Positions 1 to 64,000 of a stretch of 64,000 bases of DNA are shown here, piece by piece. The notes beneath the pieces were generated by a model. That model saw nothing but the letters and a program-made list of their open reading frames with translations. It had not been told where the DNA came from and did not search any database. How positions within the stretch are numbered: the first letter of the stretch is position 1; each line of letters opens with the position of its first letter. The translations under genes and the position numbers were made by a program. Origin of the DNA: the human T2T-CHM13v2.0 reference genome, Homo sapiens; assembly GCF_009914755.1 (NCBI RefSeq), contig NC_060938.1. One strand, 5' to 3'.

Positions 1-150
1 CTTATACAACTCTGGAAGATAGGTTTGGCAGCTATTGTTATCATTCCCATTTTACAGATTAAAAAACTGAGACCAGAGAGATTTATTCTCACTTTCTGAA
101 AGTCAGAGCTTTAAAATAGGAGAGTTAGGATTTGAATTCAGGTCTTTGGT
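1..150 (-). mobile_element. MIR fragment
   Basis: cccattttacagat...aaactgag...ggatttgaattcagg, reverse complement of the MIR core. Confidence 0.75.
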
Positions 151-309
151 CCCATGTGGTCTTCTCACACCATGTTGTCCCCAGCTCCTTTCTGATGGTG
201 TCAGAGGGTGTCATTTCTGGGGAAACGGAGTCTAAACACTTACTGCTTGGCCTGTACCTCGAAGCCGGGAAGATACTGCTACCTTTGCTTTGGTCATAAT
301 ATACTTTCA

Positions 310-665
<356 letters not shown>

Positions 666-1841
666 TTACATGTTATCAAGGGTATTCATCAAATTATATA
701 AGCCCTAGTTACATCTTGCCTTTCAGATACCACATCTATTGCTCTATTTCTAGCACCCTAGAATGTCTTTAATTTCTCTTTTTGCCTTTACAGTTGAACA
801 CAGACTGGCTGGCTGGCTGGAGGAGCTGGGTGGCCAGTCAAGACTAATGATTCAACACTTTGGACAAGCCTGATGATATTCACCTTTGATTCCGTTGTCC
901 TAAATTTGTAAGACTTTTTACCTTCTCACTTTCCTCTTTCTTTTCCCAGTTATTAAAAAAAATACAGCAAATTCAATACAATGTTAAGACAGTTGCCCAA
1001 CTAAACATGGCTGTGCCGACAAGGATAGTGATCTTGTTGAATTTAATTGTCGAGTGGAGGCAGGGTCATCTTGTCATGGCTCAACTGAGTCTGCTAATTT
1101 CCAAGGCCTAAAAGGGGCCATGGGTGACAGTAGCATAGGGCAGTGAAGGTTGTGCAAAATTGCCCTGTAGTAGGTGTGACTTGGGTCATGAACTGTTGGT
1201 CCTAAACTCGTGTCTTGCCAGGAGGTGGCGCCCTTTCTCTGCCCAGTTTGTTGTGGCTCTTCATTACTGTGGGGAGGGAAAATGATGCGCTTCCTGTAGC
1301 TTGGGCAGCCATTTCAGAGGCTCTCAGATGCAGTGAACTGTGTTTCTTTCTTCTGAACAGTTACACAATTCCCGTAATGAGGGAAATTGCATGGGAATTC
1401 ACTTCTTCAGCTGTCAGAGCCACTTCTCTGCCCAGGGTTAGGCTTGCTTCTCTCTTCCCTTTAGAGGTGCCGCTACCACCTCTATTTCTTTGAGTTTCTC
1501 TCCCCTTAGGATAAGCCGTGGGTTCCAGGAGAATAATCGTAACAGGATTATAATGAGGGTAGAATGGAAATGAAAAAAGAGGACAGGATGGCTGAGGGGG
1601 CTGCTTTTGGCAGTGCTTGCTTCTCTCTCTCCCTATTAGGAGCAGCTCTTCTGCCCTTATTCCTGGAGTAACAAAGTTGTCCTGTATTTCCACACACACA
1701 GCTCAATCCCCGCCAATGGCAATGGGAGTTGGAATCGCCTTGGGCTGCTAATTACCCTAAGCCCCTTTTGTTTTAGATGGATTGTGGGGAATCCAAGGTC
1801 TGAACTAAGAAGAAAGAGAAAGGGAAAAGAGAAAGAAAAAC

Positions 1842-2135
<294 letters not shown>

Positions 2136-2344
2136 AGGAGGAAGAAAGGGGGAAGAGAAATGAAAATTAGAGAAGAAAATGTGGGAGAAAAAGACAGCCA
2201 AATAGTCATCAAAAAGAAAAAGGGACAGAGAGAGACATAGAGAAAGACAGAAAGAGACACGGGAGACCAAATGAGACATACACATGAGAGGGCCATTGAT
2301 CTGGGGGAAGAACATTGGGTTTGCTTTTCATCTCACCTGCATCA

Positions 2345-2500
2345 AGCTCTGTGAAGTTGGAAAAGTCACGTGACTGTTCTGATCCTCAGTGTCCCCATAT
2401 GAAAAATGGGAATAATTACACTTCACACCACTGTGATGTGGCCCAAATGGACCATATGGAGGAGATCTTTTGTAAGTGATCAAGTTCTAGTTAAATGATG
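2345..2500 (+). mobile_element. MIR fragment
   Basis: cctcagtgtccccatatgaaaaatgggaataat core. Confidence 0.6.
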
Positions 2501-2754
2501 TTACTTGATATCAACCAGACTTGAAGAGAGAGGATGTGTCCTGGCCCATGCTGAACCCTAGGGGTGGGGCATAGGTGCCCTCAGTAATCCAGGGAGAAGA
2601 CCCCTGTTTTCTGCACCGCAATCCTATTTTCTCAGAAGATTTTTTAAGAGGGAAAGTTTCCTTGCCTCCAGCTCCTGGAAAGAGAGGCCTCCCCTGCCCT
2701 GGGTAGCAGTGGGGGTGGGTGGGTAGAGGTGCTTCTAGATTACTCTCTTCAAGA

Positions 2755-3010
2755 AATAACAGTTATAGCTAACATTTTATTAAGCTTACTATGTGCTAGG
2801 TGCTTTCCTAAGTGCGCTTTGTGGATTAACATTAAACCTCATAATGAAGTAGGTACTATTAATAGCTTCATTTTACAGATGTGGAAACTAAAGCAAAGAG
2901 AGATAAAAGGAAATTGCCTAAGGTCACACAAGAAGTGGCAGAGGAGATGAAAACCCAGGCCATCTGTTGCCAAGTCGCTCGTCCTAATCACTGTGCTATA
3001 CTGCCTCTCC
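2755..3010 (-). mobile_element. MIR
   Basis: cattttacagatgtggaaactaaagc...gcctaaggtcacaca. Confidence 0.8.
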
Positions 3011-3079
3011 AGTTAGGCCCATGTCCCTCACTTTTCCATGTTCTGAGCAGGAAGCAGGAGGCTGCCTGCTGATCTGTTT

Positions 3080-3375
3080 TTTTTTTTTTTTTTGAGACAG
3101 GGTCTCACTCTGTCACCTGGGCTGGAGTACAGTGGCACAATCTTGGCTCATGGCAATGTCCGCCTCCTGGGTTCAAGTGATTCTCTTGCCTCAGGCTCCC
3201 AAGTAGCTGGGATTACAGGCATGCAACACCGCACCCGGCTAATTTTTGTACTTTTAGTAGAGACAGGGTTTCACCACGTTGGCCAGGCTGGTCTTGAACT
3301 CCTGACCTCAGGTGATCTGCCTGCCTTGGCCTCCCAAAGTGCTGGGATTACAGGCATGAGCCACTGTGCCTGGCC
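3080..3375 (-). mobile_element. AluS
   Basis: Full dimer; TSD ctgatctgttt at 3069-3079 and 3377-3387. Confidence 0.95.
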
Positions 3376-3391
3376 TCTGATCTGTTTCAAT

Positions 3392-3957
3392 GGTGGGTCA
3401 GTCAGGGTTCTACTAGAGAAACAGAGGAAGGAGGATACACGAACCTCGTGACACCCCTGCTCCCTGCTGCTGCCTGCCTCCGCGTTTGCGCACATGCTCA
3501 TACACACACGAATATCCATGTTGATTTCTCTATATCTTTCTGTTTCCAAGGAATTGGCTTACATAATTGTATTAATAGGTTCTGACTGAACAATCCCAAA
3601 TCATGTAGGGCAGGTGGGCAGGCTGGAAGACTCTCAGGTGGAAGCTGTGCTGCAGGCTATAGGTGGAATTTCTTCTTCCTTGAGGACACTTCAGTTTTGC
3701 TGTCAGGACTTTCAACAGATTAGATGAAGCTCACCCATGTAATCAAGGCCAATCTTCTTTACTTAAAGTTGCCTGATCAGAGGTGTTAACTATTATATAT
3801 CTACAAAATACCTTCACAGCGATATTTAGCCTGATCAGAGGTGTTAACTATTATATATCTACAAAATACCTTCACAGCAATATTTAGATTAGTGTTTGAT
3901 TGGATAACCGAGTACTCCTACCTGTGTAAGTTGATACATAAAACTAACCACCATGAT
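3392..3957 (-). mobile_element. MLT2-family (ERVL) solo LTR with internal 58-bp tandem duplication
   Basis: Reverse complement starts atggtggttagttttatgtatcaactt...tcaaacactaatcta...gtgaaggtattttgtagat, as in MLT2. Confidence 0.85.
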
Positions 3958-4159
3958 GGGAAGGGGAGAGTAAGAAAGGGGAAGGGCAAAATACCAGGAG
4001 TGGGCAGGCAATTTACTTCTTAGAATTTAATAGACTGAAAATATGTTCCTGCCCCTCTACAGACATGACTGACAGTGAGAACAGTCACATCACATAATTC
4101 ACAAGGGAGTTCCTTGGAAATGCTTCACTATGAAATTGTGCACGAGAAGCTGTTCTATG

Positions 4160-4350
4160 GGCAGCTCTGCAAACTAGGTCTTCTGTTTGAGATTCATAAT
4201 GCACATCACCACATTGAAAGCTCTGAGAAATCCCACAGCAAAGAAACTTGTTTATAGTTTCTAATTAGGCTTTTCCCAAACTCATTTGACCACGAAACCT
4301 TTCCTTTCTTTTCCCATGTAACATCCATCAACAGAGCATGCTTAGGCTAA
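4160..4350. mobile_element. Old hAT-type DNA transposon remnant (subfamily uncertain); related remnant at ~37620-37875
   Basis: aaagctctgagaaatccc...ttttcccaaactcatttgaccac motif shared with cttcttagagcc...ttctcaaacttaattgaccat. Confidence 0.4.
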
Positions 4351-4838
4351 GGCTGGCTTAATCTCCTCTCCCTAAAGCAATAGACCCAGTTCACCGGGAT
4401 ACTGCTGAGGCTTCACTGATAACATAAAAAGAACAATGCTTTCAATCATTCCTTACACATAAATGCTTCCTGCTTTCCTGGTGTTCATGGAAAGTACAAG
4501 ATTGGCTGACACTAGAAAGTAGAATTCTGTGGCTTTTGTCTTGTGCATATTAAAGAAAAAAAACCCTTTTAAGAGATGAAGAATTCAAAACTATTTTCAT
4601 CACATTTTGGAGCAAAATGGTCTCTAGGAAAGAGGTACTTTGCATATCACATGACATACTGCCAGCAGGTACCCTCAGGGGCATCAGAACCCTGTGGGAA
4701 AGATTAATCTTGCACACTTGGGAGCTGGTACCCCAGAGAGCAGGAAGCATTGATGCTAGTGACTGTGCCATTGATCTCATCAAACAACAAATTCTTCAGT
4801 TCATTCTCGAGTGTCTACTGGGAGCTAGGGCACAGTGA

Positions 4839-4842
<4 letters not shown>

Positions 4843-4876
<34 letters not shown>
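4843..4876 (+). repeat. (GT)n microsatellite
   Basis: About 17 perfect GT units. Confidence 0.97.
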
Positions 4877-4877
<1 letters not shown>

Positions 4878-4975
4878 GGGGGAGGAGGGGGTAGGCATGC
4901 ACACAGGAATAAATAGCTAATGGTTTAAGTTAATGGACAATTTTTGTTAGGAGTTGATTTAGTAACACAGACCCC

Positions 4976-5503
4976 TGTGATGATAAATCTTATGTGTCAG
5001 CTTGACTGGGCCATGGAATATTCAGATGTTTGGTTAGACATTATTCTGGATGAGTCCCTCTGTGAAGGCGTTTCTGGAGGAGATGAACCTCTGAATTGGT
5101 AAACTGAATAAAGCAGATGGCCCTCTCCAATGTGGGTAGGCATCCTCCAATCCATTGAAGGGATGAACAGAATGAAAGGCTGAGGAAGAGAGGATCTGCT
5201 CTCTGTCTTGGAGCTGGGGCATGGGTTTTCTCCTGCATTTGGACTTGGGCTCAGATTTAGATTGGAACTTACACAATTATCTCTGCTAGTTCTCAGGCCT
5301 TTGGGCTTGGACTAAAACTTCCACTGTTGGCTCTCCTCGTTCCTGGGCCTTTGGATTTGTGCTAGAACTACCTTATCAGCTCTCCTGGGTCTCCAGCTTG
5401 CCGATACAGATCTTGGGACTTCTCAGCCTTCGTAACCAAGTAAGACAATATACATACCTATCCCCTGTTGGTTCTGTTTCTCTGAAGAACCCAGACTAAT
5501 ATA
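4976..5503 (+). mobile_element. MLT2 (ERVL) solo LTR nested in an older MLT1
   Basis: tgtgatgataaatcttatgtgtcagcttgactgggcc...gactaatata; 5-bp TSD ACCCC at 4971-4975 and 5504-5508. Confidence 0.9.
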
Positions 5504-5508
5504 ACCCC

Positions 5509-5960
5509 TCAAATAATAGTGTCTTAAATAGGACAAGGGCTTATTTCTCTCTCATGGAATAGCAATAGTCTGCTGCTAGGCAGACCAGAGCTGGAACAGA
5601 GCTCTAAGGTACAAGAAACCCATGTTTGGCCATTTCTAAGGCATTTCTTTCATCTGCATCATACAGAATACCTCAATACCATGTCCTTATTTCAGGCAGG
5701 AAGGAGGAGGAAATGGTGTCAAGAAGGGCATGTTCCCTCCCTTTAAGGACACAACTCAAAAGTTTTATTTATCACCTACTATACATCTCATTGGCCAGAA
5801 CTTGGTCATATGGCCACATATAGCTTCAAGGAGGGGAGGCTGAGAAATGTAATCCCTATTCCAGGTGGCCATGAAACCCAGCCAAAAAACACAGGGTTCC
5901 TGTTATTCTGGAGAATGGGACAGTAGATTTTTGGGGACAGCTAACCCTGTCTTCCACAGG
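5509..5960 (-). mobile_element. MLT1 (J/K/L-like) MaLR LTR; its other piece lies at ~4945-4975
   Basis: cttaaataggacaagggcttatttctctctca...tcattggccagaacttggtcatatggccaca...gaggctgagaaatgtaatc. Confidence 0.75.
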
Positions 5961-6229
5961 GTTATATAAAATGTAAAAAGATATTTATTAAGCCTGGACT
6001 GTTTCTAAGCAAGGGTGTACCACAAGCCTTTAGTTCTAGGGATTGGACTAGGGATTTAGATTCCAAGGGCTAAAAACCATGAGATGACATTTACACCTCT
6101 GAATGGATAGGAACCATCCCAGACTAAACATTTGAGATTGATACTCCTGACTGTTCCCAAAGTACCCCAAAACTTTTATTTTTAACGGCAACTTAACTTA
6201 TTGCATTATAATTACTTCTGAGTGTGGAT

Positions 6230-6325
6230 GTGCCTGCCTCCCCAATTATACTGTGCTCCTTTAGGGCGGGGACTCTGTTCTGCGTCTGACTCATGGTAGG
6301 CACTCAGTAAACACTGGCTGAATCC
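6230..6325 (+). mobile_element. L2 3' end
   Basis: gctcctttagggcggggact...catggtaggcactcagtaaacactggctgaat. Confidence 0.6.
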
Positions 6326-6829
6326 CAGGTGGGAAATTGTCATCTGGAAGAGTTGATTTGTAGGATGTTCTTGACACCCACTCCCATTCCCACTTCCACC
6401 TCCAAATGGTCCTGAACTCTGACCTTTCCTGGTGAATTAATAGGAAATTCTGCCAAGTTAATCCAAATAATATCTGGAAACTATATAACAGGAGTATCAC
6501 TTCTGCCATATTTTATTCTTTGTGGCAGTCACAAAGTCCTTGCCAGTCTCAAGAAATGGAGTCTACCTCTTTGTGGGTGGTAGTGGTGGTGGTGGCCAGG
6601 TTCTAAATAGAGAATGTGGGAAATACAGTCGCAGCCATTTTTGGAAAACACGCTCTTCGCACACCACCTATCGAGCTCATTCAGAGGACAGAAGAGCAAG
6701 ACTCCTGGATTCACCAAGGGCTTCTGGCAGGACGAGGCCAGCAGTCACATTCCTCTCTTTCCAGAGGGACCCAAGAAGAGCCAGGGGCTTTGGGAAAATC
6801 CCCGGCATCCCCTTGGCATCCAAGAAACA

Positions 6830-6970
6830 GCATGGGGTGGTGGAAATCCCCCTCGACTCAGAGTCAAGAGGATTGTGGTCTGATTCTTGTGTGATATAGG
6901 ACATGCCACTTGACCCATTTGAGCCTCAGTTTCTTATGCCTGACAGATGAGATATTTGCATTAGATCAGT
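6830..6970 (+). mobile_element. MIR fragment
   Basis: tgagcctcagtttcttatgcctgacagatgag core. Confidence 0.6.
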
Positions 6971-7164
6971 TGTTTTCCAATCTGTTGATAGCAGGGAATT
7001 CTTTTTCTTTTAGTTTGTATTATTTTCAAACAAAAAGGTTGTTGACGGGGTGTTGGGAGGATATAGGTACCCACTTGTCGTTCCCTCTCCCTTCCCCTTG
7101 GGGATTCCTCATGAAGCCTTAGAGCTCCTTAGAACACGTTTGGAAAATCCTTGGACCCGGATTT

Positions 7165-7487
7165 TCCCTCCCCTCCTCTCCCCTCTCCTCCCCTCTCCTT
7201 TCCTTTTCTTAGATAGAGTTTCGCTCTTGTGGCCCAGGCTGGAATACAGTGGTGTGATCTCGGCTCACTGCAAACTCTGCTTCCCAGGTTCAAGCAATTC
7301 TGCCTCAGCCTCCTGAGTAGCTGGGATTACAGGTGCACACCACCACACCCGGCTAATTTTTGTGTTATTAGTACAGGCGGGGTTTCACCATGTTGGCCAG
7401 GCTGGTCTCAAACTCCTGACCTCAGCTAATCCACCCACCTTGGCCTCCCAAAGTGCTGGGATTACAGGTGTGAGCCACCACACCCTG
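7165..7487 (-). mobile_element. AluSp/Sq-like with CT-rich degenerate tail
   Basis: gagtttcgctcttgt diagnostic; degenerate TSD ttggacccggatttt / ttggacctggatgtttt. Confidence 0.9.
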
Positions 7488-7787
7488 TTGGACCTGGATG
7501 TTTTCTACGGGTTTCCAGGAGAGGGGACTGAATGAGAGAGGAAAGACCTACCACTGCTGTCTCAGATTTCTCCTTCCTGGAATTTTTTCAGCTTCCATCC
7601 TGCTCTGTGTGTGACTTCCCCACTTTGGCCTCTCAGCCATCTGACACTGAAGTGTCTGCCAGGTGTTCTGAATGAGCCAAAGTTCCACAGATTCTTGGGG
7701 AGAGCAGTAATGAAGGAGCAGGGACATCCTCTGGTAGTGTTTGAACGCAAGCCTCTTTCCAGCTTCCTGTCATCTGTGCCAGGCTGG

Positions 7788-8589
<802 letters not shown>

Positions 8590-9344
8590 CTACCATCACT
8601 AGCCTGGGAGAAGTCGGGGGACTGAGCAGAAAGCCCAGAAGACCATGGAGACTGTGGTCTCCGCAGTGCTACCTTCCCAGCTTCCACTGGTGACTCTGGG
8701 GTTCCCCCTGCCGTAAAGGAGAGGTGCTTTGCTGCTCCCAAGTCCTGTCCCTTCTCTGATGCTCCCGTCCATTTTTTCCACCACTGTATCTCCGGCGGGC
8801 CCCTCCCCACCCCCATCTTTTCTCTCCCACATTTTCTGCTCTCTCTCTTTGTTTCTCCATCCCCCTTCTCTCTTAAAAAAAAATTCAATCCCAAGAGCGA
8901 TTAGATTTGCAAATGAGCGGGCAGGAAACTGGGAACAAAGGGAACCAGAGCCGAAGAGGGAGCAGGTATAATTACTGTAATTAACTCAAGCAGCAGGGAC
9001 AAATCCCCTTGGCTGCGGCTGCTGTGAGGTGCTGAGAGGCACTGTAAGGGAGACTGAGGGGTGCCAGGAAACTCAGTGCCCCCTCCCCAGGGCTGGGGTG
9101 TCCTGGTGGGGGACCCTGGCGGGGAAGCTCCTCTTGGACCTCGCCTGTGTGAGGATCCATTTCATCTCCTGTCCTGGGCTCGGCGGGAGCAGGGAGGAGG
9201 GGACCCAGGTTCAGAGATAGGATGTAGTCTCTTGCCCCACGGAGTGGAGCCAGGGAACAGAACCTCCGTCATTTCTTAACTGGACACTTAGCTCTTTACT
9301 TGCTTTGTGACATCTTAGGAGCCTGCTCTGGTTTCCCTAAGATA

Positions 9345-9829
9345 CAAATCCCATTACCGGGTATAGACCCAAAAGAAAATAGATCATTCTGCCAAAAATG
9401 TACTCATATGTTTATCGCTGTGCTATTCACAATAGCAATGACATGGAATCAACCTAGATGTTCACCAGTGGTGGACTGGATAAAGAAAATGTGGTACAAA
9501 TACACCATGGCATACTATGTAGCCATAAAAAAGAGTGAAATCATGTCTTTTACAGCAGCGTGGATGGAGCTGGAGGCCATACTCCTAAGCAAATTAATGC
9601 AGGAACAGAAAACCAAATACTACATGTTCTTGCTTGTAAGTAGGAGCTAAACATTGAGCACACATGGGCATAAACATGAGAACAATAGACACTGCTGAGT
9701 ACCAGCGTGGAGAGGGAGGGAGGGGTTGAAAAACTACCTACTGGGTTCTATGCCCACTACTTGGGTGCAATATACCTGTGTAACAAACTTGCACATGTAC
9801 CCCCTATATCTAAATAAAAGTTAAAATTT
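9345..9829 (+). mobile_element. L1 3' end (L1PA15/16 or L1PB-like): ORF2 C-terminus and 3'UTR
   Basis: ORF 9300-9650 reads as ORF2p C-terminus (HMFIAVLFTIAMTWNQPRC...WIKKMWY...); 3'UTR with G-rich tract. Confidence 0.92.
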
Positions 9830-10141
<312 letters not shown>

Positions 10142-10502
10142 TTAAAAGTCTAGAGGCCATAGAGGAGGAACATGTCTCTGATCCCATGACACTGTCATAT
10201 CTGTGTCCCCAAACATCCCTGGCATTTGAGGCCTTCTAATGCACCTTTGCAATCTTACCTTTCACGATGGCCTCTCATCACTTTGTCCTCTAGCCAAATC
10301 CCACCGCATGTGGCACCCTGAACATACTCTGTACTTTTCTATTTCTCTGCCTTCGCATGTGGAGCTGTCCTTTTCCTCCTGCATTACACCTTCCCCAGTG
10401 CCATTTGGTGAAATGTTTAGAGATACATTTGAAACTACAACCCCTTCTGTGAAGTCCAAAGTAGTCTCACCCTCCACAGAAGCCTTTTCTCTTTCATGGC
10501 CC

Positions 10503-11302
<800 letters not shown>

Positions 11303-11414
11303 GCTTTTACTTCACTATACGCCCTTCCCCAACTCCTATCCTTTCAGTAGGGTGGACTGATGCTGGCTTGTTTCCTGGAGCATAATACCATCTTTGGGGT
11401 TCTGTGGCAACAAA

Positions 11415-11915
11415 ACCCCTTTCACTTGCCAGTGACAGAAACCCTGACTTATACTGACATCAAAAATGAAGGGAATTTATTGATTCAAATAACTTCCAGG
11501 GATGTTTGCAGTCAGGTGTGGCTGGATCCAGGGGCTCAAACATTAGATCTCTCCCCTTCCTCTCCCCTTTCCTCCATATGGGCCTTACTCTCAGAGTGAC
11601 CTTTCCACAACACGGGCCCAGCACCTCCAGGCTACCTTTACTTCTAGATCCAGCCATCCAGGAGAGAGTGTTTCCCCTTCTCCATGTTCCCAGCACCCAC
11701 CTAAGATTGAGCCTTGTTGGGCTGGATTGAGTCCAGAGCCAATCACTGGGTTGAAGGGAATGAAACCCAGTGACTGGCCAGGCTGGCATCTAGTGCCCAC
11801 CCCCTGCACTCTGAGAGATGCATGAGGTCAGCCCTATCCAAACTGTGTGGATTCCCAGTTGGGCGGGACACAGCAGGGCAGCTGCAAAGGCAGAAACAGC
11901 AGATGCCCACTACCA
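11415..11915 (-). mobile_element. MLT1 (J/K-like) LTR
   Basis: ttgccagtgacagaaaccc...gggaatttattga...ggctggatccaggggctcaaac. Confidence 0.7.
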
Positions 11916-12479
11916 AATCAGGGCACCGGGGGATGGCCCAGCCCAGGCAATCCCTGTATTTCCTTCAATGCCCCACCCATGTCTACCTCACCTGCCACCA
12001 CCAGAGCACCGCCTTCTCACCTGCTCTAGGCACTCGGAGTCTGCACCACTCAGCCAGGTGCACACCTCTGTGTTGCCTTAGCGCTATCCTAATGTTTTCA
12101 TCTGCTCTCGCCTCATTAGAGCGACAAGATTACAGACCCACTGGGAGCAGAGGATGTGACCATCCTTGTGTGCCCCTCTTCTACCCAATACACCCCTGGG
12201 GCCCTGGACGGCACTACAGTGAACCGAGCTTGGCACACAGATCATATCCAGGTCACTTATTAGCCCTGAGCTCTCTGAGCCTCAGTTTCCACATTGCTAG
12301 GGTGGGGCTATAAAAACATCTCTTTCATAGAAATGTAAAACAAAAGAGAGAATATGTGAGAAAATACTTCCCACTCTTCCAAGCTAAGCCCAGCCTGTTT
12401 TTCTCCAATTACATGATTGGGTATTTAATTACACCTGAGTTAAGAAATAAGCTTTCTCCTTCCTTGTTTCAGTGACAAT

Positions 12480-13460
12480 ACACTGTCCAGGCTACACCCT
12501 GCCTCTTCTGTTGTTTTTATTCTCTTTTGCTAGCTCCTCTTATTTTTTGCCTACCTTTTAAACAATGGGCATGAGAAAGGCAGTGAGTGTAGTGGCTTAC
12601 AGCATTGGCTGGGGTCCTGAGTTGCCACCATTCTGAATGCAATTACATCACTTGATAGAGTATAACCTTAGATTGGTTAATTTCACCTCTTAGTGGCCCA
12701 GTTCTTCATCTGTAAAGTAAGAAATCACAATAGTATTACCTCATGGGGCTGGATTGAAGGAGTTAATTTATGTAAAGCATTACAGCAGGACTTGATGGGG
12801 AGTAAGTACTATAAAAATGTTAATTATTATTCCTATTTTAATATTCCAAACATTATCCTTTAGCTCCAGGTCCAGTCAATTTTCCTCCTTAAAACATCTC
12901 AAATTCATTTTTTAAAACACTTCTTCATCCCTACTAATTTCTTAATTCAGTCCCTTATAATTTTAAGCATGGATTACTCCCACCTCCTCCTAATTGGCCT
13001 CCCTTACCTGTGTTGCCTTCCAATCTATTCTCCACACAAAAATCTGATCTTATTTCTCCCCTGATTTAAATCTTTGAATGGCAGCCCATAATGATCAGAA
13101 TATGAAGTCCACACTCTCGGGCATGAAGTATGAAGTGCTTCGTGATTTTCTCCTTGCTCATTTCATTAGCCCCTGTCTCTTCACTGCTCCCTTGTCTCGC
13201 CATCTTTCTCTCACCTCCTTGTCTGGTATTCTCTTACTTCCTCTTTTCTCCTGACTACTTCTTCAGCATCCATTGAGCTTCAGTTTAGGCACCTCACCTA
13301 CTGCACCAGGGACTATCTATCTCAGTAGTTGTCACTTTGCATTAGTGTCTGTTGCCTCCACTAAACCTCTTGAAGGAAAGGACCTCATGTTTGAATGTCT
13401 AGCTCTTAGCACAGTTCTGGTGTCTTGTCTGGGCTCAGTGTTTTGTTGAATGAATTGATT
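12480..13460 (+). mobile_element. L2 3' region containing a MIR (~12570-12830)
   Basis: L2 motifs (ggattactc...ctcctaattggcctccc; cttagcacagttctgg...tgttgaatgaat) and MIR core. Confidence 0.75.
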
Positions 13461-13508
13461 AGTGATAACTACTTCTAAAGTTGTCAGGCCTCTTCTGGTT
13501 GCAAATGA

Positions 13509-14178
<670 letters not shown>

Positions 14179-14559
14179 GTCTCCATCCATCTCTAGGCTC
14201 TGTTTTCCTCTGTCTTGGTTTAATTCTTAAGCTGGCTTCCTGAAAATGACCAGCAGCAGCTTCAGTCTACTCATGTAGCAACCCTAGTGGAAAGAGGGTA
14301 TCTCTTTCTCAACATTTTCAGCTAGAGTCTCAGTACCACCTTCATTTGGCCAATTTACTTCCTGTGCTGGGGCATGAAACGTGGTGATTGGTCAGGCCTG
14401 GGTAACACTCCTATCCCTGGAGCTGGGATGGAATCATGCCCTCCTGAAACATGTGGACTGAATGGGGCAGGGATGTTCCCCAAAATAAAAATGGGGTGCT
14501 TTTGCCAGAAACATGAGAAATGGATTAGAGGGAAGCAAAAACAGCATTTGTACAGAAGT

Positions 14560-14740
14560 GCCAGGCACTTCTAGTTCTTCTATGAACATTTCAATTAATC
14601 TTCACAACAATCCAAAGAAAATCCACTCCACCAATGAGAAAACCGAGGCTTGGGGTGGTTGAGTGACTTGCCTGAGTTTACATAGCTCACAAGGACTGGA
14701 GCCAGATTCTCACCCTGGCAGTTTGATTTTAGAGTTTTCC
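14560..14740 (-). mobile_element. MIR
   Basis: aatgagaaaaccgaggctt...gacttgcctgag. Confidence 0.7.
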
Positions 14741-14879
14741 TCCTGTAAAATGTTTTTAAAAAGAAATGCACACAGTAAAAATTCCGAACAGCATAAAAGG
14801 ATGTACAGTGACAAAGTAGTTATACTTCAAGCGCTGGCTGTGAGCACCCCCTTTCACTCCTGCCCCCTAATCATCCGCT

Positions 14880-15520
14880 CCTGAAATCCTACTTTGAAGC
14901 TTCATTATGCTGATCCAGAATAGTCTTTAGTCTAGGGCTAGTGTACCCCCACTTCTGAGTATTCTACCCAATGCCCCGCGTATTATGAGGTCTTTCATCT
15001 CTGGCTGTTGGGAACACAACCTATTTCCAGCCCTATGTGATATCTGAAAATTGCTTGGCTTCCTGTTCTCCAGTGGTCCTTTCCCAGCTGCAGGTAGCTG
15101 CTTCTTATACATGTGCCAGTCAGCACCCAGGCCCAGACCATAGGGGACCCCTCTGCCAATCACTGGAGCGCTTCTGTATGCAGCTTTCTCTTCTCTGATT
15201 CTTGGCTCTGCAAATTTAGCTGCTTTGGCCACCCTGAACTGCAATCTCTGTCTTCTTAATTCAGGGAGACCACTGAGCTCTGCCTCAGTTCCTCCTCCCT
15301 GCATCGTGGCCTGGAAGCAAACTTCAGGCCGTAAGCTGAGGTTATTGTAGGACTCTCCTCTTTTGTTTCCCTTCTTTTACCTTCTCTTAGCAGTCCTGTA
15401 CTGTCTGACGCTCAGTGTCTTAAAACTATTGTTTTATTTTGTCTGTTTTTTTTTTTTTAAGTTGTTTTGCAAGGCAAGGGGATAAATCTGTTCTCTATTA
15501 TTCCATTGTGGCCAAAAATA
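14880..15520 (-). mobile_element. Ancient L1M 5'-end fragment
   Basis: Homologous to ~49150-49735 (ctctggct..ttggaac; gtaagctg..gg; ggg.taaatct); typical L1M/L1ME 5' region. Confidence 0.65.
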
Positions 15521-15577
15521 GTATAAGTTTTACTAGTTTTTTTTTTTTTTTTAATCCTTCCAGAGATATTTTTATTT

Positions 15578-16385
<808 letters not shown>

Positions 16386-17030
16386 GTATTCTCTGCATAA
16401 ACAAGCATATATATCTCCTGTTCTTTCTACAAATACCCTTTGCTACAGTACTGTTTTGCACCTAATTTTTGTCACTTATTATCTTAGAGATTGTTCCATA
16501 TAGCTTGACCTCATTCTTTCAAAGGTAGAGCCTGCCCTCCTAACCCCTTATCAATTCTGCCTCAGGGAATGACAGCTTTGCTATTATTGGTTATAACTGA
16601 TGCTTGGTAAATAGTTGACGAGTTGAATAAATTATGTTGAAACTGCACCCAGGTGGCTGGATTCGCATGTTCTGATGACTGGAGGAAACGGGTGCTCTGT
16701 TTTCAGTTTGGGGTCCTTTGTCTTCCAGGTGGTTCAGTCCCCTCCTTTCACTCTTCTTCAGGGGTTTTTCTCTCATCTTGGTCTGCGGTAGACTGAGGCA
16801 TAGAAATAGTTAAGCCTCAGTTCTTTTCTCTTTTCTCCCATTTCATAAGAATTCAATTTACAGGACAAAATCCCATCCATTGTATTAAAAGAGGCACAAC
16901 TGTATGAAGAATCACTAGAAGGCGATATGAAAATGTGCCTGGGTAGAGCCTGGTGTCCAGATGCCCAGCAAATGCATTTTGGATAAATTTGGGGTTCACT
17001 TGTGTCTTGTGTGATTATTACGTAGCCCCT

Positions 17031-17410
17031 TGTAATGAATTGAATTATATTTTTCCCCCAAATTCATATTTTGAAACCCTAACCTCCAATGTGACTGTAT
17101 TTGGGGACAGGACCTTTGAAGAGGTGATTAAGATGATATGAGGGCTTAAGGGTGAGGCCCTAGCCCAATAGGACTGGTGTCCTTATAAGAAGAGGAAGGG
17201 GCACTAGGTGTGCTCACACACGGAGGAAAGGCCAGATGAGAACACAGCCAGAAGACGGCCCACAAGCCAGGGAGGGAGGCCCCAGGAGAAACCAAAACTG
17301 CTGACACCCTGATCTTGGGCTTCCAGCCTCCAGAACTGTGAGAAATAAATTTGTTATTTAAGTCACCCAGTCTGTAGTAGTTTATTACGGCAACCCTAGC
17401 AAACTAATAT
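17031..17410 (+). mobile_element. MLT1B-like MaLR LTR
   Basis: tgtaatgaattgaatt...ccaaattcatat...gactggtgtccttataagaagagg...ttccagcctccagaactgtgagaaataaa. Confidence 0.9.
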
Positions 17411-17465
17411 TCTACCCACCCTAAAAGGCCCAACCTTTTAATACCATTACAATGGGGATTAAGTT

Positions 17466-17780
17466 TTGTTTTGTTTTTTCTTTTTTGAGACAGGATCTCA
17501 CTCTGTCACCCACGCTGGAGTGCAGAGGTTTGATCTCAGCTCACTGCAACCTCCACCTCCTGGGTTCAAGTGAACCTCCTGCCTCAGCCTCCTGAGTAGC
17601 TGGGAATACAGAAGCACACCAACATGCCTGGCTTTTTTTTTTTTTTTTTTTTTTTTTTTTGGTAGAGACAGGGTTTCACTATGTTGGCTAGGCTGCTCTC
17701 TAACTCTTGGCCTCAAGTCACCTGCCTGACTTGGCTTCCCAAAGTGCTGGGATTACAGGTGTGAACCACCCCACTTGGTC
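17466..17780 (-). mobile_element. AluJ inside a minus-strand MST/MLT1A fragment (~17412-17833)
   Basis: Dimer; TSD ggg(a)attaagttt. Confidence 0.9.
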
Positions 17781-17972
17781 GGGAATTAAGTTTAACATGA
17801 GTTTCTGAGGGGGCAAACATTCAAACTGTAGTACTTAGATAAGCTTGTTCTTCTTTTGCCTCAGTTTCCTCACTTATAAATACCCAGGGGATTGCTGGGT
17901 CATATAGTAAGTGAATATGTAACTATACAGGAAACTGCCAGGCTTTTCAAAAGTGCTATATGATTTTGCATT

Positions 17973-18272
17973 TGTTTTTTTCTTTTTGTGGAGAGTCTTG
18001 CTCTGTCACCCAGGCTGGGGTGCATTGGTGCGATCTTGGCTCACTGCAACCTCTGGGTTGCAGCCTGGGCTCAAGCGATTCTCCACCTCAGCCTCCTGAG
18101 TAGCTGGGATTACAGGTGTGTGTCACCATGCCTGGCTAATTTTTGTATTTTTAGTAGAGACGGGGTTTTGCCATATTTGCCAGGCTGGTCTTGAACTCCT
18201 GACCTCAAGTGATCCGCCTGCCTCGGCCTCCCAAAGTGCTGGGATTACAGGCATGAACGACCATGCCCAGCC
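17973..18272 (-). mobile_element. Alu (old S or J/S)
   Basis: Dimer flanked by ttttgcatt; local inverted insert at 18056-18063. Confidence 0.92.
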
Positions 18273-19383
18273 CTGTTTTGCATTCCTACCAGCAAAGTAT
18301 GAGATCTCCAGTTGCTCCCCATACTTGCCAACTCTTGGTACTGCTCTCTTTTTAATTTCAGCTATTCTAGTGGTGGTAGCAGTATCGTGTGGTTTTAATT
18401 TGCATTTTCCTAATGACAGTGATGTTGAGCATATTTTCATTTGCATATTTGCCATTTGTATTTCCTTTGTGAAGTGTCTATTCAAATCTTTTGCTTCTTT
18501 TTAATTGAGTTAATATCTTATTATTGAGCTACAAGAGTTCTTCGTATATACTAGATATAAACCTTTTTACAGATGTATGTATTGCACATATACTTTTTCT
18601 GTTTATGGTTTGCCTTTTTAAAAAATTCTGTCTTTCAAAGAATAGGAGGATTTTATTTTGAGCTAGTCTGATTTATCAAAAATTTTTTTCTTCTAGAGTA
18701 CATGTTTCTATATACTAAGAATTTTTGCCTTTACTAAGGTCACAAAATTTTTCTCTTATGTTTCCTTCTAGTTTTTAATTTAGCTTTTACATTTAGGCCT
18801 ATGATCAATTTTAAGTAAATTTTCATTCATAGTGTGAAGCAAGTTTCAAGACGTATTTTTTGCTTGTGGATATTCAATTGTCCTAGCAACATTTGTTGAA
18901 GATCTTTTTCCATCGGATTACCTTGGCATTTTTGTCAAAAATCAATTGACCGTATCTGAGTGGATCTATTTCTGGACTTTCTATTCTGTTTCATTGATCT
19001 ATATGTCTGCCCTATGTTAATAGCTCATTATCTTTATTATTGTAGCTTTATGGCAAATCTTAAAATAGTGTAGCTCTTACACTATTTTAGCATGTAGTGT
19101 AGGAGGTAGTCTGAATCCTCCAACTTCGTTCTCCTTTTTCAAAGTTGTTTTGGCTATTTTAAGTTCTGAGCATTTACATATAAATTTTATTATCACGCTG
19201 TCAATTTCTGATAAGGAAAAACCTGGTGGCATTATGATGCAGATTACATTGAATCCCAATAGTTTAGGAGGTACTGATACCCTAATACTGAGATTTCCAA
19301 TCTGTAAACATATATGTCATCACTTATTTGGGTCTTTTTTTTTGGTGGCTATTTTGTTGTTTTCAGTGTAGAGGTTTAGCATA

Positions 19384-19696
19384 CAGTAGCTCCCCCTTAT
19401 CCATGGTTTCACTTTCCAAGGTCTCAGTTACCCATGGTATAATAAAAGATATTTTGAGAGAGAGAGAGAGACCGACCACATTGATGTAACTTTAATTACA
19501 GTATCTTGTTATAGTTATCCTGTTTTATTATTAGTCATTGTTGCTAATCTCTTACTGTGCCTATTTTATAAATTTAACTTTATCATATGTATGTATGGAA
19601 AAAACATAGCGCCTATAGAGTTCAGTACTATCCACAGTTTCAGGCATCCCCTGGGGGTCTTCAACTATATCCCCTGTGGGTAAGGAGGGACTACTG
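19384..19696. mobile_element. MER44 (TcMar-Tigger MITE)
   Basis: TIRs cagtagctcccccttatcc / gggtaaggagggactactg with TA TSD on both sides. Confidence 0.9.
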
Positions 19697-19758
19697 TATA
19701 TTTTGTTAAGTTTATCCACAAGTGTTTCATATTTTTTGATGCTATTGTAAATGGTGTT

Positions 19759-20318
19759 TGTGGCAACCAGCCTCCAGATTGTCCCCCAGTGATCCTTCCC
19801 TCCTGGTATTCATACCCTTGTATAGTCCCTCCTATCCCCCACATGGTACCAGGGTTGGTCTGTGTGACCAGGAGAATATAGCAGAAGTGATAGAATGCTA
19901 CTTCTGAGACTAGGTGGTACTAAAAGACATAAAAGACATCATGTCTTCTTTGCTCTTGTTTGAATTGCCTGTTCTAGAGGACACTGGGAGCAGCTCTATT
20001 GGAAGGTCTATGTGGAACTAGATTTTCCTCAACGAGGAAACTAGAACTTTCCTCAACGAGGAACTGAGGTCTCCATCAACACTGTGCAGGAGTCTTCTTG
20101 GAAGTGGATCCTCCAGCCCTGGTCAGGCCTTCAGATGTCAGCAGCCCTCGCTGACATCTGGACTACAACCTCAAGAGACCCTAAGCCAGGCCACCCAGTG
20201 AAGCTGCTCCCAGATTCCTGACTCTCAGAAGCTGTGTGAGATAAAAAATACAATGTTTATTGCTTTAAGCTGTCAAATTTTAAGGTAATTTATTATGCAA
20301 TAATAAAGAACTAATACA
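19759..20318 (+). mobile_element. MLT1F-like solo LTR
   Basis: tgtggcaaccagcctcc...gaactaataca; 5-bp TSD gtgtt / gtatt; L1 sequence resumes after it. Confidence 0.88.
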
Positions 20319-23019
20319 GTATTGTAAAAAATTAATATCTTTTAAATTTTAATTTCTAATTCTTTGTTTCTGTCATGTAGAAATTATTAAAATATTGACC
20401 TCGATCCTGTGTTCTTTCTAAAATTGGCTGTTTTGCAGATTTTAAAGGATTTCTACATAAGCAATCGTGTCATCTGTGACAAAGACGGTTTTACTTCTTT
20501 TGATATCTAGATGCCTTTTGTTTATTTTGCTGCCTTATTAAAGTTGTCAGGACCTTCAGTATAATGTTGAATAAAAGTGGTGAGAGCAAATAGTCTTACC
20601 TTGTTCTTGATCTTAAGGGGAAAGCATCCAGTCTTTCCCCATAAGTATAATGTTAGCTGTAAGTTTGCCAGAGATATCCATTATCAGATTGAGGATTTTT
20701 TTTCCCCTGTTCTTAGCTTACTGAGAACTTTTATTATGAACCATTTCCTAATATTTTTCTGAACCAATGGAGATAATCATATGGTCTTTTTTTTGGTTAT
20801 GTTAATATGGTGAATTACATTGATTGACATTTGAATGTTAAGCCAGCCTTGCATTCCTAGGATATACCCCACTTGGTCATAATGTATGAATTGTCTTGGG
20901 AAATATTTGATGAATGCTTTTTTCTTTTCTATTATTTGGAACACATCTGCATTTCACTTATCTGTCAGAGCCCTGGAGACTTTACTCCCTATTAGCTGCT
21001 GCTTGGGATCACAGTGGTCCCATGGTGTCTGAAGTCTACATAAGTGAGCTTTGGTAACCCTCTGAGATCTTCAGGTGGGGTGCCCAGACTGAGACATGTG
21101 GGAATCTTGGTAGACTGGTGACAACATCTTGCCCTCCTTGAATCAGTATATTTGTTCAAATGAAATGTTCAACTTCAATTTGGGGGAGGAGCTGAAAACT
21201 GGGAGAGTGAGTAGAAGAGTGGGGAAGGAAGACTACTGGTGGAACGTCAGTTTCCCTGTCCTTTAACCAATTTAGCCCCTGCCTGAGATGAATGTCCTGA
21301 AGATAACTGGCCCCATTGTCCTTAGAAGGCAGCTTCTGTTGATACTCAAATATTCTTCCAGTGTAGAAGAAGAAAAACAGAAATTTAAACAAAAATTTAA
21401 GCAAAAAAGGGTTTTATGATGGCAGTTTTACAGAATCTTGGGCATATGGTGGAGAATCAGAAAATGTATAGGAACCAGAGAAGAGTTACCTTAGCATGTC
21501 ACTGTGGATCCTGCCATCCCCGGACCTCACCATAACATGTTGGGGCCCTTGATTCTGCAGTGGCTGGTGCGTCATCTCTGACATCTTTGATTTGCTCCAT
21601 GTCTTGACATCACTTTCTTCCATGATTCAGGGTCCTATGTAGAAGCATCCAATTGGCCAAGCCTGGGTCAGTCTCTCAGGCCGTTGAAGAATGGGAGAGG
21701 GAATATCTGCCCCTCAGATTTCTATAGTGAGATATGGGCCCCTCCTTAAAATAAGGAGAATAGTTAGATAGCGGCCTCCCTAATTTGACAAATATCCACT
21801 ATGAAAGCACAGCCTTTAGGGGTCTTAGCCACATATCCAGGATCATTTTACAATATTCCTTCAACCCTTACTCTACATTTCCTGAGAAGAGTTTTGAGAA
21901 GAACATTTTCCCCTCCATCTCCTTGTTTCCAGTGACACACTAGCACCCTTGTGAGGTTTGGTGCACCTTTCCTTATGCGCTGGTGCTCCAGGCACCTGCC
22001 TGGCAGACTCACCCCTTAATCTGACTCTGAACTATCTTTTCATAGTGCCTGGAGCTCAGTAGGGGTTTGATCAATATTTTTTGAAAGACAAGTGTCCTCC
22101 TTGGGACTCCAGGCAGATGGATATGAGATAGTACAATAAATAGTTTTCACTAAAGAGTGATGAGGCTATGGGGAGTCTGTCTTCGGCCTGCCTGTGAGCT
22201 GGGGTGAGTATCCACATGCTCTGAGTAGGGAGACTGAGCTCTGGGACTCTAGAAGGGAAACTGTCAATGGATGAGATGATAGAAAAGAGCCTGGGTGTCT
22301 CCACTGAGTCCCAAACAGCTGCCAACTTCTCAAGGTTAATGAGTTGAAAAGGGCTAGAACCTCTGGGCTTTCTCCTGTGTGCAGTCTACTGTGGGTCTTG
22401 GAGTCTGTGAAATAGCTAGTGAGCTGACTAAAGAAATACAGTCTCTCTTCTGTTCTCTCCCCATTCCATTTTTTATTATCGTCCCTTATCTGCATCTCAT
22501 CTAGTCTGGGACAATCAGATGACAAAAGAATTCTACTTTAAAACAAGTGCACTCAGGTATTTATAGTAAGGAAATGTGACTGAATGAGCTAGCTACTAAA
22601 AATAGAAGGTCTGACTTAATCCATTCAGGAAGATTGTGGCCCAATGTGTTTAGGGATAAATCAGTTCAGATCTAATATTTAGAAAACTTATCCCAGATTT
22701 GGATGGTTGACCTCTTGTGAAAAAATGCTCTAGAATTTTCCAGATTGGTAGCAATGCTGGGATGGGCTTTGCATGAAAAAACCTTGACTCTTAGCCTGGG
22801 CACCAGGAGATCTAAAGTGTGTTCCAATTTTACTAGACAAAAATTGGTCCAAATACTCTAAACTTTGCACCATATCAATTTCAGTAGGGCTTGCTGAGAT
22901 CATAAGGGAGATTTGGGGCTCTGACTTACATTTGGGGAATACTATCTCTCTGTCAATTTTCTGTTTGATGCTCATTTAATTTTCCCACTTGTGTATATTC
23001 CTTGAACGTCTAAACAAAT

Positions 23020-23200
23020 GTACAACATTTATTGAGCATTATAGGTGCCATGCACATGCTAGGCCCTTCTCATGCTATTTATTTAAGCCTCACCATAACC
23101 GTGATACATGCTTTCAATTTTGCCATTATAGAAACTGAGTCTGAGCTAGGATTTTCCAAAGCCAAGTTACTTGTGAATATTAGATTGAGATCTGAACTCA
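23020..23200 (-). mobile_element. MIR
   Basis: catttattgagcatt...gaaactgagtctgag. Confidence 0.6.
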
Positions 23201-23877
23201 TATTTAGCGTTAGAGACAGACATCGAGTCTTGCCGTATTTCTGCAGACATTTTATTCTGGGCTGTGTACCTGCAGACCCTCAGTAAATGTTTATTTATGA
23301 TGAAGGCTTTCTTGACTAATTCTCTCATCATTCCCTCCTCCTTTGAGCTCAAACAGCACAACTGTACTGTTCAACTTCATGTACATTTTATATCATCCAT
23401 CGTATCAGTTAGGAATGTGTTAAGTTGCAAGGAAGAAAACCCCAACCAATGTTGTGGTTTAAAAAAAAGGATGCATAAAAACCAAATAGTCCAATTAAAA
23501 AATGGGCAAAGGGCCCGAATAGAAATTTTCTTCCAAATAAGACATACAAATGGCCATAGGTCTAGGAAAAGGTGCTCAGCATCACTAACCATCAGGGAAA
23601 TACAAATGTAAACCATGATGAGATATCACCTCATCACTGTCAGGATGGCTATTATCAAAAAGACAAGAGATAAATATTGGGAAAAGTGTAGGGAAAAGAG
23701 AACCCTTGTATACTGTTGGTGTGAATGTAGATTGGTACAACCAATACAGAAATAGTATGGAAGTTCCTCCACAAATGAAAACTAGAACTACCATATGATC
23801 CAGAAGGCATATACATGAAGGAAAGGAAATTAGTACCTTGAAGAGACATCTGTACCTACATGTTCACTGAAGCACTA

Positions 23878-24722
<845 letters not shown>

Positions 24723-24975
24723 CTAAAATAGTTGAATTCATAGAAGCTGCAGAGATTAGAATGGAGGTTGCCAGGGGCTGGAAGGTGGGGGAAATGGGGA
24801 GATGCTGGTCAAAGGGAAAAAACTTGCAGTTATAAGAGGAAAATGTTCTGGGGACTTAATGTACAGGATGGGTGGTAATGAATTTGACTGTGCTAATCAT
24901 TATACAGTATACACATAAATCATTACATCATATACCTTGAATATATTTAATCTTTATTTGACAAATAGTTTAAAA

Positions 24976-25685
24976 AATGGCTGCAAGTTCTTTGACACCC
25001 CTCCAATTGAGAGGTGGGGGTCCATGTCTCCTCCCCTTGAATCTGGGGACTCATTGGCCAACTGAGTACCACAGAAACAATACTACATGACTTCTGCATG
25101 AGTCTAGGTCATAAAACATCATGCAAATGACTTTTTTATGTCACCAAGTTTTAGAGTAGCTTGTTACACACCAAAAGTAACTGGAACGCCCAAGGAACAG
25201 TAGTTTACAGCAAAAGAGGTACATGAATGTATGTATTTAATATAGCTGGAGATCCAGAGGTGGGCTCTTGTTGGCATTAGTTCACTGTTGAACAGTGTCA
25301 TCAGGGACCCAGGCTCTTTCCACATGCTCAGGTTGTCATCCTTCATACAATGGCTTCTGTCCTCATGCTTGTTGCTTCATAGTTTGGCATAATTGCTGTA
25401 GCTCCGGGCATTGTGTCTGCATGCAAGTTAGAAAAAAGGACGGCCAGAGCCAGCCTCATCTCTATGATTTTATTAGGAAAGCAAAAGCTTTCTCAGAACT
25501 TCCCAGATGTTCACTTGCATCTAATTGGCTGGAATTTTGTCATATGACCATCCTTAATGGGAAGGGAGGCTGAGAAAAATGAGTACTTACCTGGGCACAT
25601 TGCTGTCCTAAACACAATCTGGGTTTGCTTAGCAAGGACACAGGAGAACATAAATATTATGTGGGGAAGACCAGTGTCTGGCACA
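24976..25685. mobile_element. MLT1G/H fragment (+, ~24976-25190) and MLT1K/L-like LTR (-, ~25220-25685)
   Basis: ttctttgacacccctcc...aagtaactggaac; tcatcagggacccaggctctttcc...attggctggaatt...gggaggctgagaaa. Confidence 0.7.
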
Positions 25686-25863
25686 TACCTCAAATGTTTT
25701 ACTTGTTTTCTGGTTGGCTCCACTAAATGGCCAGTCTTTGACAGAGACAAACCCTGTTACTTCTCTGGAATGCTCGTTAGCATCTAATATAGCACTGAGA
25801 ATGTAATTCCTGTTTACTGTGTTCAGTTGTTGAAAAAAAGGAGAAAAAAAGGAAGACGTTTTT

Positions 25864-27180
25864 CAGAGCAAAGGTCTTTACATTTTTTTCCTTGCATAGC
25901 TCTTGAAAAAATGTTGAAAGACAATGTACCCCCTTGCATATTTTAGACTTGATATCTACTTTTTAAATTGTAACTATGCATAGTTGAAAAGGATATAATA
26001 TTTGGCATATTGTAAATACTGACATTTAAAAATGAACCTATTACATTGTTCTTTTATATGTTCCTAATGAAAGCCATATATATGTATAAAATAGTAATTT
26101 GATACTGCTACCTTCTATTTAAAAAGACACAAACAAGCTTTTCTTTAGTAGTTATAAATTTTCCCATCATTCCTTTTTTTTCCTTGAACTTGTATTTTCA
26201 TTCCACTTTCCCTACCAAATTTTATCCTAATGTAATATATTTTATGCTTGAAAGTGTTTTATTGATTTCTGCATCATTCTTCTCTGCAACAAAAACGTGC
26301 ATATAAATTGAAATAACATTTTAAAACATTTCATGTGACTAAAAGGCTCTGAGTATTGAAAAATTTCTTCTGGATTGAATTATGAAAATTATTACTACTA
26401 CACAATTGAGAAAAACAACATAACTATATTATATATTTTGATATATAATTATTAGACACAAAAAGTAAAATTACATTGGAAATGCACCTGCTATGAGATG
26501 GGTAGGATTTTTAAAAATTGTTTCATGTGTCTGTGGGCGAATATTACTTATTGCTAGAATGAGACAAATGTTGGCATCAATTACAATTCTCTTTTTTGTT
26601 TATTAAGACACAAGGGCTGAAAATGTTGCTCACATAAGTAGGTGGAAATGTTAGGAATATTGATACATTTGAATTATTTGAGCTGCTTTCAAGTCATATA
26701 TTTAAAAGTCACAGTGATCTATCATCAAAAATTATCTTTAATCATCTATCAATTTACAGCTCAATTAGGGCTTCCTTCAGTTATGTAGGAACCGCTTGAC
26801 TTGGAAAAGAACTTGTTACCCCATCATTTGAGCTGTTCACTTGCAAATGGATTTGCTATCTAATCATTGTTCACAACCTCAGTATTTCCGTTTACTCTCT
26901 GTTAGAGCCCTGGACATTTATATTCCATGATGCATCGTATTAAGATTTGGGATAGCTGAGAACTGTGGCTTTCTTCTGTTACGTGGGAGAAGGGCTCCTG
27001 TGGAAAGAGAAGGCAGGGAAAGAGAATTTGCTTCATGTCCCCTTTGCAGGCAGATCAGTTTCAGGAGAACCTGTAGGAAAACTGAGGATCTGGAAACTGA
27101 GCTTCACAAATCTGTTCATGCCCCCAAACCAAGTCTGCTTGTACCCACTAGGGTATGAGTACCCCATTTAGACTGCTGTT
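25864..27180 (-). mobile_element. hAT-Charlie DNA transposon with transposase C-terminal remnant (~26530-26900)
   Basis: Minus-strand degenerate peptide IANPF...LKEALIEL.IDR.LKIIFDDRSL...TFPPTY resembles the Charlie transposase dimerisation region; terminal gtacccactagggtatgagtacccc motif. Confidence 0.75.
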
Positions 27181-27249
27181 CCAGAGGACGTTGAACTCAT
27201 AGAGATGTTAACACTTTTGCAGAGGATGGATTTGCTTGAGTTTCCCTTC

Positions 27250-27470
27250 TGGTATAGTGGCTTTCACTTAATGTGCTGTTCTGTGCTAAGTGCCTAACAG
27301 ATAAGGTCTTCTTGAGTCCTTAGAACAACCTTAAGAGGGAGGAATCATTATCTCTATTTTGCAGATGCAGGGGCTAAGGGAAGTGGCAGCCAGCAAGTGT
27401 GAAAGCTGGGGTTCAAACCCAGGGCTGTGAGAATTGCAGAGCCTGAGCTCTTCAGCCATTGTATTAAATT
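27250..27470 (-). mobile_element. MIR
   Basis: tattttgcagatg...ctggggttcaaacccagg. Confidence 0.7.
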
Positions 27471-27586
27471 GTACCTTTCTTTAGGTACTGTGAGCATGGC
27501 TCTTCATACCAGGTGTTGCCTGGACTGTTGCTGCTGTTGCTGCTGCTGGTGGTTTTCTGTCTCTTTCTTGGTGAGTTTCTCTAAAG

Positions 27587-27751
27587 CGGCAGTTCTCAAA
27601 CTGTGGTGTGCATCAGGATCAGCTGGAGGCTTTAAGACACAGATGGCTGGGCTGCGCGTCCAGAGTTTCTGATTCAGTAGGTCTGATGCAAATGCTGAGA
27701 ATCTGCATTTCCAACTCCCCAGGTTTGGGAACCACACTTTGAGAAACACTT
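27587..27751. mobile_element. MER5A (hAT-Charlie MITE)
   Basis: gttctcaaact...ctgattcagtaggtctg...cacactttgagaaacact; 8-bp TSD ctctaaag at 27579-27586 and 27752-27759. Confidence 0.9.
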
Positions 27752-27809
27752 CTCTAAAGAATGTCCAGCCTCATGGGAGAGATTCCCTTTTCTAATGCAT
27801 TTGGGGACT

Positions 27810-28180
27810 TTTTATATATATATATATTTTTTATTATTATTATACTTTAAGTTCTAGGGTACATGTGTACAACGTGCAGGTTTGTTACATATGTATACAT
27901 GTGCCATGTTGGTGTGCTGCACCCATTAACTCATCATTTACATTAGGTATATCTCTAATGGCAACAAAAGCCAAAATTGACAAATGGGATCTAATTAAAG
28001 AGCTTCTGCACAGCAAGAGAAACTACCATCAGAGTGAACAGGCAACCTACAGAATGGGAGAAAATTTTTGTAATCTACTCATCTGACAAAGGGCTAATAT
28101 CCAAAATCTACAAAGAACTCAAACAAATTTACAAGAAAAAAACAACCCCATCAAAAAGTGGGTGAAGGATATGAACAGAC
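27810..28180 (-). mobile_element. Short 5'-inverted L1PA (PA3/PA4-like): 3'UTR on - (27810-27955), ORF2 piece on + (27956-28180)
   Basis: ttatactttaagttctagggtacatgtg...; + strand [17 protein letters not shown]2 peptide; flanking gacttttt on both sides. Confidence 0.9.
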
Positions 28181-28439
28181 TTTTTTTAAAAAAATTTCTT
28201 TTAGGGCTGAGATTTTCACCTGCCTAGAAATGAGTATGTATACATATGCACGTTACATGTATATTTCAACATCTGAAACAACTTTGGAAAAAACTCATGC
28301 TACAGGAGTTTTTGCTGGAGATTTTTTGAGTGATTTTGTTCATGGGCATGCCTGCATTAGGGGGAAATTGTGCTGACATATTTTTATTCATTTATACTTT
28401 GTTATATATTTTATATATATTTTATTCATTTATACTTTG

Positions 28440-28870
28440 TTCATGAAGGTCCTCTTTGTCTTTGCCAAGTTATTCCCTCTATTTGGATGGAATGTCCTTT
28501 TCCCCATGCTTCACCCATTGGTTTATTCTTCAAGACTCTTTTCAAGGTAATATCTCCTCTGTGAAGTTTCCTGGCGGAGTTAAGTCTCTTTCCAGAACTC
28601 CTCCATTCTGCATAGCATTCTACAGGTGTGATTAGCTTACACATTCTCTCTCCCATTGGTTGAGTTCAGTGCTAGTAAACACTAAATAAATAATAACACT
28701 TTGCTGACATTAAGTGGGTGTTTACTATATGCTAGGCATTTGCTAAACACCTTACATATACTATTTCATTAAATGCCTACATCTACCTTATGAGGTAGAT
28801 ATTGTTGTCATCCCTCTTTCACGGTGGAGGAAACCAAGGCACAGAAGGGTAACTGCCAAGGGCACATAAA
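28440..28870. mobile_element. L2 fragment followed by MIR (-)
   Basis: ttggatggaatgtcctt...cctctgtgaagtttcc; gaggaaaccaaggcacaga. Confidence 0.6.
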
Positions 28871-29289
28871 TGTTGAGGGGCATTTCCTTGTTGCAGTCCC
28901 TGAGGTCCAGGACTGAACCTCAGGCTTACAGCTTCCAAGTACTGATCTATCAGCCCATGAAGCTAATTGACACTGAGGTATATAATTCCTATCAAGAGAA
29001 TGCTAGTCCATCAATTGGTATAGGGAGAAATGCCAAAGGGAATGGACATTCTGGGCAGTGTGTTCTCTCTCCTACGGCAGGTTTCTTAGAAGCCAAACCA
29101 TAGCCTCCATTTGACCATTCAGTACAAGTTCACACCAGGGAGTTAGTAATATGTGTCCAATCTGTGGTGGTCTTGGGTTTAGACGATCTACTTCTGTGAC
29201 AAGGATATTGCTGGGAGCCATAGGGCAAATCCTTGGGCATGACAGCTTCATGGAGAAGACCAGGGACTCTGCAGCTAGCCTGGGCAGTT

Positions 29290-29495
29290 TCACATTTCAG
29301 CTCTGCCACTTACCAGCTGTGTGACCTGTAAGTTACTCAGTTGCATAGTACCTGTTTCCTCATCTGAACAAAGATGTTGATGATAACGAAGCCTATCTCA
29401 TAGGCTTAATTGTAAGGGCTAAATTCTTTAGCATAAGTAAAGAACTTAGGAGAGTGTCCAGATATAACCAGAACTGTGCAAATACTATTCATTAT
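29290..29495 (+). mobile_element. MIR
   Basis: cagctctgccacttaccagctgtgtgacct...tgtttcctcatctg. Confidence 0.8.
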
Positions 29496-29505
29496 TGTGA
29501 CTCTT

Positions 29506-31325
29506 TCTTAAAATTATTTTTATTTTTATTTTATTTTAAGTTCTCGAATACATGTGCAGAATGTGGAGGTTTGTTACATATGTATACATGTGCCATGGTG
29601 GTTTGTATACATGTGCCATGGTGGTTTGGAGCACCCATCAACCCGTTATCTAGGTTTTAAGCCCTCCCTGCATTAGGTATTTGTCCTAATGCTCTCCCTC
29701 CTCTTGACCCCCACCCTACAACAGGCCCCAGTGTGTGATGTTCCGCTCTCTGTGTCCATGTGTTCTCATTGTTCAACTCCCACTTGTAAGTGAGAACATG
29801 GGGTGTTTGATTTTATGTTCCTGTGTTAGTTTGCTGAGAATGATGGCTTCCAGCTCCATCCATGTCCCTGCAAAGGACATGAACTCATTCTTTTTTATGG
29901 CTGCATAGTATTCCATGGTGTATATGTGCCACATTTTCTTTATCCAATCTATCATTGATGGGCGTTTGGGTTGGTTCCAAGTCTTTGCTATTTAAATAGT
30001 GCTTCAATAAACATATGTGTGCATGTGTCTTTGTAGTAGAATGATTTATAATCCTTTGGATATATACCCAGTAATGGGATTGCTGGGTCAGATGGTATTT
30101 CTGGTTCTAGATCCTTGAGGAATCGCCACACTGTCCTCCACAATGGTTGAGCTAATTTACACCCTGACCAACAGTGTAAAAGTGTTCCTATTTCTTCATA
30201 GCCTCGCCAGCATCTGTTGTTTCCTGACTTTTTAATGATTGCCATTCTAACTGGCATGAGATGGTATCTCATTGTGGTTTTGATTTGCATTTCTCTAATG
30301 ACCAGTGATGATGAGTTTGTTTTCATATGTTTGTTGGCCACATAAATGTCTTCTTTTGAGAAGTGTCTGTTCATATTCTTTGCCCACTTTTTGACGGGGT
30401 TATTTGTTTTCTTCTTGTAAATTTGTTTAAGTTCCTTATAGATTCTGGATATTAGCCCTTTGTCAGATGGATAGATTGCAAAAATTTTCTCCCATTCTGT
30501 AGGTTGCCTGTTCACTCTGATGATAGTTTCTTTTGTTGTGCAGAAGCTCTTTAGTTTAATTAGATCCCATTTGTCAGTTTTGGCTTTTGTTGCAATTGCT
30601 TTCAGTGTTTTAGTCAGGAAGTCCTTTCCCATACTTATGTCCTGAATGATATTGCCTAGGTTTTATTCTAGGGTTTTTATGGTCTTAGGTTTTACATTTA
30701 AGTCTTTAATCCATCTTGAGTTAATTTTTGTGTAAGGTTAAGGAAGGTGTCCAGTTTCTGTTTTCTGCATATGGCTAGCCAGTTTTCCCAGAATCATTTA
30801 TTAAATAGTGGAATCCTTTCCCCATTGCTTGTTTTTGCCAGGTTTGTTGAAAATCATATAGTTGTAGATGTGTGGTGTTATTTCTGAGGTCTCTGTTCTG
30901 TTCCATTTGTCTATATATCTGTTTTGGTACCAGTACCATGCTGTTTTGTTTACTGTAGCCTTGTAGTATAATTTGAAGTCAGGTAGTGTGATGCCTCCAA
31001 CTTTGTTGCTTTTGCTTAGGATTGTCTTGGCTATACAGGCTCTTTTTTGGTTCCATATGAAGTTTAAAGTAGTTTTTTCTAATTCTGTGAAGAAAGTCAA
31101 TGGTAGTTTGATGAGAATAGCATTGAGTCTGTAAACTGCTTTGGGCAGCATGGCCATTTTCAGGATACTGATTCTTCCTATCCATGAGCACAAAATATTT
31201 TTCCATTTGTTTGTGTCCTCTCTTATTTCCTTGAGCAGCGGTTTGTAGTTCTCCTTGAAGAGATCCTTCACATCCCTTGTAAGTTGTATTCCTAGGTATT
31301 TTATTCTCTTTGTAGCAATTGTGAA
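29506..31325 (-). mobile_element. L1PA (PA7/PA8-like), 5'-truncated ~1.8 kb: ORF2 C-terminal part and 3'UTR
   Basis: ORFs 30801-31343, 29988-30632 and 29773-29955 are L1 ORF2p pieces; TSD tattgtgactctt at 29493-29505 and 31361-31373. Confidence 0.97.
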
Positions 31326-31328
31326 GCA

Positions 31329-31358
31329 GTCTCTGTGGCACAACTGGTTAGTGTGTTC
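31329..31358 (+). pseudogene. tRNA-Asn(GTT) 5'-half retrocopy fragment (nt 1-30), fused to the L1PA 5' end
   Basis: gtctctgtggcacaactggttagtgtgttc vs tRNA-Asn GTCTCTGTGGCGCAATCGGTTAGCGCGTTC: 25/30 identical, 4 of 5 mismatches are CpG transitions; starts exactly at tRNA nt 1. Confidence 0.8.
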
Positions 31359-31373
31359 CCTATTGTGACTCTT

Positions 31374-31465
31374 AGCATTGTATCCCCAGTGTCCAGCAGA
31401 GGCCTACCACTGAGTAGGTACTCAATACATATTTCTGAATGAATGAATGAATGAATGAATGATTT
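31374..31465 (+). mobile_element. L2 3' end with (ATGA)n tail
   Basis: tgtatccccagtgtccagca...gtaggtactcaatac...tgaatgaatgaat. Confidence 0.75.
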
Positions 31466-31721
31466 ATTTGACTAGAAATTTGTAAGAGTTTACCAAAGTT
31501 TACTTGAGAACAGTGGCTTTTAATTTCTTTTTGACAATAATCTGCAGTAAATGAATGCATTTTATTATTATTTTCCCTAGAGCTGACATATTTTTAAAAA
31601 TATTATTTATCTTTTTTCTTTTTTTAACAAATATTTTAAATTAAGACCTAGTATACACATAGACACAGAGACACTTCATGAAACAATACTCACCATTATT
31701 ACATGTGATGCAGTCTTCTAC

Positions 31722-32059
<338 letters not shown>

Positions 32060-32164
32060 TAAAAAGGCTTTTAACCTGCTAGTTGATTTTACTACCTATT
32101 AGGGAGTCAGGATCTATGGATATGTTAATATTAGCAGGAAGACTTTGCATATTTTTGCTTCAAC

Positions 32165-32293
32165 TTTCTTTTTTTCTTTTTTTAAGAGATGGGTTCTCAT
32201 TACGTTGCCCAGGCTGGACTCTTGGACTCAAGCAATCCTGCCACTCCAGTCTTCCAAGTAGCTGGGACCACAGGCATGTGAACCATGCCTGGC
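32165..32293 (-). mobile_element. Free Alu monomer (FLAM-like)
   Basis: Single arm lacking the right-arm 31-bp insert. Confidence 0.8.
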
Positions 32294-33155
32294 TTTAAAG
32301 GACCTTAAAAGACAAACCATTCCTCTCATCTTTGTGTTCTTGGGCCCCATGTCCAGGTCAATAGAGACTGTTTCTCATTTCTCCCATGTTGCACATCTCA
32401 TGGCCTGGGCTGGCCCTGAGGTCTGTACATCTTTCCAGGGCCCATGAATAGGACTCTTCCATGAAGCTCTGATTTTCCAGGACAGGATAGACTAGAGCTG
32501 TGGCCTGAAAGTAACTGCGTCAAAGGCTTCGTCCCTATTTGGCAAAGTTTGGACTTGTCTAAAGAAGTGCCATCTTCTCTTTAAGACCTCTTGGTCTTCA
32601 TTTGAACACTTTTGCCTAACAATGTCCAGCACCTGGTGTGGAGATGGTCTTGGTCTTTCCCTGCCCCTCGGGCCACCCAGCTTTAATTTGCCACCACTTC
32701 TCCTCCTGCTGTGGGCTGCTGGCTCCTGGGCTCCAGTTCTGTGCAAGGAAAGCCTTTGGCTGCATTTAGCCTGGATTCCTGAGTTTTCTATGACTGGCAA
32801 GGGTGAGGAGGAAAATGCGTTCTGGGGCTGGAGAATGGTGATGGGGCAGGATGGGCTTTGGTTGTAGAGGAAAAGGCTGAGTGGAGTGTGTCCTGATGTG
32901 TGTTTAGATCTGTATAGGCCCTGGGCAAAGGGGTGCTCTAAAACCAGAAAAGCATGAGTTCCATTAGCCACCCGGTGTTGTGCTTCCCTTTCTCTGGTGC
33001 ATGTTAAGGACAGAATGTTTAGAAATTTCCTATAGCCACCAGCTTGGTTCTTTTCAAGGCTTGCATATAAATGTCACATGTGATCTTAGTTCAAGTCAAA
33101 AGAGAGAAAGGGAAAAGCCTGTAGGGCCAGGTGAAGCTTGCTTTGTTCCGGGTAA

Positions 33156-33456
<301 letters not shown>

Positions 33457-34022
33457 TGTTCCAGGTAACTCTTAATGGGACAGTAATAATACTATTAACT
33501 CCCTCTGCTATTTATTCAGCATCTCTACGCTTTGACACTGTAGATTCTGCTTGCTGGCTCAAACTGGTGGCCTCTGCTCCATTGCTCCTGGTCCCACAGC
33601 CTCTATTCATCTTTGTTGTTTAAACATTTTAAACTCTATTTCATGGTTTCTTAGAAATGCCAAAGCCAACCTTCTTGAACCATGGCCATTTAGGGCTCTT
33701 GTTTTTTCTGCCTTAAGAAGGTGAATACCTCCACCTGCCTTCCTGCACACCTTTTGTCCCTTTGTTCTCCATCTCTTTTAAAAAATGTTAGCGTGTCAGC
33801 ATATCCCTCATAGACTCAGTAATGCAGACTCCTGTGATTTGCTGCTTTGACATGTGCTCACCTATTCCAAGTGTTCCTTAGCCTATTTGTTGTCAGTAGT
33901 TATTTTTGCAGTCTTCATTACTTCCTATTTGTCTGAAAGGTATTTCTTAGTCCCTTCCTTTCCCCTTCTCTTTTTCTGTACTTTCCCTATTATAGCTGTA
34001 GGTCACAGACATTTGGATTTCA

Positions 34023-34351
<329 letters not shown>

Positions 34352-34679
34352 GACAACTACCACCTACGTTTACCATCATTTCATAAAAGAAGTTGCTCAA
34401 TGTGGTCCTAGAAGGATGTCAGTTGCCCTTGTGGAGATGTGCTTTCATTGAAGCTTTTTGGTTCTTTTGATGTGATCCAGGTCTGCCTCTTCTGATCCCA
34501 GTTCAGTGCAATCTCTTGGCACCTACTGCATGCTCAGCACTGTAGTGGACACAAAAGAAGAACTGGACTTTTGTCAAAAGACTTTTGCCTTTACCCTCAG
34601 GGACACATGTGTTTCCTGAGAGAGGACACAAGACAAACAGCTGTGCAAGACTGCAACTTTTGGGTATACCTTCCTATGA

Positions 34680-35303
<624 letters not shown>

Positions 35304-35432
35304 GACTGTGAACTTCCTAAGGGAAAGGATCGTATCCTATATGTGTCTACATGTGGTGCTGCACCAGCACGGTGTCTGATATATCATACATGTTCTATTG
35401 ATGTTTGCTCACTGAAAATGAATTACAGGACA

Positions 35433-36230
<798 letters not shown>

Positions 36231-36533
36231 TCAATCATGTATCAATAATGGATAATACAGTACAACGAAAGGTAGGATAGAGTGGGAAGAGGAGGGATCA
36301 TCACTGACTTAAGCTGGCAGGAAGACTTAACGGAAGCAGGTGGTGAGATTTGAGGTGGGCTCTCAGGAATGAGTAGAATTTGGCATGAACTGGCAGTAAC
36401 TAGTGGGTTCCTACTGAAAAGCGCCTGGGGACCAGGTAATAATATTCAGGAATGGCTATGTCTTTGTTTTGCAAGCTAATCTTTCTGATTTGGAGATTAT
36501 GGGATGATGACAGACACCAAATAACCATTTAGG

Positions 36534-37191
<658 letters not shown>

Positions 37192-37879
37192 TCATCTTCT
37201 TATTGCTCTCCTCCTCCTTCTCTTCCTCCTCCTCCTCTTCTTATTTTCTTATATTGCCATGTGCCTTTCTCCTTCCTTATCACCTCCTCTTTCACTTAAT
37301 ACCTCCTCCAGTACTTTTATTCATTGGCCTCCTGCAAGTCAAGGCCTCAGAGCTACCCAAAGAACTCTGGGAGGTCGTTTGGGTAAAGCATTTGGAGCTG
37401 AACCCAGAGGTCTTGGCCCAAGGCATATCTTTACCTTTATGCCATCTAGACTTAAACTCCTGTTAAATCTCATGGATTATGAATCTATTCAGAGGGATAC
37501 TTTTGGCTTTGTCAGTTCTAACATGTCAAGTACAAGTTAAGCTTATTTTTACAAGGGCATCATAATTGCATTTGTTTACCTTATGGTTGACGGCAGGGTA
37601 TAGAGGTGAGTTTTCCAAAATACAGTTCCTGTAACATTAGTTCACTATATCTGAATAAGTATTCTCTGAAATAAAGGGTTCAGAAAAAATATTTAGGTGG
37701 GCATTTGTAACATATTTTAAATTGTAAATAGATTTTTTATTGCAAGACTTCTTAGAGCCATATGGACATTTTGAATTTCCTAGACAAAGAAGTACTATAC
37801 TAAATTCTCAAACTTAATTGACCATGGGACACATTTTGCAGAACACGTACCAATAACTTCATTTGGGAAACGTTATTCC

Positions 37880-38250
37880 ACTGTAACTGGAAAAGTATGG
37901 ATTCTGGAGCTCTGTCATCCTGACTTGAAATTTCTACCTCTACCATTGAGTAACTTGTTTCTTTGGGCAAGGTATTTAACTTTTTGAAGCCTGAGTTTCC
38001 TCATCGGGAAAACATAACCATAGGCAAATAATACATCCCTCACAAAGTATTGGGGGTTACCTCCTAACCTCATGCTTCCATTGTTTCAGTCACATTGTTG
38101 TGCAATTTGTTGTTGACATGAAAGTCTTTCCGATCAAACTGAAATCATCCAGGACCTGGGTGGTATCTTATGATTTTTGTATCCTCAGTTCTTCCCCCAA
38201 TTCCTGGCACTCGATGGCACTCCATAACAGCTTATTGAATTAGTCAATGG
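37880..38250 (+). mobile_element. MIR followed by L2 3' fragment
   Basis: ttgggcaaggtatttaac...gtttcctcatc; tttgtatcctcag...ttcctggcac. Confidence 0.65.
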
Positions 38251-38615
38251 ATAACATATGTAATGCACCTCGTGCAGTTCTCGTCTGGCTCCTTCCTTTA
38301 TCCCTTCTCATTGGGTAAAAACTTATTGGAAGAAGTATGAAGGAGGCGGACATGAAGTGCTGGTGACATTGACCCTGATGATTTGGTTGGCTAAAGGCTG
38401 CATTCAGACCCATGCTTGATGTATGTGACCATTAGCCAGTGTGCACGTGAGGCTCGCTTAGGGATAGTGTGTTTATTTATTTGTAACTGCATGCCACAGA
38501 GTTACTACATTGGTTAGCTGTCATTTGCAGTATTCAATTTTGGGCATCAACTGTTAGGAGGGAGAAGATACTGGTTCCTTTAACATCCCTAACTCTGGTC
38601 TCTTCTTCTTCTTCC

Positions 38616-39311
38616 TTTTTTTTTTTTTTTCTCCTCCTGGAATTTTTCCTTCTTATTTTGCTTTTTTAAAGGTTATTTTATTCAGGCATAGGCATAAGAC
38701 ATTAAAAAAGATAAGGGATATGGTGTGAGGGAGGGAGGAAATCAAATAATTAATCCAAAAAAATCTGTAGAAATTAAAAATCAGAGCTTGGGGGCAAGGT
38801 GGGAGGCCACACATTCTTTCCACAGAGCCATTACCCATTGCCCAACTGTCTTCAGAAGCAAGAATAAAACAACAACAACAACAAAAAAACCCAACAGACC
38901 TCAGCTGTGTAATGAAGCTGGGGTCTTGGTCTGTTAGCTTTTAATATCTTTAAAACTGGGCTGGGCATCAAGTGTCTTTTCTGGAATAGGCCAAGGAAGA
39001 CAAGTCCAGTTTGGTTTTCAAGACTTCAGTGAGCTCTGTGGCCAGCAGCTCATGGAGGGACACGCTGTCATGGGAGTACATGCAGTTTTTCCCAGTCCCA
39101 TCATAATTCTTGGGCCCACTGGATGGAGAAGATAACCAGATTTGCTTGTTTGGTGCCTGCCTGTTGATCAAATAGGTTCCTAGATCTCCACCCAGTTTAA
39201 TAGTTAAGACACCACTCCCAAAGGAAACATCATAGTCCTCAAATGCATATGGCTCATCTGCAAGGTCTTCAAAAATTTCTGCTAAGGAGTCCAGCGTTTC
39301 CTCCGCTAGTC
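38616..39311 (-). pseudogene. FXN: Processed (intronless, 5'-truncated) pseudogene of frataxin; coding remnant 39309->38968 (FXN L98-A210 plus stop), 3'UTR ~38967->38631, poly(A) 38630->38616
   Basis: Minus-strand translation [113 protein letters not shown] aligns ungapped to human frataxin 98-210 (96/113 identical by my count from the recalled sequence). It runs across the exon 3/4/5a junctions with no introns. FXN-like 3'UTR follows, then a poly(A) (T-run on +) and a degenerate TSD tggtctcttctt (38596-38607) / cagtttcttctt (39311-39322). Probably one of the annotated FXN pseudogenes, but I cannot tell which. Confidence 0.96.
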
Positions 39312-39889
39312 AGTTTCTTCTTAAAAATACTTGAGGGAGGGTAAGGGAGACATTCACAAGCTGATGAGGGTCCTCCTGGGAGGGTTCTGGAGCATCTGGA
39401 TGTCCCAAATTATGATGAATGGTGAAGGAAATAGTGATGTGTACTCTCAGGAGCAAACCGGGGCACATGTTAACTTTCTTCTTATGAGCAGAATCTTCTA
39501 AAAAAGAGGGCTATAGACTGGTGTGAGCAAACCTGGGTGTCAGTGTCTGTATGACCATAGGTGAGTTTCCTGTTCCCTGGGCCCATGTTTCCTGTTCTAA
39601 AATGAAGGTTTGGGAGTGGAAGATGTTTGCAGGTCTTCTGTGGTTTGATGAGACATGAAATTGAAATATTTGGGGGCTGTGCTGGAGAGAAGTGTAGACT
39701 CCAGACTTTTTCTGTGGATTTTGGAGAGCAGAACTCAGACCATGGGTGGGAAGAGAAGGGGCCGGTGGCTGTTCAGTGTAAAAAAGTCATTTCAGAGGGA
39801 GGGAGAATGTGGACAATCCTGTTGTCACAAGTATAACCAGAGTTGCTGGCCAGGGCTGTTCTTCAGGTGACCCATAAGATCCTTGCCTT

Positions 39890-40975
39890 TAATTTAAAAA
39901 ATGTTTTATTTTAGGATAGTATTAGATTTACAGAAAAATTGTGAAGATAATACAGAATTCTCATATACTCTAGGATGTGGTCTGAATCTTGGTGACCCAC
40001 ACCCCCAGCCCTGCCTTCAAATTCGTTTGTTGAAATCTTACCCCTGCAAGGTGATGGTATTAGGAAGTGGGGCCTTTTAGGAGGTGATTAGCTTCTGAGG
40101 GCAGAGCCCTTATGGTTGGGATTAGTGCCCTTATAAAATAGGCCTGAGGGAGCTCATTCTCCCCTTCCACCAAGAGAAGACACAGCAAGACTGCACCATC
40201 TATTAACTGGGAAATGGATCCTCACCAGATGCCAAATCTGCCAGCACCTTGATCTTGAACTTCTTGCTTTTCTAATTGTGGAAATAAATTTCCTTTGTTT
40301 ATAAGGTACTAGTCTATGATATTTAGTTATCACAGCCTGAATGGATTAAGACCTAAATACGATTTCCAGTAGTGTTAACATTTTACATTAGTAAGGTACA
40401 TTTGTTATAATTGATGAGCCAACATTGATACATTATTATTAACTAAAGTCCATTCTTTATTCACATTTCCTTATCCCTTCCTATCTTTTTTCTGTTCCAG
40501 AACCCATCCAGGATATCACATTACATTTAGGCTCCTCTTGGCTGTGAACATTTCTTAGACTTTCCTTGCTTTTGATGACTTTGACAATTTTAAAGAATAC
40601 TAGCGTATTCTTCAGTGCAATACAGTGTAGTTGCTGACCAGTAGCTGCTGGACACTTGTAGAATGACCCTCAATTAGAGTTTGTCTGAGGTGTCATATGA
40701 TTAGATTGGAGTTGTGTGTTTTGGAAAAGTAAATCACAGAGGTGAAATGCCCTTCTCATCACATCATTTCAAGGGTGCATGCCATCAACATGTCTTATCA
40801 CTGCCGTTGAGCTTGATCACCTAGCTGGGATAGTGTTTGTCAGGGTTCTCCACTGTAAAGCTATCCCCCCAGCCCTTCCATCTTTCTGTACTGGACTTTT
40901 TAGAAGGAAGTCTCTATATGCATGCAGCCCACGCTTAATGAGTAGGAAGTTATGCTCTACTTCCTTGAGAGGAGT
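39890..40975 (-). mobile_element. L1MC/MD-like 3' end, interrupted by MLT1A
   Basis: agatttacagaaaaattgtgaagata...gatacattattattaactaaagtcca...ttctgttccagaacccatccagga. Confidence 0.82.
39972..40352 (+). mobile_element. MLT1A0-like LTR
   Basis: gtgatggtattaggaagtggggcctt...gggattagtgcccttataaaa...gcctgaatggattaagac. Confidence 0.88.
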
Positions 40976-42214
40976 TCTCCGTTTTAAATGAAAAAAATTT
41001 TATTTTGCCTTTTGCCTGCCCTCCAAGTCTCATGCAGAGCCTCAGGCACAGTGAGTGAGCCCATTCTCATTTCTTTGTCAGCGCTGGACAGCTAATCAAG
41101 ATCCAGGGATTTACTTAAGCTAACAGATGATTATTCTTCCCTGTAGAAGAGTTACCAGAATGCTGAATTTGCTAATTACTCTTCTCTTTGCTTCTCCCAA
41201 ACAGGGATTTGGAGAGAGATGAGACAAAGTTACGTTAAATGAGGACCGTGATTGAGGAACCTGGGAGCCTGAGGAAGAGGGAGGAGCAGCCCCTTACCAA
41301 AAATGGGGTGGGGGCTGATGCAGAACTGAAGTGGCCAGAAAGGAAGTGATGCCGGTAAGAGGGAATTAATGAGGGAGTTTGGTCCCTGGGTCCCACTGAA
41401 ATTTCTCAGTTTGTGCTACCCATCAGCATCTCTTCCAAATTCCTGCTTGTACCCTGCTCATAGGGGTGGAGGAAAAATGTTTATCCTGGGACCATGGCTG
41501 GAAGGAAAGGCTGCTTAGAGTCTCTGTGACCTTTCGTTCCCAACTTGCTGTCATTATCTTGCAAATCAGACCTTTACCAGTCTTTTTTTTTTTTTTTTTT
41601 TTTTTCTGCTGCTCACATCCAGAGTTGAGTGTTGGAAGAGGTGGCTTTGTGCCCAAGTCAGGCACTAACTGGATGTGTGATCTTTGTTCTCCTGTTTCCT
41701 CATCTGTACAATGGTGTGTTAGTTTAGACCAAAGAGGGTAAGTACAGGTACTAGGGATGCTTGATCCCCTTTCACACCTTTGCCAGACATTGCTAATTAG
41801 TCGCACCACTCTCACCTAGTAAGGACAAATGTGGCCTCAGAATGCTTCTTAACACAGTGCCCTAGGCATTAACTACATATAAGTTGGAGTGGACAAACAA
41901 GTAAGTGATATACCATCCCTAGACTAGATGCTCTTTTAGGGCCTTTTCAATGCTATAATTCTAAGATTTTATGATTCAAGTTTGCATAATTCATTTTGTC
42001 ATTCAATCAACAAATATTTCTGGGTACCTGCATGTGCCGGGCATTGTACTAGATGCTGGGTGTACACTGGTGAACAAAATAAACATAGTCCTTGTCTCTG
42101 TGGAGCTTACAGATTGTAAGTGCTTTCACAAGTGTCATAGATTGTATCCCAGTAATGCTTAGTACAGGGCAGGACAATCAAAGTCACCTGATGGTGGGAG
42201 ATGAAGGAAGTAGA

Positions 42215-42420
42215 TTTTGTTAAGCACCTTGGTCAAGGTTCAAATATATGATCCCATTTAATCCTTACAACCACCTTATAAATTAGATAATATTCACAGT
42301 CCTGCAAATGAGAAAAGCAAGGCATACAGAATTAAGTTGCCCATGATGCAAGAGTGATAATTGGTAAAGCTGAGATTGGGCCTGTAGCCAGTCTGATGCC
42401 AAAGGCAATAATTTTTATAC
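42215..42420 (-). mobile_element. MIR
   Basis: catttaatccttacaaccacc...aagttgcccatgat. Confidence 0.6.
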
Positions 42421-42798
42421 CACATCTCACTATGGTACCCAACCTTTCTGTTCTTCAATAAAGAGAGAGTATCTCCAATAAGTAGGGAGGGGCAGATTAG
42501 ATTCCACGTGAGGGAGAAGAGGAAAGGCTGGGACAATGTAGTTGCTGACCTGTAGCTGCTGGAGCCTCTGGGTAAGGATGAAGCTACTGTCTGGGGCTGA
42601 TGCAGCCAGTTGGCCCAATTAAGCAGGGTAATGGCTAGAATGATGATATAAATGAGGCCAGTCCAGAGGATGTGCCTCTTCCTGCACCCTTGGATCATTT
42701 ATCATATCACATCAGCCTGATTTCTTCCTAGGCCTAAATTGGACTTGCAATGAAACCAATCTTTTCCCAGTTTCTACCAGCTGCTTAAAGCTCTAAGA

Positions 42799-43045
42799 CA
42801 GGGGTGTCCAGTCCTTTGGCTTAACTGGGCCACATTGGAAGAAGAAAAATTGTCTTGGGCCACACATAAAATACACTAACACTAATGATAGCTGATGAGC
42901 TAAAAAACAAACAAACAAACAAAAAACCCTGCAAAAAAAAAAAAAACTCATAATGTTTTAAGAAAGTTTACAAGTTTGCGTTGGGCTGCATTCAAAGCCA
43001 TCCTGGGCTGCATATGGCTTGCAGGCTGCAGGTTGAACAAACTTG
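42799..43045 (+). mobile_element. MER30 (hAT-Charlie MITE)
   Basis: caggggtgtcca...gggccacattggaagaagaa...caaacttg; perfect 8-bp TSD ctctaaga at 42791-42798 and 43046-43053. Confidence 0.93.
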
Positions 43046-43107
43046 CTCTAAGACCTCTCCTTATGTTTTGTGCTACTTTGAGATGGGATGTGCCCTGGAA
43101 AGTAGTG

Positions 43108-44832
43108 TGCTATGGTTTAAAGTTTGTTTCTCTCCAAAATACCTGTTGAAATGTAACTTTCAAGGTGATGGAATTAAGAGGTAGGGCACTTAGGAAGTTA
43201 TTACGCCATGAGGGCTCCATTCTTATAGATGGGATTAGTGCTTTCATAAAAAGAAGTTGAGGGAGTGCCATGGTGCCTTTCTGCCCTCCCATCTCTTCTG
43301 CCATGTGAGGACAGTGTTCATTCCTGTTTGCCTTTACCACATGAGGACATGGGAAAAAGGCTCCATCTTAGAAGCATACAGAAGACCTCACTAGACACTG
43401 AATCTGCTGGCACCTCACCTTGATCTTGGATTTCCCAGTCTTCAGAACTGTGAAAAAATAAATTTCTGTTGATTATAAATTACCCAGTTTATTGTTATAG
43501 TGGCAGAAATGGACTAGGAAATTGGTACTGAGAAGTAGGGTGTTGCTATAACAAATACCTGACAATGTAAAGGTGGCTTTGGGAATGGGTAATGGGTAAA
43601 GAATGGACCACACAGGGCTATTCTGGGGAGGGCTGAGAAAAAAGGAGAGCTATCAAGAAAGCCTTAATCTTCTTAGAGATTGCTTAAGTGGTTGTGATCA
43701 GAACATTGGTAGAAATATGGACAGCAAAGGCAATTCTGATGAAGTCTTTGATGGAAATAAGGAACAAAGTATTGAAAACTAGAGGAAAGACCATCCTTGT
43801 TATAAAGTGGTGAGGAACTTGGCTGAACTGTGTCTGTGTTCTGGTGCTTTGTGGAAGGCAGAACTTAAGAGTAATGAACTAGGATATTTGGTAGAGGAAA
43901 TCTCTAAGCAAAGTGGTGAGGGTGCTGCATAGCTTCTCTTGACTGCTTACAGTAAACTGTAAGGAGAGAAATGAATTAAACATGGAGTTCAGAATCAAAA
44001 GGAAAGCAGAACTTAAAGGCTTGGACAATTCTCAGCCCGGCCATGTAAAGAATAAAAAAGCATTTTTGGGAGAAAACACCAAAGTGTGTGGCCAAGTGAA
44101 TATTTGATAAGGAGATTAGCATGAATAGATGAAAGTCAGATGCTATTCATCAGGACAATGGAAGAATTGCCCCAAAGGCATTTCAGAGATCTTCATGGCT
44201 GTCCACCCATCGCAGGCCCAGAGTGCCAGGACCTCAATGGCAGAATGATTTGAAAAGAGGGGGCCAGGGCATAACTTGTTTGATTGCATAGGTCCACAGC
44301 TGCAGGGCAGTTTGCCTCAGGCTGAATTGTACCTTGAGTCTCACCCATATTTGATGTAGATGAGACTCTGGACTTTAGACTTTTGAGTTGGTGCTGGAGT
44401 GAGTTAAGACTTTTGGGGCTAATGGGGTGGAATGAATGTATTTTGCATGTAGGAAAGACAAGAGTTTTGGAGGCTGGGGATAGAATGCTACAGTTTAAAT
44501 GTGGCTGTCCTTCCAAAATTCATATATTGGAACTTATACCCCACAGTGATGGTGTTAGAATGTGGGGCCTTTGCGAGGTGATTAGGTTATGAGGGCTCCA
44601 CCCTTGCAAATAAAATTAATGCCCTATAAAAGGGATAGAGGGAAATAGGTTCTTTTTTGTCCTTCTGTCTCCCATGCTACCTATGAGGAACAGGCCCTCA
44701 CCAGACCCCTGACCTGACAGTGCCTTGATCTTGGAGTTCCCAGCCTTCAGGACTGTGAGAAATATATTTCTGTTATTTATAAATTACTGAGGCTAAGGTA
44801 TTTTATTATATCAGCAGGAATGAACTAAGACA
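43108..44832 (+). mobile_element. Two-LTR MaLR element (MSTC/MSTD-like): LTR ~43108-43517, internal ~43518-44485, LTR 44486-44832
   Basis: Both LTRs start tgcta; internal starts gaaattggtactgagaagt; purine tract precedes the 3' LTR, which ends ctaagaca. Confidence 0.88.
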
Positions 44833-45314
44833 ATGTGTCTAGGAAAGAGGAGGAGAAAGGCAAATATGAGGCACAGTTGGATTGAACTTGCCTTCATGGA
44901 TGTAGTTCCACTCCAAGCCTAGACCGCTATCAGGGCCTAACCACACAGCCTGGCCTTGCCCTGTTCTTATGTATAGTAAAGCCTTACATGAGAACTTTGG
45001 AATTTAATTCCTCAATGACCAGCTTTCTGTTCACAGAGATTGATGTTCAGTGTTTGGAGGCCCAGAGAGTCCTCCTTGAGTGAGTATGTTCAAGCTGGGT
45101 GAAATAAAGGACTTTCCTGGAAAAGAAATATAGAAAAGAGTCCCAAAGGTTTCATGCATTTCTTTTCTAAATAACAATTTAGTGTACTATGGGAATTTCT
45201 CCCGCCTTATGAGTGAACTGTGCATCCCAAATGTTTGCAGTTGTTCTTGTTTCAGTTTCCCTGAGAGTAAAGGCTGAAGCCAGCACTTGGGTGCAGGTAG
45301 TTTATTTTTGGGAA

Positions 45315-45742
45315 GAGTGGTGGATGCTGTGACATGCTCAGCTGCCAGCCCTCCTGGGATGGCATCAGTTGCAGAGAGCTGCCTGGTTCAGCGTCCGACC
45401 CAATTTCTGGGGTGGCTATATCCAGTGACTGATGGAAGCCAGGGTACAAAGCTCTGGCATCCTCCCCCCAAGTCAGGATAACTCAGAAGTGTCATCGTAG
45501 CCTCAAAACTGACCTTGGAGGGTCAGCAGAAGCCTGCATTGAGACTACATCCAGATTCAGCTGCTCTGTCTGCCCAAGCTGCCTCTTTCCCCTCCCCTCC
45601 ATGGGTGTTGATTCTAAGTGCCTCCTATAATAAACTTCTTGAGTGCTAATCTCCATTTCAAATCCTGCTTCTCAGGGAAGCTAACCTGTGACAGTAGGTA
45701 CCAGAGATGGTCAGGGAAAGCAGATGCTAGGATGAGATTTTA
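45315..45742 (+). mobile_element. LTR16-like ERVL LTR plus start of the internal region (resumes ~47517-47640)
   Basis: aataaacttcttgagtgctaatctccat...gggaagctaacctgtgaca then gtaggtaccagagatggtc. Confidence 0.7.
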
Positions 45743-46114
45743 CATATTTATTTATTTTTTCACCTGCTATTTTTTAAACCTTTATTTTAGGTTCAGGACT
45801 ACATGTGCGGGTTTGTCATATATGAAAACTGTGTCATGGGGGCCTTTTGTACAGATTACTTTGTCACCCAGGTAATAATCATAGTACCTGATAGGTAGTT
45901 TTTCAATCCTCACTCTCCACCCTCAAGTAGGCCCTAGGTCCTGGTGTCTGTTGTTCCTTTCTTTGTGTTCATGTGTACTCAATGTTTGGCTACCACCTAT
46001 AAGTGAAAACATGCGGTATTTGATTTTCTGTTCCTGTGTCAGTTCACTTATGATAATGGCCTCCAGCTCCATCCACACTGCTGCAAAGGACATAATGTCA
46101 TTCTATTTAATGGC

Positions 46115-46323
46115 TATCTTTTAAATGTCTTAGGATCCATAGTGATGTCAACTCTTTCATACTTGATATTGGTATTTTTTTTGGTCTTTTTCCCTGATGA
46201 GTCTCTCTAGAGTTTTATTACTTTTATTGATTTTTTAAAAAAAATCTATTTGTGATATTGAATTTTAAAAATTGATTTTGTTTTCAAATTCCTTCATTTC
46301 TTCCCTTAACTTTGTTGTTTCAT
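46115..46323 (+). repeat. 209-bp direct copy of 47836-48043 embedded in the L1PB
   Basis: Near-identical sequence tatcttttaaatgtcttaggatcc...ctttgttgtttcat at both positions. Confidence 0.95.
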
Positions 46324-47132
46324 GTAATATTCCATGGTGTATATATACCACATTTTCTTTATCCAGTCTACCATTGATGGGCATTTAGGTTGATTCCAGT
46401 CTTTGCGATTGTGAATGTTGCTGTAATGAACGTACATGTGCATGTGTCTTTATGGTAGAATGATATATATTCTTTGGATGTATGCCCAATAATGAGATTG
46501 CTGAGTTGAATAGTATTTCTAAGTTCTTTGAGAAATCCCCACATTGCTTTCCACAATGGCTGAACTAATTTACATTCCCACCAGCAGTGTAAGAGTGTTC
46601 CCTCTTCTCTGCAACCTCACCAGCATCTGTTATTTTTTGAATTTTTAATAATAGCCATTCTGACTGGATTGATATAGTATATCATTGTGGTTTTAATTTG
46701 CATTTCTCTAATGATTAGTGATGTTGAACATTTTCTCATCTGCTTGTTGGGTGTATGTATCTCTTTTGAAAAATGTGTATTCATGTCCCTTGTCCACTTT
46801 TTTGATGGGATTGTTTTTTACTTGTTAGTTTGTTTAAGTTCCTTATGGATTCTAGATGTTAGACCTTTGTTAGATGCATAGTTTGCAAATATTTTCTTCC
46901 ATTCTGTAGGCCGTCAGTTTACTCTGCTGATAATTTCTTTTGCAGTGCAGAAACTCTTTAGTTTAATTAGGTCTCAATGTGTCAATTTTTGTTTTTGTTG
47001 CAATTGCTTTTGGTGTCTTTGTCATGAAATCTTTGACAGGGCCTATATCCAGAATGGTATTTCCCAGATTATATTCCAGGGTTTTTTAAAATAGGTTTTA
47101 GGTTTCACAGTTAAGTCTTTAATCCATCCTGA

Positions 47133-47431
<299 letters not shown>

Positions 47432-47719
47432 TGAGTTGATTTTTATATATGATGTAAGGAAGGGGTCCAGTTTCAATCTTCTGCATATAACTAGCCAGTT
47501 ATAGGATGGAATTTTAGAGCTGTCTAGATGACCACTGCGTGGGTGGCAGTGAGGATGGGGTTACTGGTGGTAGGTGGAGCACAGTGGTACAAACTTTAAT
47601 TTGTGGTGACTTGGTATGGTATACCAGTGGACAAGAATTAATTGGTATTTTCTATGTGGAAAGTCTTTACTTCAATTTTTTAAATTGAATAATTTAGTTT
47701 TATTAACAAGAATAGAATG

Positions 47720-49735
47720 AAAACAGTTCAATTTCTTTAATAGGTGTAGGGATATTGGTACTTTGTGTCTTTTAAGAAATTTTTTCTTTTCATCTAAGTT
47801 CATAAATTTATGGCATAATGTTCATATTTCCTTAATATCTTTTAAATGTCTTAGGATCCATAGTGATGTCAACTCTTTCATACTTGATATATATTTTTTT
47901 AATCTTTTTCCCTGATGAGTCTCTCTAGAGTTTTATTACTTTCATTGATTTTTTTCAAAAAAAATCTATTTGTTATATTGAATTTTAAAAATTGATTTTG
48001 TTTTCAAATTCCTTCATTTCTTCCCTTAACTTTGTTGTTTCATTTATTCGGATTATTTTAGGTTTAATTTTTTTTTCTTGTTTCTTAAGATGAGTAGCCT
48101 AGATCATTAAATAAAGCTTTTCTTCTTTTATGCTGTAAGCATTTAATGTTGTAAGTTTTCCTCTAAGAACTCCTTTAGCTATAATGTATTTTCATTTTTA
48201 TTCAATTCAAAATATTGTCTAATTCACTTTTGATTTTTTATTTGCTTGTGTATTATTTAGAAGTATATTGTTTAATTAATTTCTAGATGTTGAGGGATCT
48301 TCCAGATATTTTACCATTTTTGATTTTGGTTTAATTCCATCGTGATCAGAGAACATTTTGTATGACTTCAATCTTCTTAAACTTATTGAGACTTGTTCCA
48401 TGGCCTAGAATACAGTCTGTTTGGTGAATGCACCATATATAATTACAAAGAGTGTGTATTCTTCTATTGCTGGGTGGCTTGTTCAATAAATATCAATTAG
48501 GTCAAGTAAGTTAATAGCATTGTTAAATTATTCTGTATCCTTACATCTTTAAGCAATCTTACTTTACTTTCAAGCAACATTATACCTCTTGACATATAGC
48601 ATAAAAAATGTATAATAGCACTGTATTGGGCTGAATGGTGGCCCTCCTAAAATATGTCCACGTCCTAATCCCTGTACCTGTGATTGTTTAGAGTGAAAAA
48701 GAATGAATGATTACCTTTTGTGGCAAAAGTTATGATTAAGGTAAGGACTGTGAGGGGAGGAGCTTATCCTGGATTATCTGGGTAGGCTTTAAATAGTCAC
48801 ATACATCTTTATAAGAGTGAGGTAGAACGAGTTTTGGGACGGGCACACAGGGAAGACATACAGAGGAAGAGGTCATGTGAAGATGGAGGTAGGGAGATTG
48901 GGGTGATGCTGCTAGGAGCCAAGGAATGTCAAGGACTTCCAGCACCCACCAGAAGCCAGGAGAGAGAATCACGGAATGCATCTCCCTCAGAGCCTCGGGA
49001 GGCAGGGTGGCAGCATGGACACCTTTCTCTCAGACCTCTGGCCTCTGGAAGTGTGAGAGAATACCTTTCCGTTGTCTTAAGCCTCTCAGAATTTTACATA
49101 ATTGGTTTCTGGATTTTGTTTTGCTCCTTTAAATAATATTTAATTTTGTGTTGGCACTGATAAGTTCCTTGGATTCAGTTGGATACTTTTGATGCCTTTG
49201 AAAGCTGCATTAGGGTAGATGTAGAGCAGCCTTTAGGGCTAATTTATTCCTGCTATTAAAGCAATCCCCCAATGCTCCAGGTCTCACTACAATTTTCTTC
49301 TCTGGCTAGTTGGAACATGAGCTATTTCAAGACCTTTGGATATTTTGACTGCTCTTTTCCAGTGGGTCTTTCTCCAATCTCAGATAATTTCCTCTTCCAG
49401 ATGTGCAGATCAGTACTCAGGAACCTACTCATGGTGGCCTTTTTGCAGTACTTCTTTTCTGGTACTGTACCTCACCATGGCATCCTGAACTTGGATTTCC
49501 ATCTCCTCCACTCAGAGAGACAGCCAGGCTCTGTGAATGTACCCTCTTTTCTTGTGGTCAGAAACTGCCTTTATGCAGTAAGCTGGTGGAGTGCTAGGGC
49601 TCACCACGTTTCTTTTCTTTTCTCAGCAACTGCAGTCTGATCTCTGAACACTGATGTTCACATGTTCTGTCTGGTTTTTTAAGTTGTTTAGGGTGGGAGG
49701 GTAAATCTAGGCCCTGTTTTTCCATCTTTTCCATA
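47720..49735 (-). mobile_element. Ancient L1M fragments (ORF2 5' region and 5' end), interrupted by MLT1
   Basis: T-rich antisense L1 motifs (tgagacttgttccatggcct...ggtgaatg; 5'-end homologue of ~14880-15520). Confidence 0.75.
48622..49084 (+). mobile_element. MLT1C/D LTR, 3'-truncated
   Basis: tgtattgggctgaatggtggccc...ttatcctggattatctgggt...gccaaggaatg...ctctggcctctggaagtgtgagagaata. Confidence 0.88.
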
Positions 49736-50799
49736 AGGACCAGCAGGGTTTCTAAGAACTTCTAATGTAATAATGACTCATCATGATGGAGATGCAGAAT
49801 GCAGTGTTTCCCACACTTATTTGATAAAGGAGGGAAACCACCTCCCAGGACTATGCTTTAAGAAATTCACTTCTGGAAGACCAAGCTACACTGGATACAG
49901 GAATGACACCTTTCCCAGCCTCTTGGGGAAGTCCAAGCTGCTTCAGAGGCTTCTGAACTAAAGTCAGTGCTCTCTGGGAAAGCTCAGACTTAGAAGGAAA
50001 AAGATAAAGGATGTCCTCAAGCCAGAAGAGTCAAACCCAGCTCCTCAGGCCCACCCTTCCAGCATCTTCCTGACCCTGCATCTTTAACAGGACTCTCTTA
50101 CCCTCCCAGTGAGAAAGAACCTCTGGAGTTCCAGGCCTGGGCGAGGCAACAGTCATGCAGCCTCTGTCCCTGCTCCCTGCCTCTGCTCCGGCCACCTCCT
50201 TCCCTCCTGTGCCTACCTGGCTCCTGGCCATTGGGTTTCATTTCCTCTTATATGTCCCACACTCACCTCTGTGGCTTTTTCAGTTTTAGATACACTCTTG
50301 CTCCTGCTGCTGCTGGGCATCCTTTGTAGCTACTACTCAGACCAAATAAGCCCCAACCCCTGAAATAAAACTGAGATGTCAGCACATTCAGCTGCCCACA
50401 GTGGAGGTGGGGTGGGGGGTACTGGACATACCAATGGGGATACTCACTCCAACCACAGGGACACCAGCCAGTCCCCACTGATGTCCATTATGAAAAAAGA
50501 GGTGCGCTTCCACAGGGCAGAAAAATCATCCATTTTGATTGAACAATTCCAGCATGTCTTGGTCAAATTAATGGCTAAGCTGCAGAACTCTGACTACTTT
50601 ATTGTCTGAGGAATCACTCACCACAGCCACCAACCATTTTATTTTGCTTTTCACTTACAATCCTTTGTGTTTGTTGATAGAGTTGCGTATAAAGTTTTAA
50701 AAAAAGTGAAGAAAGCCATCCACTTCTACCTAGCTCTTTCTCAGTTTACTTTGCCAAAGGAAACCAGGAGCCCCTCTCTGATAAAGATCTTTAAAGGGG

Positions 50800-51096
50800 A
50801 CATTGATTCTGCATAGAAAACCTTGGGCCAGATGTGTTTAGGGATTCAGAATTTTTTAGATTTTAAAAAGGTAATACAGTCTACATACCATATATCCTCT
50901 AATACCCCAGCAGGTTCTGGGTCAAAAAAGTGGGTCAATAGTTCATCAGTGAAATGTACAAATATTCACATAAAGTTGGATAAGTGAAGAAAATAAGTAG
51001 CCTCATATCAGGTCAGGGCAGGTTTGTTACTAATTGAGTTTGTCCCAAGCTGATAAAACACTTTAATTATTTTTCAGAATTTTTGGTTTTGGAATT
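50800..51096. mobile_element. MER46C-like (Tigger)
   Basis: ccttgggccagatgtgttt...ttcagaattttttagatttt...aaggtaatac. Confidence 0.7.
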
Positions 51097-51826
51097 GTAT
51101 TACTCTTGCTCCAGCTGCTATAACAGAATACCACAGAACTGTGTGGCTTAAACAACAGAAATTTATTTCTCATAGTTCTGGAGGTGTAGGAAGTCCAAGA
51201 TCAAGGTGCCGGCAAGGAAGGTTTCACTCTGGGGCCTTTTCTCTTGCCTTGGAGATGACCATAATCAATCTGTGAGCTCAAAGGAACTCTTCTTTATGTG
51301 CCCGATGGGGTTGGGGTAAGAATACTCTCTGGGTCTCTTCTTTTTTAATTTTTGAGACAGGGTCTCACTCTGTCACCTAGGCTGGAGTGCAGTGGCATGA
51401 TCACGACTCACTGCAGCCTCGACCTCCACAGGCTCAGGTGATTCTCCTGCCTCAGCTTCCTGAGTAGCTGGGTCTATGGGTGTGCACCACCATGCCTGGC
51501 TAATTTTTGTATTTTTTGCAGAGAAGGGTTTTGCCATTTTGTCCAGGCTGGTCTCAAGCTCCTGGGCTCAAGTGATCCACCTGCCTCAGCCTCCTAAAAC
51601 GCTGGGATTATAGGCATGAGCCACCATGCCCAGTCTCTCTGCATCTCTTATAAGGACACTAATTCTATTATATCAGAGCCTCCTCCTTATGACCTCATTT
51701 AACTTAATTACTTCTTTAGGTCCCATCTCCAAATACAGCTACACTGGAGCATTAGAGTTTCAGTGTATAAATTTTTTGGGGGGATGGGGGCTAGAAGGGA
51801 CAGACACAAACATTCAGTCTCTTACA
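51097..51826 (-). mobile_element. MLT1A/B LTR with an AluJ inside
   Basis: gctgctataacagaataccac...gtccaagatcaaggtgcc...cttataaggacactaat...acattcagtctcttaca. Confidence 0.88.
51340..51633 (-). mobile_element. AluJ
   Basis: cactgcagcctcgacctcc; ctcctgggctcaagtgatcc. Confidence 0.92.
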
Positions 51827-51859
51827 GGAATTGTGAGTAAGAGCTTGCGGGTCAGTCTT

Positions 51860-52260
51860 CATATCATGCTCACTACCAGTCCAGCCATCCTGGTCTTTTT
51901 GTTTCTTGAATCCCCCTACCTGTTCTAGTTGGAGAGTCTCATTGCATGGGCCTGTTCCTGGTCCTAGCACACCCTGTCCTGGCACCCTGCTCACCTCCAC
52001 ACACACCTGCTTCTTTAATGGCTGGCTCATTTTTGCCTCCACCCTCAGCTTACCTGCCCATAGAGGCTTTTCTGACCACCCTGTCTAAAGATGGCCTCTG
52101 CTAGTCACTTTATTTGTAGTGCTTCTCTTCTGAAATGATCTTCTGAACTTCTTTACTTGTCCTTCAGCTAGAATGAAATTTTCAGGAGGGCTGGGATCTT
52201 ATCCTCCCCCTCATTGCATGCCCACAGCCTAGACCTGTATCATGGTGTGCGTCAGGCATG
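51860..52260 (+). mobile_element. L2 fragment
   Basis: tccagccatcctggtc...agaggcttttctgaccaccct...ctagaatgaaattttcaggaggg. Confidence 0.65.
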
Positions 52261-52894
52261 ATAATAGCTAATGGCTGTCAGGTCTGATGGAGCACTCTCA
52301 TGGGACACTCACTGGGTCTTGGAGCTTTGTGTAATAACAAGTTTTAGGTTTTATTGGATAAATTAAATAGGGGGGCTCTCCCCCTCTCCCCTAGACAATT
52401 CTGGCCAGGTCTAGCCCTACCTCGACTGGAAAACCTTCTGTAAGTATTCTGGCCGACGAGTCCTCTGTCTCTACCACATCATTCACCCTGTGAGAGACCC
52501 ACATTTCACATGCAGCTCGTAACTCACCTGCTATTGATTCCTTTGTTATCAATGGTTGAAATTAATTGGACTTTTTTTTTTTTTTTTTTGTAAATACTAA
52601 CTTTACAGCCTGTTTTGTAAAGTTTATTACAGTAGCTTTGCTGGAAAATTTCTGAACTGTGCTGCAACGTTGCTGAAAAGGCCCTCACTGAGCTCATCCT
52701 AAATATGGACTCATTGGCACTAACTTTCATCCATTCAGCTCCACCACCAGGTATTCCCAAAGCATGAGATATGTGCCAGGCCAAGTGCTGGGGACAGTGT
52801 TTAACAGGGCAGGCAGTGCCCTGGACCCCATGCACACACATTCCAGAGGACTCTTATGGTTCTTCTGCATATGTCAGGGTGCTGACACCTGCTG

Positions 52895-53600
<706 letters not shown>

Positions 53601-54727
53601 TAGTAGGTGCCTGTTTAACATTGGAAGAATAGAAAATCTAACCATAGCTTTTATTTAAACGAATATGTTTTCCCCTCAATGCAACTCAATCCCAGGCCTG
53701 CAGCAAATGGTTCCCCTGCCCAGAGTGAGACAGACATGCCAAGGGCCCTTTAAAGCCAACCTGGCCTGTGGCCCAGTGTGCTTGGTGTCTGCAAGGAGCC
53801 CAGGGCTAGCGCTGGAGCTGACACTGAACACCACAGGCTCGTAGGGAAATACCACTGAGTAATAGATTTTTATCCATGCTCTCCACTGAATCCTTTCCAG
53901 ATTGTAGTGGGGCGGCTGTTGGTACAAGTCAAACGTGGATTCAGCTGGCAGTGGGAAGGGATTCAGAGATGGAGAGGAAGAGGCCACAGGCAGGGATGGG
54001 GAGGAGAGGGGGCGGGGGAAAAACCTTTAGGGAAAGAGAGATGGGGGAAGGCCCATTGAAGGGTTAAATCTTCCTGCCAGCATCTCTGCCCCTTCTCTGC
54101 TGAGAGGCTGTATTTATAGATGGGATAATTGAGGAGGCTTTGAAAGCAGTTCTGAAGTGTGGGGCTGTTGTGTGGGGGTGGGGAGCCTGGGTTCCACCTG
54201 CTCCTGGGAGCTGGCCTCCCCGACCCCCTTTGCTTCTCAGGCCTCCTAACAAGATCCAGCGTGGTGATGTGATGGCACCACTAACAGCATCCTGCCCAGG
54301 TGCGGGACACTGTGCTTGTGAAGTGCTTCACTTTTAATCCCCAAACAGCCCGGGAAGTGAGTACAACCACTTTCCCCAGCTTTTTCCTGACCACCTTAGC
54401 TAAAGTGGCCCCTGCAACCTAGACCCCATCACTGACTCTCTGGGACCTCACCTGGTTTATTTCTTGCTAGCAAGATCACAACCGGTAAATTATCTTGTTT
54501 ATTTTTTCACTTGTTTAATGTCTGCTTTGTCTATCTTGTTTGCTAAATGCTTGGCCTAGAATGAGCATTCAATAGATATTGATTGAATAAATGAATGCTT
54601 ATTTAATAGACTGGGAAACAGGCTCAAAGGGGTGAAGTAATTCTCACAGTCACAGGGTCAGTGGTAGAGCCGCAGTGAGCAACCAGGTGCAATTATCTTC
54701 AGAGCTTAAGGTCTTAGCGCTGAACCA

Positions 54728-55095
54728 GAAGGCCCAAACTCAGATACACGGAGGGGCCAGGCCACTCGGATGAATGATTGAAGAGGGCTGTGTGTGTGTA
54801 TATGCGTGTGTGTGTTTGTTTGCACAGAGGAAGCCTGTGTGTGTAGGGCTCAGAGAGCAGACACCGTCTCTGGTGGTGGACTGGAGCTTCCTCTCAGCCC
54901 TGGTTGAAGGGGCAGATACTGTTCAGCTGTGGCTAATTGTTGCTGGATCTTCTGATTTTTCAGGACAAGCCAGAAATCTGGATTTTTATGTGAAATTTCC
55001 TGGTTTTTAAATGCTGGCAACAAATCTATATTTTTAATGAACATACCACACAAAGCACAGGCCAAACACAACACAGCTGTGGGCTGCGTGGGGCC
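54728..55095 (+). mobile_element. MER102-like (hAT-Charlie)
   Basis: caaactcagatac...ggggccagg...aagccagaaatctggatttttatgtgaaatt...ttgcaacctctg. Confidence 0.75.
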
Positions 55096-55282
55096 TACAG
55101 ATTGCAACCTCTGCCCTCAGTGCACTCACTTTGTCTTGAAGACCAATGTGGATAACACTTATCCTTTCCAGGGACACGGCACTTTGGGGATTTCAAAGCC
55201 CTTCCTTGACTAGTATTTCTTTTAATATTCACAATGTTCCAGGAGGGATGTCGGTTAGACTACTACACTCATTTAGTTTAAA

Positions 55283-55718
<436 letters not shown>

Positions 55719-56258
55719 TATGCCTATTTGAGATTAGCAACAGAGACCCTAGTGGGTTCCTGTGAAGCCATGGGAAGTGGCAAAGAGCCCTTGCTCTCAG
55801 GCCTTTCCCTTCTGGCCACTGTTGTGGTCCTGCCCGGGGCCCCCTCTCTCCAGGCCTTCCATTCTTCCCCCTCTACTTGGAATATATATGGGGATGAAGA
55901 AATCCAACTTGGTGCCACCCACAGGTTTGGGGTGCCCCCAACAGAATTTATTGCCAGCTCCATGGAGCGCCTATGCTGGTTCTTGTTTGGAGATACAGTT
56001 ATCAAAATATTGTCACACTGAGTAATGATATAGCTCTGCCAACACATTTTAATTCTGGTTAGGCTTTAGCAGTCATTTATCAGCCCAAAAAGGGAAGGGG
56101 AATGCTTGGCTAGTCTGCAAGCTCCTCTATAGCACAGTGCCTCCCCTATTCCAGCCTGGGCCACCCCAAGGTGGACAGGTGACAGGTAATTGCTGAGTGA
56201 GTAAATGAATGAATGAATGAATGAATTCCCATTTTCCCATGGGGTGAGGGGAAAAGGG

Positions 56259-56905
<647 letters not shown>

Positions 56906-57859
56906 GTCTTACCCATCAGAAAAAAGCAGCGAGGACGTGGCTGGAGGGGAGACAAGAGAAGTGAGAAAAAGCTGCCAACAGAGTTGAGAAAGGAAGGGTG
57001 TATGTGGGGACCAGGCTGAGAAAGGGCAGCACAGGGGGGCCTCTGGGAGAAGAAGGGCAAATGGGAGCCCAGAGTCGGAACTCGGTTCAGGGTACCCACC
57101 TCCCCCAGGGCTGTTTCCCTGTGAACATGGTGGAAGATGACAGATTCAGGATTAATGGAAAGGTTTCAGCTCTCTGAGTACCAGGTGGAAGTTTGCCTGA
57201 AGCATGGCCAGAGCATGATTGGTAAGCAGGCCCTGACCTCGGCCACCAGCCAGACCCCATTCCTTTCACACTTCTCCACAGAGTCTGGCTGGACCAGAGT
57301 CTCTGCTGAGACAGGTTAAAAGGGCTTAAAAACAGGCAAGAAACAAGAGGATGAATCGATTTTTTCTCAGTGAACTTAATGCTCTCTGAAGGAAGTGTGT
57401 AGTTATATGAATTTAGGTATGGGGGAGAAACCTAGAGCTGTCTGTTTCTCTGTCCCTCCCACCATTTATTACATGGGGACATTTGCTAATACGTGTCTCC
57501 ACAGCTCATATTTTTGGATGAATAAGGTGAGTAGGTGCAGGTGAGCATCTGCATGGCCCATAGTGAGCAAAACCTTTGAGATCATTGCACAATCTACAAA
57601 TATAAAATGGTGGTAGGAGCCATAGTCTCTGTGGTCCCACAGGCCAGGCTTGAGGGCCAGAGCTGCTGGTGGGTCCATTGGAGGTCACATCAAAGCCCAG
57701 CCCTCACCTTCAGGGAGGCTGAGCTGGTTTGGTTGTGTTAGGAGATTGGTTGAAGGGAGCTGTGGCCAGGGTCCTCTTGTTGAGCAAGCCAGGTCAAGTA
57801 AATCTGAGGAGTTGCTTAAAATGGGATCAGGGTAAGGTAATTCTATGATGACCAAATTT

Positions 57860-58240
57860 TGACCAAAGAGCTGCAAGAACAAGACTGTTGGGGGCTTCTG
57901 GGAAAGATGTTTCCTTCCTAATAAGTGAAAAGCAGGAAAGGAAAATGCCATTTTTGCTACTCTTTTTTTTTTTTTTTTTTTGCAGTATGGTTTTGGATAC
58001 TGTTATGTGATAATGTGATGCTTGGAATATGGCAGCCATGTTGTGACTAAGAGGGGGAGTGTAGTATAGTGAGGATGGCAGAGGATTGATGGAGTTGTGT
58101 CCCAAGGACATAGATAAGCTGCTATGCTTACCCTGGGACTGCCCACCTCTACCTTGTGTCCAGTAAGTAATAACTGTCTACAATTTAAGCCACCGTTAGT
58201 GATATTTCTATTCCTTGCAGCTGAGGTAATTTTAACTGAT
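57860..58240 (+). mobile_element. MLT1 (I/J-like) LTR remnant
   Basis: gggcttctgggaaag...tgtgatgcttgga...gcagccatgttgtgac...tttaagccac...ttgcagctga. Confidence 0.65.
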
Positions 58241-58949
58241 GTAAAAGCATAAACTCCTGAGATGTATTCCTGGGTTTTAGGAAGTCCAGACTTTTTGAGC
58301 TGGTTCCTAGGACCACTGTGGGTGCTTTAGACCAATGGGTTGGCTTACATCTTTTTGTGTGTGAAGGAAGCAGAGAATAAAAGGGTTCTGGTTAGTGTGG
58401 GAACCATATGGTTTTGCTTCAGGTTGTGTATTCCTTGGTGTGTTTTGTTCTCTTTGATTTCCTTGCTTTTCCTTTGGGAAACTCCTTTGAAAATGAAACA
58501 AAAACTCACCCTATCAATTTGATCAAGAAATTTTCTGGTCTAATTCCTTGGAAAAGCCACATATGAGGAGCTGAATCCCTAAGACCCATGGTGGGAAGGG
58601 AATGGGGGAGAGGACCTCAAAATCAATAACGCTAATTGTGTACCTATAAATGTCCAACATTAAAAAGTTTATTTCTGGACTGTCAGTTTTATTCCATTAA
58701 TCTATACATTTATTCTTATGCCAGTGCTACATTGTTTTGATTACTGTAGCTTTGATGTAACTTTTGAAATTGGGAAATATAAGTCCTTCAAATTTGTTCT
58801 TTTTCCAAGATGGTTTTAGCTATTCTAGATCCCTTGAATTTTCATTTAAATTTTAGAATTAGCTTGTCAATTTCTGCAAAAAAGATGGCTGGGATTTTGA
58901 TAGAAATTATATTGAATCTGCAGATCAACTTGGAGAGTACTGCCATCTT

Positions 58950-59463
<514 letters not shown>

Positions 59464-59486
59464 TAACCACGTTTTAATTCTTCTGA

Positions 59487-59803
<317 letters not shown>

Positions 59804-60629
59804 GTCTTTCCATTTTTAAGGTCTACTTTAATTGATATCAACAACATTTGGTAGTTTTCAGACTATAAATTTTACACTTTTTAAAAGGTTTATTTCTAAG
59901 TATTTTATTCTTTTTGATGCTATTATAAATGAAATTTAAAAATTTTTATCTTTGTTCATTGCAAGTTTATAAAAACACAATTGATTTTTGTATATTGATC
60001 TGGTATCCTGAAATCTTGTTGAATTCATTTATTTCTTCTGGCTAATTCTTAATGGGAAAACTTTTTTCCCCCTTTAATTCCATTTCTTATTTCTAAGTTT
60101 TCTGAGCCAACCTTGGCTTTGTAAGTGCTTCCCCCTCCCGCCTGTAAGGTGTGAGCCCCCATTTTTAACACACGTAGGCTGAACATTTCAAAAGCAGATA
60201 AATCTGATGAAACTAGATAGTCCTCCATTCTTTATTGGTTTCACTCTTGCACTGAGTCTAAGGTATGGAACAAGATGGGGAATAATTTTAGGTATCAGGG
60301 CAAGGCAGGAAAAGGAGATCTATTTATCCTGGGAGTGGGAAGAGAGGGTCTGAGCAGAAAGAAGAGTAAAGGAGAGGGAGCAAGAACAAGGAAATGCCCA
60401 GCACTGTGAGGTGAGTTCCCAGAGAACACGTGAGAAGCAAGCAAAAGCTCAAAGAGGTGAGGGAACAGTGAAGAGGGTGCAGTGAGGACAGGATTCAGAC
60501 AAAGGCACATCAGGGTGTCTTTGAGCCTGTTTGCCTGGGATAGGAGGTGCCAGCAACTCACCTAGGAAGGGCTCTTTAGTTTTGATGAGGCTGGGTGTAA
60601 AGAATATGATTGCCACCAATTTATCAATA

Positions 60630-60840
60630 TCTATATCAATTGTGTGTCTGCTCTGTGTCAGGCACTGTGCTGGTACTTACATTCATGACTCCTTAAAATG
60701 ACTCTGGATTATAGACCGTGATATATCCATTTTGCTGGCAAGGGAACTGAGTCTTGGAGAAGTTCAGGAACTTTCTCAGTTAGTAAGGGACAAAGGAGCT
60801 CAGAGTTGGCTTCTTTGACTTCTAAGTCTGCCTTCTTCCT
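60630..60840 (-). mobile_element. MIR
   Basis: tgtgtcaggcactgtgct...ccattttgc...aactgagtc. Confidence 0.65.
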
Positions 60841-61981
60841 GCCCTGTCCCAAAGCCTCCTGAGCACTGGGTTGGGGGAGTATGCTCTGTGTGCCTGCTCT
60901 TTTCTTCCTTCCTGCAGAGGTTGCCTCCCTAGCCTCCTCTGAACATTTCTTTCTTAAGGTATAGTGTGTGGGTGAGTTGCTTCTAGGTCTGCTCTGTATC
61001 ACCGTTTTGCAGGGTATTCTGAACTGAGCTTTACCCCGATGGCCAGAGTTTGCTGCCTTATTCAGGCCTTTGCTGAGTCCAGGTGAGAGAGCTAGGAATG
61101 GGAAATGTGAAACACACACTCCCTTTTGCACTCAGAGTTCTATGACAAGTTGGGAGATGAGCTTTCTTTGTCTTTGGGCAGACTTACCTGGATTTAGTTT
61201 TGTAGCTATAGGAGAAGCCCATGGCCATCCCACCAACACTTTGGCTGAGCTACTAACACTTGGCCACCTAGAAAAGCAACTGGGACATAGTTGGATCTCA
61301 AAATATTTGTTGAATGTTGAATAAATGGTTTCTAGTCTTTGCCCCAGCACCAGCATTATTGGGGGCTGTATTCAGTTAATGATTTTCACAATGGGAGGCA
61401 GTTCTAGTTTAGTTGAGGCAGTGGGACCCCTTGTTATCATAGATACCACGTTCACAAGCTCATCTTTCTGTTAAGTGAGCAAATATTTATTGCTTTCTGA
61501 AGAGGTGCCAGGGACAGACCAGCCAACGAATGCTGGTTCTCACGGAATTTAGAATTCAGAGGGGTAAACAGACATAAAATAACTACATGTGGCCAAATCC
61601 TGGGCACGGCTGTCTTTTGTTTCCATGTGGCTTTTTATGTGGCTTTTCTCGACAAAACAACACCTATCATTGTGCCAGCTCCTTCCTTCTCCCTCTTGCC
61701 TTCCCTAGGCTTTCAGTGTTACATCTCCATCTCCAGCCATCCTTTCCTTCTGCCCCTCACCTCGGCACTGGGTATCAGTTTACCCTTTTCCCTGCAACAG
61801 TGGCTTTCCATGTCTGCCTCTCTGAAGAGCTCCAGGCAAACAGCACAGGGCTCTTATTAATCTTGATCTGTAAATCATTCTCCCACCCTCACCTCCACTC
61901 ATAAATTCTGGTCCTCATGTGGAGCACCTCTTGGTTGAGATGGGTTTTGCAGAGCACTTTCTGCCATCAGAAGGAACATTC

Positions 61982-61982
<1 letters not shown>

Positions 61983-62016
<34 letters not shown>

Positions 62017-62017
62017 G

Positions 62018-62080
<63 letters not shown>
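61983..62080 (+). repeat. (GA)n microsatellite, ~98 bp with a short G-rich interruption
   Basis: Direct reading. Confidence 0.97.
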
Positions 62081-62084
<4 letters not shown>

Positions 62085-62502
62085 TGTGGGAAAACATCCT
62101 CTTAGGCTTAATTCTTCCTGGGTGAATTGCATGTGGCCGAGTTCCACCCCAGGAGTAAAAGCAATTCTTATATTTATTTCCATCCCTGTCTCCTTTGCTG
62201 AACATGTCTTTAAGGACATTTACTGGGTCAGATGCAGGGTCAGGGATGGAGATGTATATAGTGAGCAGTCACAGTCCCTGTTCTGCTCTGTAGGAGAGAC
62301 AGGGTGTACCTATCAAATGTTAGCTAATGAGATATTATGGAATTATAGAATGTCAAAATTAGAAGTTACCTTATCATTTATTCTAATACTTTGCAAACTT
62401 CTTTGATCATGACCCACAGTAAGAAATATATTATGAACCAGTATGTATGTATTACATTATCCATACATATGTATATACACACAAATATATATGTCTGTCC
62501 CT

Positions 62503-62612
62503 ATCATTTATCAGTCATCTATTTATCATATAACTGTATCTTACAAAAGTTTTACATCATTTATCAGTCATCTCTCTATTTATCATATAACTGTATCTTA
62601 CAAAAGTTTTAC
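62503..62612 (+). repeat. Tandem duplication (53-bp and 57-bp units)
   Basis: atcatttatcagtcatct[ctct]atttatcatataactgtatcttacaaaagttttac x2. Confidence 0.93.
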
Positions 62613-62685
62613 AAAGCAAGTGTTTCAAAATAGTAGTTGTGTCTTCTTCCATCTCTTGGTCTTGTGTAATGTAGTACCTCTGGAT

Positions 62686-63096
62686 CAGTGGTGTGCTTGA
62701 TTCAGCATGGACCAGCTCATGAGAGTCAGTTTCCAAATTTTCAGCAATGTTGGGAGCTGATTATTAAAGTTGTTATTAAAAATTAAATTCTATAACTTAC
62801 AGATAAATTATGCTAAACACAAGGATAATAAGTACTCAAAACTTATTTCTGAATTACTTGACTACATTTTACTGTTATCTATGCTCTTGAAGTTATTTAT
62901 GTGTATTGTACCTGCATGGTGGAAATAATATCTGATGTATTACTTTCTATCTTGTCCCAATTCTGTGCTCAGAGAAGTCTCATTGGTAGCTTGAAACTGG
63001 TCATAGGGAAAATATTTACATTACAGGGACTGGCAAATGCAATAGGGTTCCAGCCCCTGGAAGGACAGTTGTTAAGCATTTACCAGCATACCATTG
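62686..63096 (+). mobile_element. MER63 (hAT) inserted into a MIR that continues to ~63295
   Basis: TIRs cagtggtgtgct / agcataccattg; 8-bp TSD ctctggat / ctctggag. Confidence 0.85.
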
Positions 63097-64000
63097 CTCT
63101 GGAGTCACACTAGTTGGGTTTAGTCTTAGATCTAGCACTTGCTAGCTGTGTGACTTGGGCAAGTTACTAAACATTTTTGGGCCTGTTTCTTTGTACAATG
63201 CACATCCTTCTAGGGTTGCTTTGAGGATTAAATGAGTTAATACACAAATGCTTAGAACAGTGCCTGGCAGACGGTACATAGAGAGGTGTTACCTGTCGTC
63301 TGGGCTAACTGTTGCTAGGTTATCCCATTCACTCTGGTAGGGTATGGTTTCCTGTTCACTCTCTCCTTACCTTGGCTTCGGACTTGACATATGTGTTCGT
63401 CTTCTCTTCCCAGCCAGATCATAGGTTCCCTGAGAGCAAGAGTGATTGGCTTCTTTGTAAACTCTAGGTCTCAGTCTTAAATGAGGCGCAATCTAGATGC
63501 TCAATCTCATTGACCAAATTACAAAAAACTTGTCTAATATCCAATGGGAACCCTCAGAACATAAGGACAATACTTACCATTACTATGCATATACTTTCTA
63601 TTCTATTTCATGTGCTGACCCACAGCTCACTAAATTAATTTTGTGACTCAATATTAAGTCCAAACATTGCAGTTTGGAAATGCAATGTTCTAGCGATCTA
63701 CCTGGAGCTTGCACTCTCTCCAGTTGTCAAGCACTCCTTGCTTGAATTTCTTTGGTGATGGAGAACGTAGTGTCTACCTAGGAAGCCAGTTCTATCTTTG
63801 TGAGCTTTGGCTGTTCATACATTTTTCTTATAATGATACTAACCCTGGTCTTCCACAGATAACTGACTCCTTCTTCCAGGTAAAATCTCTTCCAGTGTTT
63901 CAAAACAGCAGTTGCCCTGCCTCTCTGTGGCATCCTTCTTCTCCTGGTGGAGGGCCCTGGGCTTGGATGATTGACTTGAGGAAGAGTAAGTATTTCTGTT

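What the first reader, a model, noticed from the sequence alone, without database searches (positions are those of the whole stretch)
29493..31373. Inverted tRNA-Asn 5'-half / L1PA chimera inside a single TSD, possibly primed on the anticodon loop
Seen: the minus-strand L1PA ends at ~31325. It is followed by gca and 30 nt matching tRNA-Asn(GTT) nt 1-30 (31329-31358, + strand, so antisense to the L1), then the second copy of the 13-bp TSD tattgtgactctt. The tRNA piece therefore lies within the insertion. Known: L1 template switching makes U6/snRNA-L1 chimeras, normally in the same orientation, and twin priming makes inverted 5' segments from the L1 RNA itself. Inference: this looks like twin priming in trans, with the second target-DNA primer copying a different RNA (a tRNA). 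The copy stops just before the anticodon loop (C)UGUU, which resembles the adjacent target bases (c)tatt, so the primer may have annealed to the single-stranded loop. The extra gca could be pre-tRNA leader. An angiogenin-type tRNA half is an alternative template.
Basis: partly seen in the sequence, partly recalled or inferred. Interest (0 to 1): 0.8.

Follow-up and report, generated by a model that had tools for sequence, protein, structure and literature searches.

The report
Antisense tRNA-Asn fragment capping L1 insertion
A 30-base copy of the front part of asparagine tRNA sits backwards at the truncated end of an old L1 retrotransposon, inside the same target-site duplication, which makes it one more example of a rare kind of tRNA/L1 chimera first catalogued in print in 2025-2026.

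Summary
A 1,820-nt 5'-truncated L1 lies on the minus strand (29506-31325). It is followed by gca and then 30 nt on the plus strand that match tRNA-Asn(GTT) nt 1-30 at 25 of 30 positions. Four of the five differences are CpG decay. All of this lies between two exact copies of tattgtgactctt.

The interpretation as a single event, "twin priming in trans", is reasonable but not new. Law & Burns (bioRxiv 2025; Cell Genomics 2026) list 21 tRNA/L1 chimeras, mostly antisense 5' halves, and propose the same mechanism. This locus is not in their readable tables, which contain no tRNA-Asn entry. I found a second unlisted Asn case on contig C18.

- gca is not the leader of any of 29 tRNA-Asn loci examined.
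- The copy stops inside the anticodon stem, not at the loop.

The repeat may be 18 nt rather than 13 (16 of 18 match). That would give a 3-nt primer/tRNA microhomology (TTC).

One unexplained extra is a 7-nt L1/target microhomology (ATTGTGA) that is kept on both sides of the tRNA piece.

Verdict: a new member of a known kind, of modest interest. No outgroup genomes were available to check the empty site.

The parts
29488..29505 (.). Left copy of the target-site duplication. 29493-29505 (tattgtgactctt) is the exact 13-mer. 29488-29492 (ttcat) may extend it to 18 nt.
29506..29535 (-). Complement of the A-rich 3' tail of the L1 (T/A-rich on the plus strand), directly after the TSD. First-strand nick site on the plus strand is ...CTCTT/AGCA.
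   Evidence: homology to another L1 3' end begins just after it
29506..31325 (-). 5'-truncated L1 (1,820 nt: ORF2 3' part plus 3' UTR), primate-type, about 8-9% from its best-matching copies.
31318..31324 (.). ATTGTGA at the L1 truncation point. It is identical to TSD bases 31362-31368 and is the only 7-mer shared between the TSD and the whole L1.
   Evidence: chance about 9e-4
31326..31328 (.). gca filler between the L1 end and tRNA nt 1. It is neither L1 (other copies read TGG/TGA here) nor a tRNA-Asn leader (0 of 29 loci).
31329..31358 (+). tRNA-Asn(GTT) nt 1-30 (acceptor 5' strand, D arm, first 3 nt of the anticodon stem), antisense to the L1. All four CpGs are decayed.
31359..31360 (.). 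cc, either 2-nt filler or the two mismatched positions of an 18-nt TSD copy.
31356..31373 (.). Right copy of the TSD. 31361-31373 is the exact 13-mer. 31356-31358 (ttc) is shared with tRNA nt 28-30 and with the left flank.

Best explanation
One L1 retrotransposition event produced everything between the two TSD copies.

1. The L1 endonuclease nicked the plus strand at ...CTCTT/AGCA.
2. That end primed first-strand cDNA on the L1 RNA tail. Synthesis stopped at L1 position 31325.
3. The opposite (minus-strand) target end, freed by the second nick 13 or 18 nt away, was extended by reverse transcription of a tRNA-Asn 5' fragment, from about nt 27-30 back to nt 1. It probably started from a 3-nt pairing (primer ...GAA with tRNA UUC 28-30).
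4. This short antisense cDNA was then joined, with 3 untemplated or unexplained bases (gca), to the end of the L1 cDNA, and the gaps were filled.

This works like twin priming, with a tRNA fragment instead of the L1 RNA as the second template.

Shown: the anatomy, the tRNA identity, the single TSD, the orientation and the run-off at tRNA nt 1.

Inferred: the order of steps, the enzyme (L1 ORF2p), and that the template was a fragment rather than a whole tRNA.

The insertion is old. All CpGs in the tRNA piece are decayed, and the L1 is 91-92% identical to its best-matching copies.
For: - Exact 13-nt TSD enclosing L1 plus tRNA piece.
- The L1 ends at 31325 in comparison with 16 of 16 other copies.
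- tRNA-Asn identity at 25 of 30 positions, with 4 of 5 differences at CpGs; chance 3e-11.
- The piece starts exactly at tRNA nt 1 on the L1 side and is antisense, as expected for a cDNA primed from the far target end that ran off the tRNA 5' end.
- The same architecture was published for 21 loci. By my count of their table, 16 of 21 are antisense, and almost all start at tRNA nt 1-3. That orientation bias has binomial p = 0.013, or 0.005 with the two Asn loci added.
- In their table the TSD overlaps the tRNA annotation by 1-5 nt in 5 of 6 antisense cases that have a TSD. I checked one case in sequence: L128 has a 4-nt overlap (gaga) at tRNA-Gly nt 25-28.
- Here TTC (31356-58) is shared by tRNA nt 28-30 and the left flank. 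The rough likelihood ratio is 3-8 in favour of an 18-nt TSD with microhomology.
- A second Asn example, L050, has the same layout.
Against: - No outgroup genome could be examined, so co-arrival of the L1 and the tRNA piece rests on the TSD logic alone.
- gca and cc have no demonstrated template.
- The nick site TCTT/AG is only a degenerate match to the TT/AAAA-type motif quoted.
- Simple twin priming does not predict that a 7-nt L1/target microhomology (ATTGTGA) should survive in two copies around the tRNA piece.
- The 18-nt TSD reading needs two adjacent substitutions.
- The enzyme and the state of the tRNA (fragment or whole) cannot be read from the DNA.
Confidence: 0.76

Rival explanations
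1. Orientation-blind capture. A free tRNA-Asn cDNA or tRNA-templated patch, made by ORF2p elsewhere or by a repair polymerase with reverse-transcriptase activity such as Pol theta (recalled, not tested), was inserted as filler DNA by end joining while the L1 5' end was being attached.
For: - There are fillers on both sides of the tRNA piece: gca, and possibly cc.
- The 7-nt microhomology ATTGTGA is duplicated around the insert. This resembles the anneal-extend-dissociate cycles of microhomology-mediated end joining (recalled knowledge).
Against: - The published set plus the two Asn loci is biased to antisense, 18 of 23, p = 0.005. Capture without orientation preference does not predict this.
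- The piece begins exactly at tRNA nt 1 next to the L1 and may share TTC with the target primer, as expected for priming from the target end.
Confidence: 0.1
2. One reading: the second target primer annealed to the single-stranded anticodon loop (UGUU, paired with the complement of tatt) of an intact tRNA or pre-tRNA, and gca is copied pre-tRNA leader.
For: - The window's c-tatt resembles loop C-UGUU at 4 of 5 positions.
- Stand-alone tailless tRNA copies do end in the loop, with target complementarity: L048 for Asn, many Gln copies ending at nt 38, and the text of Noll et al. 2015.
Against: - Loop priming predicts ...TTCGGC before tatt. The window has ...TTCCC, one base short with G to C. Nt 31-32 are GG in 26 of 29 loci.
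- GCA is the leader in 0 of 29 tRNA-Asn loci.
- In L128 the primer overlap also lies in the anticodon-stem 5' strand, not the loop.
Confidence: 0.08
3. Two separate events. The L1 inserted first, with its 5' end joined through the ATTGTGA microhomology. Later a stand-alone tailless tRNA-Asn retropseudogene inserted exactly there, with ATTGTGA as its own 7-bp TSD.
For: - ATTGTGA directly flanks the tRNA piece plus fillers on both sides.
- Stand-alone tailless tRNA-Asn copies with TSDs exist: L047, L048, L051.
Against: - It requires a rare element to land within a few bases of the L1 junction.
- It requires both staggered nicks to coincide exactly with the two ends of the microhomology.
- It requires the base after the left copy (a, 31325) to match L1 by chance, which 16 of 16 other copies carry.
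- It requires the base before the right copy (t, 31361) to match the distant left TSD copy by chance.
- The implied nick site on the minus strand (...CACAAT/TG) is not endonuclease-like.
Confidence: 0.04
4. RNA-level chimera: ligation of a tRNA half to L1 RNA, template switching of the first-strand reverse transcriptase, or 5' transduction from a source locus.
For: U6/L1 chimeras form by RNA ligation. I saw only the title and abstract start of PMC6789731 in the search listing.
Against: - All three routes place the small RNA in the same orientation as the L1 (stated). Here it is antisense.
- The L1 is truncated to 1.8 kb, so there is no 5' transduction.
- No other genomic copy of the 30-mer exists within 3 mismatches.
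Confidence: 0.02

Closest known systems
tRNA/LINE-1 chimeric insertions of Law & Burns (bioRxiv 10.1101/2025.02.02.635956; Cell Genomics 2026, PMC13174262)
   Same: - A tRNA 5' portion abuts the 5' end of a truncated L1.
- It is antisense to the L1, inside one TSD of 9-19 bp, and starts at tRNA nt 1-3.
- Twin priming on tRNA halves is proposed as the mechanism.
   Different: - This locus and tRNA-Asn as a source are not in their readable tables.
- The piece is short (1-30). Most of theirs end at nt 35-39, and one is 1-28.
- It is not repeat-masked in the hub's NCBI mask list (masked stretch 29501-31327). That could explain why a RepeatMasker-based catalogue missed it.
- It keeps an unused 7-nt L1/target microhomology.
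Twin priming of L1 (Ostertag & Kazazian 2001; seen only as reference 69/61)
   Same: - Two reverse transcriptions start from the two ends of the staggered break.
- An inverted segment lies at the 5' side.
- The TSD is retained.
- Short homology is likely at the second primer.
   Different: The second template is a tRNA fragment, not an internal stretch of the same L1 RNA. There is therefore no L1 inversion or deletion junction.
Tailless (3'-truncated) tRNA retropseudogenes (Schmitz et al. 2004 as cited in, and Noll et al. 2015, PMC5322556)
   Same: - 5'-complete, 3'-truncated tRNA copy without an A tail.
- Truncation in or near the anticodon arm.
- Priming by short complementarity between a target end and an internal part of the RNA.
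- Asn and Gln examples were seen here.
   Different: - Those elements stand alone with their own TSD and are primed by the first, T-rich nick.
- Here the tRNA copy shares the TSD with an L1, is primed from the second nick, and lies antisense to the L1.
U6/L1 and other snRNA/L1 chimeras
   Same: A small-RNA copy fused to the 5' end of a truncated L1 inside one TSD.
   Different: [quoted passage not shown] This one is a fragment and is antisense.

Membership tests
tRNA/LINE-1 chimeric insertion (Law & Burns) | tRNA-derived segment directly 5' of an L1 (within 50 bp) | tested here: met
   3 nt separate the L1 end (31325) and tRNA nt 1 (31329).
tRNA/LINE-1 chimeric insertion (Law & Burns) | One TSD of at least 7 bp enclosing both parts | tested here: met
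   13 nt exact, or 18 nt with 2 mismatches.
tRNA/LINE-1 chimeric insertion (Law & Burns) | ORF2p endonuclease motif at the first nick | tested here: inconclusive
   The plus strand reads TCTT/AG. It is pyrimidine/purine but not the full motif. In their set 6 of 8 cases had a motif.
tRNA/LINE-1 chimeric insertion (Law & Burns) | Both parts arrive at the same node in a multi-species alignment | not testable with these tools
   No primate genomes are held.
tRNA/LINE-1 chimeric insertion (Law & Burns) | Typical form: about a half tRNA, from nt 1, antisense to the L1 | tested here: met
   Nt 1-30 on the plus strand, with the L1 on the minus strand.
Classical L1 twin priming | The inverted 5' segment is copied from the same L1 RNA | tested here: not met
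   The inverted segment is tRNA-Asn. The 30-mer has no other genomic match within 3 mismatches, so it has no L1 match.
Classical L1 twin priming | Short complementarity between the second target primer and the template | tested here: inconclusive
   TTC is shared by tRNA nt 28-30 and the left flank, if the TSD is 18 nt.
Tailless tRNA retropseudogene | Own TSD immediately flanking the tRNA copy | tested here: not met
   The TSD encloses the L1 as well. The 7-nt ATTGTGA repeat is better explained as L1/target microhomology.
Tailless tRNA retropseudogene | 5'-complete, 3'-truncated, no oligo(A) | tested here: met
   Nt 1-30, with no A run at the 3' boundary.
U6/L1-type sense chimera | Small RNA in the same orientation as the L1 | tested here: not met
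   The orientations are opposite.

The most novel reading that the evidence does not exclude
The locus may be a fossil of a two-step 5'-end resolution.

1. The L1 cDNA first paired with the opposite target overhang through ATTGTGA. This explains why cDNA synthesis stops 1 nt past that 7-mer.
2. That pairing failed to be extended, because both 3' ends carry a terminal mismatch.
3. The freed overhang was then extended on a single-stranded tRNA 5' fragment.
4. Only after that was it joined to the L1 cDNA.

If general, abundant tRNA fragments would act as patch templates that rescue stalled L1 integrations. Catalogues based on RepeatMasker annotation would then miss a sizeable share of such events: both Asn cases found here are unlisted.
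Probability: 0.2. Interest if true: 0.5.

Novelty: new member of a known kind. Interest (0 to 1): 0.3.

Why it matters
The locus adds a clean, old example, and tRNA-Asn as a new source RNA, to a class known from only 21 human loci.

- It shows that short, CpG-decayed tRNA pieces escape annotation-based catalogues.
- Its junctions bear on an open point in the published model, whether the template is a pre-cleaved tRNA fragment or an intact tRNA. Here and in one published locus I checked (L128), copying starts inside the 5' strand of the anticodon stem. That strand is single-stranded only in a fragment or an unfolded tRNA.
- The retained 7-nt microhomology is a small but concrete clue to the order of steps at the L1 5' junction.

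It has no known consequence for nearby genes. The site is intergenic between ADCK1 and NRXN3 (hub annotation).

Tried and rejected
- ARAGORN and Rfam at E up to 10 on the junction found no tRNA. Neither is informative for a 30-nt piece.
- gca as pre-tRNA leader: 0 of 29 loci. The nearest is TCA at one locus (L014).
- A source gene with the T16C D-loop variant or with TTCCC: none among the 52 hits of the CpG-tolerant pattern or the 29 loci. L026 has TTCCG, but it differs in the D arm.
- Origin from an inverted L1 segment or another repeat: the 30-mer is unique within 3 mismatches. Matches at 4-5 mismatches were tested only through the tRNA-shaped patterns.
- Survey for more antisense chimeras. 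Of the 16 tRNA-Lys(TTT) hits I fetched 4, and of the 58 tRNA-Gln(CTG) hits I fetched 38, leaving out the gene clusters on C6, C1, C11, C17 and C15. None of these 42 has an antisense L1 abutting tRNA nt 1. The L1 reference was only three primate-type copies plus the window's L1, so old L1 families and 5' regions could be missed. Most of the 42 are stand-alone tailless copies.
I have only 91-92% identity to the best of 40 scored out of 10,893 candidates.
- L050's TSD (ctttcttttttt) is low-complexity and lies in an Alu tail, so it is tentative.

Full report
**Observation.**
The sequence is as described.
- The plus strand reads ...ttcat|tattgtgactctt|tcttaaaattattttt... at 29488-29520.
- At 31310-31379 it reads ...ttgtagcaattgtgaa|gca|gtctctgtggcacaactggttagtgtgttc|cc|tattgtgactctt|agcatt....
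- The repeat finder lists the flanking repeat as 18 nt, 29488-29505 and 31356-31373. Sixteen of 18 positions are identical, with an exact 13-nt core.

**The L1.**
- 29506-31325 contains L1 ORF2-type open frames on the minus strand.
- It aligns over about 1.8 kb at 87-90% with three other L1 copies. Over its last 626 nt it is 91-92% identical to the best of the 40 copies scored, out of 10,893 candidates.
- The 24-mer that ends with ...GCAATTGTGAA at 31325 occurs 2,102 times in the genome. In 16 of 16 copies fetched the next bases are TGG or TGA, never GCA.
- The L1 therefore ends at 31325, and gca is foreign to it.
- The T/A-rich stretch directly after the left TSD is the complement of the L1 tail. 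The first-strand primer is therefore the plus-strand end ...CTCTT, and the nick site is TCTT/AG. That is a degenerate version of the motif quoted.

**The tRNA piece.**
- With the five variable positions masked and up to 1 mismatch allowed, the 30-mer matches 33 places in the genome (19 exactly) and none in the reversed control.
- Twenty-nine places other than the window were fetched. ARAGORN tRNA-Asn, one His(GTG) variant and no gene in two.
- Against the commonest gene sequence the window copy differs at 5 of 30 positions. Four are CpG to TpG or CpA, and all four CpGs of this part are gone.
- The chance of at least 25 of 30 matches at random is 3e-11.
- The undecayed 30-mer has no other genomic match within 3 mismatches, so no L1 or other repeat explains it.
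- The copy covers the acceptor 5' strand, the D arm and three of the five bases of the anticodon-stem 5' strand.
- The next two bases are cc, where 26 of 29 loci have GG.

**One event or two.**
- The tRNA piece lies between the L1 end and the right TSD copy, so it belongs to the insertion.
- The only serious two-event alternative uses ATTGTGA. This 7-mer is both the last L1 bases but one (31318-24) and bases 2-8 of the 13-nt TSD. In that alternative it would be the TSD of a later stand-alone tRNA insertion.
- ATTGTGA is the only 7-mer shared by the TSD and the whole 1,820-nt L1. The chance that such a match sits at the truncation point is about 9e-4. It is therefore a real L1/target microhomology.
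- A second insertion would have to be nicked exactly at both ends of that microhomology.
- The base after the left copy (a, as in 16 of 16 L1 copies) would also have to fit by chance. So would the base before the right copy (t, as in the distant left TSD copy).
- I put this rival at about 4%.

**Mechanism.**
- On the minus strand, the right junction reads 5'-...AAGAGTCACAATA-GG-GAAC...GAGAC-TGC-TTCACAAT...(L1 sense). This is the second-strand target end, followed by a cDNA of tRNA-Asn running from about nt 30 to nt 1, three extra bases, and then the L1.
- That is the product expected if the second target end primed reverse transcription of a tRNA, ran off its 5' end, and was then joined to the L1 cDNA. 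This is twin priming with a foreign template.
- Routes at the RNA level (ligation, first-strand template switching, 5' transduction) give the sense orientation and are excluded.

**Where priming began.**
It predicts TTCGGC before tatt, but TTCCC is found.
- If the TSD is 18 nt (TTCATTATTGTGACTCTT), the primer ended in ...GAA and paired with U28 U29 C30. The cc is then two substitutions in one TSD copy.
- With 8-14% expected difference per site between the two copies, this reading is 3-8 times more likely than a chance TTC in the left flank. That is modest support, and an empty site would settle it.
- In the published table, the TSD overlaps the tRNA annotation by 3, 3, 1, 5 and 4 nt in five of the six antisense cases that have a TSD. 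The sixth has a 2-nt gap. The TSD columns of that sheet are shifted by one row from the chr5:86372886 row onward.
- I checked the 4-nt case in sequence (L128). The TSD ends in gaga, which is also the antisense of tRNA-Gly nt 25-28 as annotated. That again lies in the anticodon-stem 5' strand.
- Priming inside that strand suggests a template whose stem was open, that is, a 5' fragment. This is an inference.
- It is recalled, not tested, that 5' tRNA fragments of about 28-35 nt are abundant and that position 37 of tRNA-Asn carries a bulky modification.

**The unused microhomology.**
Ordinary microhomology-mediated attachment of the L1 5' end would have collapsed ATTGTGA to one copy. Here both copies survive, and the L1 cDNA ends 1 nt beyond it. 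My reading is low-confidence inference:
1. The cDNA end and the target overhang paired there first.
2. Both 3' ends were mismatched, so the pairing was not extended.
3. The overhang was then extended on the tRNA fragment before final joining.

A repair polymerase rather than ORF2p could have done this. I cannot tell which from the DNA.

**What is known.**
- Law & Burns describe 21 tRNA/LINE-1 chimeras. I saw the bioRxiv outline and passages, Cell Genomics passages, the supplement list, two supplement searches and part 2 of mmc3.
- They report that the tRNA parts are typically half-length and predominantly antisense. They report TSDs of 9-19 bp in 8 of 8 cases checked and an endonuclease motif in 6 of 8.
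- They propose tRNA halves as templates and twin priming as the mechanism.
- By my count their tRNA sheet has 16 antisense and 5 sense entries.
- The sheet has no tRNA-Asn entry. "Asn" and the digits of my estimated hg38 position occur nowhere in the four readable spreadsheets. Three PDF supplements could not be read.
- A full-text search for twin priming + tRNA + chimeric returned 10 papers, 8 of them listed. By title and abstract start, no other listed paper describes this class.
- Noll et al. 2015 (passages and section 16) describe stand-alone tailless tRNA retropseudogenes. These are truncated in single-stranded regions, and their target sites are complementary to the last 2-18 nt of the annealed RNA. 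The authors argue for internal priming.

**Small survey.**
- A CpG-tolerant tRNA-Asn pattern gave 52 hits. Five hits lay outside contig C1, apart from the window itself and four exact-match places already identified as tRNA-Asn genes. I fetched those five.
- Three are stand-alone tailless copies with TSDs (L047, L048, L051). One is a degenerate full-length copy (L049).
- The fifth, L050 (C18, minus strand), is a second antisense chimera. About 190 nt of L1 3' end lie antisense, colinear with the window's L1 through ...GATGTTCC.
  - This abuts tRNA-Asn up to nt 37. The first five tRNA bases are ambiguous with L1.
  - Then come tt and a tentative T-rich TSD inside an Alu tail.
  - It is also absent from the published table.
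- For tRNA-Gln I fetched 38 of 58 hits, and for tRNA-Lys 4 of 16 hits, leaving out the gene clusters. None of these 42 has an antisense L1 at tRNA nt 1. The caveat is a small L1 reference.
- Most Gln copies end at nt 38 or 42/43 with A-rich TSD starts, as Noll et al. describe.
- L1-capped tRNA pieces are thus a small minority of tRNA retrocopies, which agrees with their rarity in print.

**Verdict.**
- The general interpretation is supported but already published.
- The loop-priming and leader details are not supported.
- This is a new member of a known kind and a new source tRNA, with an informative junction.
- The key missing test is the orthologous empty site.

Noticed in passing
L050 = G000:C18:25440339-25440968 (minus strand); tRNA piece at C18:25440639-25440668: Second antisense tRNA-Asn(about 1-37)/L1 chimera. 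It is not in the published table. It appears to have inserted into the tail of an Alu, and its TSD (ctttcttttttt) is tentative.
   Followed up: partly
window 29581-29626: Perfect 23-nt tandem duplication (TGTATACATGTGCCATGGTGGTT x2) inside the L1 3' region. It is absent from the L1 of L050.
   Followed up: no
window 31314-31317, 31325-31328, 31374-31377: agca occurs three times within 65 nt: in the L1 just before the microhomology, as a+gca at the L1/tRNA junction, and directly after the right TSD. The L1's last 30 nt also align to the reconstructed empty site better than most shuffles (score 10; 46 of 2000 shuffles reach it). This may reflect templated filler or may be chance.
   Followed up: partly
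window 31374-31470: The right flank ends in a (TGAA)n microsatellite (31436-31463) and gives a weak Rfam hit to ZNRD1-AS1_1 (E = 0.39). From memory it looks like the 3' end of an old MIR-type SINE, so the L1 probably inserted into such an element. This was not tested.
   Followed up: no
L047 (C10:118766736), L048 (C21:27332972), L051 (C19:60732088): Stand-alone tailless tRNA-Asn retropseudogenes with clear TSDs, ending at about nt 46, 39 and 56. They carry 5, 3 and 1 extra bases before tRNA nt 1. In L047 the extra agctt resembles the gctt leader of several Asn genes.
   Followed up: partly
L083-L120 (dispersed tRNA-Gln copies): Many tailless tRNA-Gln copies carry the same extra bases (…tga / …gtga) before nt 1. 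This suggests unprocessed transcripts of one source gene as templates.
   Followed up: no
L023 (C1:16543018) and L030 (C1:146560637): tRNA-Asn-like genes whose anticodon reads GTG (called His) and ATT respectively.
   Followed up: no
PMC13174262, mmc3.xlsx, sheet 7: The TSD columns appear shifted down by one row from the chr5:86372886 row onward. The TSD coordinates there belong to the following locus.
   Followed up: partly
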